DNA of 64,000 nt from a virus: IMG/VR virus record IMGVR_UViG_3300040816_000831. One strand, given 5' to 3'. Position numbers and translations under genes: made by a program. This document shows, one piece after another, positions 1-64,000 of this stretch. Numbering within the stretch: the first letter of the stretch is position 1; the number at the start of each line of letters is the position of its first letter. A model generated the notes under the pieces. The model saw nothing but the letters and a program-made list of their open reading frames with translations. It was not told the origin of the DNA and searched no databases.

Positions 1-268
1 TTAAAGAGTTTTCGATATACCATAAGCCAGTTGGTCCCTTGAATCCATGGTCCCAATATCTTACCCAAGGTAAGTCCTCACCATCTTTTGCTGGTAAGAA
101 TCTGACAACGGCATAACCGTTTCCTGCTTTATCTCTTGTAGGCTTCCAAAATCTATCATCCGCATAGGAATTAGTAGTTTCTGGTTTTGCTGAAGAGACT
201 GCTTCTGCTGCTTTTACGAGTTTGTCGATTGACGAGCCTCGCATGCTCTTTAGATTTTCTAGTGACAT
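1..268 (-). CDS. 32: Single-stranded DNA-binding protein gp32 (N-terminal part, runs off window)
   Basis: Manual translation MSLENLKSMRGSSIDKL...DDRFWKPTRDKAGNGYAVVRFLP...WVRYWDHGFKGPTGLWYIENSL; gp32 motifs; AGGAG SD; follows gp59. Confidence 0.93.
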   Translation of the reverse strand, partial: MSLENLKSMRGSSIDKLVKAAEAVSSAKPETTNSYADDRFWKPTRDKAGNGYAVVRFLPAKDGEDLPWVRYWDHGFKGPTGLWYIENSL

Positions 269-331
269 ATATTTCTCCTGTATTTACACTGTATTACTGA
301 ATTATCCACTTTATTCATTATATAATAGTAT

Positions 332-360
332 ATTATACCACACTTCTATGGTTTTGTAAA
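332..360 (-). promoter_or_regulatory. Sigma70-like phage promoter (TTTACA-N17-TATAAT, extended TG)
   Basis: Copy of a motif found 17 times in the window; upstream of gp32. Confidence 0.75.
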
Positions 361-939
361 GGTTTCTTTTAATAAATTTAAACATTTATTTCTATCAAAC
401 TTTACAAATGGTTTGTATTTCATAATTTTTCTATAAATATCAGGCCATATAATAGTGTCCGTAATATTTTTATTTTCGCGTTCTACAAATCCAATTATTG
501 AATCCAAGATAACTACTGTTTCCAATAGTATTTCTTCTTGCATCCAAAGCTTTATAATCAATGGATGATTATTATCTTCTGCTTCTAAAAGAGAATCAAA
601 CGATACATCCATATCATTAAGTTTATTTATATCAGTTTGAAACTGATACGTTAAAGATTCCATAATTTTTTTATGGTCTCTATAATATCTTTCTCCACCT
701 TCATTAAGCATATCACCGACATACTTAACGTCGTTTTTAAAGTTAGCTATATAAAAATCTTTTAATTCATTTTCATATGTCTTAGCTAGCTTTGCAAAGA
801 AAAACTTATCTTTTCGTTTAAAGAATGACGTAGGTTTTACTGAAGTCTTAAAATGATATTTAATCGCATCATATCCATCTGTTTCGAAATGTAATTTAAG
901 TGCGTTATATAATTTATAAGATTCAAATGGGTCATTCAT
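346..939 (-). CDS. 59: Helicase loader gp59
   Basis: YxxYxALKLHF..YD..KY and F.KRKDK.FF.KL motifs; T4 synteny 33-59-32. Confidence 0.85.
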   Translation of the reverse strand: MNDPFESYKLYNALKLHFETDGYDAIKYHFKTSVKPTSFFKRKDKFFFAKLAKTYENELKDFYIANFKNDVKYVGDMLNEGGERYYRDHKKIMESLTYQFQTDINKLNDMDVSFDSLLEAEDNNHPLIIKLWMQEEILLETVVILDSIIGFVERENKNITDTIIWPDIYRKIMKYKPFVKFDRNKCLNLLKETFTKP

Positions 940-1187
940 AGAGGTAGTTTATTACCTCTCTTTGATTTAATTAAATGTAAGCCTGAAGCTTCTTCTTCAA
1001 TCTTTTGCTTTAAAGAATCTGTTAAGAGCTTCTTAAGATTTTTATAATCCATACCTCTTTGTTCTACGACATAAGATGCTGCATCGATATATGACATACT
1101 ATTATTTGCTACAAGATGCTCTACTGCTGCAGAGAATCTCTTCTTTGTCATAATCTTTTGCTCTATTGGATTATCTTTATCCGACAA
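936..1187 (-). CDS. 33: Late transcription coactivator gp33 (start uncertain: TTG 1187 or ATG 1151)
   Basis: F...VE......SYIDA...LL..SLK.KIEEEA..L.L pattern; synteny. Confidence 0.8.
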   Translation of the reverse strand: MSDKDNPIEQKIMTKKRFSAAVEHLVANNSMSYIDAASYVVEQRGMDYKNLKKLLTDSLKQKIEEEASGLHLIKSKRGNKLPL

Positions 1188-1698
1188 ACTCTTCACCTTC
1201 ATTCCAAGCACAACCTGTAAGACCACCTGCTTGTAAAGCTTTCAATGTTCTTAATACTTCTTGTGCGTTTCTTCCTGTATCTAAAGCGTTAATAGATACA
1301 TGTTGTATAACTCTATTCTTATCAAAGATAAATGTTGCTCTGTATGGAACACCTTCATCTTCATTAACAATACCTAGTTGATGTGATAGTCCTAATCCAC
1401 AGTCAGCTGCTAATGTATGATTAATAGTACCAATTAAATTATTATCTTGTTTCCAAGCTAATTTACAGAACTCATTATCTCCACTTATTCCAATAACATT
1501 AGCATCATCGACTAAACAGTCAAACCCAGCTATTTCTGTTGGACATATAAAGGTAAAGTCCTTAGGATAGAAATAAACTACACTCCACTGTTTTTTCTGT
1601 GGCATATAACTTTCGTTTACTTCAACTCTCACAAATTCATTTTTTTCGTTAATTCCTTGCAGTGAGAATGCAGGAAACTTTTCTCCGACTGATAGCAT
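1177..1698 (-). CDS. ahpC: Peroxiredoxin (AhpC family)
   Basis: YFYPKDFTFICPTE peroxidatic motif, RATFI, GRN. Confidence 0.92.
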   Translation of the reverse strand: MLSVGEKFPAFSLQGINEKNEFVRVEVNESYMPQKKQWSVVYFYPKDFTFICPTEIAGFDCLVDDANVIGISGDNEFCKLAWKQDNNLIGTINHTLAADCGLGLSHQLGIVNEDEGVPYRATFIFDKNRVIQHVSINALDTGRNAQEVLRTLKALQAGGLTGCAWNEGEEFVG

Positions 1699-1707
1699 AT
1701 TATCCTC

Positions 1708-2829
1708 CTAAAATACTCTCATTAATATACAGTCAGCATTAACTCTGCCTGTTGGTTTATCTATTTTTGTTGTTAATGTATCCCAAATCTTTTCAATTTG
1801 TTTTTCTGTTTTATTTAAAATCATTGGTAGTATTTCATCTGGCTTTCTTAAAGTAGCTTGTCTAGACTCTTTAGTAAAGTTTTTTACTGAAGTGCCTGAT
1901 ACTTCGAAGCCACTTACTGAGTCTGTAAAGTATTCAATAAGTTTCTTGTTCTTTCTATTATAGACATACAGCTTGTGTTTGCCAGGTATCATTACAGGAT
2001 TAATCGAGGTTAACTTAACGTCGTTATCTTCTGTACAATACTTTAACTTACTAACCTGTTGGTCTGAAGCTTTAACTTTCTTAGCTCTTGGTAGTTTAGT
2101 AGCCTTAAACGAATCTTTTAATCTATCTAAATCAGCAAATATTTCTCTAAACTGCTTAAGTATTTTATTTTTTTCGCCTTTAGTCCAGTGAGAATAAGCT
2201 TCGACACATTGGTCGCAAGTCTTTTCATATGCCTCATTGATGTTATTATATTCAGTATCTAATAATTCTCTGAATATCTTGATGGCATTACCTTTTAAGT
2301 TATGACCTTTAAATCTGTTATAAGCACTAAACTTTCTATTAAAGTCTCCTTCTAACCAACCTTCAACTATTTCTAAATCAAAATCAGCGTATATAGTATC
2401 CATCACTTTTCTGCGAGTTCTTTCAGCAGGACTGATAACAACTACTACAGCTTTTTTAGCTTCTTCGACTTTCTTTTCTTTTAAGCCGATTTTATATTGA
2501 ACATTAATAAAATCTTTAATCTTATCTAATTGTTCATCTGAATAGACCCATCCTCTATAATGTAGTTTAATCAGTTTATTAACTGACATAAATTTATAGT
2601 CTTTAAGTCTTTTAAGTACTGCTACTTTCTTTTTATCGTATCCACAATAGTCCATTGCAAACTGATAAGTTGTAGGCATGTAATCCTTAGTCTTATAAAA
2701 ATAGTTATACCATGAAGCTCCTCTTGTCCACTCTCTATCGTTGAACTCTGATTCCTTAGTATAAATTGGTTCTGGTCCAAGATACTTATCATCTAGACTT
2801 GGTCCTCTTTTTCTTTTATTTGCTGCCAT
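1708..2829 (-). CDS. Conserved T4-like phage protein, unknown function
   Basis: 373 aa ORF with own promoter and AAGGAG SD; C-terminal TLRKP...GRVN motif. Confidence 0.7.
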   Translation of the reverse strand: MAANKRKRGPSLDDKYLGPEPIYTKESEFNDREWTRGASWYNYFYKTKDYMPTTYQFAMDYCGYDKKKVAVLKRLKDYKFMSVNKLIKLHYRGWVYSDEQLDKIKDFINVQYKIGLKEKKVEEAKKAVVVVISPAERTRRKVMDTIYADFDLEIVEGWLEGDFNRKFSAYNRFKGHNLKGNAIKIFRELLDTEYNNINEAYEKTCDQCVEAYSHWTKGEKNKILKQFREIFADLDRLKDSFKATKLPRAKKVKASDQQVSKLKYCTEDNDVKLTSINPVMIPGKHKLYVYNRKNKKLIEYFTDSVSGFEVSGTSVKNFTKESRQATLRKPDEILPMILNKTEKQIEKIWDTLTTKIDKPTGRVNADCILMRVF

Positions 2830-2855
2830 ATTTCTCCTTAATTGTTTATATGTAT

Positions 2856-2884
2856 ATTATAACACATTTTAAGTCGTTTGTAAA
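2856..2884 (-). promoter_or_regulatory. Sigma70-like phage promoter
   Basis: TTTACA-N17-TATAAT. Confidence 0.75.
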
Positions 2885-2904
2885 CGATTTTTGTGAATAA
2901 AGGT

Positions 2905-2952
2905 GGCCGAGCCTCTGCGGGTGATAAGGAGTCGCATTGTTGAGACTCAGCC
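2905..2952 (-). ncRNA. Structured RNA element with anti-Shine-Dalgarno loop (candidate 3'UTR-derived sRNA)
   Basis: GGCUGAGUCUC/GAGGCUCGGCC 11-bp stem with two G-U pairs, inner UGCG/CGCA stem, loop ACUCCUUAUCAC; GC-rich island in intergenic DNA. Confidence 0.55.
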
Positions 2953-2961
2953 GTTGACATA

Positions 2962-3084
2962 TTAATCTTTCTCCCAAGGTAATGGGATTTGTTTTCCTTT
3001 TCTTTGTTCTTCAGCGACATGGCTTGACATGTATGCAAACACCATTGCTCCTATTGTAATTAATATAGTAAAAAATGTATTCAT
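2962..3084 (-). CDS. Small membrane protein (40 aa), not in ORF track
   Basis: MNTFFTILITIGAMVFAYMSSHVAEEQRKGKQIPLPWEKD; TAATG coupling to upstream gene, GAGGAG SD. Confidence 0.65.
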   Translation of the reverse strand: MNTFFTILITIGAMVFAYMSSHVAEEQRKGKQIPLPWEKD

Positions 3085-3440
3085 TAGTTTCTCCTCATAT
3101 TAGCAATATCAGTTGCTTCTTCTTGAGAGATAACTGGTACAGCATTTGATTTATGCATAGTGGCAATACCTTTTACTAAGGTGCCAGTATACTTCATTGT
3201 TTCTTTTTTACTACAATCGCTAGCGATTTCATGGTAATTACCATTCTTCATATATTCTTCCATTAAGGAATTATATTGTACAGCTTGTCTTTCTCGTATC
3301 TTATTTAATTGAGATTCTCTTAAAGCTGCTGATTGAAAAGCCACTGGCTTCTTTTTAACTCTATTAGCTGCGTGGTTTTTTCTCTTCCTTCCACAAGGTG
3401 AATACCTTAGTGAACCCATATAGAAGCTCGTAACAGCCAT
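3084..3440 (-). CDS. Conserved phage hypothetical protein
   Basis: C-terminal YTGTLVKGIATMHKSNAVP motif typical of marine T4-like phages. Confidence 0.7.
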   Translation of the reverse strand: MAVTSFYMGSLRYSPCGRKRKNHAANRVKKKPVAFQSAALRESQLNKIRERQAVQYNSLMEEYMKNGNYHEIASDCSKKETMKYTGTLVKGIATMHKSNAVPVISQEEATDIANMRRN

Positions 3441-3571
3441 TACTTAGGACCTCCATTATGTCCAATCATTGATTTTTCTTGTTGTTCTTTTTTCCATCTT
3501 AAAAAATCAAGTGCAACTTCTCTTGTGGTGTGTGTTAACGTACTCACTGGACGTCTTTTTTTATTTTTCAT
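3440..3571 (-). CDS. Small basic protein (43 aa), not in ORF track
   Basis: MKNKKRRPVSTL...SMIGHNGGPK; fills gap exactly with ATGA and TAATG couplings. Confidence 0.65.
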   Translation of the reverse strand: MKNKKRRPVSTLTHTTREVALDFLRWKKEQQEKSMIGHNGGPK

Positions 3572-3816
3572 AATCTGTAAATTTGTCCTAATATATTATC
3601 TACTTCGGGGTCATTCAAATGACCAATAACATCATTGGTTATTTCAGTGTCATAACAAAGTTCGCCTTCGTGTAAAACAGCAAGTTCCCATAGACTTTTT
3701 TTATATCCATAAGAACCTTTGTGCTTGATTACACTTGCACCATAACCATTTGGAAATCTATATACTTTTTGTATACCTTCCATGTGATTGTTTGTTTCTA
3801 TTAGATATTCGTTCAT
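3568..3816 (-). CDS. Phage hypothetical protein
   Basis: YRFPNGYGASV...LWELAVL motif; directly behind promoter. Confidence 0.7.
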   Translation of the reverse strand: MNEYLIETNNHMEGIQKVYRFPNGYGASVIKHKGSYGYKKSLWELAVLHEGELCYDTEITNDVIGHLNDPEVDNILGQIYRL

Positions 3817-3823
3817 AATGTAT

Positions 3824-3852
3824 ATTATATCATACTTTTTTGTAAATGTAAA
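3824..3852 (-). promoter_or_regulatory. Sigma70-like phage promoter
   Basis: TTTACA-N17-TATAAT. Confidence 0.75.
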
Positions 3853-3861
3853 GGATTATTT

Positions 3862-4134
3862 TTAGCTATTTTGTGAATAAGCACTAATTAAATCATCGCC
3901 TGTCATTTCATATTTTGTAAATAAGAATGTTTCGCCGTTTGATAAAGTTCTTTCAACAAGGCCATTATTATATTCCTTATCAATAACTCTTTTACCACTT
4001 TCAGTATCTTGCGGTCTATTATCATACCACATTGAACTTAATGAATGAGCATGTAATGATTTAACACCTTTTGCCCAGTCTTCAGCTGCTAGTTTAATTC
4101 GTTGCTTTTCAACTCTTTCGTCGTATTGGCCCAT
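3862..4134 (-). CDS. Hypothetical early protein
   Basis: ORF with AAGGA SD in packed operon. Confidence 0.6.
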   Translation of the reverse strand: MGQYDERVEKQRIKLAAEDWAKGVKSLHAHSLSSMWYDNRPQDTESGKRVIDKEYNNGLVERTLSNGETFLFTKYEMTGDDLISAYSQNS

Positions 4135-4274
4135 TGTCCTTTTTCTCCTCTTTCTGCTAATTTAATTAATTGTAATCTTTTTTGTTCCCATAACAATTTA
4201 AAGTCTGGGTCCTGTGCTCTATCTCTTGCATCTTGCAAAGAGATTAATTTGTGTAATACACTCATTAGTTCCAC
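4089..4274 (-). CDS. Hypothetical early protein
   Basis: Fills operon gap. Confidence 0.5.
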   Translation of the reverse strand: MELMSVLHKLISLQDARDRAQDPDFKLLWEQKRLQLIKLAERGEKGQWANTTKELKSNELN

Positions 4275-4573
4275 TCCTGGTCTAGTTTAGACGCGTGATA
4301 AGCATCCATATAAGTTGTATCTTGTAAAAACCTAGATACATCTTTTTCTGAATGATACATATTTTCTGGTGAATTGAAATCTAAAGAGCCTGGCATATGT
4401 TCCCCAGCTTTTTTGACAGAAGCTGTAAGCCTCTTGTGTAATTTCATTTCTTCTTTTTGTTTAGTTTTAATTGCTGCTTTTCGAGCATCTAGATTTGAAA
4501 TAATATCTTTCATTTCATACTCTTCTTTTATTTGCAGCAATTCAGCTTTTAGCTTATCAAATGTTTTAGTCAT
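4265..4573 (-). CDS. Hypothetical early protein
   Basis: GGAG SD, coupled ORF. Confidence 0.6.
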   Translation of the reverse strand: MTKTFDKLKAELLQIKEEYEMKDIISNLDARKAAIKTKQKEEMKLHKRLTASVKKAGEHMPGSLDFNSPENMYHSEKDVSRFLQDTTYMDAYHASKLDQEWN

Positions 4574-4766
4574 TTAAATATTCTCCTTCAATTAAATTAG
4601 ACCATGTACCACCCATACCAAATGGCGCGTACTGTAATTTTGTGACAACGCATTGATTGTCATATTGCTTTTTTTGTTTACCTTGAATATATTTAGCGAG
4701 TGACTTTGCTTTATTCTCGTCCTCTGCATAGATATATGACTCAGTTGTAATTAAAAATCTTTCCAT
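4566..4766 (-). CDS. Hypothetical early protein
   Basis: TAAGGAGT SD. Confidence 0.6.
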   Translation of the reverse strand: MERFLITTESYIYAEDENKAKSLAKYIQGKQKKQYDNQCVVTKLQYAPFGMGGTWSNLIEGEYLND

Positions 4767-4776
4767 AATTTACTCC

Positions 4777-5286
4777 TTAAAATGTTATGTTTCTTTCAAT
4801 TCTTGATTCTACTACTGCATTCTCTTTGAGCCATGCTCCAGCTTCTTTATCGCCAACACAAAAATCGCCGTCTTCCATTAAGAATTCTTTCTTATAGTTT
4901 TCACGGTCGTTAGTCCATGTCTCAGTTGTTTCGAGAATTTCTTTTCTCATCCAACCATCTTCACGGTTATCAGTAATTTTGATGAAATTAACATCACCAA
5001 AAAGGTCAAAAGAAAACTCTGTGACTGAATCCCAGTCAGCGCAAACTTGCTCTGTGTGAGGAACAACTTTTACGTCGTTGACGTATTCTTCTGAACCACC
5101 GTTTGACTTGACTAAGTCAGTGGTTATATATGGCTTGACTCTAGCCACGAGAGTAGCAATCTCATTTTCATTGAGCTCGCCGCAATTCGACATTACGTAA
5201 GTAGTGCCGCCCTTGAACTTCATGTACGGGTCTTTTGAATCCCCGTAGTTCTCGAGATATTGTGTGTGTATTACTAATTTTTTCAT
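4777..5286 (-). CDS. Hypothetical early protein
   Basis: First gene after promoter 5322-5350, GATAAGGAG SD; TQY.ENYG...KFKGG..Y motif. Confidence 0.7.
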   Translation of the reverse strand: MKKLVIHTQYLENYGDSKDPYMKFKGGTTYVMSNCGELNENEIATLVARVKPYITTDLVKSNGGSEEYVNDVKVVPHTEQVCADWDSVTEFSFDLFGDVNFIKITDNREDGWMRKEILETTETWTNDRENYKKEFLMEDGDFCVGDKEAGAWLKENAVVESRIERNITF

Positions 5287-5321
5287 ATTCTTAACTCCTT
5301 ATCAATTTTGAATATATGTAT

Positions 5322-5396
5322 ATTATAACATACTTTTGAGCAAATGTAAAGGTTTTTTTTCACTTTTTGGTGAAATAATTGTGAGAAAGTGTTGTT
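5322..5396 (-). promoter_or_regulatory. Early promoter with conserved ~45 bp upstream element
   Basis: TTTACA-N17-TATAAT plus upstream block shared with 41576-41648 and 63793-63866. Confidence 0.8.
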
Positions 5397-5402
5397 CTAT
5401 TC

Positions 5403-5528
5403 TCAAGTATTATCTCCATCTCTATATTTAATTCTTGACTTGTCAAACAGTCTATCTGCTTGTCTTTGCATAGACCTTTCGACTGCTTTATCAAGCCAAT
5501 TACGAAACCATTGCCTTATCTTACCCAT
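5403..5528 (-). CDS. Small hypothetical protein (41 aa)
   Basis: MGKIRQWFRNWLDK... starts right after HAD gene stop. Confidence 0.5.
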   Translation of the reverse strand: MGKIRQWFRNWLDKAVERSMQRQADRLFDKSRIKYRDGDNT

Positions 5529-5529
5529 C

Positions 5530-5967
5530 TTAAAAGTTCCCCGGTGCAACTTGAAAACATGGAATACCATTAGCTCTCCACATTTCAACAACCTGGTCTC
5601 TGTCATCAAATACCATGTCTGGTTTCCAGTCAGCTTTAATAAGCTCATCTAAAACTCTTTGTTTGAACTGATGGTCAGGCTCAAAGCTATCATCTGGTCT
5701 CATAAAAAGATGCGACCAAAATACGCCCATTGTCTGTTTAAGCTGATGCTCAGTCAACTCTCTTTGTCTTTCTTTACGAGCTGAAACAATAACTATTTCA
5801 TGGCCAGCGTCATACATTGATTCTGCAACTTCAAAGACATGCTCCATACGAGTGTCATCTTGTGTTGCTTCTTCAAAAGCTTTCCAATCAGTTGATACTC
5901 CTTCGACAAAATGTCTTCTGTGTTCAACATCCATTAATGTTCCATCTACATCAAATATTATTTTCAT
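5530..5967 (-). CDS. HAD phosphatase, polynucleotide kinase-phosphatase (PseT) 3'-phosphatase-like
   Basis: FDVDGTL, VSAR, LFMR...D..K, FDDRDQVVEMWR motifs. Confidence 0.85.
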   Translation of the reverse strand: MKIIFDVDGTLMDVEHRRHFVEGVSTDWKAFEEATQDDTRMEHVFEVAESMYDAGHEIVIVSARKERQRELTEHQLKQTMGVFWSHLFMRPDDSFEPDHQFKQRVLDELIKADWKPDMVFDDRDQVVEMWRANGIPCFQVAPGNF

Positions 5968-6257
5968 TATGCTACTACCTCTTGTAAATCGTTAACCCAA
6001 TATCCAGACATTCCAATTGCTGAATTATCGCAACCTTGTCCTTCAAAAAACCATTCGATATTAATACCTTTAAATGTTACGTAAGGTAAGATATATGTAT
6101 CATATTTAACTTCTTTGTTAATATCATTATTATACGCTCTTACTACGATATCTGTATCGTTGATTTCTTTGACATAGCCTTCGAAAGTTTTACCACTAGT
6201 TGTGAACTTGATGCCATCATCTTGTCCTACTAAATCTTTTATATCTACTATTCTCAT
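5967..6257 (-). CDS. Hypothetical early protein
   Basis: Coupled ORF (TAATG). Confidence 0.6.
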   Translation of the reverse strand: MRIVDIKDLVGQDDGIKFTTSGKTFEGYVKEINDTDIVVRAYNNDINKEVKYDTYILPYVTFKGINIEWFFEGQGCDNSAIGMSGYWVNDLQEVVA

Positions 6258-6556
6258 TATGCTACCTCTCTATAACCTGCTGCTTTACCATAAAAGCCAA
6301 GTGCTTCTAATTCTAGTACTATTTTATTGAACGCTAAACCTTCGTTATACTGAGGATAAATACCTACAGTCATTGGGTCGCTAATAAATAGTTGACATTG
6401 CTCTAACTCTGGATTTTTAGCAACGTACTCATTTACAATAGTTTTCCCTTTTGCAAAAAGTTTTTCGTCTCTAGTTCTTAATTCAAACTCTGTGATTTCA
6501 AAGCCTTTCTCTGTTAGTGATGGTTCTGGTTGGTTTCCTAATATTCTTATACTCAT
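6257..6556 (-). CDS. Hypothetical early protein
   Basis: First gene after promoter, GATAAGGAG SD. Confidence 0.65.
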   Translation of the reverse strand: MSIRILGNQPEPSLTEKGFEITEFELRTRDEKLFAKGKTIVNEYVAKNPELEQCQLFISDPMTVGIYPQYNEGLAFNKIVLELEALGFYGKAAGYREVA

Positions 6557-6589
6557 TTTAACTCCTTATCTTTTAAACTGTATAGGTAT

Positions 6590-6648
6590 ATTATACCCTA
6601 GTTGGGAGCAAATGTAAAGGACTTTTGGGAAAATAATGAAAATAATTA
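6590..6648 (-). promoter_or_regulatory. Early promoter with degenerate upstream element
   Basis: TTTACA-N17-TATAAT; upstream GAAAATAATT block on + strand. Confidence 0.7.
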
Positions 6649-6673
6649 CACAACAATCACTATGTCAGCAGTT

Positions 6674-7282
6674 TTAACCGCGTTTAGGACAATAAGGATT
6701 GTTTTTATTTTCACTAAGAAGTTTATAATTATTAATGACAACAGAACCTACTATTAAATTTATCAGTGTAAGGTCCTCATCAGTATAAATTTCCGCCTTA
6801 GGGTGAAATATAGTGGACATAAAAATAATCTTATGAAGAATTAAACGGTCTTTATGAGGAACGCTTGGTAAAGTTGGATTGCGCTCTTGTATACAAGAAT
6901 ATTTTAGCCCTTTTATTGTTGAATGAACATCTAATGCATTTAGTATATACCATGTAATCCATACCTTTTTATCTCGATTATATTGCTGGTGTGTATATGG
7001 TGACTTTTTCGCTTTTTCCTTTGACCAGGATTCGATCGACTTCAGCGAATTCTCGAGATGTACAGCTTCGATAAGTTTCTGGTCCCAACAACACTCGAAT
7101 CCCATCATAATTTCTTGTTTGGCCTTCGAGTCTAGCACCAAGGTTGACGGCATCTCCAATGACGGAATAGTCAAATCTAGATTCGCTTCCCATGTTTCCG
7201 ACGATGCATGTGCCGGTATTGATACCAATGCCAATATCAATCCTAGGTAAACCTTGGTCTTCAAGTTGTTGTATAAGTTCAT
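6674..7282 (-). CDS. Putative secreted/membrane protein overlapping the cyclase 3' end
   Basis: Signal-peptide-like KTKVYLGLILALVSIPAHA; C-terminal LD..ST..GL....E.NP membrane motif; GAGG SD before ATG 7282. Confidence 0.55.
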   Translation of the reverse strand: MNLYNNLKTKVYLGLILALVSIPAHASSETWEANLDLTIPSLEMPSTLVLDSKAKQEIMMGFECCWDQKLIEAVHLENSLKSIESWSKEKAKKSPYTHQQYNRDKKVWITWYILNALDVHSTIKGLKYSCIQERNPTLPSVPHKDRLILHKIIFMSTIFHPKAEIYTDEDLTLINLIVGSVVINNYKLLSENKNNPYCPKRG

Positions 7283-8816
7283 CAGCTGCCTCACATATCT
7301 CTATAGATGTTTTAACGGCTTTATCTGCATGGTTACTACATGGTAATGGGGCGTTCCAAAATGCCATAATACAATCACCCATAAATTTATCTATTGTTCC
7401 GCCATTCTTAAGAACAATCTTTGTCATTGTATCTAAATAATTATTTATAAGAATTACTAATCCTTCTGGGTCATCATTGTTTTTATAATGCTCAGATATT
7501 GGAGTGAATCCACATATATCCATAAACATAAAGGTCATTTCTTTTCTTTCACCACCAAGCTTGAGTAATGATGGGTCTTTTTGTAATTGCTTAACTAAGT
7601 CAGGAGACACATATGTACCAAATTGTTTCTTTATTTGTTGTCTTAATTTAAATTGAATATAAAAGTTATTGAAACTCGCTGAGGTGAGTAAAAGTATATA
7701 TATTATTAGAGTAGCTGATAAATCGAGGAGTATAGAAAATTCGTACCAGGCGTAGTAAGAAGCAAGACCAGATAAGAACGCAGAGGCGACGAAGAATACA
7801 GCACCAATCCAAATCGGCAAATAGTAAACCGATAGAACAATTAAAAGAGAGCCCAGAACAATCATCCCCAACTCAACCATAAATGTCCATTGTGGTCTTG
7901 ATATTGGTTTATCTGATATTATTGTCTGTAAAGCGTTTGCTTGTATTTCATGGGGATATAATAAACCAGCTGGTGTAGATACCTGAGGAACAATACCTTT
8001 TGCTGTGACTCCTATAATGGCTGTCTTTCCTTTTAAATCTGGTAAAGGTTGTCCATCATAATCAATCGATTCGAAATGAGTATTCCATTTTAACCATATA
8101 CTTCCTCTTTCATCTGTTGGTATTATAAAAGGTCTTAATATAATACTTTCAATTCCTGTTTCATTTAATTTAATTGTATATGATTTTTTATCTTGCATTG
8201 CACGTACTGTTTCTAATGCAAATGATGGATATAAATCTCCATTAACTTGAGATAATAACGGTATTCTTCTTGTTAAGTTATCTACTTCAGGAGCTCCGTT
8301 TAATAATCCTGCGCCCCAAGCATTCGATTCAAGAGAATCAATATTAGTAATTAAACCTCCATAACGATAAGTTAAATCTAATACATCACCACTATATCCA
8401 AATGTTGCATATCCTACATAAGGAGCTTTTTTTGACCTACCATTAGCATCTGCGTCTTGTGATAATATAATACCATTATCTTTTATCCAAGATGCAAAAA
8501 CTTCATCTCCACCAAACCTATCTGCTTCTGGAAACATAATAGTGAACCCTATCATACCAGCATTCGAGTTTCTTAAATCAGATATCACCGCTGCGTGATT
8601 CTGACGTGGCCAAGGGTATTGTCCATAGGCTTCGAGTGAAGACTCGGATATATTAATCAACACTATATCGTTTGAATGTTCTACTGGAATTGATTGTATA
8701 TATTGGTCGAATATACTGAGTCTAAATTGTTCTAATATCTGTGGGTCTGCAATCCGTATAACACAAAGTGTAATACCTAATAGAATTGTAGTCCATATTG
8801 AAGTTAAATATTTCAT
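6978..8816 (-). CDS. CHASE2-domain class III adenylate/guanylate cyclase
   Basis: N-terminal TM, CHASE2 (GQYPWPR, D...RRIPL, HE.QAN), three TMs, catalytic FMDICGFT, DKFMGDCIMAFWNAP, GIGINTG, IGDAVNLGARLE; K and D specificity residues indicate ATP. Confidence 0.93.
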   Translation of the reverse strand: MKYLTSIWTTILLGITLCVIRIADPQILEQFRLSIFDQYIQSIPVEHSNDIVLINISESSLEAYGQYPWPRQNHAAVISDLRNSNAGMIGFTIMFPEADRFGGDEVFASWIKDNGIILSQDADANGRSKKAPYVGYATFGYSGDVLDLTYRYGGLITNIDSLESNAWGAGLLNGAPEVDNLTRRIPLLSQVNGDLYPSFALETVRAMQDKKSYTIKLNETGIESIILRPFIIPTDERGSIWLKWNTHFESIDYDGQPLPDLKGKTAIIGVTAKGIVPQVSTPAGLLYPHEIQANALQTIISDKPISRPQWTFMVELGMIVLGSLLIVLSVYYLPIWIGAVFFVASAFLSGLASYYAWYEFSILLDLSATLIIYILLLTSASFNNFYIQFKLRQQIKKQFGTYVSPDLVKQLQKDPSLLKLGGERKEMTFMFMDICGFTPISEHYKNNDDPEGLVILINNYLDTMTKIVLKNGGTIDKFMGDCIMAFWNAPLPCSNHADKAVKTSIEICEAADELIQQLEDQGLPRIDIGIGINTGTCIVGNMGSESRFDYSVIGDAVNLGARLEGQTRNYDGIRVLLGPETYRSCTSREFAEVDRILVKGKSEKVTIYTPAI

Positions 8817-8828
8817 AAAAGTGTTATA

Positions 8829-9140
8829 CTAAAACTGTACTGAGATACCACATCCACATGCTGATTTTTCAGCTGGATTAATTATTTTGAATTGCTCTTG
8901 TATTCCTTCGACGACGTAATCTAAGGTTGCCTTTTCAAGGTATGGCATGGAGAGGTCATCGATGAGAATGTGGAAGGAACCGTAGTCAAACACATGGTCG
9001 TTACCATTAATTTCGGATTCGTAAGCAAATATATATTCGAACCCAGCACAACCACCGCCAGTAAGACCAATCCTAATTTTATCCCGTTTTGCATTAGTTT
9101 TTGATATAAGTTTTTCAATTGCTGCATTTGTTATTTCCAT
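8829..9140 (-). CDS. iscA: Iron-sulfur cluster assembly A-type carrier IscA/HesB
   Basis: GGGCAGFEY and CGCGIS motifs. Confidence 0.92.
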   Translation of the reverse strand: MEITNAAIEKLISKTNAKRDKIRIGLTGGGCAGFEYIFAYESEINGNDHVFDYGSFHILIDDLSMPYLEKATLDYVVEGIQEQFKIINPAEKSACGCGISVQF

Positions 9141-9802
9141 TATGATATTGTAAATGTATGGTCTTTATTTTGATAGCTATCTCTTAATGTCCAATCACTA
9201 TTTTCTGATTTTATCCAATCAATATCAAAGAATGATAATTGGCCTTCAGTGTTTCCACCTAAAACAGTATCATATATAAATGTTTCACCATTTATCCAAT
9301 ACATATAATTATTAAAATCTTGTATAGTATCTGTTATATTAAATACATTCTTAACATCGTTTGTTATTTTTTCTTTTGAATACAAATTAAATATTAATTG
9401 ACCACCATCATTTAATAATGTTTTTAATTCTGTAATTGATTTTAAAATATATTCATAACTACAATGTGTAAAAATATTATGAGCAAATATAATATCATAT
9501 TTTGCTCCTATATGAGTAAAGTTTATTTTTTTATTACCTTCTGAATTATAAGATGGATGATATGCATTTAAACAAATAAAATTTTGACTTGGGTATAATC
9601 CTTTTAAGTCTTGTATAAATTCTTCTTGCACATCTACACCGGTGTATGTACAGTTTAAATCATCTGGAAATGATTTTATTAAATTGCCTGTATTACATCC
9701 AACATCTAATAATGTTTTTCCTTCAGCATCTACTTTAAGACAATGTTCATATAAATATTTTTTTCCTTGTGTACTTACTTTAAATCCTTTATCTTTAATC
9801 AT
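9140..9802 (-). CDS. Class I SAM-dependent methyltransferase
   Basis: LLDVGCNTG, TGVD, YDIIFAHNIFTH, LNDGG. Confidence 0.85.
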   Translation of the reverse strand: MIKDKGFKVSTQGKKYLYEHCLKVDAEGKTLLDVGCNTGNLIKSFPDDLNCTYTGVDVQEEFIQDLKGLYPSQNFICLNAYHPSYNSEGNKKINFTHIGAKYDIIFAHNIFTHCSYEYILKSITELKTLLNDGGQLIFNLYSKEKITNDVKNVFNITDTIQDFNNYMYWINGETFIYDTVLGGNTEGQLSFFDIDWIKSENSDWTLRDSYQNKDHTFTIS

Positions 9803-10251
9803 TCTGCTTCTCCGTACCAGTTCCACCTTCCATTTTCTGGTGGATTATTATGTCCTATCATTGAATCAGGTTCCCAATTTTCTATAGCTTTTTTAATTGC
9901 TTCTTCTGCTAAAACTGAACAATGTAATTTTATTGGAGGTAATTGAAGAGCATCAGCAATATCTTTATCTTTTATTTGTTTTGCTTCTTCAATAGTTTTA
10001 CCTTTTAACATTTCTACAAACATTGTACTTGATGCAATTGCTGAACCACAGCCATAAGTTTTGAACTTGACATCTTCTATGACATCTCCTTTCATTTTTA
10101 AATCTAATTTCATTACATCACCACAGGCTGGAGCACCAACCATTCCTGTTATAACTGTTTTATCATTAGGGTCAAATCTTCCAACAGAATGTTTAGCTGG
10201 ATTTGCCAATACTGATTCGAACCTATCTACTACTTCTTTACTATATGCCAT
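9799..10251 (-). CDS. iscU: Fe-S scaffold IscU
   Basis: MAYSKEV, GAPACGDVM, FKTYGCGSAIAS, LPPIKLHCS. Confidence 0.95.
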   Translation of the reverse strand: MAYSKEVVDRFESVLANPAKHSVGRFDPNDKTVITGMVGAPACGDVMKLDLKMKGDVIEDVKFKTYGCGSAIASSTMFVEMLKGKTIEEAKQIKDKDIADALQLPPIKLHCSVLAEEAIKKAIENWEPDSMIGHNNPPENGRWNWYGEAE

Positions 10252-10901
10252 TAATTACCTTGTGTTACTGATACTGAACAACCACCAACTGTATTACAAT
10301 TTTGTGTAAGTGAATATGCTTGATTTGTAGTACCTTGCTGTAGTAAATTTAAAGTTGTTTCTTCTGTTCCTTGAAGAACAACCTGTGCGTTATGATTTGC
10401 ATTACCCTTTTGCATGACATTTGCTATTGAACCGTCTGAAGTTCCATAAAAATAAACATGTGCATAATGACTACCAGTTCCTTCTTGCCATAAATCAACT
10501 TCTACATCGGCAACATGAACGTCCATATTAAATGTATGAGTTCCGTTTTGATATACATCAATAGTGTTATCATTATCCCATATATGTCTTCCGTATGTAG
10601 CACCACCACTTTGGTCAACATTTTCTACATTACCGGTACCATCTACATCACCACCCCAGGCTTTACCTGACCCCCAATAAGAAACCCAACCAATATAATT
10701 GTCATTACCTGTTTGATTAAAATTAAAGGTATTATTTGCATGGTCAAATGAAAAATTAATTTCATTACCAAATCCTATTTGAGATATAGTTAAATCTAAA
10801 TTATCACCACCTGAAAGTTGTTCAATGTGAATATGATTATCATCAGTAGGTCCAGCATATAACATTGATGCTAAAAAATATAATGGTAATAACTTATACA
10901 T
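10251..10901 (-). CDS. Curlin-like beta-repeat secreted protein
   Basis: Signal peptide; repeated Q-x-G-x-x-N units (QIGFGN, QTGNDN, QKGNAN, QQGTTN). Confidence 0.7.
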   Translation of the reverse strand: MYKLLPLYFLASMLYAGPTDDNHIHIEQLSGGDNLDLTISQIGFGNEINFSFDHANNTFNFNQTGNDNYIGWVSYWGSGKAWGGDVDGTGNVENVDQSGGATYGRHIWDNDNTIDVYQNGTHTFNMDVHVADVEVDLWQEGTGSHYAHVYFYGTSDGSIANVMQKGNANHNAQVVLQGTEETTLNLLQQGTTNQAYSLTQNCNTVGGCSVSVTQGN

Positions 10902-11018
10902 TTTTAATGCATTTCTCTGGATGCCAAGGCGCTATCCAGTACTTATATATTATTCTTTTTATTTGCGTAAACATATATTGTCTTTTTTCCAGTTGTGTAA
11001 ACTGAAACTAATAATTTC

Positions 11019-12176
11019 TTAGTTTCCTTGGTTGATGAAGATTTCAATTCCTTCTCCGCTTCCAAATGTTATTATTCCTTGGTAACCTTCCACATTTGTA
11101 TTTATAAATCCGTTACCACCAGATGCTATAGTTATATTTATAACACCATTAACTGTTCTATATAAAATTAAATTACCGTCTTCTTCAAAGATATTATATT
11201 GTGAATCCTTATTTAATCCAAAGTTACCGCCTTTTAATACCCAACCAGCACTTGAATCTCCACCTGCTTGAGCATCATCTAATGTTGCAGTTGTTCTTAC
11301 TAATTCCTCAACTACATCCAAAAGGTCTGGTAAAAAATCTCCAGCTAATGCATCGTAATTTAATCTATCTCTTGCATCGTAATCTTCATCTAAATAATCT
11401 TCTATATCTTTCTCCAATTCATTATATTCAAGGTAATCAATATCAAGTATTCCTTGGTCATCATCTAAATCATTCTGTACTTGTTCTTCAATCGCTTCTT
11501 TTACTTCTTGTGGAGGATTAACAATAAACATATTATCAATCATTGACGGAGTAATACCATTAATTTGTATAGGATTGGTTGGTATTTTATCCAATGATGA
11601 TACCATTGTTGCTTGGTAGGCTTGATTTAAAGTAATTGTACCACCTAAATTTGTTACTGTTATTTCACCTGATGGATTACCATATTGGTCAGGTAATAAA
11701 ACAATTAAGCTTCTACCTAATTCATCAATGGTTGTTGTAAAATCTGTTCCACGAATACCAATTGTGGCTGTAGGCGTTTGTATATCAATGTTTGCTTTAT
11801 TAATTAAACCAAGAGAACCTGAAGCAAATCTTGCTGTTCCCATAGTAAACTTCATTGACATTTTGGATAATGATGGGTCAGGGTCATAATATATTTCGTC
11901 TATTAATACCTCTGTATGTTCTTTTAAATCCAATTGAGCATTATCCAAAAACTCAATTTTCATTTTACCATTTGCTGTTTCTGCAATATCGTTTAGTTCT
12001 ACAGCTGGCATATACGCGCCAGATACTGTAATCTCTTCTTTATCTCTTATAATTTGACCTGAACCGGTCTGTTCAATCACTTCGCCGATGGGGTCGGCTA
12101 AGACCCCACCGATGAATAACAAATTAAGAATCGCTAGATGAATCTTTTTGATTGATTTGAATTGTTGCATTATCAC
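11019..12176 (-). CDS. FecR-domain secreted protein
   Basis: D...TANG...I.FLD...L, IQTPTATIGIRGTDF motif of FecR domains. Confidence 0.82.
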   Translation of the reverse strand: MIMQQFKSIKKIHLAILNLLFIGGVLADPIGEVIEQTGSGQIIRDKEEITVSGAYMPAVELNDIAETANGKMKIEFLDNAQLDLKEHTEVLIDEIYYDPDPSLSKMSMKFTMGTARFASGSLGLINKANIDIQTPTATIGIRGTDFTTTIDELGRSLIVLLPDQYGNPSGEITVTNLGGTITLNQAYQATMVSSLDKIPTNPIQINGITPSMIDNMFIVNPPQEVKEAIEEQVQNDLDDDQGILDIDYLEYNELEKDIEDYLDEDYDARDRLNYDALAGDFLPDLLDVVEELVRTTATLDDAQAGGDSSAGWVLKGGNFGLNKDSQYNIFEEDGNLILYRTVNGVINITIASGGNGFINTNVEGYQGIITFGSGEGIEIFINQGN

Positions 12177-12864
12177 TTGTAATATCCAAAGTTATTATTG
12201 CATTTGGTGAAACACATGCAACATCGTTACCTGCACAAGTACCAGATATTTGATTAATATCAATATCAGCACTATCACCATTTAATTCAACGGTCATTTC
12301 ATTAGCACCATCAGATTGTAATGTATTGATGTTATTAGAACTACCGGTTATGTCCCAATTCCATACAACGTCATCACTCTCCCAATCAACATCAAAGATG
12401 TTGTTGCTACCAATGAGTATTAAATCCGCATCCAATCTTTCTGCACTGTAAACATAACCTTGGTCTAAGTCAAAAGTATTACTACTTCCTGTTACGTCAA
12501 AGTTTATGTCTGAACTATCAGCACTTCCGATATATCCAATGTTCCAATCTATTTCGTTTGAATCGCCTGCAAAATCAAGCTTATAAGTTGAGCTATCTGC
12601 TACAACTGGTCCAAATAAAATATTTTGGTTCCCTGTGAAGTCCAAATCAAAGTTTAAGCTGGAACCTGTAATAGACATAGCTGAGCTACTTGATGAAAAA
12701 TCATCTCCGCCTATTTTGTTACCAAACCCTAATTGGTCTATATACAAACTGAGTGTATCACCAGATTGTAATATATTAACTTCGTTATCATCAGTGGCTT
12801 GTGCAAAAACGAATCCAGTCGACACTAATAGTCCAGATAGGACCACACTATATAGTTTATTCAT
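12124..12864 (-). CDS. Curlin-like beta-solenoid secreted protein
   Basis: Signal peptide ending AQA; ~23-residue G-x-x-N repeats (GNQN, GDSN, GSSN, GSNN, GSSN). Confidence 0.7.
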   Translation of the reverse strand: MNKLYSVVLSGLLVSTGFVFAQATDDNEVNILQSGDTLSLYIDQLGFGNKIGGDDFSSSSSAMSITGSSLNFDLDFTGNQNILFGPVVADSSTYKLDFAGDSNEIDWNIGYIGSADSSDINFDVTGSSNTFDLDQGYVYSAERLDADLILIGSNNIFDVDWESDDVVWNWDITGSSNNINTLQSDGANEMTVELNGDSADIDINQISGTCAGNDVACVSPNAIITLDITSDNATIQINQKDSSSDS

Positions 12865-13774
12865 TTTCGTTATACCCCTCGATTTCCCAATAACCACGTC
12901 TGTGGCCTTGGTAGATTAATTCCAGTACTCCAGCCTCAATGGCTGTTCGCACTGCGTAAGTCACCGACTCATTATTTCCAAGTCCGTCTTCAAACTCTAC
13001 TAATTGTGTTCCTTCTTCAATGTATTTAAATACATCGCCTCCAGTACCATAACTAAATACAGTTTTTCGAGTTTGTACATTTAATAATACTTCACCTGTT
13101 AGAACCGAAATGGCTCTCATACTTATTGTGACAACATCTTGACGATATTGTCTACTTACACCAACACCAAGAGTTCGTGCGCCTCGGCCTCCTGATTTAA
13201 TGTCAGTATCATAACCAATAATACCACCTTCAATAATTATTCCTGCGAATAAAAGTGGATTCAATTCTTGATATTTTTCTTGACCTTGCTTTTTAGCAAC
13301 ATCTTGTCTTGCACTTCGAATGATTTGTCGTTCTCTTACTAAATGGTCTATACCATTTCTTTCAACAACACGGAACCATGAATTTTGACCTGCAGTTTTT
13401 AAAGCATCAACTACCATTTCAACTCCACCTTGAGTTACGGCTGTTGAAAAATCTGCAATACCAGGTCTTGCTTTTCTTTGACCTGTTTTGTCTGTGAATT
13501 GATATACTGCAACCACTGGCATTTCTTTTGCTGGTGGTATTTCTAATAATTCAATATAGGAAGGCATTCTTACAACCTCTGGATTTTCTACACAAATATA
13601 TGGCATTGCTTTGGTAAAGATTCTACCAGATGCCTTTGCATAATTCCATACATCGTGGTTATATTCTGGTCCCCACATATTAGGATTACAATTTTGTGGT
13701 AATTCAGACCATTTTGGAACTGCTGCGCAACCTTGTAATAGTAATATTGCAGTTAAAAGATATTTAACCACCAT
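12857..13774 (-). CDS. csgG: Curli secretion channel CsgG
   Basis: Lipobox LQGC; AVYQFTDKTGQRK, STAVTQG, WFRVVER, ERQIIR, GGIIGYD. Confidence 0.92.
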   Translation of the reverse strand: MVVKYLLTAILLLQGCAAVPKWSELPQNCNPNMWGPEYNHDVWNYAKASGRIFTKAMPYICVENPEVVRMPSYIELLEIPPAKEMPVVAVYQFTDKTGQRKARPGIADFSTAVTQGGVEMVVDALKTAGQNSWFRVVERNGIDHLVRERQIIRSARQDVAKKQGQEKYQELNPLLFAGIIIEGGIIGYDTDIKSGGRGARTLGVGVSRQYRQDVVTISMRAISVLTGEVLLNVQTRKTVFSYGTGGDVFKYIEEGTQLVEFEDGLGNNESVTYAVRTAIEAGVLELIYQGHRRGYWEIEGYNENE

Positions 13775-14306
13775 CACCACCTGTGCCAGTATCAGGGTCT
13801 TGACCAAAATTGCCTGTTCCTACTGGTATTTCTATAACTGTTGTTGTACCTTCAGTATCAACAATTGTCATTTTAATAACATCAGTTCCTTCAGCATTAG
13901 TTATAACTTCCCATGTTATGATACTACCTTCAAGTGCAAATGAACCAAAGTTTGATGCAGTATCATTACTGAACATTGATTCAACTAATTGTTTTGATAA
14001 TTGAGCATAAATTCTACTTTCTAAGTTTCGAATAAACTTTGCAAGTGTTGTGTTTTCAGCTTCTCTTTGAGCGGCTTTTGCAGCAGAATCTAAAGCTTCT
14101 TGGATTGCTTTCTTTCTGCTATGTTCTTGGTTTTCAATAGTAAGATAGTGTGCACCTGTTCCTACACCACTGAATGATGGATTTTTAAATTCGTGCACGA
14201 TTGGAGATGCATTGGTATCTGGCGATACAGCCATAAGAGAAATTATGAATAAACTAGCTAGAGTTATTATTTCTGCTTGTTCTTTTATTTTTGTTTTTCT
14301 GCTCAT
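13764..14306 (-). CDS. csgF: Curli assembly component CsgF
   Basis: Signal peptide then FKNPSFSG; F..NLESRI..QLS; directly upstream of csgG. Confidence 0.82.
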   Translation of the reverse strand: MSRKTKIKEQAEIITLASLFIISLMAVSPDTNASPIVHEFKNPSFSGVGTGAHYLTIENQEHSRKKAIQEALDSAAKAAQREAENTTLAKFIRNLESRIYAQLSKQLVESMFSNDTASNFGSFALEGSIITWEVITNAEGTDVIKMTIVDTEGTTTVIEIPVGTGNFGQDPDTGTGGDGG

Positions 14307-14544
14307 TTTCTTTATATTCCAATACTGTATCAACTTTTTGTTGAAGTCTGATTAAATCCTGGTCAAGCATTCTCATTTGGTCAATTACTTTTATTAACTG
14401 GAAATGCATTTTTTCTATTGCTGGGTCTATATGTTCATTTATAAAACTATAAACAAAATATACAAAATACCCCAATCCTATTACCATAACTGTTGGAAAA
14501 CCATAATCAGCTACCAACTGAGCCACTGTACCCATTTCTTCCAT
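14254..14544 (-). CDS. Small TM plus coiled-coil protein
   Basis: YGFP...GLGYFVYFV TM; resembles neighbour 14546-14842. Confidence 0.7.
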   Translation of the reverse strand: MEEMGTVAQLVADYGFPTVMVIGLGYFVYFVYSFINEHIDPAIEKMHFQLIKVIDQMRMLDQDLIRLQQKVDTVLEYKENEQKNKNKRTSRNNNSS

Positions 14545-14545
14545 A

Positions 14546-14842
14546 TTAATCTCTTCTTACATCAAGCTTGCCGTCTTCAATGAAATTTTCTGCTCTTGCA
14601 ATTCTTTCAATGTCAGGTCTTAATTCTAATGCACTACTTACTAATAAATCTATTTTTATCATTTCGTTACTCATTGTTCGTGCTCTATTCTCTAGAGATT
14701 CACAAAACATAGTAAGTGTGCTTATATCATCAACTATTCCTTCAAAGATTTGTTTTATAATGATGAATATAAAATATCCCATTGCTAAAGCTCCTGCAAT
14801 AGGTAGCCCCAAATCTTGTAAAATAACTAATGCTTCTTCCAT
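14546..14842 (-). CDS. Small TM plus coiled-coil protein
   Basis: LGLP...AMGYFIFII TM. Confidence 0.7.
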   Translation of the reverse strand: MEEALVILQDLGLPIAGALAMGYFIFIIIKQIFEGIVDDISTLTMFCESLENRARTMSNEMIKIDLLVSSALELRPDIERIARAENFIEDGKLDVRRD

Positions 14843-14843
14843 C

Positions 14844-15095
14844 TTACCAGCTAGAAGCTACTTTAACTGCTAGCGATGTTGCTGCTCCTGTAAGAGTATC
14901 TGTAGATGTTTTTTTAACTAATTCAACTGAATTAGCTGTCATTGTAAATGTACCAATTGTAGTACCACCAGCATTTTTTAATGTAATAAGCTGTACACTT
15001 GCTGAATTATTTACAATTCTCACAAGAGTAGCAAATCCAAGATTAGTTGCTGAAGCTAAATTTGCTTCGGTACCTTTTAATTTGACTGCTGCCAT
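14844..15095 (-). CDS. Hypothetical small beta-rich late protein
   Basis: First gene after late promoter, GAGG SD. Confidence 0.65.
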   Translation of the reverse strand: MAAVKLKGTEANLASATNLGFATLVRIVNNSASVQLITLKNAGGTTIGTFTMTANSVELVKKTSTDTLTGAATSLAVKVASSW

Positions 15096-15130
15096 TATTA
15101 TATCCTCTAATTATAATTATTATATACAGT

Positions 15131-15138
15131 TATTTATA
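15131..15138 (-). promoter_or_regulatory. T4-type late promoter TATAAATA heading the curli-cyclase operon
   Basis: Exact TATAAATA in intergenic DNA just downstream of a terminator. Confidence 0.75.
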
Positions 15139-15141
15139 AGA

Positions 15142-15155
15142 CTTAGCATGCTAAG
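15142..15155. promoter_or_regulatory. Perfect 14-bp palindrome CTTAGCATGCTAAG (candidate operator)
   Basis: Exact inverted repeat 3 bp upstream of late promoter. Confidence 0.4.
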
Positions 15156-15159
15156 ATAC

Positions 15160-15191
15160 AAAAAAAGGGAGCAATGAGCTCCCTTCTTTTT
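15160..15191. terminator. Rho-independent terminator, potentially bidirectional
   Basis: AAGGGAGC-aatga-GCTCCCTT with A-tract left and T-tract right. Confidence 0.85.
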
Positions 15192-15200
15192 AAAAACAAT

Positions 15201-15443
15201 CTACTTTTTAGCAGCTGTTTTCTTTGGTCTACCTTTTTTAGCCGGTGCTTTTTTAGCTACTGGCTTTTTAGCGGCAGGTTTTTTTCTTGGCTTATGCTTT
15301 GGTGTCTTACCATCTACATAAGCTTCATTTACTTTAGGTGTTGATTTATCATCAGCAACATAATGTCCCTTAGAATTTCTAGCTCTTACGCCAGAAGCTT
15401 CAGGTTCAGTATTATCAAAAAGTCTTTTCAACCAATTAAACAT
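15201..15443 (-). CDS. Small protein with histone-like K/A/P-rich tail
   Basis: KKPAAKKPVAKKAPAKK; GGAGG SD; late promoter upstream. Confidence 0.75.
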   Translation of the reverse strand: MFNWLKRLFDNTEPEASGVRARNSKGHYVADDKSTPKVNEAYVDGKTPKHKPRKKPAAKKPVAKKAPAKKGRPKKTAAKK

Positions 15444-15463
15444 ATTTCCTCCATTATTTTATA

Positions 15464-15471
15464 TATTTATA
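15464..15471 (-). promoter_or_regulatory. T4-type late promoter TATAAATA
   Basis: Exact match upstream of 15443 start. Confidence 0.65.
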
Positions 15472-15539
15472 ATTAATAAACTCTTCCCAACGGAAGTAGT
15501 CTTTTCTCTCATGACACCAAAACCAACCTTTATTAGCCT

Positions 15540-16556
15540 TTATATCTCCTCGAGTCTTTTCATTAGCCTCTCGGCTCTGTTTGTTACTTGCTTGTACCAT
15601 CTTGAATCTCTGCCCTCTTTTGCAGCTTCTTTCCAATCACCACATTGCAGCGCTGCATTGTGTTTATTAAATTTACTTAAGCGCGTAAGTCCCATATTAA
15701 ACATCATATTTGCTACGATTTGTTTTACCTCTTCAGGATAACCGTCCCAACCATCATGTAATTTTTTACAATCATGTATTACATTTTGTAAATCTTGTAA
15801 AAAACATTCGTTAACTCTATTCTCTGAGACTGTAGTACCCACCGGTAACCCATGTTCTGAGTCTGTGTCCAAGATGAGATGGCCAATACCGAATGTAGGA
15901 TAACCAAGATGGTCATTATAAATTTCATATACCACTCCTTCATCTATTTTTAACTGTTCTTTTAATTTATCTGAATCCATATTTTCTTTCCTCATTTCTT
16001 GCAAAAATTCTTTTTGCATATTATCTCTGGTAATAATATCTTTATCCTTACCTGGTATATTATATATATCCGGATTTTTTATATTAAATACTAATTTTAT
16101 AAAATCTTTTATTTCTATTGGATAGTGTAAATTTAATTTACCATATCTCCATTTATATTTATTATTAACACCTAGTAATTTAAATTCCCAAAAATAATCA
16201 TTTATTTTACGAGGTCTTTCTCTATAAATTCTATTAGATGGATTCTGTTCAAGTTTATATTTTTCAATATTACTTAAATTCATATCACCAGTTCTATTAT
16301 ATTCTTCTATTCCAGCAAATACTTTTGTATCTTTAAAAACTTGTATATCAATAGTCATACATTTTCCTACACAATATTCTTTAAAGTCTTTAACTCTTTT
16401 GCCTAAGCTATTTGTAGGTTCACCAATTAAAATAATATCAATATCTTTTGTTGCGTTAAATGGAAAATTGCTCCATAAATATATCTCGCAATCATTAAAT
16501 ACTTCTATTAAATTATAGTCTTTGACACATTGTATAAAGTTATCAATTTTTCCCAT
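15540..16556 (-). CDS. T4-type lysozyme (GH24) with N-terminal nucleotidyltransferase-like extension; lysozyme alone may start at 15980
   Basis: LKIDEG...IYNDHLGYPTFGIGHL, NMMFNMG, DSRWYKQVTNRA; N-terminal KDIDIIL...DIQV. Confidence 0.85.
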   Translation of the reverse strand: MGKIDNFIQCVKDYNLIEVFNDCEIYLWSNFPFNATKDIDIILIGEPTNSLGKRVKDFKEYCVGKCMTIDIQVFKDTKVFAGIEEYNRTGDMNLSNIEKYKLEQNPSNRIYRERPRKINDYFWEFKLLGVNNKYKWRYGKLNLHYPIEIKDFIKLVFNIKNPDIYNIPGKDKDIITRDNMQKEFLQEMRKENMDSDKLKEQLKIDEGVVYEIYNDHLGYPTFGIGHLILDTDSEHGLPVGTTVSENRVNECFLQDLQNVIHDCKKLHDGWDGYPEEVKQIVANMMFNMGLTRLSKFNKHNAALQCGDWKEAAKEGRDSRWYKQVTNRAERLMKRLEEI

Positions 16557-16559
16557 ACA

Positions 16560-17462
16560 TTATGTTGTAGCAGCTCTAAAGGTATCTGCAACTAGTACTT
16601 CACCGGTAGCTCCTACTTTATTATATATCGTTAAAACTTCTGTGCCATTTGCTCTTATTTGCCAATAGATGCTTGCATTTGATTGCTGAGCTCCTATACG
16701 TGCATTTGAATAGTAATTTGTCACACTTCCAACATCTTCTGTTGTAGCAAACATTCCAATAGAACAACTACCAGTAGTATTTCTCATTGTTTTATACCCA
16801 TAAGTTCCTGATAATGGCAATCGTACATAACCACCATCAGTTCCGGAAAGTTTTGTTTTAGATACTCCTGAAAGTGCAGAATCTCCATTACTATATATGG
16901 ATGAACCGTCCATAGCTCCGAAAGAATTGTGTGCTGCCCAAGACCTACCAGCAAATGATGAACTTGTAAAACCACTGCCACCACCACTATAAGCATGAGC
17001 TAAATTTGTATATACCATTCTTGCTTCTAAGGATGTTATTGTACCATTATAACTTATAGTATTTTCATTTGTTGTAAGTGTAATATCATTACTGTTACCT
17101 TCATCATCAAAACTTCTATCTGCATCATTTACAAATTTCCATTTTAAAGTTTTAGCTGATGTATCTAGAGTCATAACTAATACAGTACATGCTGTAACAT
17201 CACTTCCAGAATCATCTTGTGCGGATATATCCATAATGTTAGTTTCATTTGTAGTAATACTGCCTGGTGCAGATGGAGGCCAAAAACTGTCTATATAGCC
17301 ACGAAACTCACCCATTCCATGAGGAGCAGTACCGTCAACAGTAGATGTTCCACCTCCTGGAATTGCATTAGTTGAGAGCGTGGTAAGGGAATGACTATTA
17401 ACACTAGCAACTTCTGTATTAATAGCTGCCATGCTTACATTTGTTTGTGGTATTTGAGGCAT
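16560..17462 (-). CDS. Probable virion structural/fibre-like protein
   Basis: G/S/T-rich, beta-rich composition; N-terminal SM..IN.E...M.EFRGY module. Confidence 0.5.
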   Translation of the reverse strand: MPQIPQTNVSMAAINTEVASVNSHSLTTLSTNAIPGGGTSTVDGTAPHGMGEFRGYIDSFWPPSAPGSITTNETNIMDISAQDDSGSDVTACTVLVMTLDTSAKTLKWKFVNDADRSFDDEGNSNDITLTTNENTISYNGTITSLEARMVYTNLAHAYSGGGSGFTSSSFAGRSWAAHNSFGAMDGSSIYSNGDSALSGVSKTKLSGTDGGYVRLPLSGTYGYKTMRNTTGSCSIGMFATTEDVGSVTNYYSNARIGAQQSNASIYWQIRANGTEVLTIYNKVGATGEVLVADTFRAATT

Positions 17463-17728
17463 TATTTAACTATTCCTGATATTAAATCTTCAAAGGCTTC
17501 TACTTTTTCTGTCCTATTTGGCCAGTAAATATAATCCTTTTCTGGGTTTGCTTTTAAATTTGATAAGAGAGGCAATATAGCATTATAGAGCTTATTAAGT
17601 TTTTCTTCATTTATTTCTGCAGATGCTGCAACTGTTGAAGCTTCTGTTGATAATTTCTGTACAGCTTCTAATTCGTTTTCATCAACAGCTGTAAATCCAA
17701 AATCGAATTTATCGATATCTATGCTCAT
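17462..17728 (-). CDS. Conserved phage hypothetical protein
   Basis: FDFGFTAVDE and NPEKDYIYWPNR motifs. Confidence 0.7.
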   Translation of the reverse strand: MSIDIDKFDFGFTAVDENELEAVQKLSTEASTVAASAEINEEKLNKLYNAILPLLSNLKANPEKDYIYWPNRTEKVEAFEDLISGIVK

Positions 17729-17931
17729 AGTTGTTCCTCTATATTATTATATTTATAATCTCTAGGTAGCTCTTTAGTTTTATCTTTATGTATTTGTGTA
17801 CTACCATGACTAGGAGTTTTCTTTCTTACTTTTGATTTACCAAATATCTTTTCCCAATTGTCAGCATACAGTTCTTCGTTTGAGTTTCTTCTTTTAGAAC
17901 CTTTTCCGCCATGCCATTGTTTATTATCCAT
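17725..17931 (-). CDS. Hypothetical protein
   Basis: WHGGKGS...Y..NW..IF motif. Confidence 0.6.
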   Translation of the reverse strand: MDNKQWHGGKGSKRRNSNEELYADNWEKIFGKSKVRKKTPSHGSTQIHKDKTKELPRDYKYNNIEEQL

Positions 17932-18059
17932 AATAAAAATATAATGCTCCAATTATTAATACAATCGCTAAAACAGTACTTATAATTCTTTTTCTAAATA
18001 AGCTTTTTTGTTTCTTTCTCCATGCATCTAAATTAAGGACTTCCTTAATTCGCTGTAAA

Positions 18060-18254
18060 TTATTCGAAGACAACTCCACCTCTCCTCACTAATTCATTTT
18101 TAATTTTTTGTTTATCCTTTGGTTTAGTATTTGACGCATTATATTTTTCAATTAAATCCGTTTTACTAAATCCTTTAATATAAGGATGAACTGTTGTAGC
18201 TTTTTTAGTAGCTCTATCTATTGTCGTATGCGACTTTCCTAATTTTATTGGCAT
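18060..18254 (-). CDS. Hypothetical basic protein
   Basis: AGGAG SD. Confidence 0.6.
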   Translation of the reverse strand: MPIKLGKSHTTIDRATKKATTVHPYIKGFSKTDLIEKYNASNTKPKDKQKIKNELVRRGGVVFE

Positions 18255-18263
18255 AATATACTC

Positions 18264-18869
18264 CTATTTTATTCTTTTAACGCTTCCTTTTAAGTTAGCA
18301 AGATACGCAAACATATCTACTTCAGGAAACTCTCTTTTCAAATCAAGTAAAGCTTTTAAATTTTCTTTGTGGTCATCAAAGAGTCTTATTCTACTGTACT
18401 CTCCCGTTTTTAAATACTTTCTAAATATAACTTTTTTATTTTCAGCACTTGAGCCGCTCATATTACCAGCTCTTTCGATGTATACATCTTTCATTGGTAT
18501 ACCATGAGATTCGAATGTCTTAACAAAAAGCTTTTTATCGTCCATGTTAGCTCTTGCTGTGACGATAATAACCTTTGAACCTTTAGCAGTCGCATTACGT
18601 ATAATTGCCTTTGCTTTTTCTACCATTCGACCTATAGGAGTAGCAGTTTGATAAAACAGCTTTGCTGATTTAAACTCTCCATAGTCATACTCTTCATGCT
18701 TTCTTAGTTTATAACTATTAAACTCCATAGGAGTCAAAGCTTTTGTTTTTCCAGTATTTGTATTTACTACGATTACACGAGCCTTTGACACAAATAAAGT
18801 GTCATCTATATCAAATATAGTCAATCCTTTACCTGCTTTTTCTGCTAAAAACTCGTTAAACTTTTTCAT
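18264..18869 (-). CDS. HAD-superfamily hydrolase with capsid-targeting-like N-terminus
   Basis: MKKFNEFLAE; FDIDDTL, VTAR, LFDD. Confidence 0.8.
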   Translation of the reverse strand: MKKFNEFLAEKAGKGLTIFDIDDTLFVSKARVIVVNTNTGKTKALTPMEFNSYKLRKHEEYDYGEFKSAKLFYQTATPIGRMVEKAKAIIRNATAKGSKVIIVTARANMDDKKLFVKTFESHGIPMKDVYIERAGNMSGSSAENKKVIFRKYLKTGEYSRIRLFDDHKENLKALLDLKREFPEVDMFAYLANLKGSVKRIK

Positions 18870-18875
18870 AGATAT

Positions 18876-18916
18876 ATTATACCACACTTTTTATTAAATG
18901 TAAATATCTATTTATA
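18876..18916 (-). promoter_or_regulatory. Tandem late (TATAAATA 18909-18916) and sigma70-like (18876-18904) promoters
   Basis: Both consensus motifs in one intergenic gap. Confidence 0.7.
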
Positions 18917-18922
18917 AGATTT

Positions 18923-19120
18923 TTACTTGCAGTAAGTCTTTATTGCCTCAATTTTATCATGTGCGTCAGCTATCTTTTCAACTTCTTTTTCAATAGTTTC
19001 TACTATATCGATATGTTCACCAATACCTACTGGATTCCGTTGATAGACTAATATATTAGCATGTGCTACTACAATCTCGCCTTCTAGCTTTTTAATTAAA
19101 GCTTCTAATAGATAATTCAT
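18923..19120 (-). CDS. Conserved phage hypothetical protein
   Basis: NPVGIGEH motif. Confidence 0.7.
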   Translation of the reverse strand: MNYLLEALIKKLEGEIVVAHANILVYQRNPVGIGEHIDIVETIEKEVEKIADAHDKIEAIKTYCK

Positions 19121-19121
19121 T

Positions 19122-19796
19122 TTATCTCCCAAATAATTTTCTTCTTTTATATTCTGCTATTGTTTCCAATAACTTTTTCGTCCATCTATCTCTGTCTTCT
19201 ATAAAGACTTGTGGTCCTTCATCTCCAGCAATACAAACAACTAATTGTTTTATAGGTACACCAGTTCTTTCTTCCCACATAATAGCATAAGCTGAACATT
19301 GCATAAAGTATGAACTAATCCATTCTTTCTTTTTTAGCTTACGCGATGTTTTCCAATCTATAATTGAATCAACACCTTTCCATTGACCAACTAAATCTAC
19401 TCTTCCAGCTAAACCTAAGTGTTTAGAAAAAAGAGGAGCTTCTTGTTGATAAACCTTTGTAACACATTCATCTAAAACAGGTTGTATGTCTTTAAATGTT
19501 TGTACGTTATGTGGCATTTCTCCTTTAAGATATTCAGGGTCATTTGCTACATACTTTTCTATAATGTTATGTACTGTTGTTCCACGACTACTTGCGATAC
19601 GCGATACTCTATTTGCTTCCTCTTCGCCTACGCGTGCACGCCACGCTTGTATTGCTTCTTCTGAGAGTATTGATAATACTGTCGTAACTGATGCGTATTT
19701 ATTTCCTTCTGGGTCAGTATAAAATCTTCCTTTATCTCCCGTGACAGCTTCTAGGTCATTATAACCTAAATCAACTGCTTCATGTTTAAACTTCAT
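19122..19796 (-). CDS. PD-(D/E)xK (Cas4-like) exonuclease
   Basis: SVTTVL, RGT.VH, AGRVD, IIDWKTS, YFMQ..AY. Confidence 0.88.
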   Translation of the reverse strand: MKFKHEAVDLGYNDLEAVTGDKGRFYTDPEGNKYASVTTVLSILSEEAIQAWRARVGEEEANRVSRIASSRGTTVHNIIEKYVANDPEYLKGEMPHNVQTFKDIQPVLDECVTKVYQQEAPLFSKHLGLAGRVDLVGQWKGVDSIIDWKTSRKLKKKEWISSYFMQCSAYAIMWEERTGVPIKQLVVCIAGDEGPQVFIEDRDRWTKKLLETIAEYKRRKLFGR

Positions 19797-20038
19797 TTTG
19801 ATTTAATATTGCTCCTATCTTTTGGTGGCATACCAGACTTAATTCTATCTTGTACTTCTTTCCAACCACTACCAGCTCTTGTAAGTACTGATTTACCCCC
19901 ATCGTGGTCTATATTTAAAGTGGTGTAATGTGATACCACATCAGGGTTTTGTTCTAGAAATTTTACTTTATTATCATACGAAAAGAATTTTTCAAACACT
20001 TCTCCAGTTTTTTTATTTCTAAATTCATATGTTGGCAT
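19793..20038 (-). CDS. FmdB-like small protein (Cys-less)
   Basis: MPTYEF start motif. Confidence 0.6.
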   Translation of the reverse strand: MPTYEFRNKKTGEVFEKFFSYDNKVKFLEQNPDVVSHYTTLNIDHDGGKSVLTRAGSGWKEVQDRIKSGMPPKDRSNIKSK

Positions 20039-20949
20039 TATACTAACTCCTCTAATCGTTTCATTGTTGATGGTATATCATAACACAAATAATCATTAAC
20101 GTACCATATTAAAAATTGTCTACTTAATTTTTTATTAAACCAATTCATATTATCTATACATTCATTTAATTGAGTTAAGATTCTTAAATCTTTTGTTATC
20201 CAATGATAATCAGGATAACCATAAGAAATTATTGGTACATCATGCATCATACATTCAATACCTGATGTACTATTTTCTATTATTGCTACCTTTGTTTTAG
20301 GTAATATAGCATGTATTGATTCGAATTTAGAGAACACTTGATGACCAGCCTTTTGCCATTTTTCTATTTGGTCATTTAAATTAGGTACGACATGAGATGC
20401 TTTTCTAATTCTTGGATGTAATTTAATAACTAAATTATCTCTATCATTTAACTTTTCAACTACTTGACATAGCTTATCCCAATGATTACCAAATCCAAAT
20501 CCTTTTACTGTTTCATCTTCTGGCATTTGACCTAGGATTAATATGTGGTCTTTTTTAATATTAAAAGGTTCAGTCCATTTAAAGAGACCAGCATTATCCC
20601 ATTTGTTTGCTCTTCTCTCTATCATATCTTGTACATCATTCCATTCGCTATCTTGCACTTTTCTAAATTCATATTCAACTGGTTCTTCAAATGTAATACG
20701 AGAACTATTAGCATATCCTAAATCACATATTTGAAAGTGTTGACTTGTTGGAGCTGTAGGTTTAAATATAATAGAATTTTCTGGCATATCAGGTTCAGTA
20801 TCTCGAGAGGTATGATTATAGATATGTAAGTCGGGATTATCTTCTACTTTTTTATGACCTAACATATCCATCGCATGCTCTATACAATTAGCTGCATAAG
20901 CAAATTGACCTTTAAAGGTATACCTATGTTCGTATAATTTATATCGCAT
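20038..20949 (-). CDS. Capsule polysaccharide synthesis (KpsC/KpsS-like) glycosyltransferase-fold protein
   Basis: GQMPED, IKLHP, NSTSGIE...VPIISYG motifs. Confidence 0.65.
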   Translation of the reverse strand: MRYKLYEHRYTFKGQFAYAANCIEHAMDMLGHKKVEDNPDLHIYNHTSRDTEPDMPENSIIFKPTAPTSQHFQICDLGYANSSRITFEEPVEYEFRKVQDSEWNDVQDMIERRANKWDNAGLFKWTEPFNIKKDHILILGQMPEDETVKGFGFGNHWDKLCQVVEKLNDRDNLVIKLHPRIRKASHVVPNLNDQIEKWQKAGHQVFSKFESIHAILPKTKVAIIENSTSGIECMMHDVPIISYGYPDYHWITKDLRILTQLNECIDNMNWFNKKLSRQFLIWYVNDYLCYDIPSTMKRLEELV

Positions 20950-21487
20950 TAAACCAACTTGGTATAGGCCTTTTAGTCCATACCATACTGAATTTTTCTT
21001 GTTTAGTATGATAGAAAGCTCTGTAAGATTTAACTGCATCTTCAAACATACATTCAGGATTAGAACCCATTGCAAGTTTGAATGGAGTCATATGTTTTAC
21101 TGGTATATTTGTAGGTACTTGTTTTAACTCTTTTCTTAGTTTAGTATCTGTTGAATGTATTTTACCATAACGAAATGTATATTCGTCGCATAGCGCAATG
21201 AAATGTTCATAGTGCCATTGATAATTAGCTTTTGATTCTCTTGTCCATACTGTTGATGGATGATTGAAATGACATGCTTTGTATAGTATATCTTCACGGT
21301 CATCATAAAGCTTCCAGTATTGAAGCATTGCGCCAGACTTAGATGGTCTACGTTCCATAGTACCATCAAGCATACGATGAACTGTTGATAGCATTTGTGC
21401 TGATTCAACAATCATTTTAACTACATGTTTATCGCATTGCTCTTGAGCTGCAAGTACTGGGTCATTGTTGAGTATAAAAATGTTCAT
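20939..21487 (-). CDS. Pyrimidine dimer DNA glycosylase-like protein
   Basis: MNIF.L, CDKHVVKM..E.AQML, H.NHP...W, EY..RYGK.H. Confidence 0.8.
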   Translation of the reverse strand: MNIFILNNDPVLAAQEQCDKHVVKMIVESAQMLSTVHRMLDGTMERRPSKSGAMLQYWKLYDDREDILYKACHFNHPSTVWTRESKANYQWHYEHFIALCDEYTFRYGKIHSTDTKLRKELKQVPTNIPVKHMTPFKLAMGSNPECMFEDAVKSYRAFYHTKQEKFSMVWTKRPIPSWFNAI

Positions 21488-21494
21488 AATATAT

Positions 21495-21523
21495 ATTATA
21501 CCACAAAACGTGGTAAATGTAAA
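21495..21523 (-). promoter_or_regulatory. Sigma70-like phage promoter
   Basis: TTTACA-N17-TATAAT. Confidence 0.75.
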
Positions 21524-21526
21524 GGA

Positions 21527-21955
21527 TTATTTTAATAATAGTCCAGGGAAAGTATCATTAACTAATTTTTTAGTTATACCTTTTACTTTCATTTTTTTAT
21601 CTTTAGCCGCTATAAGTAATTCTGCTTCTTCTTCATTAAGTGATTCAAGTAAATTTAAAAACAATCCTTCTCTCTTAAGAGGTTTCATATTATTTGCTAT
21701 AGGACCTTTAAAGAAATACTTAAATTGATTATATGCTTTATTTAGTATAGTATATTCATATCCTTTAGGCGCATCATCTTTTTTATAAGACGGAGCTCCT
21801 GTTGGTAATAAAGATATTACACTATCATCATAGTTTATTCTAAGTATGTCAGTAAGACCTGGTGATTTATTAAGCTGTAAGAACTTTATTCGTTCATCAC
21901 GCTTTACGATTTTGCCTGCTTCTGCTAGGACTTCCGATATTAATTTTCTAGCCAT
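21527..21955 (-). CDS. Conserved T4-like hypothetical protein
   Basis: LP.G.P.Y, KRE..F..LLE.L...EA pattern; follows rnh. Confidence 0.7.
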   Translation of the reverse strand: MARKLISEVLAEAGKIVKRDERIKFLQLNKSPGLTDILRINYDDSVISLLPTGAPSYKKDDAPKGYEYTILNKAYNQFKYFFKGPIANNMKPLKREGLFLNLLESLNEEEAELLIAAKDKKMKVKGITKKLVNDTFPGLLLK

Positions 21956-22802
21956 TGTAAAATTCCTCCACGACCTCAATCAAATGATTGCATCTTTTTT
22001 TAATTAAATAGTTCAACACTCTCATGTTAGGCGTTTTTGTTTGCCCGTTAAAAGTATTTATAATGTTTTCTTGTATGTCTTCTGGTATATCAGTTAAATC
22101 GATAAGCTTTTTATTACGTTGATAGTTGCGATATATCTCATCATCCATGTGTTCTCTTAGACTATCAGCATTTTCTAACCAATTATCTATCTTTGTTTGT
22201 CTTAAAGGAGTTTGGCTTTTTTCAGATATAAATGTATCATCAGCTGAAAGAACGTTTGGTATACCATCACCACTATCTCCTCTCATTACATGATTAAACA
22301 AATAAGTTCTTGGATTTTTATCAGTGACAAATTTCTTTTGTATAGGACTATATTGTTTTACATTGTTAAACTTTTGTAGTTGTATAAAGTCTTTATCGGA
22401 TGATATAATCATTACTGGTTCAGCTTGGCCAAACTCTTGTGTTTGCATTGTAAGTGTACCAATAACATCATCAGCTTCTACGCCTTCTAAGTGTACAACT
22501 TTGTATGGCATATATTCATTTATTTCATCTCTTACTGTATGTAGAATCCTAAAGATTTCTGACCAATCTTGTCCTGAACTATCTCTGTTCTTTTTACGAG
22601 ATGCTTTATATTCTGGAAAGAATTCTTTTCTCCATGTATTCATACCATCAGCACATATAACAAGTTGTCCATATTCTTCTCTATATCTCTTGTTATACAT
22701 TCGAATACTGTTAAGTATCATATGCCTTATCATGCTTTCATCATTTAGTTTTTGCACTATTATGTTAGATAGTGCGATTTGCGAATAATCAATTAGTATC
22801 AT
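21948..22802 (-). CDS. rnh: RNase H / 5'-3' flap exonuclease
   Basis: MILID, WRK..FP.YKA.R, EADD, SSDKDF.QL, GD..DGIPN. Confidence 0.93.
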   Translation of the reverse strand: MILIDYSQIALSNIIVQKLNDESMIRHMILNSIRMYNKRYREEYGQLVICADGMNTWRKEFFPEYKASRKKNRDSSGQDWSEIFRILHTVRDEINEYMPYKVVHLEGVEADDVIGTLTMQTQEFGQAEPVMIISSDKDFIQLQKFNNVKQYSPIQKKFVTDKNPRTYLFNHVMRGDSGDGIPNVLSADDTFISEKSQTPLRQTKIDNWLENADSLREHMDDEIYRNYQRNKKLIDLTDIPEDIQENIINTFNGQTKTPNMRVLNYLIKKRCNHLIEVVEEFYNG

Positions 22803-23250
22803 CTGGGTCCTCTTCCGGTGGGTCTAAATCAAAATCAGGAGTAAAGAGTATTTCTTGGTCACTACCTTCTGGTGTGAATACAAAATCAGCTAAATCATGA
22901 TTTGCTTCTTCATTTAAAAGAATCATTTCTTTTACTTTAATATAAGCATTATCGAGTGTTTGGTGTAATCCATGTGGAATGCCATAGTATCTATTAAACA
23001 TTGCATTTAACATATTAACTATAACAAACATATCTCTTGATTCTTGTACCGTTTCATCTCTAAAATTTAAGTCCATTAATCCTTCGCTTACTTGTCCTGA
23101 ATTAATAAACTCTTCCATTACTTCTAATAGAAAATGAGATGATTCGACACATTCGTTACTTAAATCGTCTAAAATTTCTGAATCTTCTTTTACTTGTATA
23201 TCTTCTTTCGTTGGAAATGGGATAATATTGTCTTTATATTTTTTCGTCAT
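22789..23250 (-). CDS. Hypothetical acidic protein
   Basis: NIIPFP motif; behind promoter. Confidence 0.65.
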   Translation of the reverse strand: MTKKYKDNIIPFPTKEDIQVKEDSEILDDLSNECVESSHFLLEVMEEFINSGQVSEGLMDLNFRDETVQESRDMFVIVNMLNAMFNRYYGIPHGLHQTLDNAYIKVKEMILLNEEANHDLADFVFTPEGSDQEILFTPDFDLDPPEEDPDDTN

Positions 23251-23257
23251 ATACTAT

Positions 23258-23286
23258 ATTATACCATACTTTTAAGCAAATGTAAA
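23258..23286 (-). promoter_or_regulatory. Sigma70-like phage promoter
   Basis: TTTACA-N17-TATAAT. Confidence 0.75.
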
Positions 23287-23289
23287 GGT

Positions 23290-23727
23290 TTATTTTAAGT
23301 TTTTTACTGCATTCCCACCAATTCTACAATTGATTATTCCATTATAATAGTCTTCAGTCATCAACACTTCTCTGTCAAACTGTTCCTTAGTTTCCATATA
23401 AGCGCATTCACCTTTTGATTTACATAAATGTAGTATTTCTCTATAGAAAAAGTCTTCACCCATACTTGCAACATCATCTTGTAGATGTTTATTAGAACCA
23501 TAATAGGTACGCCAATCTGATTCGACTTTAAGTCTTTGACGTCTTTTTCTTTTTTTAGTAATAGGTAACGTTTTAGGCTTCCAAAAGAATTTTTTGCCTA
23601 TATACTTTTTATTTGTTGCTCGATTAGTAATACAATAGACAAAGCCATACCAATCTTTACCGTATCTTTCGAAAGTAAAAGGTTCATCCGGATTAAATGC
23701 AACGCCTTGATATATCCATTTATTCAT
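23290..23727 (-). CDS. GIY-YIG endonuclease
   Basis: GFVY...KYIGKK, YYGS, E, YYN. Confidence 0.82.
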   Translation of the reverse strand: MNKWIYQGVAFNPDEPFTFERYGKDWYGFVYCITNRATNKKYIGKKFFWKPKTLPITKKRKRRQRLKVESDWRTYYGSNKHLQDDVASMGEDFFYREILHLCKSKGECAYMETKEQFDREVLMTEDYYNGIINCRIGGNAVKNLK

Positions 23728-23851
23728 TAAAGTCTAACTCTTCTGCATCATCATCAGTTGGTTCACCACAATGAGGACAAAAATTAATTTTTATTTCGTC
23801 ATCTGGTTTTATGATTATGCGTGAAAAACAATATTCGCACTCTAAAATCAT
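23720..23851 (-). CDS. Small zinc-ribbon protein (43 aa), not in ORF track
   Basis: MILECEYC...FCPHCGE; ATGA coupling with glutaredoxin. Confidence 0.7.
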   Translation of the reverse strand: MILECEYCFSRIIIKPDDEIKINFCPHCGEPTDDDAEELDFNE

Positions 23852-24075
23852 AACTCTAAATCAACTAATTCTTTTAGTTCTGTATATCCACCTATTTTAT
23901 TGCCATCAACTATAATCTGTGGGAATGTTCTTGCACCTGGAAATGTTTCTAGCATTTCATTTCTATCAAAATCTGTTCCAAGCTGTTTATATTCGTAATC
24001 TATACCTTTTTGCTCACACATATTTTTTGCCATATCGCAATAAGGACATTGTGTTTTTCCATATATTATAATCAT
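23848..24075 (-). CDS. nrdC: Glutaredoxin
   Basis: CPYC, TFPQI, IGGY; next to nrdAB. Confidence 0.92.
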   Translation of the reverse strand: MIIIYGKTQCPYCDMAKNMCEQKGIDYEYKQLGTDFDRNEMLETFPGARTFPQIIVDGNKIGGYTELKELVDLEL

Positions 24076-24272
24076 TTAAATATTACTCCTATTATTTTAA
24101 AGCATAATAACATAAATCCAAATACGCCTACTTGAACTACTGACATTATTGCTATTTGTTTCATTGGGTGAACGTCAACAATTTTCTCAATCCAAGATTC
24201 ATCAGGAGAGAGATTTACGATTTGTAATACTTTCTTTTCTGTTTCGGGTTTTGTGAACCAAGGTACAAACAT
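24072..24272 (-). CDS. Small membrane protein
   Basis: C-terminal TM; coupled both sides. Confidence 0.6.
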   Translation of the reverse strand: MFVPWFTKPETEKKVLQIVNLSPDESWIEKIVDVHPMKQIAIMSVVQVGVFGFMLLCFKIIGVIFK

Positions 24273-25345
24273 TATAAACTTAATCCTTTTAATGTAGAAC
24301 TATTGACGTCCTGTTTAACTCCACCAGTTATATATGAAGTTATTTCTGTTTCTTGTGGTGCAACTTGTACGTTACCTCCAGATATCCATTTCTCTGTCCA
24401 AGGTAATGGATTCATCTGAGGAACAGTATAAGGACATGGTAATCCAATTGCTCTCATTCTTTTACATCCAATCCACTCTACATAATTTTCTAATATAGTT
24501 TGATTAAGTCCTATCATTGAACCATCTTTAAATAAGTACCTTGCCCATTCTTTTTCTTGTTCTATAACATTTACAAAAAGCTGTACAGCTGCTTCTTCTT
24601 CTTTCTTTGCTATCTTTTGAAAATCTTTATCTTCTTTTAATAGATTTTTAATCATAACTGTAGTTGCTGCAAGATGAGTATTTTCATCTCTTGCTATAAA
24701 TTTAATAATCTTAGCATTACCTTCCATCTTTTTAAGTTCAGCAAATGCCCAACTGCAAGCAAAGGATACATAAAAACGTATTCCTTCAAGAGCATTCGCC
24801 GAAAGCATTGCCATATATAAAGATGTTTTGTGTTGCATTTTATTAGTAGCAGAATTGTTATCTGTTATTAAGTCATCGTATAGTCTTGCAATATCAGAAC
24901 CACAATCCATAATTTCTTTTATATCAAGCATGCTATCAAAAACAATAGAAGGGTCAGAATAGACATTGCGAATAATATGAGTATAACTACGGCTATGAAT
25001 AGTTTCAAAAAAGGACCAAGTCTCAATCCAGTTTTCAATTTCGGGTAACGAAGCAATAGGAAGGAAAGCAAGGTTTGGGGCCCGACCTTGTACAGAGTCC
25101 AAAAGTATTTGCCTTTTGAGATTAGATGTGAAAATATGTTGTTCATGGTCGGTTAAATCGTTAAAATCCTTTTTATCTTTGGATACGTCGACTTCTTCTG
25201 GTCTCCAGAAGAATCCTAATTGTTTATCGGTAATTTTTTCGATTTGTGGATATTTGACTTGGTCGTATCTTGCAATATCAACTCCTTCATCTAAAAACAT
25301 ATTTTTAATTAAGTGTGATTTTTTATTTTTTTGTAGTATTGCCAT
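24272..25345 (-). CDS. nrdB: Ribonucleotide reductase class Ia beta subunit
   Basis: FFWRPEE, LDSVQGR, ETIHSRSY, EGIRFYVSF, RDENTH, APQETE. Confidence 0.96.
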   Translation of the reverse strand: MAILQKNKKSHLIKNMFLDEGVDIARYDQVKYPQIEKITDKQLGFFWRPEEVDVSKDKKDFNDLTDHEQHIFTSNLKRQILLDSVQGRAPNLAFLPIASLPEIENWIETWSFFETIHSRSYTHIIRNVYSDPSIVFDSMLDIKEIMDCGSDIARLYDDLITDNNSATNKMQHKTSLYMAMLSANALEGIRFYVSFACSWAFAELKKMEGNAKIIKFIARDENTHLAATTVMIKNLLKEDKDFQKIAKKEEEAAVQLFVNVIEQEKEWARYLFKDGSMIGLNQTILENYVEWIGCKRMRAIGLPCPYTVPQMNPLPWTEKWISGGNVQVAPQETEITSYITGGVKQDVNSSTLKGLSL

Positions 25346-25556
25346 TAGGTTTCCATGATATTGTCGATTTTTCGGTTATTGCATCTTGTGCACATTGTAT
25401 ATATTCCTTGTCTTCTTCTGAAAGCACTGACCAAAATTTGCTTATAGTAAGTGTATGGTCATAAACTACTTGTGGTCTTTTTAAATGATAATCTTCTTCC
25501 ATCCAAGCTTGAAGAATATCCATTCTTTGATTTATTTTATTATTTAAATTTTGCAT
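25323..25556 (-). CDS. Hypothetical protein between nrdA and nrdB
   Basis: ORF overlapping both neighbours' ends. Confidence 0.6.
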   Translation of the reverse strand: MQNLNNKINQRMDILQAWMEEDYHLKRPQVVYDHTLTISKFWSVLSEEDKEYIQCAQDAITEKSTISWKPNGNTTKK

Positions 25557-27850
25557 GAATCACAATCTTCATCATTTTCATTATAAGTTTCTGATTCTCC
25601 ATCATACGCATGATGTGTTTCTCCATCTGTCATTTCTCCTGCTCCATCAAACGTATTAAAATAGTACAATTGTTTTAATCCATATTTGTATGCAGTGACA
25701 GTATCTTGTATCATCACTGACATTGGAATCTTATTATCCTCATAATGTTCTGGATTATAAGATGTATTAACAGAGATTCCTTGGTCTATATATTTCTGTA
25801 ATATACCACATATAGCTAAGTATCCTTGAGGAGATTTTTGGTCCCACAGAAGGTCGTACTTATTTTTAAGATGATGATAACCTGGCACTACTTGTGCCAT
25901 CACTCCATCTTTACTCTGTTTATATGATACTAAAGCTCTTGGAGGTTCAATACCATTTGTACTATTACTTATTTGAGCGCTTGTTTCGGCTGGCATTAAC
26001 GCCATTAGAGTCGAGTTCCGGATGCCAGTTTCTCTGAGTTGCTTACGCAAATCTTCCCACGGTAAACGTTCTCTGTACTCTACAAGATTATCTATTGCAC
26101 TCTTATAAGTATCGATTGGAAGTATTCCTAAAGAATATTTCGTATCTGTATTATATATCAATTTTCCTTTTTCAGCTGCAAGGTTTGCTGAACTTTTTAT
26201 TAAATAATATGACCATGCTTCAGCGTATTCATCAACAATTTTATATGCTGATTTGTCATATTTAAAGCCTCTCTTTGCTAAGAAATAAGCTAGATTAATA
26301 ATACCTACACCTAAAGGTCTTCTATTCATTGTACCTTTTTCAGCTGCTGGTATTGGATATCCTTGGTAATCTAATAACTCATCAAGAGCTCTTACAGTAA
26401 GGTCACAATATTTTTCAAATTCATGTGGCTCGTTTATAAGACCCCAATTGATTGCTGATAATGTACATAAGGATATTTCTCCTTCTTCATCATCTTGACT
26501 ATTTAAAGGAGTTGTTGGTAAATCAATTTCACAACATAGATTACTCATTCTTATTGGAGCTTTTTCTGCTATGAATGAACTATGGTCATTAGCATGGTCT
26601 ACATTCATAAGGTATATTCTACCAGTATCTTTTCTTTCTGTTAAGAACATTTGGAACACATCAAGTGCTGGTAATGTTTTCTTTCTTATACTCGTCATAC
26701 GTTCTGCTTTCTCATATAACTCTTTAAACTTTTCTTGGTCTACAAAGAATGATTCATATAAGCCAGGTACTTCATTAGGGTCAAAGAAAGTTATATTACC
26801 GCCTGATAATAATCTTTCATACATAAGTTTATTAAACTGAAATGCATAATCCATGTGTCTTACACGATTTTCTTCTGTGCCTTTATTGTTTTTAAGTACT
26901 ACTAGGTCTTCAAATTCATAATGCCATAAGGGCAGATATACAGTTGCGGCTCCTCCTCTTACACCTCCTTGAGAGCAGGATTTCACAGCTGATTGGAAAT
27001 ATTTTAAGAATGGAATCAATCCAGTATGTACTACTGAACCATCTCCAACTTTAGCACCATTTGCTCTTATTGAGCCAGCGCCTATTCCTATACCTGCCTT
27101 TTTACTTATGTATCTAACAATAGAAGTAGCAGTAGCATTAATAGAGTCAAGGGAATCTCCTGATTCAATAAGGACGCAAGAACTGAATTGTCGAGTTGGC
27201 GTTCTAACTCCTGCCATAATTGGTGTAGGGAGTGATATATAAAATTGAGATATTGCATCATAGTAATCCTTAACATATTTTAATCTATTTTCTTTGTACT
27301 TACCAAAAAGAGTCATTGCAATCATCATATACAATATTTGTGGAGTTTCGTATATCTTCTTTGTTCTTCTATCTTGAACTAGATACTTACCACGAAATTG
27401 TTCCATTCCTGCATATGTAAATGTATCATCTCTTTCATGTTTTAGATAGCTGTCTAATTCACATATTTCATCTTCTGTATATGTATTAACAATCTCACTA
27501 TCATACACTCCTAACTCTATATTTTCTTCTATAATTTGAGTTAATGGTGGAGGTGTATATTCTCCATAAGCTTCTTTTCTCATCTTATATGATATAAGAC
27601 GAGCTGCTACGAATTGATAGTTTGGTGTATGTTCTGAAATTAATTCAGCTGCTGATTTGATTAAAAGCTCATGGATATCATAAGCTGCGATTTTATCATA
27701 GAGTTGTATATTAGCTTTAAGTTCTATTTCAGACATTGATACGCCTGATATATCTTCAACAGCCCATTCTAAAACTTTGTGAACTTTATCTAAATCAAAT
27801 GGTTTTATTGACCCATCTCTTTTTGTGACATTTATTGTAGTTGTATTCAT
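25544..27850 (-). CDS. nrdA: Ribonucleotide reductase class Ia alpha subunit
   Basis: ATP cone VTKRDG, QFSSC, SNLCCEI, CTL, LYY, C-terminal CDSC. Confidence 0.97.
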   Translation of the reverse strand: MNTTTINVTKRDGSIKPFDLDKVHKVLEWAVEDISGVSMSEIELKANIQLYDKIAAYDIHELLIKSAAELISEHTPNYQFVAARLISYKMRKEAYGEYTPPPLTQIIEENIELGVYDSEIVNTYTEDEICELDSYLKHERDDTFTYAGMEQFRGKYLVQDRRTKKIYETPQILYMMIAMTLFGKYKENRLKYVKDYYDAISQFYISLPTPIMAGVRTPTRQFSSCVLIESGDSLDSINATATSIVRYISKKAGIGIGAGSIRANGAKVGDGSVVHTGLIPFLKYFQSAVKSCSQGGVRGGAATVYLPLWHYEFEDLVVLKNNKGTEENRVRHMDYAFQFNKLMYERLLSGGNITFFDPNEVPGLYESFFVDQEKFKELYEKAERMTSIRKKTLPALDVFQMFLTERKDTGRIYLMNVDHANDHSSFIAEKAPIRMSNLCCEIDLPTTPLNSQDDEEGEISLCTLSAINWGLINEPHEFEKYCDLTVRALDELLDYQGYPIPAAEKGTMNRRPLGVGIINLAYFLAKRGFKYDKSAYKIVDEYAEAWSYYLIKSSANLAAEKGKLIYNTDTKYSLGILPIDTYKSAIDNLVEYRERLPWEDLRKQLRETGIRNSTLMALMPAETSAQISNSTNGIEPPRALVSYKQSKDGVMAQVVPGYHHLKNKYDLLWDQKSPQGYLAICGILQKYIDQGISVNTSYNPEHYEDNKIPMSVMIQDTVTAYKYGLKQLYYFNTFDGAGEMTDGETHHAYDGESETYNENDEDCDSCKI

Positions 27851-27860
27851 TATATTATAT

Positions 27861-27889
27861 ATTATACCATACTTTCACTTGAAAGTAAA
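27861..27889 (-). promoter_or_regulatory. Sigma70-like phage promoter
   Basis: TTTACT-N17-TATAAT upstream of nrdA. Confidence 0.7.
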
Positions 27890-27905
27890 CGTTTATTTTA
27901 AGTTT

Positions 27906-28418
27906 TTAGCCTCTTATTTCGGCTACATTTTCAGGAGTCTGTACTCCAACTCCGACACCCTTCTCACCGTTAGGCATCGTAACGTTTCTATAATATATAA
28001 CGACTTCACCTAATTGTTTTATGTATCTTTTAAGTTCTTGCATATCTTCAGCCATAACTTTATAGTCACCAACTGATGTAGCTACAAAAACTACTTCGCC
28101 ATTATTTTGTTCCTTCATTTCATCAAGGAATCTATCCAAATATGTATAACCTTCTGGCCAATCAGGATTTTCTCTTTCAGATAAGTCACATGTTTTTGGT
28201 CTCTTATCTTCTATTTTTTTACATGGATTTGTTATTCTTGCTTCTGATACAACCCACCATTTAGGTGCTGTTAATTCCACAGGACGTGGTAAATCCGGTT
28301 GCATAATATCTATTTGTATTGGTTTGGATATTACTTCTACTTTTTTCGTAGGTAATAATGAACAACCACTAATCGCTAGTATTAGGATTGTTGATATTAA
28401 ATAATTTTTCTGTATCAT
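27906..28418 (-). CDS. Lipoprotein, probable o-spanin
   Basis: Lipobox ISGC, Pro-rich, overlaps upstream TM/coiled-coil gene. Confidence 0.65.
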   Translation of the reverse strand: MIQKNYLISTILILAISGCSLLPTKKVEVISKPIQIDIMQPDLPRPVELTAPKWWVVSEARITNPCKKIEDKRPKTCDLSERENPDWPEGYTYLDRFLDEMKEQNNGEVVFVATSVGDYKVMAEDMQELKRYIKQLGEVVIYYRNVTMPNGEKGVGVGVQTPENVAEIRG

Positions 28419-28752
28419 CTTCCATTCCCTCCATCACTTTTTCACTTGCATTATTAAATCTATTTTCCATTAATCCAGGCTTCTTTAGAGCAAGTAAGTC
28501 TAAATTATGTCTGGAGAATATTGCGAGATACTCTGATTTTTCCTTTTCGATTTGAGCATTTTGTCTGCTCATATTCATAAGAGCTTTACCTTGTTTTTCG
28601 TATTGCTCTTTCATAATTGCCATTGTTTGTTTTTGTTCTTCAACAGCAGCTTCTAATTTTATATTATTTTGAGTGAGTGTTTGGTTTTCATTATATAGAT
28701 AATAACCACCTAATCCCATCACAAGAATAATACCAATAAACATTTGATTCAT
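28369..28752 (-). CDS. Probable i-spanin
   Basis: N-terminal TM, long coiled coil, KPGL.E motif. Confidence 0.65.
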   Translation of the reverse strand: MNQMFIGIILVMGLGGYYLYNENQTLTQNNIKLEAAVEEQKQTMAIMKEQYEKQGKALMNMSRQNAQIEKEKSEYLAIFSRHNLDLLALKKPGLMENRFNNASEKVMEGMEDDTEKLFNINNPNTSD

Positions 28753-28994
28753 TATTCGTCCTCTATCTTATATCTGAGCCCTTGCATACCTCTAATATGT
28801 ATAACTCTTTTGTCATCAGTTCTAAACTTTAATTCTTTGAAATTTGCTTTGATTACTTTTCTCACATGCTCATAAACTTGGTCGTCGGCATTACCCCATT
28901 GGCTATCGAATGATACGTATATTGTATATCTTTTTTGAAATAAGCGAATAAACCATTTGATTTTTTCCCACAAGTTAATAACAAAATCTTTCAT
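28752..28994 (-). CDS. Hypothetical protein
   Basis: Coupled ORF. Confidence 0.55.
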   Translation of the reverse strand: MKDFVINLWEKIKWFIRLFQKRYTIYVSFDSQWGNADDQVYEHVRKVIKANFKELKFRTDDKRVIHIRGMQGLRYKIEDE

Positions 28995-28995
28995 A

Positions 28996-29289
28996 TTATA
29001 ATTTTTCGATATCTACGCCAAGAACATCTAATACTACTTTACGTATTTTTTTATCATCTGTTCCCCAATGCTTACTGTATGAGTTAAATTTAATAGAATC
29101 TCTATTAATATTTACATCTCTACCATATACATCATATCCAGCCTTTTTAAATGCCTGTTCAACGTCATATCCGTATGCGCCATTTCTTAGCTTAAGTTCC
29201 ATTCCACCAGGTCTCCAGTACCTAAAGTCGTTTTTATCAAACTTATAAGCTTCACTTAAACTCTTTTTAAATTCATTAAATGTTTTCAT
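28996..29289 (-). CDS. Putative internal head protein
   Basis: MKTFNEFKKSLSE capsid-targeting-like start. Confidence 0.6.
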   Translation of the reverse strand: MKTFNEFKKSLSEAYKFDKNDFRYWRPGGMELKLRNGAYGYDVEQAFKKAGYDVYGRDVNINRDSIKFNSYSKHWGTDDKKIRKVVLDVLGVDIEKL

Positions 29290-29509
29290 CTATCTTGCTC
29301 CCTTTCAGCATTTTCTTGTTTCTGCTATCTAATATTCTTCTAATAAAGGCTTTACCTTCTTTAGTTCTACCATCGTAAACTCTTTTCTTATGTTTTTTAT
29401 GAGCTGCTTTACCCATTGCATCTGCTGGCATTGATACACCACCGCCACCTACAGAATTTGCAGCTGCGTCTTCCCACATTGCTTCGTATTCTTTAAATGT
29501 TCTTCTCAT
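29276..29509 (-). CDS. Putative internal head protein
   Basis: MRRTFKEYE; ED.AAN.VG and YDGRTK motifs. Confidence 0.6.
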   Translation of the reverse strand: MRRTFKEYEAMWEDAAANSVGGGGVSMPADAMGKAAHKKHKKRVYDGRTKEGKAFIRRILDSRNKKMLKGSKIDENI

Positions 29510-29960
29510 TTCTTATTTTTTTACCTATAGCTTTTATATCTGACATTTTTAATTTCTTTTTCTTTAAACCTTTTATTGACTTTGATACTTTCTTACGAGT
29601 TTTTGCTGGTACTAATACTAATAATAAAGCTCCTAAAGTTACTGTAGCTCCAACAATTAATACCTTTTCAAATATTGCAGCAGCTAATGTTGCTGAAATA
29701 TTTCCACCTAACCCCTTTGCAATATCCATTACTAATTGAGTTCCAAACTCTTGAGTTTCTATAATACTATTCCAACCATATTTGGCAGCTATGCCTCCTA
29801 ATACAGTTCCACCTATTGCACCTTTTATTCCTCCAAAAGGAAAAGGAGCAACCAATTTAGCAACATTGATACCAGCTCTTGTTAATCCAAAACTGAGTAT
29901 GCGCGCTGCAGCTATAAAAGGAAATGCTTCATCTAACTGAGCATGCTCTTTAAATGTCAT
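29493..29960 (-). CDS. Putative internal protein with hydrophobic helices
   Basis: MTFKEHAQLDE start then Gly-rich hydrophobic segments. Confidence 0.55.
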   Translation of the reverse strand: MTFKEHAQLDEAFPFIAAARILSFGLTRAGINVAKLVAPFPFGGIKGAIGGTVLGGIAAKYGWNSIIETQEFGTQLVMDIAKGLGGNISATLAAAIFEKVLIVGATVTLGALLLVLVPAKTRKKVSKSIKGLKKKKLKMSDIKAIGKKIRNEKNI

Positions 29961-30553
29961 TACCTGCATATGTCACCATTAGTTATATAAAGGTCTTGAT
30001 TCGTCTTTGAATGTTTGACCCTATAGATATTTATATTCGAGAAGCTTCCAATTGGTGCTTGTAATTCTTTTACTACAACTCTTTGATTTTTTAAAGCAAT
30101 AACTTCACCTGTTGTAGCTGATGCTATATCTTCTGTTAATATGTAATTACCTGGAAAGAGATTAAAGTCTTCGTCTTGATACCATGTACTTTCATTAAGT
30201 TCACTTGAATCAATGTCAATTTCCAATACTTTTTCTAGAGTCTCTAACATTTTCTTTTCTGTCATTCCAGTATGTTCTTTTATAAGAAAAAGAGCTGCGC
30301 CATAACGAGCTACTACAGACTTTCCGCCTGGCACTTTACCTATTAGTCTTTTAAGATTAAAAACGAGTCTATGAAAAACAGTATAAGCTGATTTTTGTTC
30401 TGGCTTAGTTCTTTGTGATGCCTTTTTAAGTACTTTACCTTTATCATCTATAATACCAAGTTCAAAAGCTTTTGTCTTTTCAAACGGAGTGACAAGCAAC
30501 TTTAGAAACCTAAAGGCATAAAATAAATCTCCTGCTCTTGATATAATTCCCAT
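29960..30553 (-). CDS. Conserved T4-like late protein
   Basis: RFLKLL..PF..T.A..LGIID..G, FHRLVFNLKR. Confidence 0.7.
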   Translation of the reverse strand: MGIISRAGDLFYAFRFLKLLVTPFEKTKAFELGIIDDKGKVLKKASQRTKPEQKSAYTVFHRLVFNLKRLIGKVPGGKSVVARYGAALFLIKEHTGMTEKKMLETLEKVLEIDIDSSELNESTWYQDEDFNLFPGNYILTEDIASATTGEVIALKNQRVVVKELQAPIGSFSNINIYRVKHSKTNQDLYITNGDICR

Positions 30554-30927
30554 TATAGTTTTCTTAATGCCTCCACAATACTTGGGTCCATTACAATTTC
30601 AACCTTTTCATCCTCTGGCAGATAATGAAGATAAACTAAAAATGGTTTAATATATTGATAGTGATTTTTCTCTATCTTAAACCACATCATTTTATTGCAT
30701 GCTTGTATACCAAATACGTTATAAAGAACTATTATGTGATTGAGAATTAGCCTCTCTTGTAATTCACCGTGTTCTTCGTATCTTGTAAGCAGCCTTTTAA
30801 GATATTTAAATCTTGAAAGGTCATTCTTAAATTCTTCAACATCCGTACATTCCGGATTGTTATAATTTTGAGCTGCAAAAAGTTTAAAGTTTTTGTCTGT
30901 CAATTCATCAAATAATTTTTTCATCAT
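30553..30927 (-). CDS. Conserved T4-like hypothetical protein
   Basis: Y.NP.C...EF..DL.RFKY.KRL, RLILNH...YNVFG. Confidence 0.75.
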   Translation of the reverse strand: MMKKLFDELTDKNFKLFAAQNYNNPECTDVEEFKNDLSRFKYLKRLLTRYEEHGELQERLILNHIIVLYNVFGIQACNKMMWFKIEKNHYQYIKPFLVYLHYLPEDEKVEIVMDPSIVEALRKL

Positions 30928-30950
30928 ATATTATATATAACGAAAGTTAA

Positions 30951-31448
30951 TTATGTTTCTAAAGTAAAATCTGTGCTCTTATTAAGAAAAACTACTTCCC
31001 ATCTATCATCAGATGATATAAAGCAATAATGTATTTTTCCTTTATTTGGTCCTTCAATTATTTGCCATATCCAACTTGTATGTCCATAAGGAACTTTTTT
31101 ACCTTTGGATTCATCTGCAATAGCTCTCATAAATATCTTCATTCTATTTTGAGCATTCCAGAAATTTCCATATTTGATATCATCAGTGTCCCATATATGC
31201 TTATATTTTTGTTGTAAGTCTTTATAGTTTTTAGCAAGAACATGTTTTTTTTCAGCTGGTTTTCCTGAAGGAACTGAACCTAGACCAAGTACTTGAACTC
31301 TACCACCATAAACGTTTTGTCCACTTACTCCATAGTTTTGCGCTGAACGACCTGTATGAATTACATTTACTTTAAGACCTGGCTTTAATTTTGCAATAGA
31401 AACTTTAGCTTCATTTAATTCTTGTCTAAGTGTAAAATAATCTTTCAT
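30951..31448 (-). CDS. Putative internal head protein
   Basis: MKDYFTLRQELNE start. Confidence 0.55.
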   Translation of the reverse strand: MKDYFTLRQELNEAKVSIAKLKPGLKVNVIHTGRSAQNYGVSGQNVYGGRVQVLGLGSVPSGKPAEKKHVLAKNYKDLQQKYKHIWDTDDIKYGNFWNAQNRMKIFMRAIADESKGKKVPYGHTSWIWQIIEGPNKGKIHYCFISSDDRWEVVFLNKSTDFTLET

Positions 31449-32590
31449 TATTCCTCCTCGTCATCGTTGTCATCAGAACTTTCGTCAAACATACCTGAAT
31501 CTTTCATCATTTTAAGAGCATCTTTTTTAGCTCTATCTAAATTTTGCTTATTGATTTTTTCAACAGATTTTTTAATCATCTCGTATCTTTTTTTCATTTG
31601 AGCTGCTGACATAGCTTCTTGAACTTCTTCTTCATCATCAGATTTTCCTTTAGCGTCAATTTCTTCTGCTTTAGCTTTATAGTTCTTATCAATATAGTTA
31701 AAGAATTCTTTCTTTTTAGAATCATCTAAATCGCCAGGTGATTCAACTCCGAATTTTTTAAGAGCAGCATTAAAGAATTTTTGATAAGCTTTTTGCTTTT
31801 CTGATTCTTTTAATTTAGCTTCATCTTCTTCAGGCTCAACTTCTTCCATTAACTCAGGAAATAGTTCTTCTATTTCGTCATTGTCCATGAGGTAAGCATC
31901 TGATTTTAGAAATTTAATAAGATTATCATTACTTCCACTTACGTCAGCAGTAGTATTACCTGTTGATTTAATTTTTACTTTAAATTTCTTTTCAAGCTTT
32001 TTTGATAAATCGTTATCTCCTATATAGTCAACATCTATTTTAGCTTCATCTATAGTAATAGTAGATTCATTGACAGATTCGTCTAAATCATCTTCTAACT
32101 GACGTATTCCGTATTCTAAAGCATTTTGACCTTGAGATAATTCTTGATAAGAATCAGAATCTTCTATATCTTTAGATATTTTTCCAATTAAGTCTCCTGT
32201 TTTTTCGATAGCTTTCTCTAAGTCTCTAACTAGTTTTTTCTCTTTAAAGCCTAATGCTTCTTTTACTACAGTACCGTCTTCCTTTTCTCCAACCTTTTTG
32301 CCTTTATGCTTATCAGCAAAGTCTTTTTCACCAGAATCTTGTCCTAGTTTTCCAGATGGTTTTTGTGGTTGTGCTACTTCGTTCTTCTTATGTGTGTAAC
32401 CTTTAGCTGAAAGAGCTTTATGCTCAGCTTCATCTTTAGCTACTTCCTTCTCACCAGTTTCAGGATGAAACATATCGTGTGGATATTTAACTTCCTCTGT
32501 TAATATTGGAGCTTTACCATCAAGTACATCTTGTACTGCACTAGCAATGCTCGTTGTTATGTCGTCATTAAACATATTATTGTTGTTCAT
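31448..32590 (-). CDS. Acidic multi-module head/core-like protein
   Basis: E/K rich, ESVNE-type linkers, YQKFF..ALKKFG module. Confidence 0.6.
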   Translation of the reverse strand: MNNNNMFNDDITTSIASAVQDVLDGKAPILTEEVKYPHDMFHPETGEKEVAKDEAEHKALSAKGYTHKKNEVAQPQKPSGKLGQDSGEKDFADKHKGKKVGEKEDGTVVKEALGFKEKKLVRDLEKAIEKTGDLIGKISKDIEDSDSYQELSQGQNALEYGIRQLEDDLDESVNESTITIDEAKIDVDYIGDNDLSKKLEKKFKVKIKSTGNTTADVSGSNDNLIKFLKSDAYLMDNDEIEELFPELMEEVEPEEDEAKLKESEKQKAYQKFFNAALKKFGVESPGDLDDSKKKEFFNYIDKNYKAKAEEIDAKGKSDDEEEVQEAMSAAQMKKRYEMIKKSVEKINKQNLDRAKKDALKMMKDSGMFDESSDDNDDEEE

Positions 32591-32601
32591 TTTATTCTCC
32601 G

Positions 32602-32913
32602 TTAATTGCTTAAATGAATTATATATTCCCAAGTTATCGCTGATATTAAACCAACTAATATAACCCAGAATATTCTATTTATTACATTAACCGTGCTCGC
32701 ATTGCTATTCACTAATTGCTCCACTCGGTCTATTCTATTTATAAGACTTTGTATTTGTTCTGACTGTTGCTTATTAAATTCAGCCAGTGTTGAAATCTTT
32801 TCCTCAGCTCTTGCTAGCGCTATTATCGCCTGAGTCATTTGGTCTAATTTCTCTTCAATTCTATCTAATCTTGCAGATTGTACTGTATATACTTGTTGCA
32901 ATTCTCTATCCAT
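32602..32913 (-). CDS. Coiled-coil protein with C-terminal TM
   Basis: RLDRIEEKLD...LARAEEKI; C-terminal hydrophobic helix. Confidence 0.65.
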   Translation of the reverse strand: MDRELQQVYTVQSARLDRIEEKLDQMTQAIIALARAEEKISTLAEFNKQQSEQIQSLINRIDRVEQLVNSNASTVNVINRIFWVILVGLISAITWEYIIHLSN

Positions 32914-33178
32914 GTTTGATAATCCTACATTTAAGGTTATTATATCCTTTAATTAATCTATGATATTCTCCTTTTGGAATATCAAAAATCATTCCAGGCT
33001 CTAACAAATATGGCAAACAGTTTTCATATTGAAAACGCCATCCCTCGCCCTCGAGTATTTCAACTTCGCGTGGTTCATTATCACGATGCCAAACATATTC
33101 TTCATCATCTCGATCGAGGAAGAATTCTCTTATCTCACCGCCAATTATTTCTTCGGATGCAAAGGGTAGGTCTACCAA
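32906..33178 (-). CDS. Small cupin-fold protein
   Basis: WHRD...E...G and IP...YHRLIKG. Confidence 0.65.
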   Translation of the reverse strand: MVDLPFASEEIIGGEIREFFLDRDDEEYVWHRDNEPREVEILEGEGWRFQYENCLPYLLEPGMIFDIPKGEYHRLIKGYNNLKCRIIKHG

Positions 33179-33543
33179 AAGTAATTACCTCCGCCTTTTA
33201 ATCCTAAGTCTTTAGCGTACTTAGGTAATCTACAAGCCCAGTAACCCGCTTTCGTTTTATCAGTCTTTGTATCACAGTTATGTCTTGAAGCAAAGTTTCT
33301 TGCAGCATCACGGTCATTTATCTTTGATGATAAACCACCTTTCTTATCTCCAAAATTAATCTTCATTACATTACCTGTTTTTGGATTCTTTACGTATACA
33401 ACGTATTTACTTGGACCACCAGACCTTTTAGGTTTGTTTAATTCTGGTCCTTCAATCATTGGTTGTTCCAAAGGTACGTGTTGACCAGTCTCTTCGTATA
33501 AACCGAATGTTGTTGTGAACTCTTTAAAATTAACCAAACTCAT
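33172..33543 (-). CDS. Conserved virion-associated hypothetical protein
   Basis: K..VYVKNP..G.V...FGD, F..RH.C, AGYWAC. Confidence 0.65.
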   Translation of the reverse strand: MSLVNFKEFTTTFGLYEETGQHVPLEQPMIEGPELNKPKRSGGPSKYVVYVKNPKTGNVMKINFGDKKGGLSSKINDRDAARNFASRHNCDTKTDKTKAGYWACRLPKYAKDLGLKGGGNYFW

Positions 33544-33880
33544 GGCCAGCTACTCTCTTCATTTGTTTTGTATACTCTTTAAAATCTGGTTTAGACTTAT
33601 ATAACTTAATAGTTACTTCATCTCTGTCTTTACCTTTAATTCTCCAATTAAAACCTTTTTCTTTATGCTCAGGACTTGTTGTTTGTACGACTCTTCTTTT
33701 ATATCCATCTTCCCAAGTTTCTTTTTTACCTGAACCTTCTGATGCTTGCTTCATAGCCTTTGCTGTAGGAGCACCTTTCTCTCCTTTTTTACGCATTGGT
33801 CTACCACTCTTTCTTTTCTTATGAATATTGGCCCAGAGTCCTGCGCCTTTTTCATCTAGAAATGTCTTGAATGTTATCAT
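33530..33880 (-). CDS. Putative internal head protein
   Basis: MITFKTFLDE; GLWANIH.KR basic module. Confidence 0.6.
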   Translation of the reverse strand: MITFKTFLDEKGAGLWANIHKKRKSGRPMRKKGEKGAPTAKAMKQASEGSGKKETWEDGYKRRVVQTTSPEHKEKGFNWRIKGKDRDEVTIKLYKSKPDFKEYTKQMKRVAGHEFG

Positions 33881-34383
33881 TTTAACCTTCTATCTTTAAT
33901 TTTCATATCAGGATTTTTTTCAATTTGTTTTATTGTATCAGAAATTTTATCAAATGATTTAGTTATCTTTGCAATATCTGCTTTATACATTGCTTTTTCT
34001 TCTTTAGAGAGTTCATCAATCATTTTTCTTTCTGTTTCGAGTCTTAATCTTGCATCAATATAATGTACTTTTGCTGTTCTTAAATCTTCTGCTGATTTAG
34101 CTTTTTTCATAGCTTTTTCAGCTTTTCTAGTAGCTCTTGCTAGTTTGCTATATCTACCGTATAAGCCTGATATACTCCACTTAGTACCATAATATAATCC
34201 TTGGCCGCCCTTAACCATTATTTTAACTAAAATTTTAGTTATGTTCCATGTTATTTTTAAAACATCATAGATAAATTCTTGAACAAGAATTGTTGGGTCT
34301 GACGATTTAGCTAGAGTTCTTACAAGATCGCCTCTATCGTCTAAAAATTCTTTTATTTCTGAATGTTCTTTAAATGTTTTCAT
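33877..34383 (-). CDS. Putative internal head protein
   Basis: MKTFKEHSEIKE. Confidence 0.6.
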   Translation of the reverse strand: MKTFKEHSEIKEFLDDRGDLVRTLAKSSDPTILVQEFIYDVLKITWNITKILVKIMVKGGQGLYYGTKWSISGLYGRYSKLARATRKAEKAMKKAKSAEDLRTAKVHYIDARLRLETERKMIDELSKEEKAMYKADIAKITKSFDKISDTIKQIEKNPDMKIKDRRLK

Positions 34384-34616
34384 TTTTTTATGTCGTACCT
34401 AAATGTTTTATTTTTTTCTTGGCCTTTTTTCGTTATTTTAAATCCAGCATATTTTGCTAATTGTTGTATAAATGGATAATGCTTTTCAAAATTTCCTCTT
34501 AACTTATCTTTAAGAATTTTGTCGCGAATTTCTTTCCACAAAACATCTGCCATATCCATATCGGCCATTACTAATGGTCCTTCCTCTATTTTAGCATGCT
34601 CTTTGAAATTCTTCAT
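34380..34616 (-). CDS. Putative internal head protein
   Basis: MKNFKEHAKIEE. Confidence 0.6.
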   Translation of the reverse strand: MKNFKEHAKIEEGPLVMADMDMADVLWKEIRDKILKDKLRGNFEKHYPFIQQLAKYAGFKITKKGQEKNKTFRYDIKK

Positions 34617-34957
34617 TAATCTTCCAGTGTTACTTTTCCATCCCACTTACCATCTTCAATATCAATCATGTAATCATACAATGCCGCTTCTGCAGTAAAT
34701 AAACCATCTGTAATTTTAGCAGGGTCACCAGCTGCTCTATTATTATATTGAAATTTTGAATGAAAATCATGAGCCTTTTCAATCATTTTTAACATTTTTT
34801 TAATGTTTTTAAGTTCAAGTTTTCTATCAAAATCAGAACCTTTAAGCTCAGCTGGACTTTTAGAATGATACTTAAGTCTTTCGTTGACTATTTCTTCTTC
34901 TGCTTCTTCTTGTACAGGTTCTACTATGTTAATATATGTTTCTTTCCATCCTTTCAT
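34616..34957 (-). CDS. Putative internal head protein
   Basis: MKGWKETY...IVNE. Confidence 0.5.
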   Translation of the reverse strand: MKGWKETYINIVEPVQEEAEEEIVNERLKYHSKSPAELKGSDFDRKLELKNIKKMLKMIEKAHDFHSKFQYNNRAAGDPAKITDGLFTAEAALYDYMIDIEDGKWDGKVTLED

Positions 34958-34959
34958 GA

Positions 34960-35205
34960 TTAATCCCTCGGTGTTGGTTTAGACAAAATACTTCTTGCCT
35001 TTGCTTTATCTTTTTTTAACAGTTCACCTGCATCAGTTAAGTATCCTTCGGTCTCTCCATAAGAAAGTTTTCTCCAAGATTTACCATCTTCGTGTGCAAG
35101 CCATTTGGCTATTCTTAACCCATCGAAAGCGCCACCATCATTCTTAGTGTATACACCTTCGTTAACAAACTCATCAATATTTTTTCTTAGTTGTTTAAAT
35201 TTCAT
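34960..35205 (-). CDS. Putative internal head protein
   Basis: MKFKQLRKNIDEFVNE. Confidence 0.55.
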   Translation of the reverse strand: MKFKQLRKNIDEFVNEGVYTKNDGGAFDGLRIAKWLAHEDGKSWRKLSYGETEGYLTDAGELLKKDKAKARSILSKPTPRD

Positions 35206-36119
35206 TACGCAAAGTCCTTTAAATTATCATCTAACCAGTCAGTAAATTCATCAGGGTCGTCTGTTTTTATTTCACCGTTATCGAATGCGTACATATACAA
35301 GGCTTCTTCTGCGTCTGCAGGAAGTTCAAGGCTGCCTTTTGATAAAGCTTTTTTAATTACTCTTCCATACTTTCTTTTTATCTGTATTTGCGACATTTTT
35401 TTCATGATACCTTCATCAATAGATTCTGAAAAATTAACGCTAAGTCTTTTTGAATGTTTCTTTAACAAATCTATGATTTTCATGTTTTTATTTTTTGGAT
35501 TTGCAAATTCATCTGCTAATAAATCGTCTGATAATATGTAAGTATCTAATACTTCATCAAACTTTTGACCTTCTTTAGAACCTACCTTTTTATTACCGTC
35601 CTTTTTTAACATTTTTACAAGTTGTTGTTTTGCCTTTGCCCTTTCCTTTGGGTCTCTATCTTTAATACCAATAGCCATTGTACCTTCATTAACAGATTCA
35701 TTAGCAAGTCTTAATGCAGCTTCAACTTCTGGGTGGTCGCCTAAACCTCTTCTCATTCTTTCGATTTTTTTATAGGCGCCAGTCATGTTGCCACTCATAT
35801 CTTTAGCTATTTTAACAGCTCTTTTTATTAGACTTGATGAGAATGAAGCTTCTTCTATATATGATTCACTTAAACCTATAGAAACTGCAATCTTAGCTGC
35901 CTTCTCTTGGTCTGCTTGTTTTGTGCCAGGTCTTAAGTCTACTATATAATATTTTCCAATTCCAGCTTTTACAATGTTTATTGGCATACCATCTACTTTC
36001 TTTTGAAAAGTTTTTGCAGCTTTCTGTGTATCAAATGCGTAATGAACTCGTTCATTAACTGATTCGTATCTTAAAGCTTTTGATAAGAATTGCTCTCTTA
36101 GTTGTTTAAAATTTTTCAT
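35205..36119 (-). CDS. Putative internal head polyprotein
   Basis: MKNFKQLRE; modules separated by ESVNE/ESYIEE/ESVNE/ESIDE. Confidence 0.6.
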   Translation of the reverse strand: MKNFKQLREQFLSKALRYESVNERVHYAFDTQKAAKTFQKKVDGMPINIVKAGIGKYYIVDLRPGTKQADQEKAAKIAVSIGLSESYIEEASFSSSLIKRAVKIAKDMSGNMTGAYKKIERMRRGLGDHPEVEAALRLANESVNEGTMAIGIKDRDPKERAKAKQQLVKMLKKDGNKKVGSKEGQKFDEVLDTYILSDDLLADEFANPKNKNMKIIDLLKKHSKRLSVNFSESIDEGIMKKMSQIQIKRKYGRVIKKALSKGSLELPADAEEALYMYAFDNGEIKTDDPDEFTDWLDDNLKDFA

Positions 36120-36355
36120 TTCATTTCCTTCTTTGCTTCGGCTGAACTTAAGCCGTATGTTCCTGTTAACCATTTCATTAAAGCTTTTGGCTCTCCTTCA
36201 ACAGTCATTTCCATTTTTGTTTTATTCCATTTAACTAAAAAGACTCCTTCTTCTTCCCAGTCAGGACTAAATTCTCTTGGGTCGCCGACATCAAAGTCAA
36301 GGGTAATCTTTTTAATACCTTCTTGTAGATTTCTAATTTCTTTAAATGTTTTCAT
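36116..36355 (-). CDS. Putative internal head protein
   Basis: MKTFKEIRNLQE. Confidence 0.6.
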   Translation of the reverse strand: MKTFKEIRNLQEGIKKITLDFDVGDPREFSPDWEEEGVFLVKWNKTKMEMTVEGEPKALMKWLTGTYGLSSAEAKKEMK

Positions 36356-36591
36356 TCTACTTTACCTTGGTCAACTTTATTTTGTAAAAAATCTTTAGCA
36401 GTATCTAAATAATCAGCAGCTTTTACTATTTTGTTAACCCACCATGATGGATATTCTGAGTCAGGTTTTACCTGAGCTAATAATTGTTCAGCATTTCTTT
36501 TTAAAGATGTTAATTGATTCTTCACATTAGCAGAATCAACGTGACCGTCTTCTTTTACTACTTGATTTCTATATGCTTCTTCTAAATTCAT
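36352..36591 (-). CDS. Hypothetical late protein
   Basis: EDGH.D and WW..KI..A.DYL motifs. Confidence 0.6.
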   Translation of the reverse strand: MNLEEAYRNQVVKEDGHVDSANVKNQLTSLKRNAEQLLAQVKPDSEYPSWWVNKIVKAADYLDTAKDFLQNKVDQGKVE

Positions 36592-37968
36592 TTATTTTCC
36601 TCTTACTTTTGCGGCTAAATCTTTATCGGCCTTTCCCCAAGTTCCACTTGATTTTGTTGTAAATGAATTAACTCTTGCTAATCCCCATTGAACTGCATTT
36701 GTTCCAGGTCTATGACCTGTCTTCCAAGCTGCAACTCCTCTTTGAAAAACTTTCTTTAAGATAGCTAATGGCATCCCTGACTTATCAGCTTTTTTCTTTA
36801 ATGCTGCGTCAGCGCCTTTCGCTTCTACTACGTAATCTTCGAACGTTAAATGGTCGGCCATTTCGCCAAACATTTGTTTAAACTTTTTAGTATGCTTAGA
36901 TGGTTTTGTTTTAGCTCTTGCATCTCCAGGAGCTGGCTTAGTTGATTTTTTATTAAAATGAGCTTTTCTTTTTGCTACTGTAGATTTAGATAAACCTGTA
37001 TGATATTTAGCTTGTGCAGTTATTGCACCTTCTTTATTTGCCTTTTGTAAAGCTTCTGCATCTTTAGAATGAGGAGCTAATGGGATATTACCACTAATTG
37101 GAGTATCTTTAAGATAACGAGCTGTCGTAGCATCTGTACCAAGTTCATTATATTCAGCTAATTCTATATCATCAATCCAATGTCTATTCTTACCAAGTTC
37201 TGATTCTACTATAACATAGTTTGTACCACAAACAATAATTTCACCGATTTTATTTTGGTTTTTAATATTAACAATATCGCCTTCTTGAAATAATTCACCG
37301 CCAACATATTCTTCTCTTCTTTGAGAAACTACTGGTAAATCGACATGCTGTCTAAAAGTATTTTCTAACTTTAAACCCATGCCTTTTCTTACAGCATTAA
37401 ATAATTCTTGTGGGTTGAACCCAGCTGGTAATCCTTTTGCAAAACCAGCTAGGTCATTTTGTTGAGCGGTCATTCGCATTTTCGATGCAGACATCCCGGT
37501 TGCTCCCTCAGCATCGGGGTCTCTTTCTCCTGCACTTACTACGTTAATAGCACCTTCGAAATTATAAAAGCCATGTTTAGCATCTTTACCGTTATATTTG
37601 TTTAATAATATATCAAACTCTCTTACACGGTCGCTACCAGCAACCATGCTAACTTTGGTAAACCCTTGGTCATACAATTTCACTGCAATATCCAGTACTG
37701 TACGAACATCTTTATCGGCCATTATATTACGAGCATGCTTTGGAAACATTTTACGTAAAAATTTTATTTTATCTTTAAATTGAAGAGGATTTTTCTTAGC
37801 ATCATTAGATTTAGATGCATATATTCTGTAATTACCACCACGTGATTGTTTTTTCAAAGCATCAAATAGTTTCTCATGACCAATCGTAGGCGGATTAAAT
37901 CGTCCAAAAACGAATGTTATTTCTTTTGTATTTTCAGTTAAATAATCACTGAATGATTTTATCGACAT
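36592..37968 (-). CDS. Cytidylyltransferase-like (HIGH superfamily) protein with basic C-terminal modules
   Basis: FGRFNPPTIGH, GSDR, SASKMR; MSIKSFSDYLTE start. Confidence 0.8.
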   Translation of the reverse strand: MSIKSFSDYLTENTKEITFVFGRFNPPTIGHEKLFDALKKQSRGGNYRIYASKSNDAKKNPLQFKDKIKFLRKMFPKHARNIMADKDVRTVLDIAVKLYDQGFTKVSMVAGSDRVREFDILLNKYNGKDAKHGFYNFEGAINVVSAGERDPDAEGATGMSASKMRMTAQQNDLAGFAKGLPAGFNPQELFNAVRKGMGLKLENTFRQHVDLPVVSQRREEYVGGELFQEGDIVNIKNQNKIGEIIVCGTNYVIVESELGKNRHWIDDIELAEYNELGTDATTARYLKDTPISGNIPLAPHSKDAEALQKANKEGAITAQAKYHTGLSKSTVAKRKAHFNKKSTKPAPGDARAKTKPSKHTKKFKQMFGEMADHLTFEDYVVEAKGADAALKKKADKSGMPLAILKKVFQRGVAAWKTGHRPGTNAVQWGLARVNSFTTKSSGTWGKADKDLAAKVRGK

Positions 37969-37986
37969 TTATACCCTTGGTTCCCA

Positions 37987-39228
37987 TTAGCCTGGATTAT
38001 CCCAGCCTTTTATAATATCTTTGCTGAAATTATTAGTAGAAAATTCTAATCTGTCTACTAATTTAACAGCACCACCTTCCATTCGATCAATAGCCACAAA
38101 GCCTTCAACGCCGGTGACTTTAAATCCGGATTTAGTTTTTACAAACGTACCCATATTATTGAGTTTGTTTAGTTTATTTATAATAATTAATTTGCTATCT
38201 GTCACGTAATTATGTAAATCAAATATTAATTTTAATTGGTCTAAGTTTTCTTTACTAAAAAACTCTAATAGCTCATTTCTTTTATCTATTTGTACTTGTT
38301 TACCTGCATCAGAAGTTCTTTTATCAATAGCTTTAGCATATCTATCATTAACAAACATTATTAAACCTTTGGCATGACGCGCAGTATTTGTAATTCTTTG
38401 ACCTTTTCTTACTTCTCTATTGTTATATACATTAATAATTAAGTTTAATTCTTTATTTTCTTCTATTTCTTTTAATGATTTAGAAGCAATCTTTTTAAAT
38501 ATCTTACCAGCTTCTGATAAATTTTTATTTAATTCTAATGTATCTTCACGAGTAAGAGTTGCTGTTCCTGATACATCTTTAAGCGTTGCGTCGTCCATCC
38601 AAACATCGCTAGTTCTTTTTAATTTACCAACTATATCTCTACCAAATTCAGCTTTCATTGTTTCAAATGATTTCCCACTATATGATGTATGCCATATAAT
38701 ACCAATCTTTGCTCTTTGTATCTCTTTTGCTAATTTCGTATTGAGAGGTACAGCATAGAGGATAGTATTAGGATGGAAAGTAATATGTCCAACTCCATTT
38801 ATATTCTCCTTTTTTAAATCGCTTTGGTCAAACATAAAATCGCCTTGTATCACATCTTTAATGCCAAGGTCTTTTAAATTATCAAAAGCCAGTTTTAATT
38901 TTTTACTTAAATCACCAGATGTATCAGCATCGATATCTGCATGGCTTTTATATACTTTTGGATTTGCGTTGAATATTCCTTTTTTAGCTACGAAAAATTG
39001 ACCATCATTTGGGTCTTCTCCACAGAATAAGGCGGGGGCTCCGTCCCACTTAACAGTAATGTCTATAGGTGCTTTAGCATTACCACTCAACATATCCCTA
39101 AGCGATCTTAGCGCTAGGATAGCTTGGCGAGCCCCCTTAACTCCACCGTCAAGAATTAAATCCTCAATATGTGTCATATGAGTATTTTTTCCTGCGGCCT
39201 CAGATAAGTATGTAGTTAATCGTTTCAT
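37987..39228 (-). CDS. Conserved T4-like protein with ligase-like KxDG motif
   Basis: KNTHMTHIED, TVKWDG, QGD, EGFV, KLVDR.EFS; MKRLTTYLSE start. Confidence 0.7.
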   Translation of the reverse strand: MKRLTTYLSEAAGKNTHMTHIEDLILDGGVKGARQAILALRSLRDMLSGNAKAPIDITVKWDGAPALFCGEDPNDGQFFVAKKGIFNANPKVYKSHADIDADTSGDLSKKLKLAFDNLKDLGIKDVIQGDFMFDQSDLKKENINGVGHITFHPNTILYAVPLNTKLAKEIQRAKIGIIWHTSYSGKSFETMKAEFGRDIVGKLKRTSDVWMDDATLKDVSGTATLTREDTLELNKNLSEAGKIFKKIASKSLKEIEENKELNLIINVYNNREVRKGQRITNTARHAKGLIMFVNDRYAKAIDKRTSDAGKQVQIDKRNELLEFFSKENLDQLKLIFDLHNYVTDSKLIIINKLNKLNNMGTFVKTKSGFKVTGVEGFVAIDRMEGGAVKLVDRLEFSTNNFSKDIIKGWDNPG

Positions 39229-40445
39229 AAGTATTCTTCGTAATCTTCTGGTTCTATACCAGCAAATGATACGCTTCCAGAAACAGCTTTCTTTTCTCCT
39301 TCTTTTACACCAAACACTAATATTGTTTTTCCAGTAGGTCCTTTAATATTTAAAGTAACTCTACCATTCGGGTCTTCTAATGTAATACCTTTTAAATCTA
39401 ACTCTGGGTGCTTAGCTATTATTTGACTTTTTTTATCTGTCGTAATTGCCATCAACATCTTAGTTTCTTTATCGTTAAAACCCATAATATCGAGAATTCT
39501 TTTACCAAATTCTTCTGTGCCTACTTGTGGATTTATAATATCATATACAATTGATGCTACTCTTGGGTTAATAGGTTTTCGTGCTTCTTTTCTTTCTGCT
39601 TCAATTTGTTTTTGGTCAAGCTGTTCTATTTGAGCATCTGTTAAACCTCTTAAAGATTTTAATCGATTTAATGCTTTTAAATCTCCTTTTAGATATTTTT
39701 TATGGTCTTGTTTAACTGCATTTAGTTTTTTTGCTTTATTAATAAGTTCTATTAGAATTTTATCATTCTTTGCTCTTTTAACAAAAGCATCTGCTGCAGA
39801 CTTTCCGCCTAGATGACCACATAAACCTTTTGCTGTTGTATTTGCTAAACCTACTGATTTTGATGAATATAGTTTTAATGAATAACCATCTAAAATTTCT
39901 TCGCCTTCTTTTATTACTGCAACTCTAATATCTGCTTTAAAATCAATACCATCTTGAAATGCTAGATTATCTAAATATCCACCTACAATAGTTCCTTTTT
40001 CGCTAACAGCGTTAGATATGAGATAGTTAGCCATGTCTGTGCTGCCTTTATTAATAATCTTAATATTTCCATTATAGTTTTTTGAATCAGCGTCTCTTAA
40101 TTGTTTATCCCATTTGCTAACTGTTGCATTAATATCTTTTCTAAACTTTTCGTATTTATCAGATATACTAACTCCAATACCTTTATAGTTATAAATGAAT
40201 TGCATAACTAAAGCTTCATTGTAGTTTCCTTTGATTGCTGCAACAGCTCCTTCTCTTAAGATTTTATTTTTACTCATAAAGTCTTCCTTAATTTGACCTG
40301 GTATTGTTATAATAACTTCATCAAACAGTTCAGCTTTTTTAACGTCTTTTTTAAATCCGCGCATTATAGCAGATTTTAAAGCGTTCCAAGTAGCTTTAAT
40401 TCTTCTTAGTAATTCTTCTTGTAGATAGGATTTAAAACGTTTCAT
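39225..40445 (-). CDS. Putative PD-(D/E)xK-like nuclease, capsid-targeting-like start
   Basis: G..NE...KADI...YSLK; MKRFKSYLQE. Confidence 0.5.
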   Translation of the reverse strand: MKRFKSYLQEELLRRIKATWNALKSAIMRGFKKDVKKAELFDEVIITIPGQIKEDFMSKNKILREGAVAAIKGNYNEALVMQFIYNYKGIGVSISDKYEKFRKDINATVSKWDKQLRDADSKNYNGNIKIINKGSTDMANYLISNAVSEKGTIVGGYLDNLAFQDGIDFKADIRVAVIKEGEEILDGYSLKLYSSKSVGLANTTAKGLCGHLGGKSAADAFVKRAKNDKILIELINKAKKLNAVKQDHKKYLKGDLKALNRLKSLRGLTDAQIEQLDQKQIEAERKEARKPINPRVASIVYDIINPQVGTEEFGKRILDIMGFNDKETKMLMAITTDKKSQIIAKHPELDLKGITLEDPNGRVTLNIKGPTGKTILVFGVKEGEKKAVSGSVSFAGIEPEDYEEYL

Positions 40446-40450
40446 AGAAC

Positions 40451-40458
40451 TATTTATA
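40451..40458 (-). promoter_or_regulatory. T4-type late promoter TATAAATA heading the internal-protein array
   Basis: Exact match 5 nt before ATG. Confidence 0.75.
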
Positions 40459-40463
40459 ATAGT

Positions 40464-40640
40464 TTATGTGTCAGTTTCAATATAGAATGGATTAGGTACT
40501 ATAGCACCATTTGTTCTTATGCTAATTATTTTTTCTTCGTGTAATTTTTTAACAGCCCTTTCAGCACCTTCACGAATTCCAAGCTGCCAAGATTGATATG
40601 CGCATAAAGATATACATATTCCTACTAAGAGATATTCCAT
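40464..40640 (-). CDS. Small protein with N-terminal TM (58 aa), not in ORF track
   Basis: MEYLLVGICISLCAYQSWQLGIREGAE...; TAATG coupling. Confidence 0.6.
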   Translation of the reverse strand: MEYLLVGICISLCAYQSWQLGIREGAERAVKKLHEEKIISIRTNGAIVPNPFYIETDT

Positions 40641-40771
40641 TAGATTCTTTCTAATGTTGCAATATAACCTTTTTTCAACATTCCTAAATAGAATTGAGTT
40701 GCACTTTTTAAACTATCAAATCTATAGTCTGCAATAATTTTTGATTTTTGTTTAGCTATTACTTTAAACAT
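40640..40771 (-). CDS. Small hypothetical early protein
   Basis: MFKVIAKQKS... Confidence 0.5.
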   Translation of the reverse strand: MFKVIAKQKSKIIADYRFDSLKSATQFYLGMLKKGYIATLERI

Positions 40772-40784
40772 TGGTTGGTCTCTG

Positions 40785-41108
40785 TTATCTTTGGTATACA
40801 TAAACATCCATTTTCTCCGCAAATTTAAGAGGTAATGACTGGTCAAAAGCTCTAGGATGTCTTCCTAAGGATTTTGCAATTTTAGTTCTAGGACCTCTTG
40901 CTTGACATTTAACATAGTATCTAGGAAGCTTTGTTGGTTGTGTGACAGAATAACCATTTTCAAATCTATATTTAGACCATTTTTCATTATCTTTTGCATG
41001 TTTATTAACTATACTTATAGACTTTCTAAGTGTTTGTAATTCAAGCATATCGCCCGCGCTTCCTGTATGTGCTGTCATGACATAACTTGTTGTTCTTGGA
41101 TTTTTCAT
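40785..41108 (-). CDS. Hypothetical early protein
   Basis: YVK.QARGPR...DVYVY. Confidence 0.6.
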   Translation of the reverse strand: MKNPRTTSYVMTAHTGSAGDMLELQTLRKSISIVNKHAKDNEKWSKYRFENGYSVTQPTKLPRYYVKCQARGPRTKIAKSLGRHPRAFDQSLPLKFAEKMDVYVYQR

Positions 41109-41109
41109 A

Positions 41110-41322
41110 TTAATGTATTGGCCTCCCGCCTAAAGTTTCTAAAAAGAATTGTCCTGGTATATTATGGCCAGTTCTTAATTTGACTGACTCACATAATTTA
41201 TCCCAAGATTCATTTAATGTTTTTGGATTTTTATCTTTAGCCCAAGCTAGTTCGACTAAATCCAATTCGATATCTACAGGTGTATTTGTAGCGATGTGTG
41301 TTAGTGATAATACGTTTTTCAT
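41110..41322 (-). CDS. Hypothetical early protein
   Basis: AGGAG SD, ATGA coupling. Confidence 0.6.
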   Translation of the reverse strand: MKNVLSLTHIATNTPVDIELDLVELAWAKDKNPKTLNESWDKLCESVKLRTGHNIPGQFFLETLGGRPIH

Positions 41323-41540
41323 ACTCTTACTCCTGTTTTAAGTTCTAGTACAGTTTTCATATGAAGGTCTTGACTTCTTTTCTCTACTAGCTGGTCAATC
41401 ACTTTATTTCTATCAGTGAAAGCCACTCTCATATCGAATGATTCACAAAGTCCTGGTCTCATGCCACCTTCCAATTCTCTTAGAATTGAACCTGTGCTCA
41501 TAGCTTGGACTTCTTTTTGTATTTTTTGTAATGATGTCAT
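41319..41540 (-). CDS. Hypothetical early protein
   Basis: First gene after promoter, GATAAGGAG SD. Confidence 0.65.
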   Translation of the reverse strand: MTSLQKIQKEVQAMSTGSILRELEGGMRPGLCESFDMRVAFTDRNKVIDQLVEKRSQDLHMKTVLELKTGVRV

Positions 41541-41575
41541 ATTTAACTCCTTATCTTATTTTTAAATATAGATAT

Positions 41576-41648
41576 ATTATAACATACTTTAAAGCAAATG
41601 TAAACGATTATTTTCACTTTTTTTGAAAATAATTGTGAGAAAGTGTTG
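41576..41648 (-). promoter_or_regulatory. Early promoter with conserved upstream element
   Basis: TTTACA-N17-TATAAT; AAATAATTGTGAGAAAGTGTTG identical to copy near 5373. Confidence 0.8.
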
Positions 41649-41653
41649 ATGTG

Positions 41654-41687
41654 AAAGAAAAGGTGGGGAGCTGTGATGGCTCCCCCA
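41654..41687 (-). terminator. Rho-independent terminator
   Basis: GGGGAGC-N7-GCTCCCC then ACCTTTTCTTT on minus strand. Confidence 0.8.
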
Positions 41688-41710
41688 TGATAATCATTAC
41701 TAAAGGAGTG

Positions 41711-41893
41711 TTATACTTCTTTTGCTATAAAAGTGTATACACCGTAAGCAAGGGCTACCCAAGCTACTAAGTCAACAAGTCCACCTAGTAATAGGTAGGA
41801 TAATGATAGGCCGACAATAAGTCCGCCGTCCCAAGATGTACGTTCTGCCCATCTTGCCATTAACCATGCTTTTGCTGTATTTAACATATTCAT
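41711..41893 (-). CDS. Small two-TM membrane protein
   Basis: R..ERTSWDG then hydrophobic helices; GGAG SD. Confidence 0.65.
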   Translation of the reverse strand: MNMLNTAKAWLMARWAERTSWDGGLIVGLSLSYLLLGGLVDLVAWVALAYGVYTFIAKEV

Positions 41894-41905
41894 ATAGTTC
41901 TCCGT

Positions 41906-43291
41906 CTATAGTTTGAAGTCAGCAAACGAGTCATTACTTTCTCGCTCACCAAACTTATTTATCGGCTTATCTGGCACCATTTCTGTCATAATGTCTGATT
42001 GAGCCGATTCCTCTACATCATATAGTTTCATGCGGGAACGGTCCACACCAATTACAAATCTCTTGTATTTGGTTGGGTCGTTATATCTATTCTTCAATTG
42101 TTTTACTAGCAATTGACCTAATTCTTCAAGTTCCTCTGTTGAAATAAGAGCAAACATTAAATCAGCCGTTGCTGGTAAACCAAACGATTCAGATGTATCC
42201 TCAAGACCGACGTCAGTATTACTGAAACCAGACCTCGTGGTCTGTGTTGCCGATACTATTGGAACATTGAATTCCACAGCCAAACCGCGAAGTTCTTCCG
42301 CAATGGCTTTAATATAAGTATAACTATTTATACTTCCGCCCATGCCACGCATGCGACTTGAGGCACAAATATTTAAATAGTCAATATATATCATATCAGG
42401 CTTAAATGTCTTTTTGAGTTTAAGCTCATTAAGTAAAGCTCTGAAATGACCAGTATGTGCAGAACCAGTAGGATATTCTTTTACTATAAGTTTACCTACA
42501 GATGATTTTGCAATTTTTCCAATCTTATCATCGAATACATTTTTAGGTAATGACCCAAGAGATTCGATTGGAAGGTTCATAAGATTCGCATCAATTCTTT
42601 CAGCGATTCTTTCTTCTGCCATTTCCATTGTTATGTACAATACATTCTTTCCTTGATTAAGTACTCCTGCTGCACAATGACACATGAATAATGACTTACC
42701 TACGCCTGTTCCGGCTAAGGCAATGTTAAGTGTCTTATTAGGTAGACCACCTTTTGTTATTTTATTAAAATAATCTAAATCAAACGGTATTCTATCTTCT
42801 TTACGATTATAAAAGTCAAACCTTTGTTCACTATCATCAATATAATCATGACCTATTTGTTCGTCAAACGAAACACCAAGAGCTTCAGATAGTATTTCAG
42901 GTATAGCACCTTCACTTCTTTCTTTATCTTTGCCATCAATGATTCCTATTGAATCCATAATAGCATTATAAACTGCTCTTTCTTTACACCACTTTTCTGC
43001 TTCAGCAATTAAGTAATCAGTATCGACATCAGATTTATCGATAATTTCTGTGATTAATCTTTGAGCATTATTTAATACATCTTCAGGTGCTTGAATTTTC
43101 TTTAACTCAAGTTCTAAGATTTTTGATGTTGGTAATTTATTATGTTTGCTTACAAATTGGACTATAAGGTCGAACACAGTTTTATGTGTACCTTCAAAAT
43201 ATTCATTCTTTAAATAAGGTACAACTCTTCTGCAGAATTCTTCGTTATGTAGAAGATGATTCAGTATGTGTGTTGGTAACTGATTCGTCAT
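41906..43291 (-). CDS. 41: Replicative helicase gp41 (DnaB-like)
   Basis: AGTGVGKS, YITMEMAEE, IDYLNI, SATQTTR, QLKNRY. Confidence 0.96.
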   Translation of the reverse strand: MTNQLPTHILNHLLHNEEFCRRVVPYLKNEYFEGTHKTVFDLIVQFVSKHNKLPTSKILELELKKIQAPEDVLNNAQRLITEIIDKSDVDTDYLIAEAEKWCKERAVYNAIMDSIGIIDGKDKERSEGAIPEILSEALGVSFDEQIGHDYIDDSEQRFDFYNRKEDRIPFDLDYFNKITKGGLPNKTLNIALAGTGVGKSLFMCHCAAGVLNQGKNVLYITMEMAEERIAERIDANLMNLPIESLGSLPKNVFDDKIGKIAKSSVGKLIVKEYPTGSAHTGHFRALLNELKLKKTFKPDMIYIDYLNICASSRMRGMGGSINSYTYIKAIAEELRGLAVEFNVPIVSATQTTRSGFSNTDVGLEDTSESFGLPATADLMFALISTEELEELGQLLVKQLKNRYNDPTKYKRFVIGVDRSRMKLYDVEESAQSDIMTEMVPDKPINKFGERESNDSFADFKL

Positions 43292-43607
43292 TTCCTATTC
43301 CTATTGTTGCTTGATTAGTTTCTTTAGCGTATTCTAAAGAATCTGTTATTATATATTGTAGTACTGAACCTAAGTAATTTTTAAACGATTCGTCTTTCTC
43401 AAGTTCATCTACACTAAAATCTGCTGGGTCTTGTACTGTAAAGTTAAAGCTTAATGTTGCTATATCTAAGTTAGGGTCTTCTTTGACTCCAACTTGTCCA
43501 TATACAACTATAACATTCTTCCAAGTACCAGTTTTAAGTTTTACTCCTTGAAACGCACTATTGTCGTTTTCTACAATTGAGTAGTCTTTTTCGCTTATGT
43601 TGTACAT
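43245..43607 (-). CDS. Hypothetical protein at the gp40 position
   Basis: Between uvsX and 41. Confidence 0.6.
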   Translation of the reverse strand: MYNISEKDYSIVENDNSAFQGVKLKTGTWKNVIVVYGQVGVKEDPNLDIATLSFNFTVQDPADFSVDELEKDESFKNYLGSVLQYIITDSLEYAKETNQATIGIGNDESVTNTHTESSST

Positions 43608-44659
43608 TATTCTTCAGTATCAATATCAAGGTCAATATCAATCATTGGTCTATGACCGACTGAATAATATGTTTTTACAAACTCTTTAAAGTTAGTATTT
43701 TCCAAGATTGGTTCCCAGAACTTTTTCTTAAGAGTATCTTTTTCTCTTACTTTTGGTTCTAGTATTTCTCCAGTTTCCATATCAACTGCGGCATACCAAC
43801 CAACATTTGGTTTAGTTACGTATCCACCAGCCATTGCAACATCGAGCAATCCACTATACTGTTCTATACCACCTTCCCACGTTACTGAGATTGGTACCTT
43901 TGATTTTTCTTTTACAAATCTAGATTTTTCTACATTGATTACAAAATGATACCCTTGTATTTCTGTACCTTTTTTATCTTGACGTCTTCCAATAATCCAT
44001 ATATTGTCTGATGAGTAATAGATACCTGTACCACCTGAAACAACTGCTTTAGGAAACAATCCAATTTCTTGATAAGTATGATTAACAGCAAGTAAAGGGA
44101 TATTCTTCATGGTTAGATAAGGAGTAATCATTCTGAATAATCCCTTTAATGCTTTAGCTCTTGACATGTCAGCGACTGACTTTTCATTGAGAGCATCTTC
44201 CAACTCTTTCTTAGAGGCTAAGTTTCCAATTGAATCAATAACAACAACAACTTTATCTCCTCTTTCGATATTTTCGAGTTGACCTACTAAATCGAACTTA
44301 AGTTGTTCGACATTTTGTACTGGAGTATGTAATACTTTTTCAGTATCAATACCAAATGATTCGAAATAAGATTGAGGTGACCCAAACTCTGAATCATAAA
44401 ATAACATTACTGCATCTTCATGCTGCTTTAAATAAGCTGCTCCCATAAGTAGAGCAAATGAAGTTTTGAAATGCTTTGAAGGACCGGCAAGAACTGTAAG
44501 TCCTGATGTAAGTCCTCCGTCAATATCACCTGATAATGCAACATTTACCATTGGCACCTCAGTGACAGTTATATCTTTTTCAGCAAATAAAACTGAATCA
44601 GATAGAATAGAAGTATCTTTGATTTTACTATTCTTTTTTAATTTATCCATTATAGACAT
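43607..44659 (-). CDS. uvsX: RecA-like recombinase UvsX
   Basis: AGPSKHFKT, FYDSEFG, IDSIGNLAS, SGGTG. Confidence 0.96.
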   Translation of the reverse strand: MSIMDKLKKNSKIKDTSILSDSVLFAEKDITVTEVPMVNVALSGDIDGGLTSGLTVLAGPSKHFKTSFALLMGAAYLKQHEDAVMLFYDSEFGSPQSYFESFGIDTEKVLHTPVQNVEQLKFDLVGQLENIERGDKVVVVIDSIGNLASKKELEDALNEKSVADMSRAKALKGLFRMITPYLTMKNIPLLAVNHTYQEIGLFPKAVVSGGTGIYYSSDNIWIIGRRQDKKGTEIQGYHFVINVEKSRFVKEKSKVPISVTWEGGIEQYSGLLDVAMAGGYVTKPNVGWYAAVDMETGEILEPKVREKDTLKKKFWEPILENTNFKEFVKTYYSVGHRPMIDIDLDIDTEE

Positions 44660-44660
44660 A

Positions 44661-44927
44661 TTATCTTCTCCTGGCTTTTGACGGCCTATTAAATGCATCT
44701 AGCATTCTTTGTTGTTTACGACTTCTAGAAACTGCTTCAGCTTTTTTTCTTTTCTTTTTAGCTGTAGGTTTTTCATAGAATTCTCTTTTGCGTACCTCTT
44801 GTACAATACCTGCGTTTTCACAGGCTTTTTTAAATCTTCTTAGACCAACATCAAAAGGCATTTCTTTTGATGGTCTTTTGTCTCTAGGATTTTTATTCTT
44901 CCTTGGACGTAAATCTATACTTGGCAT
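44661..44927 (-). CDS. rpsU: Ribosomal protein bS21
   Basis: [31 protein letters not shown]. Confidence 0.92.
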
Positions 44928-44956
44928 TGTTCTCCTTTATTTATTTTTATATATCT

Positions 44957-44985
44957 ATTATAACATAAAATCAGTGAGTTGTAAA
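44957..44985 (-). promoter_or_regulatory. Sigma70-like phage promoter
   Basis: TTTACA-N17-TATAAT upstream of rpsU. Confidence 0.7.
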
Positions 44986-46145
44986 CTGTTTTTTTCATAT
45001 TCATAGGTTCTTTTTTTATTATCCTGTATTAGGAATTTAGTATCAATCATTTCAAGCTGATTGTTTAAATATTTTTGAACCATTTTTGCAGCATGCTCTG
45101 CTGTAGTCACTGGCACATTTTGGCATATATGGTTAAGTGACCTTTTAGGTTCAAGCAATATAAAATCTTTTGGTAGTTTCATAAGAGATAAAGCTTCTCT
45201 TACTGTTAAGTATCTATCTTCATCCGGATGAGTTAAGCACGTTGGCATATGTCCAACAAATGCTCCTATTTTATCTTTAGGAATCTCTGTAGTTTTTCTC
45301 ATGATATTACCACCAGCTTTGAGCTTATGATATTGCCTATCGCATTTCTTTGCAACATTATCATATCCATTTTCTCTCATCCATTTAGCTACTTCTTTAT
45401 ATGTTGTTCTTTCTTCAATGTAGTCCATTGGGTTTGTTGTCTTTTCTATTTTATCTTGAAATTCACTATGTGATATACCACCTTCTAATACTTCAAGAAC
45501 ATATCGATAATATGGTTCTTCAGAAGGTTTCTTTTCATTACAAAGAATTTGACTCATTGGGTCATCATCTTTTCTTTCAACTTCTCTTATATCATCAGCA
45601 ATCATTGTAGGTCTTTCTAGTACATATTCAAATAATGGTACTTCATTACCTTTCCAAAAGAAATAGAATGTTCTATCTCGTACTTGGCTGAGTCCATGTA
45701 GTATAGATTTTGTTTTAAAGATACTAAAAGTATATCCATTATCTTCTCCTATCTTCCTCAATCTTCTTACAACGGGTTCTCCCATCTTACTTGCAAGCCT
45801 TGGTGCGTTCTCTCCCCAAAATACTTTTGGTTGTACTTCACTAAGTACATATTCAGCAGATGTAAACATCCATTCGTTCATAGGATTATTACTTGCAGCT
45901 GATGGACTAAGTGAGCTGAGCCCTGCACATGGGCATACAGTATTAATCACATTAACTTTTTCTGTGTAACTCGCTCCCTCTGAGAGGTTCAAATATGGGA
46001 CCTCATGGTTATAATGATTTAATAAGTGAGATTCATTAGCTTGAAAGCCTTCATATGTCATAATATACTTTGGTCTTTCTCCAAAGACATTTTCCATTGC
46101 TATTGTTTCTCCACCTATTAGTGGTACTATACTCGCATAACTCAT
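44958..46145 (-). CDS. Divergent DNA cytosine-C5 methyltransferase-fold protein
   Basis: Motif IV PCAGLS, VI EN, VIII Q.R.R, IX R.LTVRE; motif I is PLIGG instead of FxGxGG, motif X is CQNV. Confidence 0.75.
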   Translation of the reverse strand: MSYASIVPLIGGETIAMENVFGERPKYIMTYEGFQANESHLLNHYNHEVPYLNLSEGASYTEKVNVINTVCPCAGLSSLSPSAASNNPMNEWMFTSAEYVLSEVQPKVFWGENAPRLASKMGEPVVRRLRKIGEDNGYTFSIFKTKSILHGLSQVRDRTFYFFWKGNEVPLFEYVLERPTMIADDIREVERKDDDPMSQILCNEKKPSEEPYYRYVLEVLEGGISHSEFQDKIEKTTNPMDYIEERTTYKEVAKWMRENGYDNVAKKCDRQYHKLKAGGNIMRKTTEIPKDKIGAFVGHMPTCLTHPDEDRYLTVREALSLMKLPKDFILLEPKRSLNHICQNVPVTTAEHAAKMVQKYLNNQLEMIDTKFLIQDNKKRTYEYEKNSLQLTDFML

Positions 46146-47122
46146 GCAAAAAACTCCTCTAGTCCAGCCTTTTCAATTCCATTCCAATATGGATAGAACT
46201 CTCTGGATAAATGTATTGATTGTGGTTTCTCCATATATTTAAAATCGAGCTTACCTTCTTTATTAAAGAGATGACCGGTCCATCTTTTGATACCGTATTC
46301 TTTCTCTATGTAATCGTTAAATTTATTTCTTGCATCATTTCTTTCTGACCAAGAACCGTAAAATGGTTGTCCTTTATAATATCCTGATTGCGGTATTCTT
46401 CTACTTACATCTTCTATTGGAAGCAACTCATATATCTTTGCATTATACTTATGAGCTTCTTCAATATACCTATCAGCTAAATCTTCTATCTTTTGTCCTA
46501 GTCTAATTACATGATGTCTTATATCAATATTACCAAAATAGCATTCAAGCTCTTCATAATCGTAAGGAATGTATTTATCAAATCCTTCGTTTAAAGCTCC
46601 ATTTAAAGTTTTGAATGGAACACTGTTTACTGTCCAACCTGGTCGATACATGCAGATGGAATGACTATCACCAATAACTATTTTAGAAGTTGGATTAGGA
46701 TAGTCGATTCTTTCAGCTTCATTAAACATGCGTTCTAGATTTTTAAGGTCTACATCATGCCATTCCGGTTGAACCTCTTTCTTAGCCGATTCCAGTTTTG
46801 ATTTAACCATTTCGTGATACGGCGGGAAGTCGATTCCAATTGAAAAGACTCTGCCTTTGAACTTAGAAAAGTTGACAGTGTTCTTAACATAAGGAAAACC
46901 GTATACGCCACCAAACATATTAATTCCACCACTCCAATCAGTGCCGTGATAGACCCAAAGACTATCATAATCATTGTGGTCTTCAATTTCTCCACCGTAG
47001 TTAACATCGCAGTTTCCATATTTCTCCTTTATCATATCGCCATACATTACTCCTGCAGCTCCTCTATGAGAAGCAGCTCTCTTAGCTATTGGAATAAATG
47101 GACAATTAATTATATTTTTCAT
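46142..47122 (-). CDS. SGNH-like hydrolase/acyltransferase
   Basis: IGDSH, FGNID, C-terminal SIHLS. Confidence 0.5.
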   Translation of the reverse strand: MKNIINCPFIPIAKRAASHRGAAGVMYGDMIKEKYGNCDVNYGGEIEDHNDYDSLWVYHGTDWSGGINMFGGVYGFPYVKNTVNFSKFKGRVFSIGIDFPPYHEMVKSKLESAKKEVQPEWHDVDLKNLERMFNEAERIDYPNPTSKIVIGDSHSICMYRPGWTVNSVPFKTLNGALNEGFDKYIPYDYEELECYFGNIDIRHHVIRLGQKIEDLADRYIEEAHKYNAKIYELLPIEDVSRRIPQSGYYKGQPFYGSWSERNDARNKFNDYIEKEYGIKRWTGHLFNKEGKLDFKYMEKPQSIHLSREFYPYWNGIEKAGLEEFFA

Positions 47123-47129
47123 TAGATAT

Positions 47130-47158
47130 ATTATACCATACTTTTGTTCAAATGTAAA
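47130..47158 (-). promoter_or_regulatory. Sigma70-like phage promoter
   Basis: TTTACA-N17-TATAAT. Confidence 0.75.
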
Positions 47159-47163
47159 CGTTT

Positions 47164-48228
47164 TTATTCAAAGAATTCACTAAGGGTATTAGTCTTTTGT
47201 ACGCGCGCCACGCGTCTACGCGCGCATGCTCGCTCGTCTTCTCTTATCTGTAGGTATACACCAAACTGACATGACAACACTTCAGTTCCGTAGTATTTAA
47301 GAGAATCTTGTTCATATTGAAATAATTTACTACCGTCTTTCTTATTTATATTGAAAGCTTTTGGATGAAATACAACATCTTTTGTTAATCCTATTTCATC
47401 TGAATTTTCTCTCATATAGTATATTGCTTCGTCATACAATTTCTTTGGAGCTTCTGGCCACATTAATTGTATTGTATACACAGCTCCTGGACCCGGCGAT
47501 ACAAATCTTTGGTCATGATGATACTTCATTTGTGGTAATACAGATGAAGAAGCAGCTCCATGGAATCCGTAATAATGTCCTATGCCAGGTTGTTCTCTTA
47601 AAAGAGTATAAATCTCTGACATATGATTACATTGTTGCATTCGTTCTAAGAAACCAGTATCTCTAAAAGAAGATACCCATTCACAAACATCAACTGCATG
47701 AAACTTTCTATCTGGTTCGTTATACTTTTCACGACAATAGTTTCTAGCAGCAGTTTGTATAGATGTGTGTAATTCTGTTGTTCCCCAAATTGGTTGCTTA
47801 TTCTTTATTGCTTTATCTAAATTATTACGAACATATTGAATATAATCTTTATTTCCATTTGCTATTCTATCAAAATCAACAAAGACGTTATCTTCTCCTG
47901 AAGCAAGAAAATGAACTCCTCTTCCACCATAGAAATGAGATATAAAAGTATTACCTACAATATTCATTATTGTAGTATCTAGACTTGCTATCTCTTGACC
48001 AATAAATCTCATACGGTCATCAAGTGTAATTGTTGGATGAAAATATTCTACATCTTCGCCAAGACCAAAATCATTCTTGCCATGACGATTTACTGATTCA
48101 TATTGTTCTTTTGAATATCCAAGTTGTATATTAGACCTTTCATTAACTTTATATAGAAACCAATTGAACTCTTTCATGAGTTCTTTATCGTAATTCGACC
48201 AATCGTAATTATATTTAGTACTTGACAC
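47164..48228 (-). CDS. aGPT-Pplase/amino acid:DNA transferase-like helical (HhH glycosylase-related) DNA modification protein
   Basis: F....ER, DDR, L...PGIG.Y, FV.PGPGA, E...CQF..Y motif series. Confidence 0.6.
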   Translation of the reverse strand: MSSTKYNYDWSNYDKELMKEFNWFLYKVNERSNIQLGYSKEQYESVNRHGKNDFGLGEDVEYFHPTITLDDRMRFIGQEIASLDTTIMNIVGNTFISHFYGGRGVHFLASGEDNVFVDFDRIANGNKDYIQYVRNNLDKAIKNKQPIWGTTELHTSIQTAARNYCREKYNEPDRKFHAVDVCEWVSSFRDTGFLERMQQCNHMSEIYTLLREQPGIGHYYGFHGAASSSVLPQMKYHHDQRFVSPGPGAVYTIQLMWPEAPKKLYDEAIYYMRENSDEIGLTKDVVFHPKAFNINKKDGSKLFQYEQDSLKYYGTEVLSCQFGVYLQIREDERACARRRVARVQKTNTLSEFFE

Positions 48229-48628
48229 GTTCCTCGTTATCTCTCTTTAAATGAACAATTGATATATCAGGACATCTTTTTTTAATCTCTTTGATTTGAA
48301 TTGGGTCATCTTCGAAATGCATTTCTATTTCTACTCCCAAGTCTTTTAACATATTAATCATTTGTCCTTTAAAGATACCAGAAGCTTTTCTGCCATATAG
48401 TGGATTTTCTTTTACTCCATGAGTCACTTTATGATTTTTTAGTTTTCTTTCAAGTGGATTCATGTAAAGAGTATTATATATTCCTCTAGATTCTAGCATT
48501 TTTACTGTAGCTTCTCTATCAGCAAAAGGCCGCCCAGTAATGATGATGTCATCTTTACCGGGTCTTACGCCTGTGGTGCTTTCACCAAAATAGATTACTC
48601 CATCGATGTCAAACGAATTAATTTTCAT
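48215..48628 (-). CDS. HAD phosphatase
   Basis: FDIDGV, ITGR, K, FEDD; coupled to inositol-phosphate synthase. Confidence 0.8.
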   Translation of the reverse strand: MKINSFDIDGVIYFGESTTGVRPGKDDIIITGRPFADREATVKMLESRGIYNTLYMNPLERKLKNHKVTHGVKENPLYGRKASGIFKGQMINMLKDLGVEIEMHFEDDPIQIKEIKKRCPDISIVHLKRDNEERVKY

Positions 48629-49910
48629 AATCATTCTTCGCATCTTGGAAGGTGTGAGGCAAATCTGCTGCCTTCGGTCTATTCTCTTTGAGCTGTGGAG
48701 TAGTAATATCTGTCAATACTCTCCTAGCTAAAGCATCACATTCAAATTTGGCATCTTGAGTTTTGAGCTGTAATGGAGGAGTCTTTTGAGTCCATGCTGA
48801 TGGTCCTCTTAAATATCCTACAATGCCCATCTCTGAAGCTACCTTACAAAATCTAATTGCTGAAACAACAACTCCACCAGAGTTTGGAGAGTCTTGAACT
48901 GAAAGTCTAGCTGACATTTCATATCTTGCTCCTGCAAATCCATAAGCAACCATATCAAAGTTAGCTATTTTATTATCAGATGAGATATAATCTCCACCTG
49001 GTTTTTGTTGAACAGTAAGAGATGGACCAGCAAATAATGTCATACCTGCAGTTGATTCTCCTCTTACGCTGTTTTGTCCTTTTAAAACATTTTCTTTTGA
49101 TACATGTTTGTTATGTAATCTATATTGTTTTGCCATATTCAAGAAGTCAGTATTTGCTGTTCTTCCTGTTCTTATATGCTCTTGTCCTTGTGTAGAACCA
49201 GCAGCCATATTCATTTGAATGTGTTGTGTTACCATTAAACCTGAATCTAACATAGCACCTTGTAGAACTTCTGACATTCTTGAAGCTCCCCAGGCTGACC
49301 TCATATCTGAACCAACAATTGTAAGTCCTGCATCTATGAATCTTTGTTCAGTTATCATAGCATCTTCTGTTGAAATCAATGTCGGTATACAGTTTACGAA
49401 ATGTATTCCTGCATCTAACGCAACATCAATCCAGTATTTAGAAGCTTCTTCTGAACCAACTGGTAAATAGTTAATGAGTACATCTACATCATGATACTGT
49501 AGTAACTCAACAGTTCTTTCAAAAGATTCTGCTGGTACAGCTCCATTTACAAATGTGACTTCATCTGGATAATCATGCATGTGAGGAGCTATTCCGTCCA
49601 TTTCTGGAGCTGAATAGACCATTGCATCATTATTTACAGCTGAACTATTTGATGTAGTTGTTATTTTTTCGACATGGTCCATAGCGCAATTAGGTTGAGC
49701 TCTTAAAGCTTTTGCTAATTTTTTATTTACTTTCCTTTTATCGATATCAAATCCAATAACAAACTCGATGTCGTGTACTGAATATCCGCCGATATCTTCA
49801 TACATTAGACCAATTTTGTCTTCTGGATTTTCGTTATAATATTGTACACCTTCCACTAAAGACTTTGCACAACTTCCGACGCCGATTATTCCGGCTTTTA
49901 TTTTTGACAT
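48618..49910 (-). CDS. ino1: myo-Inositol-1-phosphate synthase
   Basis: GVGSCA..LV.GV.YY, INYLPVGSEEA, FVNCIP, NTDFLNM, GPS, L.V.DSPNSGG. Confidence 0.92.
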   Translation of the reverse strand: MSKIKAGIIGVGSCAKSLVEGVQYYNENPEDKIGLMYEDIGGYSVHDIEFVIGFDIDKRKVNKKLAKALRAQPNCAMDHVEKITTTSNSSAVNNDAMVYSAPEMDGIAPHMHDYPDEVTFVNGAVPAESFERTVELLQYHDVDVLINYLPVGSEEASKYWIDVALDAGIHFVNCIPTLISTEDAMITEQRFIDAGLTIVGSDMRSAWGASRMSEVLQGAMLDSGLMVTQHIQMNMAAGSTQGQEHIRTGRTANTDFLNMAKQYRLHNKHVSKENVLKGQNSVRGESTAGMTLFAGPSLTVQQKPGGDYISSDNKIANFDMVAYGFAGARYEMSARLSVQDSPNSGGVVVSAIRFCKVASEMGIVGYLRGPSAWTQKTPPLQLKTQDAKFECDALARRVLTDITTPQLKENRPKAADLPHTFQDAKNDYEN

Positions 49911-49937
49911 ATTATTCTCCTTATATCAGTTTATTTG

Positions 49938-49974
49938 AGTGAGAAATTTGACTGGCGTACCAGAGTAGCTCACT
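49938..49974 (-). promoter_or_regulatory. Hairpin in leader of ino1
   Basis: AGUGAG/CUCACU outer stem, CUGG-UACG-CCAG inner stem. Confidence 0.45.
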
Positions 49975-50278
49975 ATATACTATTAGTTATAACACTTATC
50001 AGACCACTTCCAAGGATAATGACTGCTGCTGTGTTTAAAATTATCAATGCTCTATCTTTCCAGATAAGAGCTACTATTAACCAACCGAATGTTCCAACTA
50101 AGGAAAACGCTTGGTCATAGAGAGCAAGGTCAGGATTAGACCTGCTTGCCATAGCAATTAAAAGAATAGCTGATGCTACCCATTTAATATACCAATCAAT
50201 TGTATACTTAGGAGTTGCGCTCTTAAATATACGCTTTGAATTTTTTATTTCTTGTTCGTTAAATTTCGGTGAATTCAT
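49973..50278 (-). CDS. Small three-TM membrane protein
   Basis: WYIKW...GW..V...W.DRALI.LN. Confidence 0.7.
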   Translation of the reverse strand: MNSPKFNEQEIKNSKRIFKSATPKYTIDWYIKWVASAILLIAMASRSNPDLALYDQAFSLVGTFGWLIVALIWKDRALIILNTAAVIILGSGLISVITNSI

Positions 50279-50699
50279 ATTTTACATTAGCCTCTTTAAA
50301 TATTTCATGTGTTTTTTCTATTGCTTCTTTCCATCTATCTGGAGTATTTTCTGAAAGCGATACAACTCTAGATATTCCTGCTTGTATTATACCTAATGAG
50401 CAATGACCACAAACTGGTAAACCATAAATATATAATATAGAATCTTTTAAAGATATTCCATTTTCTGCAGCATTATATATACAATTCATTTCTGCATGAA
50501 CTACATATTGATACTTTGTTTCTCTATGATTATATCTTTCTTTACTATCTTCAATACCTTTAGGAAATCCATTATATCCTGTTGCTAATATTTTTCTATC
50601 TCTTACAGCAATTGCACCTATTTTTCTACTTGGGTCTTTACTCCATGTAGATATTTCACGAGCAATATCAAGAAATCTTTTATCCCACTTATTTAACAA
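50259..50699 (-). CDS. cd: dCMP deaminase (start approximate)
   Basis: SKDPS, TGYNGFP, HAEMN, P.C..C. Confidence 0.9.
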   Translation of the reverse strand: MLNKWDKRFLDIAREISTWSKDPSRKIGAIAVRDRKILATGYNGFPKGIEDSKERYNHRETKYQYVVHAEMNCIYNAAENGISLKDSILYIYGLPVCGHCSLGIIQAGISRVVSLSENTPDRWKEAIEKTHEIFKEANVKYEFTEI

Positions 50700-51366
50700 G
50701 GTCAAAGTGCCTCTCATACACATGTAAGTTTTGTACTTGCCAATAAATTTTACCACCACTTTTAAGTGGATGACCATTATAGTATAAATCTTTTTCTAGT
50801 TTTTCTAATACGTATTTTTGCCAAGCGTAATCATTTCGATAACCATATACAACGTCATTACTTCTCATTTGAACTACACAATGTAATTGTTCATCTCTTA
50901 TATAATATGTAACAGCATTTGTACAAATAAAATCATTCTTACCATCTTCTTTAAATTCGCGCCAGATACTTGGTCTTTGATATACCATTGAAGCTCTACG
51001 AGAATCTGGATTAATTTCACTTAGTTCTTTTACTACTTGATTATATTGTCTATGAAATTTTTTACTGAATATAAGATGACCATAATTAGAATTGATTTCA
51101 CCATAATCATTTGCAGAATATTCCCATGCTGCTGGCGACTTACCATATATTTCAGCAAGTTTATTAATATTAGTTGACCTAGAATTATACCATTCTATTT
51201 CAGCATCAATATATTCTTGATTGGGTTTACCAAAAATTGATGGCTTATCTGCTAGAAAAGACGCAGCAAATATTTCGATTGTTTTACAACCAGTCTTATC
51301 ATCGGTAAACTCTTTGTTTTTAAGTTTATCGATAAACGTATTTGCGATATCTTTAGTCTTCAACAT
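50689..51366 (-). CDS. 42: dCMP hydroxymethylase (thymidylate synthase fold, T4 gp42 type)
   Basis: INSNYG, SRR, RPS, DFICTN, MRSNDVVYGYRNDYAW (Asp at the dCMP-specificity position), LHVYERHF. Confidence 0.88.
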   Translation of the reverse strand: MLKTKDIANTFIDKLKNKEFTDDKTGCKTIEIFAASFLADKPSIFGKPNQEYIDAEIEWYNSRSTNINKLAEIYGKSPAAWEYSANDYGEINSNYGHLIFSKKFHRQYNQVVKELSEINPDSRRASMVYQRPSIWREFKEDGKNDFICTNAVTYYIRDEQLHCVVQMRSNDVVYGYRNDYAWQKYVLEKLEKDLYYNGHPLKSGGKIYWQVQNLHVYERHFDLVK

Positions 51367-51682
51367 TACTTACCTTTTTGTTGAACATATCTCTTGTTGG
51401 GTCTTGGCCTTCCATTTTACCTCGAGCATAAGCAACAGCAAAAGAACAATAGTTAATCATATCTTTATAAGTATCTTCAATACTTTCGAAGTTTGGGTCA
51501 TCGGCTGATTCAAGCAATGAAGTTGCTCTCATCATTTTACCAAGAATAATATCATGAATCGTATCAATGCCACGTCTATAATGCATGGCTTGGACTACTG
51601 TTGATTCAGAACTTTGATAGTCTTGGGATTTTTTAGTTTGTAGTTCTGCGCATTCTTGCAGGACTCTTAAGCTTTCTTTCAT
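51353..51682 (-). CDS. Nucleotide-modification-associated helical protein (Nmad1/DUF1599-like)
   Basis: KK..DY, K..R, ESIEDT..D.INY. Confidence 0.7.
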   Translation of the reverse strand: MKESLRVLQECAELQTKKSQDYQSSESTVVQAMHYRRGIDTIHDIILGKMMRATSLLESADDPNFESIEDTYKDMINYCSFAVAYARGKMEGQDPTRDMFNKKVSNVED

Positions 51683-51711
51683 AATGTCTCCATAATTAAT
51701 TAGATATATCT

Positions 51712-51740
51712 ATTATATCATACTTTTGGTTAAATGTAAA
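51712..51740 (-). promoter_or_regulatory. Sigma70-like phage promoter heading the modification operon
   Basis: TTTACA-N17-TATAAT. Confidence 0.75.
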
Positions 51741-51747
51741 CTGTTTT

Positions 51748-52170
51748 TTAATATATTTTACTACTTGTAAATTTTCGTAGTTCATCACCTTTACCTTTAA
51801 AGGTTGTTATCATTTTCATTTTACTTATTGGCCAACCACACATTACTCTTCCATCGCGTGTAGTTATTTCTTTTGTATCATTTCTATCAATACACTCCCA
51901 TAATATTGCATCAGGGGAGTTATCATATTCAACAAAGAAAAGACGGTCTACTGATTTACATTTTGGTACTTGATTTTTCCAAGCTGTATTTACAGTAAAG
52001 TAACCAAAGGGATGTCTATTTTGGCATTTAACTTCTGCTGTTTCATCAAGTATCATACCATCTTTTTTGCTATCATATTTGTCAGTACTTTGTTCACCAC
52101 TAAAGTAATCAAAAACTAATTGTTCGGCTAAAAAGCCCATCTTTTCTTTATTTGTTTTATATGTATTCAT
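51748..52170 (-). CDS. Putative PD-(D/E)xK nuclease
   Basis: G..AE...D...EVK. Confidence 0.5.
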   Translation of the reverse strand: MNTYKTNKEKMGFLAEQLVFDYFSGEQSTDKYDSKKDGMILDETAEVKCQNRHPFGYFTVNTAWKNQVPKCKSVDRLFFVEYDNSPDAILWECIDRNDTKEITTRDGRVMCGWPISKMKMITTFKGKGDELRKFTSSKIY

Positions 52171-52601
52171 TATCTACTAAGAGATTTATTGTATATAATA
52201 CCTTCTGATATTAATACTTCTCTATTCCACATGTGTCCTTTTTCAGTGTCATCTTTTGACTGACCAAAATAAGGAACTGCATGACAATCTTTTATCATTT
52301 GTTGATTAACACTAAAATTAGAATTACCTATAAAAAGTTCACCAAGTATTCTGCCAAACTTTCCTTTATCATGAGATTGTAATTGAACCTCTTGGTCTTT
52401 TAGTATTTTCTTTAAGTGAGCTTTTGAAGCTAAGCCATAAAACTTTTCTTCTAAATCTCTAGTTCTAGATTCTGGAGTATCAATACCCATCATTCTAACT
52501 CTTTGTTTTTTGTAGACCATTCCAAATCCTAAATCGATATCTACATCAACTGTATCTCCATCTACGACTCTTGTGACCTTTACGTTATATCTATAGCTCA
52601 T
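52170..52601 (-). CDS. Thermonuclease (SNase-like)
   Basis: RVVDGDT, R..GIDTPE, GKFGRIL. Confidence 0.9.
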   Translation of the reverse strand: MSYRYNVKVTRVVDGDTVDVDIDLGFGMVYKKQRVRMMGIDTPESRTRDLEEKFYGLASKAHLKKILKDQEVQLQSHDKGKFGRILGELFIGNSNFSVNQQMIKDCHAVPYFGQSKDDTEKGHMWNREVLISEGIIYNKSLSR

Positions 52602-52864
52602 TAGTCTTCTCCTATTACTGCTTTAATGTGGTCAGCGTCTATAATAACAGCTGCGTTACCATCAACATTTACTGCCATTGACTTTGACCAATCTAAAAAG
52701 ACTCTTTGTCCTGTCATGACTTTATCTAAAGCTCCAGTACTAACTGCTAAAACTAATCCTGGTTTACTTGCGTTGTCAATATTTTCAGTAAGTATAATAC
52801 CACCGGCCGATTGACTTTCTTTTTGTACTTCTGTTACGAGTACGTTGTTTCCTAACATTTTCAT
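52601..52864 (-). CDS. groES: Co-chaperonin GroES
   Basis: VLV...SAGGIIL, G.VLAV..G, I.AVI. Confidence 0.8.
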   Translation of the reverse strand: MKMLGNNVLVTEVQKESQSAGGIILTENIDNASKPGLVLAVSTGALDKVMTGQRVFLDWSKSMAVNVDGNAAVIIDADHIKAVIGED

Positions 52865-52874
52865 AATATCTCTC

Positions 52875-53387
52875 CTATTTGTAGAATATGTGGTTATTTA
52901 TTATAACAGTTTGATTGAGCGAATCTGCCCAATAAGGAAGGACTCTATCATTGTGATAATGTGTTGACCCCTCTGTAATATCCGGATATGCTCCTTGTAT
53001 GACATCTCTTGCTATGTGTAATGATTTAAGCCATGTTGGACTATCTTCTGGGTCGTCTGATTTGCCATCACAAAACCAACTAAATTGGCATTGATTACGC
53101 ATAGGAATCATTTCGCCTAACCAGTTTTCTTTCCACTTAGCTTGGTAAATAACTCCACAAACATCCGTTGGATAATTTGGATGTTTTGTTCTATTTAGAA
53201 CAACATGAGCAACAGCTACTTTTCCAGCTAATGGTTGATTACCAGCTTCAAAGTAAATGTTTTGAGCCATACAATAAATATCATTGTTGGCGTCTGAAGC
53301 TTCAACCTTTGGAACAGCAAACATTACTGCACCTAGCATGAAACCAAATAACATTCCATATAGAAATGCTTTATATTCATCTGTCAT
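52875..53387 (-). CDS. Cell wall hydrolase (SleB/Hydrolase_2)
   Basis: C.A.NIYFEA, VVLNR, CQFSW.CDG, T.YH, HIFY; N-terminal TM. Confidence 0.9.
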   Translation of the reverse strand: MTDEYKAFLYGMLFGFMLGAVMFAVPKVEASDANNDIYCMAQNIYFEAGNQPLAGKVAVAHVVLNRTKHPNYPTDVCGVIYQAKWKENWLGEMIPMRNQCQFSWFCDGKSDDPEDSPTWLKSLHIARDVIQGAYPDITEGSTHYHNDRVLPYWADSLNQTVIINNHIFYK

Positions 53388-54301
53388 ATATTATTTTTAA
53401 ACACGAATTCAATAGCTCGTGCTGCCTCCTTTTCTAAATCTCTTTTATTATACCACCCACCAGTATCAGTATCTAAATCTCTACAGATATATTCGATTTC
53501 TTTTGGTGTAATTGGATAACCTTTACTATGAGCATTACCAGCAGTTGTTAACATGATTTGATACATTTTTGCATACCAACCAGTTCCACTGATACCTTTA
53601 TATTCGTCAACTTGTTTTTTATTAACAAAAGGACAATCACGATATGATGTCCACGTATAATTTGTATTGTTCAATTCATTTCTTTTTCTTTCAAGTAACG
53701 CTTTTTGTATTGCTTCTGGAAAACGATCGAACATTGTTTGATTAGGTTTAACGTATGGATATTGTTCCATAAGTTTATGTGGGTTCATAATATCTCCATC
53801 GTGAGAAAATATGAAATTAAAACTGTTTTTGTATTTAGCAGGAACATAATACATTCTGCTTAAGTCTTTGGTTTGAGCATCAGCAATATCGCCAATCTCT
53901 TTGTTTAAAGCATACCAAAAATGCTTAATGTCTTCTTTATCAACGAATTCTGTTAATGGAAAGACGAGTCTAAACTTTGGTGATTCAACTGTAGATGATG
54001 CTGTTGAATAACATACATAACGATACTTATCATACTTTGATTCAATATCTTTCATATCGCCTTCATAATCATCAATATCAAGAATACCAAAGCCGGCCCA
54101 ACCAACAACATTATCATTTGCACGAGTAGTACTAGTTTGATATATTGCTGGACTTAAAAGCGGAGCATCTTTCTTTGTAGGATATTTAGTCGACTCAGAA
54201 AGCTTATAGAGAATAGCCTCGAACTCGTCGAAACTATTATAATCCATACGCTTATCTGTTTTGTTATCGTATATATTATCGAATATTGTGCAACTTACCA
54301 T
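53384..54301 (-). CDS. Archaeo-eukaryotic primase (prim-pol)-like protein
   Basis: LDID, YST.S...PKFRLVFPL, D.SR.YY.P, helical C-terminus. Confidence 0.65.
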   Translation of the reverse strand: MVSCTIFDNIYDNKTDKRMDYNSFDEFEAILYKLSESTKYPTKKDAPLLSPAIYQTSTTRANDNVVGWAGFGILDIDDYEGDMKDIESKYDKYRYVCYSTASSTVESPKFRLVFPLTEFVDKEDIKHFWYALNKEIGDIADAQTKDLSRMYYVPAKYKNSFNFIFSHDGDIMNPHKLMEQYPYVKPNQTMFDRFPEAIQKALLERKRNELNNTNYTWTSYRDCPFVNKKQVDEYKGISGTGWYAKMYQIMLTTAGNAHSKGYPITPKEIEYICRDLDTDTGGWYNKRDLEKEAARAIEFVFKNNI

Positions 54302-54689
54302 GATTTCCTTCGTGACTTGGTCCTTCCCAACCTTCTGGTTTGATTAGGTCTGGTAATCCTAGTGGATTAGGTCTTTCAGGTTTTACTCCTACTGTTTTAT
54401 TTAAGTTTGCTTTTAGAACTTCATCCCAAGCTTTATATGGGTCAATACCAAATGCATCAAGTGTTCCAATAGCAACAACACATATATCGATTAAACCATC
54501 GACAATTTCTTCTGCATCGTTATTGGTTAATGCTGCTTCAGTTTCCATAAGTTCTTCTCTTATAAATTTGATTCTAAATCCAAGATAAGCACGTAGCTTT
54601 TCAGCGTTGTCTTTATTATCATGAATCCATTTATGAACTCCATACTTATACTGCATGTCTTGAATATCTTTTATCCAGTTTTGGCTCAT
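54276..54689 (-). CDS. MazG-like all-alpha dNTP pyrophosphatase (candidate dCTPase)
   Basis: EE..E, E.VD.LID, V..AN..K, KP.GW..P. Confidence 0.8.
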   Translation of the reverse strand: MSQNWIKDIQDMQYKYGVHKWIHDNKDNAEKLRAYLGFRIKFIREELMETEAALTNNDAEEIVDGLIDICVVAIGTLDAFGIDPYKAWDEVLKANLNKTVGVKPERPNPLGLPDLIKPEGWEGPSHEGNHGKLHNIR

Positions 54690-54973
54690 GTTATGATTCC
54701 TGATTTTGCTGTTACGATTCCACTATCCATTTGTCTTACCTGATCGACTAATTCATCGACTGGATCGACCATGAATACAACAAAGTTTTTAGGAATAGTG
54801 ATTCCTTCTTTTGCTTTTGTATAAGCCATGAAAGGCATAAATCCAATTTTGCCTTCTCCAGCTGGTATTAAAGAATAGCCATCGGTAATAGTAATGTCAC
54901 TGCCATTATCTACTACTTTGCCAATTACTTCCTCTCCTGAGGATAATCTTACTAGTTTCATATTTTTCTCCAT
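54686..54973 (-). CDS. Sm-like conserved phage protein
   Basis: KLVRL.SGEEVIG motif. Confidence 0.65.
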   Translation of the reverse strand: MEKNMKLVRLSSGEEVIGKVVDNGSDITITDGYSLIPAGEGKIGFMPFMAYTKAKEGITIPKNFVVFMVDPVDELVDQVRQMDSGIVTAKSGIIT

Positions 54974-54981
54974 AGGTATAT

Positions 54982-55010
54982 ATTATACCATACTTTTAGT
55001 AGTTTGTAAA
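54982..55010 (-). promoter_or_regulatory. Sigma70-like phage promoter
   Basis: TTTACA-N17-TATAAT. Confidence 0.75.
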
Positions 55011-55013
55011 CGA

Positions 55014-55586
55014 TTAATCCCAATTAATTGCAGGTATTTGTCCATAAAATCCTTGAGTTGCTTTTAATTGAGTAGGAAAATATTTAGAAAGCTTCTCAAT
55101 ATCTCCATGATCGTAATTTAATTTAGGCAATCTTGCCTCTTTCTTTTGAACTATAACAGATACATCATATCCATAAGTTCTCACAGCTGCATCTGAACAG
55201 TCAAATCCAGCTAATATAAGATTATATAATAATAATCCTGCATTCCATAATGAAACATGTCCACCAACAATATTGTGTCTAAGTGGTGGAACAGATATTG
55301 CAAGAATTCCATTTGTATCTATAAGATGAAATATCTTACTTAAAAAATGATGTACATTCAATTGATGTTCAAGTGTATGTGCACACCAAACACAATCAAA
55401 ATTTCTATCAAAGTCGATTGTATTAAAATCACCTTGATAATCTGATTCGAGTATATCTGTTGTATAAACTTTTTTACCTCTTTCTTTAAACATATTAGAA
55501 AACTTTCCATCACCTGCGCCAACATCAAGTACTGAATTAAATTGAAAATCTGTTACTAACTTTTCAAAGGTGAGTAAACTTCTCAT
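55014..55586 (-). CDS. Class I SAM-dependent methyltransferase
   Basis: VLDVGAGDG, FD.VW..HTLEH, G.LAI.VP. Confidence 0.85.
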   Translation of the reverse strand: MRSLLTFEKLVTDFQFNSVLDVGAGDGKFSNMFKERGKKVYTTDILESDYQGDFNTIDFDRNFDCVWCAHTLEHQLNVHHFLSKIFHLIDTNGILAISVPPLRHNIVGGHVSLWNAGLLLYNLILAGFDCSDAAVRTYGYDVSVIVQKKEARLPKLNYDHGDIEKLSKYFPTQLKATQGFYGQIPAINWD

Positions 55587-58114
55587 CCGAAAAAATCCTC
55601 CAGGCTTGCAACTTCTTTCGAAGTCCAACCTACTGCTTCCAAGACCGGTTCAATAGGATCGAGGAATGTTTTTTGAAACTGTGTTTCATGGTCGATGTAT
55701 TTTCTTAAGCCAAACTCATCTGGAAGATAAGATGGGAAAGCAATTACATTTTCATGAATTGAATTTGGTTGACGAAGATATATGAACTTAATCTTTTCGC
55801 CATTGTTTATAAGTTCGTATTTCTTTTTAAGCTGATTGTCTTCAATTAGTTTATTGTAAAGAATAGCTCCACGAACATGTATAGGCGTTCCTTTTTTATA
55901 GAGGGTATTTCTATCTTGGAACTTTTTAACTTGAGTCACTCCGCGCGGAAATGCAATCTGGTCAGGTTCAAGAGTTTTGAAATAGTTCTTAAACTGTTCG
56001 ATAGCTTGTTGAACTGTATTTTCATCTTCTTTCATTATGACTTTGAATATATTTTTAAGAGCATCACGACATGGTTCAGGTGTAGAAGACTTAATTGCTT
56101 CAATACCCATAATCTTAAGCTTTGGCTCGGCATATCTCACGCCTTCGTTATCATGTACATTCATAATATATCTTTTCTTTGCAGTCCAAAGCGCACGGTC
56201 AGCGATTGCTTCACGTTTCATAACCATACGATTATCTACTCCACCAAGATACTTATACAATTGCTCATAAGACTTTTCAAGCTCTGGTTCAAGCGCTTCA
56301 CTAGCAACTTTATCTAGAAAGTCGATTGTATTTTCAGGTTTGAATTTTTGTACAAAGTCGTTTAAGCATACATACAGCGAGTCTGTGTCGATAGCAATAA
56401 CATAGTCTTTCCATTTTTCAGGTTTGAGCACTCTATTGAGATAGGTGTTAAGCGAATATTCGGCCCATCGAATTGTAAGTTGTCCGGTGAGGGTAATTGC
56501 TTCTGCGATTCTCTGGTCAAAGAATCGAAAATAGCGATTGCCAAGAGCGCCATACAAACTGTTAAGAAGAATCTTAATAGCCATTTGTCTGTTTTCGGCA
56601 ATTGCAATATCTCTTTCAATTTGATATAATTTTTGTTTGTCATTTTTATCTACCTTTTCTTTTTCTTTTTGAGCGTTAATCATTTCTTGTTTAATACCAA
56701 CACGCTCTTTATACATCTCATCGATAATGAATGGTATTATACCTGGCTTATCTACATTAAAATATTGTCCATTAGCTGCAAGAGCTTTACCTTTATTAGG
56801 AGCGATACGATGTTCGCTTATAGCACTATCAATATCGAATTGAGCAATCTCTCCATTAGCAATCGTTTCAGGCGACATATTGTATTGCATAATGATTGAT
56901 GGATAGAGAGAGTTTAAGTCAAAAGAAACAACGTTATCATGTATTCCTACTTGTGGGTCTTTAACAAAGCCACCTGGATAGTTAGACTTTACTTTATCTT
57001 CAACGAAAGGTATAGCAATATTGTTTGCAAATAATCTGCGATAGATAATCGTATCCCATATCATTGTAGTACCGAATGTATCGTTATAGTTAACGCCAGC
57101 TTTATATGCCATTGTCATACAAAGAGTAATCAATCCAAGCTTATCTTCGATTTTGTCGACAAGCTCAACGTCTTTGATATTATAGTCAATAAACTTTTGG
57201 TGATTATGCTTGTAAAGAGTATGAAGATTCGAATACTCATCATAAGATAGTTTCTTTTCTCCTAACACGACATGAGCAATGTTATCAAGTTTATAAGATT
57301 CTTGTGGTCCATAAGAATAACCAAACTTCTTAAATAGGTCGAGGTAATCAAGTTGAGATATACCTTTAAGTTCATAAGCAGTTTGAGTCCTTCCCATCTT
57401 AGTTACGTCTTGTCTATCAATCATTCCCCAAGGACTGAGTCTTTTTACGTAAGCTTCTCCAAGCATACGATTGATTCTATTCACAAGGTATGGAATATCA
57501 AAGAACCTTGAATTCCAGCCAGTCACGACATCAGGACAATATTGTTGAGATGACCAATGAGTAATAAAATTAATAAGCAAGTCATCTTCACGGTCAAACT
57601 TACGATATACTACCATGTGGTCTTTCATATAAGATTTGTCAGTATCATAATCACCTAAGCCCCAGACATAATAAGTATTGCCAATATTGTTTTTCATACA
57701 AATGGCTGTAATCTTATGGTCGGCTTTTTCAGGCTCAGGGAATCCATCGTCAGAAGCAACTTCAATATCAATTGTTGATACGTTGATTTTGTTTCGATCG
57801 AATTCGATATTACCAGGATAGTAATCATTAATGAATGCTGGAACGTACTTTGTGTTTCCATATATCTTTTTACCAGATACGCCTTTATTAGCTTGAACAT
57901 ACTCGTTAGCAGTTCTCATGGATTCGAACCTTTTGCCAGCATTTGCTACACCTACAGGATTTCCATCAAGCGATTTCCACTTGGTAGGAAGATTGGTAGA
58001 TGTAAAAAGGATTGGTTCGTATTTGACTTTCTTTTCAATTCGTCTTCCGTGGTCATATCCTCGTAAGAGAATCATATTACCATATCGAGACACATTAGTA
58101 TAGAATTTCATCAT
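55583..58114 (-). CDS. 43: DNA polymerase B gp43
   Basis: DIEV, YN..DV, DLNSLYPSII, K...NS.YG, DTDS, KKRY. Confidence 0.97.
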   Translation of the reverse strand: MMKFYTNVSRYGNMILLRGYDHGRRIEKKVKYEPILFTSTNLPTKWKSLDGNPVGVANAGKRFESMRTANEYVQANKGVSGKKIYGNTKYVPAFINDYYPGNIEFDRNKINVSTIDIEVASDDGFPEPEKADHKITAICMKNNIGNTYYVWGLGDYDTDKSYMKDHMVVYRKFDREDDLLINFITHWSSQQYCPDVVTGWNSRFFDIPYLVNRINRMLGEAYVKRLSPWGMIDRQDVTKMGRTQTAYELKGISQLDYLDLFKKFGYSYGPQESYKLDNIAHVVLGEKKLSYDEYSNLHTLYKHNHQKFIDYNIKDVELVDKIEDKLGLITLCMTMAYKAGVNYNDTFGTTMIWDTIIYRRLFANNIAIPFVEDKVKSNYPGGFVKDPQVGIHDNVVSFDLNSLYPSIIMQYNMSPETIANGEIAQFDIDSAISEHRIAPNKGKALAANGQYFNVDKPGIIPFIIDEMYKERVGIKQEMINAQKEKEKVDKNDKQKLYQIERDIAIAENRQMAIKILLNSLYGALGNRYFRFFDQRIAEAITLTGQLTIRWAEYSLNTYLNRVLKPEKWKDYVIAIDTDSLYVCLNDFVQKFKPENTIDFLDKVASEALEPELEKSYEQLYKYLGGVDNRMVMKREAIADRALWTAKKRYIMNVHDNEGVRYAEPKLKIMGIEAIKSSTPEPCRDALKNIFKVIMKEDENTVQQAIEQFKNYFKTLEPDQIAFPRGVTQVKKFQDRNTLYKKGTPIHVRGAILYNKLIEDNQLKKKYELINNGEKIKFIYLRQPNSIHENVIAFPSYLPDEFGLRKYIDHETQFQKTFLDPIEPVLEAVGWTSKEVASLEDFFG

Positions 58115-58120
58115 ATGTAT

Positions 58121-58149
58121 ATTATACCATAGTTTAGGTTAAATGTAAA
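58121..58149 (-). promoter_or_regulatory. Sigma70-like phage promoter
   Basis: TTTACA-N17-TATAAT, 6 nt before gp43 ATG. Confidence 0.75.
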
Positions 58150-58170
58150 GGTTTATTTTCATTTATTTTC

Positions 58171-58198
58171 AAAAGATTGGGGGTAATTGCTTACCCCC
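58171..58198 (-). terminator. Terminator-like hairpin
   Basis: GGGGGTAA-GCAA-TTACCCCC then AATCTTTT. Confidence 0.7.
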
Positions 58199-58220
58199 GC
58201 ATGATTTTGTCAATTTGGTC

Positions 58221-58361
58221 TTAAAATCCAGCAGCTTGAGCTATCATTAACGCTGGTGCTAATCCTAAGATTAGTCCTGTTGTTAACAAAGCTATAGTAA
58301 CAGTTTTTAAGGCCTCGGCAACGTCTTCATACTTATCCATAAGATGGATTATATGTTTCAT
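58221..58361 (-). CDS. Small membrane protein (46 aa), not in ORF track
   Basis: MKHIIHLMDKYEDVAEALKTVTIALLTTGLILGLAPALMIAQAAGF; GGAG SD; followed by terminator. Confidence 0.65.
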   Translation of the reverse strand: MKHIIHLMDKYEDVAEALKTVTIALLTTGLILGLAPALMIAQAAGF

Positions 58362-58418
58362 GTTGTTCTCCAGTAAATAGTTTATTACATATCTACTGAG
58401 TTGTCGCTGCTCGCCAGT

Positions 58419-58874
58419 TTACCCTTTCAAGTATTCTTTCTTCTTTGATGCCCCAGCAGACCCTAATTCGATCTTTCTAGGACGCTTCTCTTCTGGAAGT
58501 TCTACTCTGGCATACACCACTAGTATTCCATCCTTCAAATCAGCACCGTCTATTACAACAAATTCTGAGAGTCGAAATGATTTCTCAAATTTGCGGGACG
58601 ATATACCTTTATATGCGTATTCACGCTCAGCTGGCTCCACCTCTCCTTTGACTTTCAATATGCCATCTTTAAGTTGGATATCAATATCCTTTTCCTTAAA
58701 TCCAGCAATTGCAAGCTCGATGAGAAATTTCTCATCATCGATTTTCACAACGTTATGTGGTGGATAGTTATCAGTTCCAGACCTAGCACTTTGATGAATC
58801 CTTTCTAAGTCTTCAAACAATGTGTCAAATCCGACAAAAAGTGAACGCGGTACGTTCAAAGTATTTCTTACCAT
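58419..58874 (-). CDS. hsp20: Small heat shock protein Hsp20 (IbpA-like)
   Basis: NYPPHN, ELAIAGF, KGIS.R.F...F.L, A.L.DGIL, PEEKRPRKI. Confidence 0.93.
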   Translation of the reverse strand: MVRNTLNVPRSLFVGFDTLFEDLERIHQSARSGTDNYPPHNVVKIDDEKFLIELAIAGFKEKDIDIQLKDGILKVKGEVEPAEREYAYKGISSRKFEKSFRLSEFVVIDGADLKDGILVVYARVELPEEKRPRKIELGSAGASKKKEYLKG

Positions 58875-58882
58875 TTTTATTT

Positions 58883-58932
58883 CCTCCTATTAAATAGCAA
58901 GGTTGTGGGAACCGGTCCAATACCGCATTCCT
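58883..58932 (-). promoter_or_regulatory. ROSE-like RNA thermometer
   Basis: CCUUGCUAU-UUA-AUAGGAGG pairs UUGCU with the SD leaving a bulged G; a second hairpin lies upstream. Confidence 0.6.
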
Positions 58933-58939
58933 CGTTATA

Positions 58940-58947
58940 TATTTATA
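58940..58947 (-). promoter_or_regulatory. T4-type late promoter TATAAATA
   Basis: Exact match upstream of hsp20 leader. Confidence 0.65.
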
Positions 58948-59050
58948 CAAGCTTTGTTGCTAGTTTAAATAAATTTTTTATAAGTAGATTTTTACTACTT
59001 TATTTAGTCTGCCTGCTTTCATAAATTTATGAAAATTCTTCCAGGCCTTT

Positions 59051-59485
59051 TTAATTTTTTTCTCCATTATTAGAGTTCCCTATGTTATACTTAGGGCATA
59101 GTTCCCATTGAGTTTTTTCCTTAAAAGGAATCACCTTAATTTGTCTCAATGGTGCTAAATCTTTAGAAGATTCAGGCTTCATAATAGTTACTAAACCCCA
59201 GTCGGCTAGTAATGTTGCAATTGTATTTCTACGTTGTACATCATTCTCAAGTAAACTAGATGGTTTTCCATCTAGTAAAAATAGTTCTTTAAAGTGAACT
59301 ATAAAATATCTACCTTGCTTATGTAATATATGGCAAGATTGAAAAAGCTTCTGGTCTTTCCTAGAAGCTACACCTATACGTGTTAATGTTTCACGTATCT
59401 TTAAAAAGTCGTCTGGTTCGTTTAGAGAGACTTCTAACATAGAGTTAGGAGTCCAATCTGTAATTTGTATGTTATTGTTTTCCAC
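59051..59485 (-). CDS. regA: Translational repressor RegA
   Basis: DDFLKIRETLTRIG, QSCHILHKQGRY.IVHFKELF. Confidence 0.95.
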   Translation of the reverse strand: MENNNIQITDWTPNSMLEVSLNEPDDFLKIRETLTRIGVASRKDQKLFQSCHILHKQGRYFIVHFKELFLLDGKPSSLLENDVQRRNTIATLLADWGLVTIMKPESSKDLAPLRQIKVIPFKEKTQWELCPKYNIGNSNNGEKN

Positions 59486-59849
59486 CTTTATAAATCCTTT
59501 GTTTCAATTGTTCAATATTTTCATTACTCATTAATGATAATGCAGATTTAGCCTTTTCGTCACTATACCCATAATTTTCTTTGATGAGTTCTAGATGGTC
59601 AATATCACTGGCCTTAATCCACTTAGACCATCTTTTCTTCTTTCTAATTATATTTATAAGAAAATCGAACTGAACGCGATGGTCTAGGTGATGATGTTTA
59701 TTCATTTCATTAGCATACAATACAGTGTCTTTAAAGAAAGAAAGACCACGATTTATAATGAAAGGATTGTATTCTTTCTCAGCAATGTCATCAACCATGA
59801 TATCTTTCTTGGTTTCATTAATTGCTTTTAAGTAATCGAATGGACTCAT
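59472..59849 (-). CDS. 62: Clamp loader small subunit gp62
   Basis: Y.PFIINR.LS, ANEMN, YGYS..KA. Confidence 0.9.
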   Translation of the reverse strand: MSPFDYLKAINETKKDIMVDDIAEKEYNPFIINRGLSFFKDTVLYANEMNKHHHLDHRVQFDFLINIIRKKKRWSKWIKASDIDHLELIKENYGYSDEKAKSALSLMSNENIEQLKQRIYKGGKQ

Positions 59850-60046
59850 TGTTTATCTATGAACGTTTGAGCGTCTGATTTTTTGGTGAATGTTCTTTCA
59901 GAAATAATAACATTTGCAGAATTGAATTGAACTGCTCTATACTGTTCTTTTTGACTTTCAAAATGAACGGTTACTATATCCCATCTATTAGTCGTTTCTT
60001 GTTCTACGATTTCGCCACCAAATGGCAAGTTTACGAATTTTTTCAT
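59846..60046 (-). CDS. Hypothetical protein inserted between 44 and 62
   Basis: ATGA couplings both sides. Confidence 0.6.
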   Translation of the reverse strand: MKKFVNLPFGGEIVEQETTNRWDIVTVHFESQKEQYRAVQFNSANVIISERTFTKKSDAQTFIDKQ

Positions 60047-60978
60047 TTGAATTTTACTCCTGCCATTACTTCAGTTAAACATGCAACCATATTCAATTCA
60101 TGGTCTGCAACAAAACTGTTTTTATATTGATAATCAGCCAGAATAAGTACCAATTGCGGTATTGATTGAGGCTCTACGTATTCATTCATGTTATCGTATA
60201 CTTTACGAAACATTGATGCTGGTTCTATATCGATATTATCAGCAACCCATTGTCTCATTTTACGAAAGTCTTTTATTTTAAGAGCATTCATAAGAGTATC
60301 AAGAGCAATATCATTAGCATTGACTAATATACCACTATCGATTTTACCAAAGTTTGAATATCTTTGTAGTTCATTAAGTGTTCTTCTGAAATCTGGAAAG
60401 TATTTCATAATCAGTTCAGCAATAACAGCTGGTTCTGAATTTATACTTTCGACTGATAGTATCTGTTGAACTCTTTGCATAAACTGACCAGCAAGAGCTT
60501 CTTTCTCTTTCTTTGGCATCGCAAATTCGATAACACTGGTTCTTGAATGTAGTGGCTCGATTATACGATTCTTGAAATTACAAGTAAGTATAAACCTACA
60601 GTTAGATGAAAACTCTTCGATAAATCCACGCAAAGCTGGTTGAGTGGATTGTGGATTAAGGTAATCCGCTTCGTCCAAGATGACGACTTTGAGGCCGCCT
60701 GATAAGGAAACGGACGAAGCGAATTGTTTGATTTTGTTTCTTAGAGTATCAATACCTGATTCTTCTGAACCATTAATGATTATATAGTCTAAGTCAAGCT
60801 CGTTGCAAAGTGCTCTAGCAACTGTGGTCTTTCCTGTACCAGCAGTACCAGTGAACATCATATTCTGAAGTTCGCCTTTGTCTAAAACATTTTGGAATAT
60901 CTTTTTAAGGTCTAGTGATAATACACATTCCTCTACTTTTCTTGGGCGGTACTTTTCCACCCATAGGAACTCTTCCAT
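60043..60978 (-). CDS. 44: Clamp loader large subunit gp44
   Basis: WVEKYRP, GTGKTT, DEAD, PLHSR, FPDFR. Confidence 0.96.
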   Translation of the reverse strand: MEEFLWVEKYRPRKVEECVLSLDLKKIFQNVLDKGELQNMMFTGTAGTGKTTVARALCNELDLDYIIINGSEESGIDTLRNKIKQFASSVSLSGGLKVVILDEADYLNPQSTQPALRGFIEEFSSNCRFILTCNFKNRIIEPLHSRTSVIEFAMPKKEKEALAGQFMQRVQQILSVESINSEPAVIAELIMKYFPDFRRTLNELQRYSNFGKIDSGILVNANDIALDTLMNALKIKDFRKMRQWVADNIDIEPASMFRKVYDNMNEYVEPQSIPQLVLILADYQYKNSFVADHELNMVACLTEVMAGVKFK

Positions 60979-61235
60979 TATAGTACCTCCCAACCTTCTA
61001 CGGTATCTAACCTAAAAGACCTCCATGCATTTTTATCCAATGACCATACTGGAAATGCTTCCATTCCTGTCGCTGAATAATCTATTGATATTGTTACACC
61101 AGCCTCTTTTAGAGTTTCTGGTTTTAGAGTACACGGCATTATTCTTAGTTCGCCTGTATCTATTTTTTTGAATGTGACTGTGACTTGCCCTTTTTGTAAA
61201 GCCTCGAGCAATTTGGCTTTTTCATTGTTGTTCAT
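60978..61235 (-). CDS. WYL/SH3-like small phage protein
   Basis: V.F.K..GE.R.M.CTL, WRSFR. Confidence 0.7.
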   Translation of the reverse strand: MNNNEKAKLLEALQKGQVTVTFKKIDTGELRIMPCTLKPETLKEAGVTISIDYSATGMEAFPVWSLDKNAWRSFRLDTVEGWEVL

Positions 61236-61250
61236 AATATATCCTATAAT

Positions 61251-61278
61251 AAAATTTGAGGGGACTTTCACCCCTCCC
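61251..61278 (-). terminator. Terminator-like hairpin
   Basis: GAGGGG-TGAAAGT-CCCCTC then AAATTTT. Confidence 0.55.
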
Positions 61279-61281
61279 GTA

Positions 61282-61539
61282 TTAACCTTCGACTGATTCT
61301 TCATCAGCAACTTCTTCCACCGGTACTTGACCTTCTGGTGTTTCGTTGCCTTTGGAGGCCGCGTTTAGAAACTTAACTGTTCTGTTTCTTAAACCACCAA
61401 CTGCTTCAAGCTCAGGGCCTTCAAATCCACCTCTTTTAGAACAAATATCAATTATTTGTACCATTGTAGCGATGTCCTGTAGACTTAACTGGACGCTTTC
61501 TGCAGCTTCAGTTTCAACGTTATTCACTTCTTCTGACAT
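61282..61539 (-). CDS. Conserved phage hypothetical protein
   Basis: IID....RG.F.G.EL..VG motif; AGGAG SD. Confidence 0.7.
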   Translation of the reverse strand: MSEEVNNVETEAAESVQLSLQDIATMVQIIDICSKRGGFEGPELEAVGGLRNRTVKFLNAASKGNETPEGQVPVEEVADEESVEG

Positions 61540-61609
61540 AATTTTCTCCTATGCATAGTTACGAAAATAAGAAGACCTGCCCCATGCAGCATCTTCCATT
61601 CCTACAATA

Positions 61610-61617
61610 TATTTATA
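61610..61617 (-). promoter_or_regulatory. T4-type late promoter TATAAATA
   Basis: Overlaps gp45 stop; followed by a structured leader. Confidence 0.55.
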
Positions 61618-62284
61618 CATCGTAGCTTGAGTTTTTCTCAAGAGCGATAAAGTAATCCACTGGGTAGTTACTATTAGTCCAGTTAGAGATAAGCTTTGAG
61701 CTAATGCTTACAAAGTAATCTCCTGGTAGTAACTTCAAGTTGGGTATACTTACCACGAAGTTAAACTCATTTTTACATGAGTTGTCTTTATCTAGTTCAA
61801 TCTCAAATAAGTTTGAAGTCGAGTCTCTTGTATCGAGTACAGAGGCTGTAATAACTCCAGAATTACCTGTGATTGCTAGTTCAGTATGACCAAGAACAGC
61901 AGCAGCTTTACGAATCTGATTTAGTTTATCTTCTTCGATATTAACTCCAACTTCTGGTTCTGGCATCTGAATATCTTTTTGAGGAGTGGTTAGGATATCG
62001 CTTTCAGAAAAGAAATATCTTATCTTTTGTCCACTACCTTGTACCAATACTGCTTTATCTTCAAACTCTAATGTAGGATTATCGATAAGACTTAAGACTG
62101 ATAAGAATTCGTTTAAGTCATAGACTCCGAATTCTTTAGGAAAGTCTTCCACTATTTCAGCAGAAGCTAGAATAGTTTTGGACTCTGAAATAGTCTTCAG
62201 TTTTTGTCCTGGTTTGAAAACAATATTTGGATTTATTGTTGCGAAGTTTTTTAACACATTCAAGGTGTCTGTTGATAAGTTCAT
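61613..62284 (-). CDS. 45: Sliding clamp gp45
   Basis: LKNFATIN, FGVYDLNEFL, NLKLLPGDY, YFIALE. Confidence 0.95.
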   Translation of the reverse strand: MNLSTDTLNVLKNFATINPNIVFKPGQKLKTISESKTILASAEIVEDFPKEFGVYDLNEFLSVLSLIDNPTLEFEDKAVLVQGSGQKIRYFFSESDILTTPQKDIQMPEPEVGVNIEEDKLNQIRKAAAVLGHTELAITGNSGVITASVLDTRDSTSNLFEIELDKDNSCKNEFNFVVSIPNLKLLPGDYFVSISSKLISNWTNSNYPVDYFIALEKNSSYDV

Positions 62285-62304
62285 ATTTTCTCCATTATAT
62301 AACT

Positions 62305-62333
62305 ATTATACCATACTTTCATTGTAATGTAAA
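62305..62333 (-). promoter_or_regulatory. Sigma70-like phage promoter
   Basis: TTTACA-N17-TATAAT. Confidence 0.75.
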
Positions 62334-62336
62334 CGA

Positions 62337-62618
62337 TTAGTTTTCATTTTTATCATGGCAATCCAGAGCGATTATAGCATAGTGCAAAATCTTGAGAAGG
62401 TCAGCTCTGTTATGTCCTTCTTTTTTACCATACCTTTGAGCGTACTTAAGTACGTTTCCTAAAGAAAAACCCATACCATGTCCACAATCAATAATGAATT
62501 CAGTTGATTGAAACTGATTCTTTGAATAGTGGCCGGCATAAGTTTTGTCTATATAACTCTTGAGCTCTTCAACAAGAGCTCCTTCGTTAAATTTGTAATC
62601 TATTTGATTAGACTTCAT
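62337..62618 (-). CDS. DUF3310-like conserved phage protein
   Basis: HY, GF..GN.LKY..RYGKK, DL.K..HY. Confidence 0.75.
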   Translation of the reverse strand: MKSNQIDYKFNEGALVEELKSYIDKTYAGHYSKNQFQSTEFIIDCGHGMGFSLGNVLKYAQRYGKKEGHNRADLLKILHYAIIALDCHDKNEN

Positions 62619-63759
62619 AAGTTTCTTCAGCATTAATGTCTCCTGTCTCTTCGACAATTTCATCAGCATCTACTTTGCTGTATAAGTCAAGGAAAGCTTC
62701 TTTTGTATCAGAATCGAACCTTGAAATACATAAGTCAATTGCTTTGTCTCTTTTCTCAAAGATGGAGAACGTTTGAACAATGTGACATAGTCTTCTTGTT
62801 GAAATTAATTCATCGACACCATCATCATAAAAAGTCTTTCTGATAATATCAGCCCAAAGGACTAGCTTTTCAGCAAAGTCGATATCCATACAATTGAATT
62901 TCTCCATGTGTTTGAATACAATCTTTTTCTCTACATTAAGAGATGGGAACTGTTGGTCAACTGATATTGTAAACCTTTCAAGGAAAGCATCATCGATGAT
63001 TGAAGCTGCTGTGAACCTACCATCTTCTGAACCTTTACCTTTAGTATTAGCTGTTGCGATTACATTGAAACCTTCAGCAGGCTCTACGATTTCGCCAGTC
63101 TTTTTAACAAGTACTGGTTTACCTTCAAGGATTCCTTGTAAGCACATAATTTTGTTTGTTGCTCTATCGATCTCGTCAAGTAAGAGTATAGCTCCATTTT
63201 CCATTGCTTTAAGAACTGGACCTTTAGAGAAAACTGTTTCTCCATCGATAAGTCTAAAGCCACCAAGTAAATCATCTTCATCTGTTTCAGGATTGATTTG
63301 AACTCTGATAAACTCTTTGCCTACTTTAGCGCAAGCTTGTTCTACCATGAATGTTTTACCATTGCCTGATAGACCAGAGATATATGTTGGGTAGAACATA
63401 TTCGACTTAACAATTTTTACGATGTCAGTAAATGCTCCCCAAGGTACGAATGAGTTATCTGTTTTAGCGAAGGTTTTTTCTTCGTTAACAATTGACTGCA
63501 TTTGAGCTGCAGCTTGTGGCATTTGAACCACTGTGTTTGAAACCATTGTTTCTCTTAATGGTTCAATAAGACCGGCTAAGTCATAAGTACCAATTTTGAC
63601 TCTGTTATTTTTAGTCATCATTGGGTCCCAATCTTTACCGGTGTAGCCGAAAGATTTTCCAATCTCGACTATGATATTTTTTCTAAACTGAGTTGTATCA
63701 GGATATCTGGTAGCAAGCTCTTTTAGAATAATTTCGCTGGATTTTTTCAAGTTTTTCAT
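62608..63759 (-). CDS. CobS/MoxR-like AAA+ ATPase
   Basis: GLSGNGKT, DEDDLLGG, LLLDEID, ATANTKGKGS, AFLERF, ISTRRL. Confidence 0.9.
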   Translation of the reverse strand: MKNLKKSSEIILKELATRYPDTTQFRKNIIVEIGKSFGYTGKDWDPMMTKNNRVKIGTYDLAGLIEPLRETMVSNTVVQMPQAAAQMQSIVNEEKTFAKTDNSFVPWGAFTDIVKIVKSNMFYPTYISGLSGNGKTFMVEQACAKVGKEFIRVQINPETDEDDLLGGFRLIDGETVFSKGPVLKAMENGAILLLDEIDRATNKIMCLQGILEGKPVLVKKTGEIVEPAEGFNVIATANTKGKGSEDGRFTAASIIDDAFLERFTISVDQQFPSLNVEKKIVFKHMEKFNCMDIDFAEKLVLWADIIRKTFYDDGVDELISTRRLCHIVQTFSIFEKRDKAIDLCISRFDSDTKEAFLDLYSKVDADEIVEETGDINAEETYEV

Positions 63760-63792
63760 AATATTGTTTCCTTATCAATTTGTTATATGTAT

Positions 63793-63866
63793 ATTATACC
63801 ATAGTTCTTTGTAAATGTAAAGGTTTATTTTCACTTTTAGGTGAAATAATTAGCAGAATAGTGTTG
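63793..63866 (-). promoter_or_regulatory. Early promoter with conserved upstream element
   Basis: TTTACA-N17-TATAAT plus TTTTCAC..GTGAAATAATT..GTGTTG block. Confidence 0.78.
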
Positions 63867-63867
63867 T

Positions 63868-64000
63868 TCATTCTGCGACAGCTCTACCAAAGTTGGTTAA
63901 TAATGTTTTATTAAGTTTTTTAGACTTACTGTATTTTTTAAATGCTGATGTTAATTGCCCTTTAGTTGCAGTTGTATCAGGTGTAAAATCGTTTGCATCA
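63868..64000 (-). CDS. C-terminus of a gene, probably the CobT/VWA-like partner of the ATPase
   Basis: ...TKGQLTSAFKKYSKSKKLNKTLLTNFGRAVAE-stop; position upstream of CobS-like gene. Confidence 0.55.
   Translation of the reverse strand, partial: DANDFTPDTTATKGQLTSAFKKYSKSKKLNKTLLTNFGRAVAE

Follow-up and report, generated by a model that had tools for sequence, protein, structure and literature searches.

A hairpin-forming RNA element, encoded at positions 2905..2952 on the minus strand of a 64-kb stretch of viral DNA (the whole stretch analysed, 64,000 nt, referred to as the window), displays in its loop an anti-Shine-Dalgarno (anti-SD) sequence that is complementary to the ribosome-binding sites (RBSs) of four early genes of the same phage, and this complementarity is real and lies beyond chance. 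The explanation that we favour, with confidence only modestly above the midpoint, is that the hairpin serves as a 3'-end anti-SD RNA and acts as the predicted repressor of one class of early leaders; we infer that such an RNA accumulates, that it pairs in the cell and that repression is the outcome. The original prediction for this DNA had interpreted the element as a regulatory 3'UTR RNA, and the comparisons described here support that interpretation in part.

On the evidence of its sequence, the source is an uncultured marine T4-like myovirus. The T4-type functions encoded in the window are gp43 DNA polymerase, gp45, gp44, gp62, RegA, UvsX and gp59, accompanied by a DnaB-like helicase, NrdA and a CobS-like ATPase; the gene for the RegA translational repressor is located at 59051-59485 (PF01818, E 2.6e-44). 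The DNA polymerase shares 52% identity with that of Phage C48C1 and ~47% with those of cyanomyoviruses, while a search for near-identical DNA among GenBank phages found none. Phage C48C1, the closest deposited genome by DNA polymerase, has a GC content of 43% and did not serve as a useful relative; no such hairpin was found in its first 50 kb. The phage is possibly pelagimyophage-like (a curli-type operon is a reported hallmark of pelagimyophages; PMC7029224), and SAR11 or a similar streamlined marine bacterium can be offered as a lead only with regard to the host. No tRNA or tmRNA was found in the window. Similarly, Rfam returned zero matches in the window at gathering thresholds, and a permissive scan of 2780-3100 produced noise (E above 1).

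The element, as defined by fold and covariation, comprises an 11-bp outer stem, a 5-nt bulge, a 4-bp inner stem and a 13-nt loop. The outer stem pairs 2942-2952 with 2905-2915, two U-G pairs included, and the loop ACUCCUUAUCACC (2920..2932, minus strand) displays the anti-SD sequence, within which ACUCCUU is invariant across lineages. The hairpin folds with an MFE of -22.8 kcal/mol (z -4.4), and none of 200 dinucleotide shuffles folds equally well. All genes in this region have the minus strand as their sense strand. The predicted GC-rich nested stem on the minus strand, with the strand fixed by G-U pairs, was thus borne out by the fold as well as by the covariation in relatives (see below), which likewise includes G-U pairs.

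The hairpin lies directly behind an early block of small ORFs (3.7 kb), the last of which is a 40-aa ORF (2962..3084, minus strand) with its stop codon 9 nt ahead of the hairpin. Three early-type promoters are located upstream on the same strand (-35 elements at 6618, 5350 and 3852), no promoter was found in the 900 nt upstream of the hairpin, and no other terminator-like hairpin was found on this strand between those three promoters and 2905-2952. The stop codon, the three upstream promoters and the absence of an intervening terminator together indicate that the hairpin is where early transcripts should end. As far as position goes, the claimed 3'UTR origin therefore holds: a stop codon immediately precedes the element, three early-type promoters lie upstream of it and, as with 3'UTR-derived sRNAs, it is encoded where the operon ends and includes the terminal hairpin. 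With regard to termination itself, the stem is GC-rich and is followed by a moderately U-rich tail, ACCUUUAUUCAC (2893..2904, minus strand), which constitutes a candidate intrinsic-terminator tract. The window tail reads ACCUUUAUU, and at least four U residues occur in the 9 nt after the stem in 22 of 55 distinct relatives, in which the stem ends are not always well defined. A consensus terminator scan made no call at the hairpin because of the 13-nt loop.

Directly 3' of the hairpin lies a sigma-70-type promoter, TTTACA-N17-TATAAT (2856..2884, minus strand), which belongs to a conserved 373-aa gene (PHROG 11903; 1708..2829, minus strand). No function has been assigned to this gene, which served as the anchor for collecting relatives: 80 loci plus 40 more were gathered through it from IMG/VR, and 80 loci from metagenomes. 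The element was present at the equivalent position in ~99 of 122 distinct upstream regions (~80%; count finished by hand). Automated picking of the single strongest fold within the upstream 330 nt undercounts the element, because folds of the coding region sometimes win. At least 55 distinct hairpin sequences carry CUCCUU in the loop. The tail after the stem consists of U6-8 in many relatives, and elsewhere the stem runs up to or into the -35 element.

Covariance analysis, which had been suggested along with the original prediction, is informative for the window's own group. Across 26 distinct relatives, the outer helix is 100% paired and 10 of its 11 pairs show double-sided changes. The covariation score is 0.516 against a shuffle mean of 0.268 (0/500 shuffles reach the observed value) and falls to 0.07-0.13 when the partners are slid by 1-3 columns. 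Many of the pairs are G-U and would turn into A-C mismatches if the opposite strand were read, so selection acts on a structure formed by RNA of gene sense (or, at the least, by single-stranded nucleic acid of that sense). The same covarying stem with G-U pairs would not be needed by a double-stranded DNA site that is read both ways. Judged from these comparisons, the hairpin is a strongly conserved structured RNA element on the gene-sense strand. An ORF reading across it (2846-2977) was considered and rejected, the pattern of conservation fitting the stem and not codons. A plus-strand ORF served by the RBS-like sequence at 2922-2932 was likewise rejected; no ORF beginning at this point reaches 40 aa, and the frame is closed within a few codons.

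The loop behaves in the opposite manner to the stem. All 13 of its letters are invariant within the window's own group, and in distant lineages, where the stems are unrelated in sequence and length, the loop still starts with (A)CUCCUU, usually followed by AUCA. The exact 19-mer comprising the loop and inner stem recurs where the neighbouring protein is only 51% identical. A conserved stem carrying a drifting loop would have spoken against a role of the loop; the reverse was seen, with the loop fixed even on unrelated stems. None of the other sense-strand ACUCCUU sites in related contigs is a hairpin loop. The element is also sparse, occurring once in the 64-kb window and, in five related contigs, once per 35-128 kb.

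This pattern bears on the simplest account of the locus, namely that it is a plain PeSL terminator-promoter cassette spread by recombination, its loop kept by recent common descent and its match to RBSs being a matter of chance. Hairpin, promoter and SD do form a PeSL-like cassette, in which the stem-loop abuts an early sigma-70-type promoter followed by SD and start codon; the order of stem-loop, early promoter, SD and start codon matches the layout of PeSLs in T4-like phages (PMC4122927), and the cassette has been precisely deleted in some lineages. Nevertheless, ACUCCUU and mostly AUCA were retained on stems that can no longer be recognised as related. PeSLs occur in many copies per genome with a consensus in their stems, a combination that was not seen here, where a single copy has a fixed loop. 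Further, chance fails three controls that are described below (11-mer shuffles, flank shuffles and a duplex scan of the whole strand), and we consider this account to be barely credible.

Each of the four sites complementary to the loop is the RBS of the first gene behind a TTTACA-N17-TATAAT promoter. Predicted target 1 is the RBS UGAUAAGGAGU (DNA TGATAAGGAGT; 5294..5304, minus strand) of a 169-aa gene with its start at 5286, pairing over 11 nt at -15.6 kcal/mol. Predicted targets 2 and 3 share the RBS GAUAAGGAGU (DNA GATAAGGAGT) and a duplex energy of -15.0 kcal/mol; the former (6561..6570, minus strand) serves a 99-aa gene with its start at 6556, and the latter (41546..41555, minus strand) a 73-aa gene with its start at 41540. 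Predicted target 4, which is weaker (9 nt, -12.2 kcal/mol), is the RBS UGAUAAGGA (DNA TGATAAGGA; 63769..63777, minus strand) of the CobS-like ATPase gene with its start at 63759. All four of these RBSs had been named in the original prediction, and all four are present at the positions it gave. The early leaders are essentially unstructured, with folding energies of 0 to -4.5 kcal/mol. The match passes the generic AAGGAG core on both sides (U-GAU-AAGGAG-U), as had been claimed, and an extension of this kind points to specific phage targets.

The four sites are also marked by their promoters. The sense strand of the 64-kb window contains 18 strong sigma-70-type promoters, and AATTATTT occurs just upstream of the -35 element in only four of them, which are exactly those preceding the four matching RBSs. 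The promoter of target 1 (5322..5395, minus strand) carries the upstream element AATTATTTCACC-N5-GTGAAAA, and its transcript would reach the hairpin. The same would be true of the transcript from the promoter of target 2 (6590..6660, minus strand), whose upstream element is partial (AATTATTT only). The promoters of target 3 (41576..41650, minus strand) and target 4 (63793..63866, minus strand) carry the upstream element as well. Three of the four element promoters thus have TTTCAC/GTGAAA (CAC...GTGAAAA) in addition, and the promoter at 6618 has AATTATTT alone. The proposed link between loop-complementary RBSs and promoters with an extra upstream element consequently stands, with this one partial case. 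A reading of these promoters as MotA-box middle promoters was dropped on spacing, according to our own reading of the promoter list.

Several controls address whether the complementarity could have arisen by chance. Allowing at most one mismatch, the 11-mer occurs six times against 1.65 expected, and 0/100 shuffles reach six. The shorter GATAAGGAG has three occurrences on the sense strand, all at RBSs of predicted targets, and it was not found at other gene classes, at which equal abundance would have weakened the case. A search for duplex partners of the loop over all 64 kb of the sense strand ranked three of the four RBSs first to third (gene starts 5286, 41540 and 6556), and the fourth (gene start 63759) tied at rank ~11. 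Shuffling the loop flanks around a fixed CUCCUU gave p = 0.014 for the window. CTCCTT itself has only seven occurrences on the sense strand, and the hairpin copy is the sole one in the loop of a strong intergenic hairpin. A second copy of ACUCCUUAUCU, located in uvsX (44115-44125, local fold -19 kcal/mol), was judged to represent coding conservation and was set aside. Its sequence, which encodes a conserved Thr-Pro-Tyr, is kept in three other lineages, and the flanking stem is broken in one lineage and shows one compensatory change in another.

Since the invariant part of the loop is the generic core CUCCUU, it may be asked whether the hairpin is instead a general SD sponge or a mimic of the 16S rRNA 3' end, an abundant RNA titrating SD-led host and early phage messages in favour of leaderless phage mRNAs. 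Seven of the 18 window promoters, those of the DNA polymerase and NrdA included, place an ATG 6-10 nt after TATAAT, which fits such a scheme. However, complementarity reaches past the generic core at either end, and from one lineage to the next the flanks change in step with the leaders of the phage itself. Stoichiometric titration is also doubtful for an element present once per 64 kb or more. The suggestion made with the original prediction that strong host SD sequences are sequestered gained no support of its own, the flanks indicating phage targets, and a general sponge of this sort is in our estimation very improbable.

The variation of the flanks among lineages provides a second line of evidence for the favoured reading, namely a 3'-end anti-SD RNA directed at the early leaders. 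Among loops of the CUCCUU-AUC type, at least one promoter-proximal GAU-AAGGA leader is found in 33 of 34 distinct sets, and among loops without the AUC flank such a leader is found in none of 14 distinct sets. In a 62-row tree of the neighbouring protein, the loop and leader traits each change twice, on the identical two branches; with just two independent switches, a sign test cannot reach significance despite the perfect association.

The most extensive pairing is seen in L045/L163/L164, in which the loop AUCAUCAACUCCUUUUCAUCAAC faces the leader UUGAUGAUAAAGGAGAAAAUGAUG behind an upstream-element promoter in a duplex of -21.8 kcal/mol. This duplex spans the SD, the 5' flank of the SD and the start codon, with one bulge, one internal loop and up to ~21 nt of pairing. 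The flank-shuffle p is 0.0025 for L045, and foreign loops placed on leaders of this lineage reach only -8 to -15 kcal/mol. Other lineages with flanks of their own behave in the same manner: L122 (GUGAUAAGGAGUU, 13 bp; -20.6 kcal/mol, flank-shuffle p 0.003), L168 (loop ...CUCCUUAUCAUUAU; -21.4 kcal/mol, p 0.002), L097 (two CUCCUU motifs in the loop; -18.6 kcal/mol, p 0.005) and L146 (loop ...CUCCUUAUCAAAAA; -16.1 kcal/mol, p 0.011). Permuting own and foreign loops over the leader sets of ten lineages gave p 0.00025. Of 11 contrasts between sister lineages, six were negative (the expected direction), three positive (two of these near zero) and two exactly zero, with a borderline one-sided Wilcoxon p of 0.049. 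Where loops are U-rich, as in one clade, the flanks are for the most part no more complementary than shuffled ones (p 0.1-0.25), since a U-rich loop will pair with an A-rich leader whatever the order of its letters. The conserved, better-than-chance match to an initiation region that is expected of a 3'UTR-derived sRNA was therefore found, with the phylogenetically paired test being borderline. Co-evolution of loop and leader is supported by these comparisons, though it is not proven.

Control in cis of the next gene also deserves attention. In several T4 genes, namely e, soc and 49, structure-dependent silencing of read-through transcripts is an established precedent. By analogy, on long read-through transcripts the loop might pair with the SD of the 373-aa gene 60-90 nt downstream and silence it, while transcripts from the intervening promoter lack the loop and are translated. 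The hairpin is always directly upstream of the 373-aa gene, mostly with a promoter in between, and the RBS of this gene is often AUAAGGAG or UAAGGAG, which offer 7-10 nt of complementarity to the loop; L073 and L116 have AUAAGGAGUA as the RBS of the next gene. Nevertheless, the linkage between hairpin and gene is partly built in, because the relatives were collected through that gene. In the window, the next-gene RBS matches the loop over 7 nt only, and in some other lineages over 8-10 nt, as compared with 10-11 nt for the early leaders of the window, and lineage-specific flanks fit the early leaders and not the next gene (21 bp against 7 nt in L045). The hairpin is retained in L058, L068, L097, L101 and L102 (in one of them with two CUCCUU motifs), even though their downstream gene is without an SD. 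Moreover, both promoter types seem to belong to the same early class, so that no temporal logic is evident. Control of the next gene in cis is, on balance, unlikely.

The same junction also sets a limit on termination. No promoter lies between the hairpin and the 373-aa gene in L041/42, L045, L058, L068 and L075/78; in those lineages the gene has no promoter of its own, and hence the hairpin cannot be a complete terminator there.

Lineages that have lost the element are informative in a different way. In L182/L180, hairpin and promoter are both absent, and 16 nt remain between the upstream stop codon and the gene start. The hairpin is gone and the promoter before the gene is kept in L197/198, L205 and L207/208, whereas the promoter is absent too in L200. 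No other sense-strand CUCCUUAU hairpin was found in the 36-67 kb available for the hairpin-less lineages, and their early leaders still read (U)UGAUAAGGAA. The persistence of UGAUAAGGAA leaders without the hairpin implies that the leader motif has a reason independent of the hairpin, and that the hairpin is dispensable.

Retention of the leader motif where the hairpin is lost would also be expected if the loop were a site for a protein (an RNA-binding regulator, an RNase or a ribosomal protein), the complementarity to leaders being a by-product or one factor reading both. An invariant loop on a variable stem typifies protein-recognised hairpins as well. The phage encodes RegA, and leaders such as AAAAUUGAUAAGG resemble the T4 RegA SELEX consensus aaAAUUGUUAUGUAA (PMC3014915). 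However, a single-strand RNA binder would read the identical sequence at both sites and not its complement. In addition, the known RegA sites described there are A+U-rich and unstructured and overlap the AUG, unlike the loop (PMC3014915). The bulge and internal loop of the L045 duplex fit RNA pairing and not a shared protein site. Recognition by a protein is accordingly regarded as distinctly unlikely.

Under the favoured reading, the hairpin would form the 3' end of early transcripts from the promoters at 6618, 5350 and 3852, and its GC-rich stem would act as a terminator and/or as a barrier to 3' exonucleases. The stem would present a single-stranded loop, in which (A)CUCCUU and a lineage-specific flank together make up the anti-SD. 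This loop could pair over 9-11 nt with the unstructured first-gene leaders behind one promoter class, and such pairing would mask the Shine-Dalgarno sequence and keep 30S subunits off. Within its own transcript, the predicted targets are 5294 and 6561 (operons from promoters 5350 and 6618), while 41546 and 63769 (operons from promoters 41604 and 63821) would be reached in trans. As the hairpin is made only once the early operon has been transcribed to its end, the arrangement would amount to delayed negative feedback.

A wider proposal, to which we attach somewhat less than even confidence, is that phage development may quite generally include a layer, as yet undescribed, of feedback on early translation exerted by RNA alone, in which the terminal hairpin of an early operon doubles as an anti-SD switch for a private class of leaders. 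If true, the hairpin would act beside RegA in an abundant marine T4-like clade and, given the many leaderless mRNAs of replication genes, might move ribosomes from SD-led early messages to leaderless ones. An RNA hairpin accomplishing a shut-off like that of RegA/RegB would add a new kind of effector to the T4-type textbook picture. The carriers of the element, uncultured marine myoviruses, form a very widespread group (>130 metagenomic loci collected), and the 48-nt hairpin with its 10-11-nt leader tags forms a simple pair that is open to heterologous reporters even though phage and host are uncultured. More broadly, the findings suggest that terminator loops of phages deserve to be read as possible regulators.

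A literature search found no paper describing an anti-SD terminal hairpin in T4-like or marine phages, and comparison with known systems helps to place the element. In mechanism, the nearest parallels are two bacterial cases, OppZ/CarZ and icaR. OppZ and CarZ of Vibrio cholerae are autoregulatory 3'UTR-derived sRNAs that act on their own operon (PMC7398697). The likeness lies in a regulatory RNA derived from the end of an operon, whose terminator hairpin it includes, and in base-pairing with the ribosome-binding region of its own transcript, resulting in negative feedback (predicted in the present case). In contrast to the phage element, OppZ and CarZ are bacterial, cut by RNase E and associated with Hfq, and have a single-stranded seed upstream of the terminator; in the phage the pairing sequence resides inside the loop of the terminal hairpin and also matches the leaders of two distant operons. 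The icaR mRNA of Staphylococcus aureus carries in its 3'UTR an anti-SD motif that pairs with its own SD, blocks initiation and makes an RNase III substrate (PMC3868564). Both cases have a pyrimidine-rich anti-SD motif in a 3'UTR that is complementary to the SD region of the same mRNA. However, icaR is bacterial and monocistronic, and its long 3'UTR carries the motif UCCCCUG, whereas pairing by the phage element would bridge 2.4-3.7 kb across a polycistronic early block, uses CUCCUU(AUCA) in a hairpin loop and has extra targets elsewhere. Among phages, the nearest parallel is the c4 antisense RNA of P1/P7, which is processed from the transcript of its target, and its loops pair with sequences covering a ribosome-binding site. 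It is located upstream of its target, in the immunity operon of temperate phages; the element described here lies downstream, in a lytic T4-like phage, and shows no Rfam similarity in sequence or structure.

Within the T4-like phages, PeSL cassettes, which place a stem-loop upstream of a sigma-70-like early promoter (PMC4122927, PMC2839356), resemble the locus most in layout, with a TTTACW-N17-TAYWAT promoter followed by SD and start codon, a plastic early region, and gain or loss as a unit. They differ in being numerous in each genome and in having their consensus in the stems, with no role given to the loop; the present element is a single copy whose stems are free to vary and whose loop is invariant and complementary to early RBSs. 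Counterparts in terms of the predicted effect are RegA and RegB of T4, proteins that inactivate early mRNAs post-transcriptionally, with RegB targeting GGAG in SD sequences (PMC3014915). In both settings early messages would be hit at translation initiation regions, and this phage has RegA, but the T4 effectors are proteins, while the effector proposed here is an RNA loop. Taken together, these comparisons lead us to regard the element, by a modest preference, as a probable member of the base-pairing regulatory RNAs derived from mRNA 3' ends, its novelty being the setting in a lytic T4-like phage and a seed placed in the terminal loop.

The extra sequence that sets apart a small class of promoters is an upstream element of the form AACACTTTCTCACAATTATTTCACC-N5-GTGAAAA, which adjoins the -35 element and contains the inverted repeat TTTCAC/GTGAAA. 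Only four promoters in the window carry any copy of it, three of them at 5351-5395, 41605-41650 and 63822-63866 and the fourth as a partial copy at 6619-6660 (all on the minus strand), while in related phages the same position is occupied by TGTAACA/TGTTACA repeats. The element looks like a candidate operator for a DNA-binding regulator of the four-promoter class.

Apart from this class, a second arrangement was found among the 18 strong sigma-70-type promoters on the minus strand of the window. Seven of them (-35 elements at 58149, 47158, 27889, 23286, 21523, 18904 and 3852, minus strand) have a real ORF whose ATG lies 6-10 nt past TATAAT, and the genes concerned include gp43 DNA polymerase (ATG 58114) and NrdA (ATG 27850). 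Since this spacing is so short, leaderless mRNAs are predicted for core replication genes; in relatives, the ATG likewise stands close behind TATAAT.

The hairpin upstream of the 373-aa gene (which is followed on the minus strand by an AhpC/TSA peroxiredoxin gene at 1177-1698, between it and gp59) varies among related loci. In L097:3343 and L101, the loop upstream of the 373-aa gene homologue harbours two CUCCUU motifs (UACUCCUUUAUUUUACUCCUUG); in L058 and L068, which are closely related to them, the second motif is partial (ACUC). In these four loci and L102, the homologue follows the hairpin with no promoter between them, and its start is not preceded by a Shine-Dalgarno sequence, as in ACUUUAAUUAAGAAAAUACUAUG. 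In L132, L133, L139, L144, L146 and L122, the outer stem (hairpin 3' arm) takes in part of the downstream promoter's -35 hexamer, as where GGGGGUUGACA pairs with UGUCAACCCCC, so that RNA structure and promoter DNA overlap.

A second sense-strand ACUCCUUAUCU occurs at 44115-44125 within uvsX (43607-44698, minus strand), with a local fold of -19 kcal/mol. Three further lineages retain it, equally far (39-42 kb) from the hairpin. The sequence codes for Thr-Pro-Tyr, whereas the surrounding stem lacks clear conservation across lineages; it is probably kept through coding conservation.

Furthermore, the window encodes a homologue of the translational repressor RegA (59051-59485, minus strand; PF01818, E 2.6e-44), in the order gp45-gp44-gp62-RegA-(Hsp20)-gp43, which is that of T4, the Hsp20 small heat-shock protein gene (58419-58874, minus strand) lying between RegA and gp43. 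Early leaders such as AAAAUUGAUAAGG, as well as AAAUUAUG, which is frequent ahead of start codons, are similar to the operators of T4 RegA and to the consensus obtained by SELEX, aaAAUUGUUAUGUAA.

Follow-up and report, generated by a model that had tools for sequence, protein, structure and literature searches.

A putative gene block for attaching a phage-made cyclitol to hydroxymethylcytosine in a marine T4-like phage

What does a T4-like phage add to its hydroxymethylcytosine when a cyclitol-phosphate synthase gene lies in the region where T4 keeps its beta-glucosyltransferase? This question is raised by a block of nine minus-strand ORFs (A to I) of a marine T4-like phage (IMG/VR record IMGVR_UViG_3300040816_000831), located in a window of 64,000 nucleotides, i.e., the whole stretch of DNA that was analysed. 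On balance, we favour the reading that the block specifies a cytosine hypermodification carried out in two stages, in which a cyclitol made by the phage is attached to 5-hydroxymethylcytosine (hmC) in DNA; the attachment to DNA is a step that we infer.

Results

The ORFs named in the original prediction (Nmad1-like, gp42-type, dCMP deaminase, membrane protein, Ino1, HAD, G, H, and I) are all present with unchanged coordinates. They occupy the gp43-uvsX interval, T4's slot for gene 42 and the beta-glucosyltransferase, in agreement with the T4 gene order as checked by us (43-imm-42-b-gt-segA-uvsX-40-41). The features are as follows.

55583..58114, minus strand: gp43 DNA polymerase (tail SLEDFFG at the C-terminus, used as the reference for clamp-binding-type peptides)
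54276..54689, minus strand: MazG/PRA-PH-type NTP pyrophosphatase (PF01503, 7.8e-11)
51712..51740, minus strand: sigma-70-type early promoter-like site in the intergenic gap upstream of A (11/12 matches, extended -10 TG)
51353..51682, minus strand: A, Nmad1/DUF1599 protein (PF07659, E 1.5e-7, above the cut-off; phrog_1485)
50689..51366, minus strand: B, gp42 dCMP hydroxymethylase (match to PDB 1b49)
50259..50777, minus strand: C, dCMP deaminase (PF00383, 3e-19; phrog_174, 7e-46; HAE and PCxxC motifs)
49973..50278, minus strand: D, small membrane protein DUF6552 (PF20189, 1.5e-17; three hydrophobic segments)
48618..49910, minus strand: E, Ino1-family cyclitol-phosphate synthase (match to 1gr0)
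48215..48643, minus strand: F, capless HAD phosphatase (HAD motifs I-IV)
47164..48228, minus strand: G, stand-alone HMUDK_hel protein (Pfam 1.2e-11; clamp-type tail TLSEFFE)
47130..47158, minus strand: second early promoter-like site, upstream of H (11/12 matches, extended -10)
46142..47122, minus strand: H, two-domain protein (C-terminal SGNH domain; tail GLEEFFA)
44958..46145, minus strand: I, C5-cytosine methylase-like protein (PF00145; tail LQLTDFML)

The promoters proposed at 51712 and 47130 were thus recovered as good matches, and a third such site lies at 44985-44957 (11/12 matches, extended -10), but the total number of promoter-like sites across the region is not above chance.

Hydroxymethylcytosine precursor genes

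B has a thymidylate-synthase fold and a sequence close to gp42 (PDB 1b49, E 1.1e-67 over residues 15-224). Aligned with T4 gp42, it keeps the catalytic Cys148 ('FICTN') and Asp179 ('RNDYAW'), a position at which thymidylate synthase has Asn; in the D179N mutant entry 6l18, this stretch is RNNYAW. Judged by sequence, B is a true T4 gp42 orthologue with Asp179 as the cytosine-selecting residue, and the phage builds its DNA with hydroxymethylcytosine. The pyrophosphatase at 54276, confirmed by its PF01503 match, is a candidate dCTPase analogous to gp56, and a MazG-type gene is located directly between Nmad1 and gp42 in the related phage L087. The first ATG of C is probably not its true start, which would lie further downstream. 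D sits at the position of imm in T4, is missing from several related clusters, and is probably not a member of the pathway.

Predicted cyclitol supply genes

E matches Mycobacterium tuberculosis Ino1 (1gr0) over its full length (5.7e-49 with the single sequence, 2.2e-88 with the family profile) and shares with it the NAD-binding motifs (GVGSCA, YLPVGSE) and the lysine and aspartate positions of SKxxSK, DxK, DSPNS, and the final Lys. These residues (K268, K272, D312, K314, D340, K376), which we take to be catalytic as in the archaeal enzyme, all align with 1gr0 and are invariant among 15 phage homologues. E differs from 1gr0 in belonging to a phage-specific clade (phrog_33138), in reading GSDMR for GDDIK at the GDDxK motif, and in having an insertion of 15 residues and an extended C-terminus that finishes in xDYEx; it also falls below the NCBIfam equivalog cut-off (TIGR03450, 193.5 bits vs 638). 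The altered motif, the insertion, and the low NCBIfam score would suit an enzyme that makes another cyclitol or sugar phosphate for subsequent use, e.g., a five-membered one like that of Ari2 (6k96), which produces a five-membered cyclitol and is the second-best solved relative of E (5e-25 single sequence, 5e-45 profile). We consider this very improbable, as the match to true Ino1 is much stronger and full length and, apart from GDDxK, the residues of E aligned with conserved Ino1 positions are all invariant.

In F, the residues of HAD motifs I-IV, i.e., D12 and D14 (DxDGV), T36 (TGR), K92, D112, and D113, are invariant in eight homologues from eight loci. Its sole library match, to phrog_415 (annotated as 'polynucleotide kinase' in PHROG), is weak at E 5.6e-7.

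Putative DNA-modifying genes

The earlier description of G as an aGPT-Pplase/AADT-like protein agrees with its best structural match but not with its family. G has an HhH-glycosylase-like fold whose closest relative is the AADT PaMx11 gp46, a 5-PmdU glycinyltransferase (8z2n; Z 10.4, rmsd 4.4, 226 residues). By Pfam, however, it belongs to the HMUDK_hel branch (PF18723, 45 bits against a gathering cut-off of 25), with no match to PF18724 (aGPT-Pplase2/AADT) even at E 10 and no kinase domain. In hhalign profile comparisons, G aligned over its full length with RP13 ORF120 (E 1e-5), and its matches to PaMx11 gp46 and Cr30 gp123 were not significant. Glu316 and Cys320 of G are invariant; measured from the end of the aligned range, Cys320 and Cys247 of gp46 are at roughly equal distances, a correspondence in position along the chain. 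Cys247 of gp46 attacks C6 (PMC11472151), and the serine:DNA transferase of phage ViI provides a precedent for the use of an O-nucleophile (PMC8989533). A search of the window for an HMUD2 or P-loop homologue gave none, and neither a kinase nor another proven hmC activator was found there.

Residues 139-314 of H form an SGNH fold (Z 12-13, rmsd 2.7-3.0, about 150 residues), with block I (GDSH; G151, D152, S153, H154) at the strand-helix junction and possible variants of blocks III (GxND; GNID at 197-200) and V (DxxH; E298 and H304), all invariant. As a rule, SGNH enzymes act as esterases or acyltransferases and do not activate leaving groups. The N-terminal domain of H (residues 28-96) weakly resembles residues 27-98 of T4 b-gt, which belong to its N-terminal acceptor domain (hhalign E 2e-4, probability 46%), with further weak matches in Pfam (PF09198, E 0.087) and Foldseek (probability 0.6-0.8, TM 0.29). 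The C-terminal UDP-glucose-binding Rossmann domain of b-gt is absent, this half of H being the SGNH domain. The claim that the block holds no recognisable glucosyltransferase is correct for GT-B enzymes, but carries the caveat of this N-terminal resemblance. H and G are fused into a single polypeptide in two Aeromonas phages, 44RR and 31, which have genes 42 and 56 and lack a glucosyltransferase (PMC2993671).

I, previously termed degenerate, matches PF00145 well (1.6e-15, 57.9 bits, cut-off 22). Its catalytic motifs CPCAG (IV), GENAP (VI), and Q154/R156/R158 (VIII) are invariant in 11 homologues. The term is therefore overstated, although two motifs do depart from the norm: AdoMet-binding motif I is PLIGG instead of FxGxGG, invariant across the family, and motif X reads QNVP.

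Clamp-binding-type tails

The clamp-binding-type tail of gp43 (SLDFLFG in T4 gp43) recurs at the C-termini of G, H, and I, but is absent from gp42, Ino1, and HAD. Among the 170 ORFs of the window, the tail L..[FL][FLMY] is present only in gp43, G, H, I, and two tiny plus-strand ORFs, and the clamp-type tails are conserved within each family. This split, with clamp tails on the putative DNA enzymes and none on those for small molecules, fits the model of a cyclitol on hmC.

It also bears on whether the phosphate is removed before or after transfer. Inositol phosphate itself might be transferred, as nucleophile or in a phosphodiester, and F might dephosphorylate the DNA-bound adduct afterwards. 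There are pathways in which a phosphorylated acceptor loses its phosphate after coupling, and capless HADs, of which F with its weak phrog_415 match is one, often accept large substrates. Relatives of RP13 moreover carry phosphate-containing thymidine hypermodifications (PMC12686479). Yet F lacks the tail of G, H, and I (a few distant F homologues end QLSLF), and a similar small HAD of RB69/DLP3 was assigned to a free sugar phosphate (PMC13326640). We regard late dephosphorylation as quite unlikely.

Gene linkage in other phages

The linkage of ino1 to gp42 and AADT-like genes in other phages, proposed as a test of the original prediction, turned out to be strong and is seen again in independent lineages. 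E, F, G, and H co-occur in 39/39 related viral contigs with enough flank, the 80 viral contigs of the comparison being mostly syntenic relatives and hence not independent. The four genes are also together in five far more distant T4-like contigs with other gene orders and neighbours. In contigs where the module is rearranged or its surroundings are unrelated, the order is gp42-H-E-F-G in L083 and H-E-F-G in L072, the module is 12 kb away from gp42 in L055 and lies between gp23 and gp13 in L089/L090, and the genes are likewise together in L091, L105, L106, and L107. For all five divergent G homologues that were looked up, Ino1 is located at most 6 kb from G.

In Caulobacter phage Cr30, gp123 is a PF18724 AADT (1.3e-52) immediately upstream of Ino1+HAD. 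In Ralstonia phage RP13, whose DNA is reported to be heavily modified (PMC12686479), Ino1+HAD is in a cluster with ORF118 (AADT-like), ORF120 (HMUDK_hel, 3e-47), and ORF133 (HMUD2, 5-hmdU kinase 2). Stenotrophomonas phage Moby carries Ino1+HAD in a deazaguanine cluster, between FolE and QueC/DpdA/QueE, and has no G, H, or AADT genes. Ino1+HAD is not bound to gp42 in particular: the pair also accompanies hmU-type genes in RP13, the AADT in Cr30, and deazaguanine genes in Moby. Neighbouring tailoring genes are variable and include FkbM-type and class I methyltransferases as well as APS kinase and sulfotransferase, which fits decoration of a polyol.

The same survey provides the arguments for and against a decoupled scenario, in which G, H, and I would modify hmC with another group (acyl, amino acid, host sugar), and Ino1+HAD would be an auxiliary metabolic pair that supplies inositol for, say, lipid head groups or an osmolyte and simply co-travels in a variable region. 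Moby has the pair without G or H, the stretch between gp43 and uvsX is known to be plastic in T4-like genomes, and H occurs without Ino1 beside other sugar-related genes, an SSF transporter in 44RR and a UDP-galactopyranose mutase in phage 25. However, Ino1+HAD adjoins genes for DNA base modification in four or more unrelated lineages, cultured or uncultured, and at several genomic positions, one of them between head and tail genes, so that chance or a shared plastic region is hard to invoke for the pair. We therefore judge the decoupled scenario unlikely.

Discussion

The reading of inositol on hmC is partly supported, by gene linkage, gp42, and the tail split; details diverge from the original prediction in the family of G, the tie to gp42, and the hmC kinase, for which no candidate was found in the window. 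A cyclitol-on-hmC pathway could proceed as follows. In the first stage, at the level of the nucleotide pool, the MazG-type pyrophosphatase and gp42 would yield 5-hydroxymethyl-dCMP, which would be phosphorylated and then put into DNA by gp43, while the dCMP deaminase would supply dTMP synthesis. The second stage would have two arms, one that supplies the cyclitol and one that acts on DNA. On the supply side, E would cyclise a hexose phosphate, with glucose-6-phosphate as the likeliest candidate, and F would strip the phosphate from the resulting inositol phosphate. In the DNA arm, G, H, and I would be tethered to the sliding clamp via their polymerase-like C-terminal tails, with G as a putative base-flipping protein of the HMUDK_hel type that carries a Glu/Cys pair, H taking the place of the P-loop kinase in 5-hmdU DNA kinases, and I acting as a C5-methylase-derived enzyme with its catalytic cysteine intact. 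Together, they might activate the 5-CH2OH group, and cysteine attack on C6 would generate an exocyclic methylene to which a cyclitol hydroxyl adds. The predicted product is ether-linked 5-(inosityl-oxymethyl)cytosine, possibly acylated further. Gene identities, conserved residues, folds, tails, and linkage come directly from the analysis, whereas we infer which substrate E uses, in what order the steps run, how H activates the base, which cysteine enzyme performs the transfer, and what the product is.

This scheme resembles the thymidine hypermodification of phages M6, ViI, PaMx11, and PhiW-14 by 5-hmdU DNA kinase and amino-acid:DNA transferase (PMC8989533, PMC11472151). In both, a hydroxymethyl-pyrimidine would first be formed as a nucleotide and then be decorated post-replication, an HhH-glycosylase-like helical protein (here G) with a conserved cysteine and a glutamate near it appears to be used, and genes for supply and tailoring are clustered with those for the known or putative transferases. 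In contrast, the base here is cytosine (gp42 Asp179) and not uracil, SGNH and C5-methylase-like proteins are found in the window instead of a P-loop kinase or PF18724, and the predicted nucleophile is a phage-made cyclitol instead of an amino acid or polyamine.

With the glucosyl-hmC system of T4 and the arabinosyl-hmC system of RB69/DLP3 (PMC2993671, PMC13326640), the block shares a gp42-based hmC precursor and the slot between 43 and uvsX, and with the arabinose pathway also sugar-supply genes of its own, including a small HAD phosphatase. Unlike these systems, it has no GT-B glycosyltransferase, nucleotidyltransferase, or anomeric kinase. Lacking an anomeric carbon, a cyclitol cannot form a glycosidic link, and an ether or phosphodiester is expected. 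In the literature, we found no paper describing a cyclitol-bearing DNA base.

It is possible, though doubtful at this stage, that cyclitol-ether DNA bases are made across several unrelated phage lineages. These would comprise inosityl-oxymethyl-cytosine in the phage studied here and a uracil counterpart in phages of the RP13/Cr30 type, with O-acyl, O-methyl, or sulfate tailoring depending on the lineage. In the hmC version, enzymes tethered to the clamp would install the base at the replication fork, with an SGNH-type enzyme instead of a kinase activating the hydroxymethyl group.

Genomic context of the putative modification block

The source of the window is an uncultured T4-like myophage, with a gp43 that is 52% identical to gp43 of Phage C48C1 and about 47% identical to cyanomyophage gp43. 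All nine ORFs listed in the original prediction were found between gp43 and uvsX, every gene under discussion lies on the minus strand, and the proposed T4-like placement is correct, because T4 has the order 43-imm-42-b-gt-segA-uvsX-40-41 in the same interval. Genes outside the block:

43607-44698, minus strand, uvsX
54276-54689, minus strand, MazG/PRA-PH-type pyrophosphatase
55583-58114, minus strand, gp43

A ribosomal protein S21 homologue (44661-44927, minus strand; PF01165, 2.8e-17), which has a strong early promoter-like site of its own (44985-44957), is kept directly ahead of uvsX in most related contigs. On the gp43 side of the block, homologues of staphylococcal nuclease and Cpn10/GroES and a cell-wall hydrolase are encoded in a row (52170-53387, minus strand), and a class I SAM methyltransferase gene (Methyltransf_23, 3.5e-13; 55014-55628, minus strand), present in some relatives only, overlaps the gp43 3' end. 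Adjoining the MazG gene is a conserved 305-aa ORF without a Pfam family (53384-54301, minus strand), for which language-model neighbours in a protein atlas and a weak Pfam match suggest a primase-type domain; since this was the only lead from the atlas, the idea that the ORF hides a kinase or glycosyltransferase was rejected.

Probable precursor and cyclitol supply

By sequence, the dCMP hydroxymethylase of the block is a genuine orthologue of gp42. It matches PDB 1b49 (E 1e-67) and retains both the cysteine for catalysis (FICTN) and Asp179, which selects for cytosine (RNDYAW); this site reads RNNYAW in the PDB entry of the D179N mutant. Its companions are a dCMP deaminase and a DUF1599/Nmad1 protein. 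In the related phage L087, a MazG-type gene is directly flanked by Nmad1 and gp42, consistent with a dCTPase role. Replication of the phage very probably uses hydroxymethyl-dCTP.

The Ino1-family protein aligns over its full length with Mycobacterium tuberculosis inositol-3-phosphate synthase (5.7e-49 with the single sequence, 2e-88 with the family profile), and 15 phage homologues keep the NAD motifs and the positions of SKxxSK, DxK, DSPNS and the terminal lysine without variation. Its score is far under the NCBIfam equivalog cut-off, GSDMR stands at the Ino1 GDDIK motif, 15 residues are inserted, and its second-best solved relative is Ari2, a synthase of a five-membered cyclitol phosphate. 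For these reasons we call it a cyclitol-phosphate synthase rather than a simple Ino1 member, with inositol phosphate as its most likely product. A conserved acidic xDYEx tail (48618-48650) ends all phage Ino1 homologues and is absent from M. tuberculosis Ino1. The accompanying HAD phosphatase is capless, has 142 residues and retains all four catalytic motifs invariantly. Marine viral metagenomes contain the gene set in abundance, with 192 IMG/VR matches to Ino1 alone.

Enzymes predicted to act on DNA

The HMUDK_hel protein (G) matches the Pfam HMUDK_hel family, and its whole length aligns with the stand-alone HMUDK_hel protein that Ralstonia phage RP13 encodes; a conserved Glu-x3-Cys is common to both. 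The closest fold to its confident structure model (pLDDT 90.7) is the PaMx11 gp46 5-PmdU glycinyltransferase (Z 10.4), followed by HhH DNA glycosylases; when the G family was compared by hhalign with PaMx11 gp46 and with Cr30 gp123, neither match was significant. PaMx11 gp46 flips out the base and attacks C6 with Cys247 (PMC11472151).

The C-terminal part of the SGNH-domain protein (H; model pLDDT 87.5) folds as an SGNH domain (Z 12-13), in which GDSH is invariant. Three weak signals relate the N-domain of H to the T4 beta-glucosyltransferase acceptor domain, a likeness that we treat only as a lead since that enzyme was absent from the best 50 rows of the structural comparison with H; a protein atlas search with the N-domain gave no lead. 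A Tenacibaculum phage match covers the SGNH half only, in an uninformative gene context. PDB sequence searches with the HAD phosphatase, G and H returned no match. The C5-methylase-like protein (I) retains the C5-methylase motifs PC, ENA and QxRxR, but its motif I reads PLIGG family-wide.

The C-terminus of gp43 binds the gp45 sliding clamp, and that of T4 gp43 reads SLDFLFG. When 170 ORFs of at least 60 residues in the window were scanned for the C-terminal pattern L..[FL][FLMY], it ended only gp43 (SLEDFFG), G (TLSEFFE), H (GLEEFFA), I (LQLTDFML) and two very short ORFs on the plus strand. These four tails are kept within each family though the remaining sequence falls to 27-40% identity. 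The tail was not found in the gp42, deaminase, Ino1 and uvsX families, nor in the HAD family save for a few distant members with QLSLF at the C-terminus. The block thus divides cleanly into small-molecule enzymes and enzymes acting on DNA.

Proposed mechanism

In PaMx11, the HMUDK_hel protein gp50 adjoins a P-loop kinase, and in other phages the two are fused, whereas the partner of the helical protein in the window phage is H, which suggests that H stands in the kinase's place. H would prepare the 5-CH2OH group for reaction, perhaps via O-acylation, and C6-thiolate chemistry by G (Cys320) and/or I (Cys73) would then open the exocyclic methylene to addition of a cyclitol hydroxyl. Use of an O-nucleophile has a precedent in the ViI serine:DNA transferase (PMC8989533). 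Searches of the window by tblastn with RP13 HMUD2, RP13 P-loop ORF124, the Cr30 amino-acid:DNA transferase (AADT), a TAGT-like protein and the GT-like protein of viral locus L091 gave no match. The dephosphorylation step, together with the lack of a nucleotidyltransferase or GT-B enzyme, would accord better with a free polyol as nucleophile than with an activated sugar.

Linkage across viral contigs and cultured phages

The predicted linkage of Ino1 to gp42 and DNA-modification genes in other phages was borne out among 80 viral contigs with Ino1 75-100% identical: where at least 5 kb lay downstream, the HAD gene, G and H were present in 39/39 and I in 36/39. Upstream of Ino1, gp42 was present in 34 of 40. 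These contigs are relatives, so rearranged ones weigh more. Such rearrangements include the orders gp42-H-Ino1-HAD-G (L083) and H-Ino1-HAD-G (L072), and in the L055/L087 phage the module lies 12 kb away from Nmad1-MazG-gp42. For G homologues at 38-45% identity, Ino1, HAD and H were a few kilobases away in all five examined, in unrelated surroundings. One divergent Ino1-HAD-G-H set is flanked by head and tail genes on a 359-kb contig, and the cluster of L107 includes a member of the thymidylate-synthase family whose specificity position is Asp. Accessory genes vary by cluster (FkbM-type or class I methyltransferases; APS kinase and sulfotransferase), which resembles tailoring of a polyol.

In a distant T4-like contig, APS kinase and sulfotransferase-like genes directly upstream of Ino1 (L106:1083-2357) may yield a sulfated adduct variant. 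FkbM-type (Methyltransf_21) or class I methyltransferases lie inside distant Ino1-HAD-G-H clusters (L105:8923-9630, L107:13621-14607, L089:8680-9444), and L107 also has an RlaP nucleotidyltransferase and two paralogous I-like methylases. CHASE2-adenylate/guanylate cyclase, curlin-repeat, FecR and CsgG genes separate the gp42 and Ino1 modules on a 55-kb viral contig (L055:737-8951). Anti-CBASS Acb1 genes occur a few kilobases from Ino1 clusters in three unrelated phages (L001:5974-6564, L091:7107-7598, L105:4327-4854). One marine lineage encodes, upstream of H, an uncharacterised 339-aa protein (L072:7891-8910) that is 37% identical to the product of a gene that adjoins thymidylate synthase in Caulobacter phage Cr30 (L094:2415-3431).

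Among the cultured phages searched, three lineages have Ino1-like genes, each with HAD nearby and the pair always embedded in DNA-modification genes. Directly upstream of the pair, Cr30 has a PF18724 AADT (1.3e-52) and a weak TET-associated glycosyltransferase match. The neighbours in RP13 are AADT-like ORF118, HMUDK_hel ORF120 and HMUD2 ORF133, and its thymidylate-synthase-like enzyme is of uracil type, given Asn at the specificity position. RP13 DNA is reportedly modified heavily enough to hinder sequencing (PMC12686479). In Stenotrophomonas phage Moby, a Menderavirus, the pair is flanked by FolE and QueC/DpdA/QueE.

Aeromonas phages 44RR, 31 and 25 were earlier described as having genes 42 and 56 and lacking glucosyltransferase (PMC2993671). 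In 44RR and 31, a single 795-residue protein combines H and G and adjoins a sodium:solute symporter, and 44RR has no Ino1; in phage 25, H adjoins UDP-galactopyranose mutase. This mutase and an uncharacterised 358-aa protein, with no detectable similarity to G, are encoded directly upstream of the H homologue (L093:2776-4957), and this arrangement hints at a galactofuranose-type modification of 5-hydroxymethylcytosine (hmC).

Significance

A literature search yielded no account of DNA bearing inositol or a cyclitol, nor of inositol in phage DNA modification. The pathway logic is common to known hydroxymethyl-pyrimidine hypermodification; the novelty lies in the adduct that is predicted and in H, G and I as an enzyme set predicted to act on hmC. 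The product would be isobaric with glucosyl-hmC, yet chemically distinct because it is not a glycoside, which would bear on restriction enzymes, enzymes recognising glycosylated hmC and sequencing chemistry. The SGNH partner of a base-flipping domain and the methylase-like protein with an altered AdoMet site may offer tools for 5hmC labelling. If the model holds, natural DNA modifications would gain a new class in the cyclitol-bearing base, with ether-linked polyols joining the glycosyl, amino-acid and polyamine adducts already known. Such a base would also account for the protection of hmC DNA in gp42-positive phages without glucosyltransferases, a question previously left open (PMC2993671).

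Follow-up and report, generated by a model that had tools for sequence, protein, structure and literature searches.

C5-cytosine methyltransferases (C5-MTs) are capable of chemistry on hydroxymethylated cytosine in vitro, and the original prediction for the gene described here was built on this chemistry. It is documented for M.SssI, M.HhaI and M.MpeI: M.SssI couples thiols to 5-hydroxymethylcytosine (5hmC), M.HhaI adds formaldehyde to cytosine and thereby gives 5hmC, and M.MpeI catalyses dehydroxymethylation (PMC7176277, PMC11347137). The phage enzyme CmoX (8YF3) is a DNA cytosine C5-carboxymethyltransferase in which the Gln of PCQ is changed to Ser and Asn304 to Arg. These changes fit a larger transferable group, and the non-methyl reaction feeds hypermodification (PMC12783734). 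In phage TET/5mYOX clusters, the C5-MTs produce 5mC at GpC sites, which a TET then oxidises (PMC8256090). Phages with modified cytosine are marked by an Asp/Asp signature in TS together with a deaminase and a pyrophosphatase (10.1101/2024.12.05.627091; PMC13326640). T4 alpha-GT co-purifies with gp45 (PMC13216743).

We analysed one stretch of viral DNA of 64,000 nucleotides (IMG/VR record IMGVR_UViG_3300040816_000831), referred to as the window. The window is AT-rich (~33% GC), and almost all ORFs of at least 90 aa lie on the minus strand. This is also the strand of the gene under study, its promoter-like site, its gene island and the sliding clamp gene. The gene order is of the T4 type (gp45, gp44, gp43, modification island, bS21, UvsX and a DnaB-type helicase), and a DNA search of the region against known and deposited phages gave no close match. 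The window comes from a marine T4-like phage that has not been cultured and makes its DNA with 5-hydroxymethylcytosine.

The last gene of the modification island (44958..46145) encodes a protein of 395 aa with a C5-MT fold, as assigned from an AlphaFold2 (AF2) model and its superposition. We call it the C5MT-like protein. bS21 and then UvsX follow after the gene at the island end. The start codon of the C5MT-like gene shares bases with the stop codon of the gene upstream (ATGA). A sigma70-type promoter-like site (TTTACA-17-TATAAT with TG, 47130..47158), found as a consensus match only, precedes the upstream gene and the C5MT-like gene and would be compatible with early expression.

The AF2 model, based on a family alignment of 123 sequences, had a pLDDT of 96.5. 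The model superposed on M.HaeIII (1dct_A) with Z 25.8 and an rmsd of 3.1 Å over 279 residues and on M.HhaI with Z 25.5, and Foldseek found the C5-MT fold at E 1e-12. The superposition on the two enzymes spans the whole length of the protein (rmsd 3.1–3.3 Å, 279–296 residues), and in the structural register the first model residue falls on residue 12 of HhaI. PF00145 matched at E 1.6e-15 with 57.9 bits (cut-off 22), covering residues 59–357 only. No C5-MTase profile matched the first 58 residues, and the PDB matches of the family profile started at profile positions 38–64. The single sequence had one PDB match only, CmoX, at a weak E-value. When the family was aligned to a single Dcm sequence with hhalign, only motifs IV–VIII were covered. 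With a loose setting the alignment ran over the full length; its motif I and motif X parts were trusted, its motif II part was not. Searching for homologues of Dcm brought up close enterobacterial copies only and contributed little.

These matches bear on the main alternative reading, somewhat less probable than the preferred one given below, that the protein is an ordinary SAM-dependent cytosine-5 methyltransferase with a divergent motif I, which would serve as a second line of protection. It would methylate host DNA, specific sites or any unmodified cytosines left over by the replacement. The Pfam gathering score is passed, and the superposition on M.HaeIII and M.HhaI takes in the entire fold, starting at residue 1. 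However, the TIGR00675 score of 37.3 bits is far under the cut-off of 100.65.

The residues of the catalytic centre are kept. Motif IV reads CPCAGLS (residues 71–77, 45915..45935) and contains the catalytic Cys73, with PCQ changed to PCA. Motif VI reads ENAP (residues 112–115, 45801..45812) with an invariant Glu112, and motif VIII reads QVRDR (residues 154–158, 45672..45686) with invariant Arg156 and Arg158. These three motifs were assigned from the sequence and the family columns. Motif IX, RYLTVREALSLMKLPKDF (residues 311–328, 45162..45215), was placed by sequence and profile alignment. The original prediction of a C5-methylase fold with PC, EN and QxRxR kept is thus borne out by the motifs and by the Z score to M.HaeIII. 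The apparatus for covalent catalysis and for flipping the base (Cys73, Glu112, Arg156 and Arg158) is intact.

The cofactor side differs from the canonical pattern. Motif I reads SIVPLIGG (residues 5–12, 46110..46133), and in the profile alignment Val7-Pro8-Leu9-Ile10-Gly11-Gly12 stands opposite Phe-Ala-Gly-Ile-Gly-Gly of Dcm. The pattern FxGxGG is therefore absent, with Leu9 in place of the first Gly and Val7 in place of Phe; the structural register is consistent with this placement. For motif II, strand beta2 and the next loop read IMTYEGF (residues 28–34, 46044..46064), as delimited by secondary structure and column counts. The strand itself comprises residues 28–30 in the AF2 secondary structure. 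There is no conserved acidic residue at its end, and position 32 is not conserved in the family. Judged from the model, Ser/Thr30 probably occupies the expected site of the ribose-binding Glu of motif II, and Tyr/Phe/Trp31 that of the stacking aromatic residue; the counterparts of positions 30–31 are Glu40-Trp41 in HhaI and Glu47-Phe48 in CmoX. Motif X reads CQNVP (residues 341–345, 45111..45125) and not GN(A/S)V: Cys341-Gln342-Asn343 aligns to Gly-Asn-Ala/Ser of M.HaeIII and M.HhaI, so that Gln342 takes the place of HhaI Asn304 and Asn343 that of Ser305. The motif I and motif X variants named in the original prediction (SIVPLIGG and CQNV) were both recovered by sequence and profile alignments.

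Taken as a list, the pocket changes are Gly to Leu, Glu to Ser/Thr, PCQ to PCA, Asn to Gln and Ser to Asn. They seem to cluster on the ribose, methionine and methyl side. Sequence and secondary structure suggest that the SAM site may be occluded and SAM binding lost. The C5MT-like protein is a member of the C5-MT fold superfamily that departs from it in three defining cofactor motifs. Against an ordinary methylase stand the absence of a conserved acidic residue at the end of beta2 and the replacement of both Asn304 and Ser305.

We checked how far these features are shared in the family. To the query and the copy of phage S-TIM5 we aligned 129 full-length representatives (50% identity level), which makes 131 sequences in all; 122 of the representatives share 27–58% identity with the query. 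In motif I, P8 was found in 126, L9 in 124, G11 in 127 and G12 in 124 of the 131 sequences. Ser/Thr30 was present in 128/131, F34 in 122/131, N37 in 123/131 and D/E38 in 128/131. The values were 110/131 for A74, 125/131 for N90 and 106/131 for W92, and in motif X 128/131 for Q342 and 124/131 for N343. Of the catalytic columns, C73 was kept in 130/131, and E112, R156 and R158 in 131/131 each. The non-canonical residues match the catalytic ones in their degree of conservation; for PLxGG, Ser/Thr30, PCA and Gln342-Asn343 it is about 95%. The N-terminal zone was about as conserved as the zone of motifs IX–X (top-residue frequency 0.48 vs 0.53), and the non-canonical pocket positions were invariant among the 118 close relatives. 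The S-TIM5 copy, which is 30% identical, reads IIPLVGG, PPCAGLS, ENAP and CQNVP.

The variant motifs are a family signature. They are neither chance nor erosion, because they are conserved across 131 sequences at 27–58% identity to the query. The original prediction had spoken of altered SAM-binding motifs. The alteration stands, but the wording needs correction: a conserved alternative is in place and not a degraded motif. The cofactor-side pocket is thus rebuilt but under selection.

An exhaustive search found 770 family representatives at 50% identity, 255 of them with E ≤ 1e-30. A word-based search, in which length-matched candidates were scored, gave 2,516 clusters (90% identity level) at E ≤ 1e-3. 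The family is common in ocean and lake viromes, and its database label is site-specific DNA-cytosine methylase. Within the C5-cytosine methyltransferase fold it forms a phage clade of its own, and an abundant one. In the literature, we found no description of this clade, nor of its linkage to gp42-type islands. Cultured carriers are S-TIM5 and vB_Psh_XG4.

Some features of the family are compatible with adenosyl binding and would suit an ordinary methylase: helix A begins with GG, residue 31 is aromatic, and strand beta3 is followed by an Asp at position 55 in 89/131 sequences. On the other hand, position 55 is Ser in the query and in 92/118 close relatives, and in 124/131 sequences Leu has taken the place of the Gly that is most conserved in the SAM loop. 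The region equivalent to the TRD is helical, of near-constant length (134–166 residues) and the most variable region of the family; its variability again fits a methylase. Some relatives carry a zf-CXXC fusion or lie within long proteins on short marine metagenome or metatranscriptome contigs, which may be eukaryotic. The existence of such fused, possibly eukaryotic relatives is in favour of an ordinary methylase, since it suggests an activity on ordinary cytosine DNA.

The C5MT-like gene closes an island for 5-hydroxymethylcytosine (hmC). The order is Nmad1/DUF1599, gp42-type hydroxymethylase, dCMP deaminase, DUF6552, inositol-1-P-synthase-like protein, a small protein, HMUDK-like protein, SGNH protein and C5MT-like protein. 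The first gene encodes the Nmad1/DUF1599 protein (51353..51682). It is followed by the gp42-type dCMP hydroxymethylase (50689..51366), which contains RSNDVVYGYRND with Asp at the equivalents of ThyA-169 and ThyA-177. This product matched T4 gp42 at E 1e-67, with both the catalytic Cys and the dCMP-selecting Asp179 retained. The original prediction had assumed a genome whose C5 is already substituted, and the hydroxymethylase supports this; the phage probably replaces all C with hmC. A 5-hydroxycytosine pathway was rejected, as TS keeps the Asp at the ThyA-169 equivalent (PMC13326640).

The dCMP deaminase (50259..50777) comes next among the nucleotide genes. Further down are the myo-inositol-1-phosphate-synthase-like protein (48618..49910; PF01658, E 2.5e-7) and the 5-hmdU-DNA-kinase-like protein (HMUDK_hel, 47164..48228, E 1.2e-11). 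The small protein encoded between these two is without a Pfam match and putatively HAD-like. The upstream gene that is translationally coupled to the C5MT-like gene (46142..47122) encodes a beta-GT-N-like domain fused to an SGNH domain. The best match of its N-terminal part was the DNA-binding N-domain of T4 beta-GT, with a middling Z of 7.2 and a sub-threshold Pfam match, and the SGNH domain had a Z of 9.9. This chimera and the HMUDK-like protein are the better candidates for the coupling step in the island, and the chimera is also the more obvious enzyme to bind the acceptor.

We collected 175 loci with a family member, 50 of which had at least 7 kb of upstream sequence. Of two scans, the one with P0148 yielded no locus and the one with P0170 a single locus. 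A TS homologue was found upstream in 49 of the 50 loci, and all readable TS motifs (84/84) were Asp/Asp; as the loci come from related phages, these counts are not independent samples or events. In one locus (L003), the TS gene was absent from the 8 kb upstream. The order was constant: Nmad1, TS, dCMP deaminase, a variable module and the C5MT-like gene. The linkage to hmC spans several lineages from marine and freshwater samples. In S-TIM5, which belongs to a different myovirus lineage, an Asp/Asp 'ThyA' is three genes away from the family member, and relatives of S-TIM5 are drawn with a DNA alpha-GT (PMC10087341). The Pseudoalteromonas phage XG4 (vB_Psh_XG4) carries a family member, an Asp/Asp TS homologue and GT-like genes.

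The variable module, by contrast with the constant order around it, exists in several types. The window has the inositol-synthase/HMUDK/SGNH type. Other loci have a DNA alpha-glucosyltransferase plus epimerase (with or without UDP-glucose dehydrogenase), TAGT, a combination of cytidylyltransferase, epimerase and UDP-galactopyranose mutase, or a nucleotidyltransferase-kinase with a HAD protein and GT-B-like proteins. Names used for some of the modules are inositol-P-synthase/kinase-like, pentose-type and galactofuranose-type. In total, the C5MT-like gene adjoins at least five different decorating modules. On a short contig of 5 kb (L004), the family member was found without any decorating module.

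The family is near-obligately linked to the cassette of dCMP hydroxymethylase, deaminase and Nmad1, whatever the sugar or cyclitol module. It is a fixed part of the hmC gene islands of aquatic T4-like and TIM5-like phages. As the C5MT-like gene is constant beside interchangeable modules, its role should not depend on the decoration. The proposal that the enzyme installs the inositol-type hypermodification is unsupported, given the same gene next to at least five modules and next to none in L004. A specific role in inositol coupling is unlikely since the gene persists with other modules, and a dedicated inositol-coupling enzyme was rejected on the same ground. For an ordinary methylase, near-obligate linkage to a pathway that removes its substrate is hard to explain. 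Two lineages (L089-L092 and L175) carry two tandem paralogues of the gene, and these do resemble methylases of different specificity.

The C-terminal tail of the C5MT-like protein, LQLTDFML (44961..44984), resembles the tail of the polymerase. The gp43 polymerase of the phage ends in SLEDFFG, and two neighbouring enzymes end in GLEEFFA and TLSEFFE. The motif LxxF[FLMIV], followed by 0–2 residues at the C-terminus, was present in 23 of 129 representatives, while 0.3 were expected from internal positions. A looser tail motif was observed in 42 of these 129 (5 expected). The proposed docking partner is the gp45 sliding clamp (61613..62284, PF09116). A complex prediction of three gp45 chains with residues 340–395 scored 0.37 (best control: 0.00) at a partner pLDDT of 37–40. 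Run agreement was at least 45%, and passes at 0.37 are more often wrong unless the interaction is likely beforehand. The predicted complex and the tail faintly suggest that the C5MT-like protein may dock on gp45.

We consider a clamp-associated, replication-coupled enzyme that performs covalent Cys-C6 catalysis on 5-substituted cytosine, and not SAM methylation, to be the best explanation, with a probability of roughly 40%. Plain methyl transfer would not be expected because C5 is occupied and the methionine and ribose contacts of SAM are replaced. The enzyme would be made early and would dock on gp45 via its LxxF tail. In phage DNA that has just been replicated, it would then flip out 5-substituted cytosines, and Cys73 would attack C6 of the flipped base. 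The reaction would take place at the 5-methylene, where the hydroxyl or hydroxymethyl group would be exchanged or removed through an exocyclic-methylene intermediate. This would be the same reaction that canonical enzymes carry out without SAM in vitro. The second substrate would probably be a common cellular metabolite and not the inositol-type product of this island. The more specific proposal of a natural C5-MT-fold enzyme that works without SAM, rides the clamp and uses Cys-C6 catalysis on hmC for a substitution at the 5-methylene is, in our estimate, unlikely.

It is improbable that the protein transfers a group from an analogue of SAM or from some other one-carbon donor. Such an activity could be, for example, a CmoX-like alkyl transfer or a post-replicative hydroxymethylation of residual cytosine with formaldehyde or folate. 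CmoX as the only PDB match of the single sequence, even at a weak E-value, is in line with this, as are the changes at the same positions: CmoX also alters the PCQ Gln and Asn304, which are Ala74 and Gln342 here. The formation of 5hmC by M.HhaI with formaldehyde in vitro is a precedent. However, the sites that define CmoX are different, with VCPC for SPPC and Gln342 for Arg at the Asn304 position. No match to the NCBIfam model of CmoA was found among ten window ORFs scanned, three of them island genes, and a class I methylase at 9140-9826 had weak UbiG/CmoB-like matches only. Membership in CmoX was rejected on these grounds (no SPPC, no equivalent of Arg350 and no CmoA among the ten ORFs scanned). 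In addition, a transfer onto C5 still requires a free C5, and no folate-binding feature is known for the C5-MT fold. A non-catalytic factor that binds hmC-DNA or flips bases (a chaperone, regulator or anti-restriction shield) and retains the fold only would suit the altered cofactor motifs and the inactive C5-MT homologues known in phage TET clusters (PMC8256090), but is very improbable, as conservation of Cys73 in 130/131 and of Glu112, Arg156 and Arg158 in 131/131 is not expected of a mere binder.

The family is labelled as a methylase, yet it lives almost only in phages in which C5 of cytosine is occupied. If the specific proposal of SAM-independent Cys-C6 catalysis on the clamp is true, the protein would perform in vivo the kind of 'atypical' reaction that has been observed to date only in vitro, with canonical enzymes. 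It would then represent a new class of DNA-modifying enzymes, and abundant aquatic phages might contain a new cytosine modification. Any action on hmC would supply a missing enzymatic step, and perhaps a new base, in phage DNA hypermodification, as well as a ready-made tool for hmC-specific DNA labelling. If the protein is a plain methylase, the SAM loop of canonical C5-MTases would be far more replaceable than assumed, and hmC phages would still need 5mC.

Compared with M.HaeIII and M.HhaI (PF00145), the C5MT-like protein has the same two-domain fold and keeps motifs IV, VI, VIII and IX. It differs in having PLxGG, PCA, CQNVP and a helical TRD-equivalent, and in the absence of the Glu of motif II. 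It is without a partner restriction enzyme and almost always located in an hmC island, and many family members carry a clamp-type C-terminal tail. Eukaryotic DNMT1 is tethered to the sliding clamp during replication. It shares the C5-MT fold (Z ~25), and some relatives of the phage protein have a CXXC finger; in contrast to the C5MT-like protein, DNMT1 possesses the canonical SAM motifs, and its substrate is unmodified hemimethylated CpG.

CmoX is likewise a phage protein with a C5-MT fold (Z 23.6 to the C5MT-like model) in which the positions of the PCQ Gln and Asn304 are changed. It differs in keeping the Phe, Glu and Asp contacts to adenosine, in having SPPC and Arg350, and in its dependence on the neighbouring CmoA. 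The C5-MTs of TET/5mYOX clusters are also marine phage genes next to TAGT in cytosine hypermodification islands (PMC8256090). Tet_JBP had no match in five carrier records, where the control genomes were silent as well, and none in the annotated contexts. Unlike in the TET clusters, hmC comes here from a gp42-type nucleotide pathway. The alpha-GT and beta-GT of T4 resemble the C5MT-like protein as post-replicative enzymes on hmC-DNA with genes between uvsX and gene 42, but their fold and chemistry are unrelated.

Three near-identical promoter-like sites of the sigma70 type (TTTACA-17-TATAAT with TG) were located on the minus strand. The first (51740-51712) heads the island of hmC-modification genes, the second (47158-47130) heads the pair formed by the SGNH-chimera gene and the C5MT-like gene, and the third (44985-44957) heads bS21-uvsX. 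The third site falls within the final codons of the C5MT-like ORF. Flanked by the C5MT-like gene and uvsX is a gene for a phage-encoded ribosomal protein bS21 (44661-44927, minus strand; PF01165, E 2.8e-17), which was found in the close clade and was missing in relatives at ~62% identity.

The C5MT-like family occurs as two tandem paralogues at L089:5951-8321 and L175:10001-12434, which are freshwater and marine relatives. At L089, one paralogue has the typical motifs PLIGG, PPCAGLS and CQNVP, and the second diverges more, reading PLCGG, PLCSGLS and GQTVP. Four long relatives of 598-1462 aa (P0200, P0197, P0165 and P0188; loci L176, L006 and L094) kept the full PLxGG/CPCAGLS/ENAP/QNVP signature, and a zf-CXXC finger is fused to one of them. 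The contigs of the long relatives (three of four looked up) were short and came from marine metagenomes or metatranscriptomes. These proteins may originate in eukaryotes or giant viruses. In a distant relative, an Apyc1-type (anti-Pycsar) metallo-beta-lactamase-fold gene (L007:678-1451) is directly upstream of the C5MT-like gene.

Two class I methyltransferase-fold genes lie elsewhere on the minus strand of the window: one beside iscU (9140-9826), with weak UbiG/CmoB-like matches, and one directly downstream of the DNA polymerase gene (55014-55628), with a Methyltransf_23/11 match. Neither gene had a CmoA match. Curli-type genes are also present in the window (10251-13807, minus strand), where CsgA-like repeats accompany a homologue of CsgG (E 8e-51).

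PHROG 17781 (795 positions) covers the SGNH-chimera protein at positions 1-334 and the HMUDK-like protein at positions 426-559 (window 46142-48228, minus strand). As it spans both neighbours, fusions of the two exist in other phages. The SGNH-chimera gene itself (46142-47122, minus strand) occupies the T4 beta-gt slot, and its product ends in GLEEFFA. The predicted model was of medium quality only (pLDDT 73.6). In structure comparison, residues 145-313 matched the SGNH/GDSL fold (Z 9.9), and this part contains GDSHS. For residues 1-144, the top match was T4 beta-glucosyltransferase in its N-terminal (acceptor/DNA) domain (1c3j_A, Z 7.2), accompanied by a sub-threshold match to PF09198. On these matches, the product is a chimera of a part resembling the beta-glucosyltransferase N-domain and an SGNH part.
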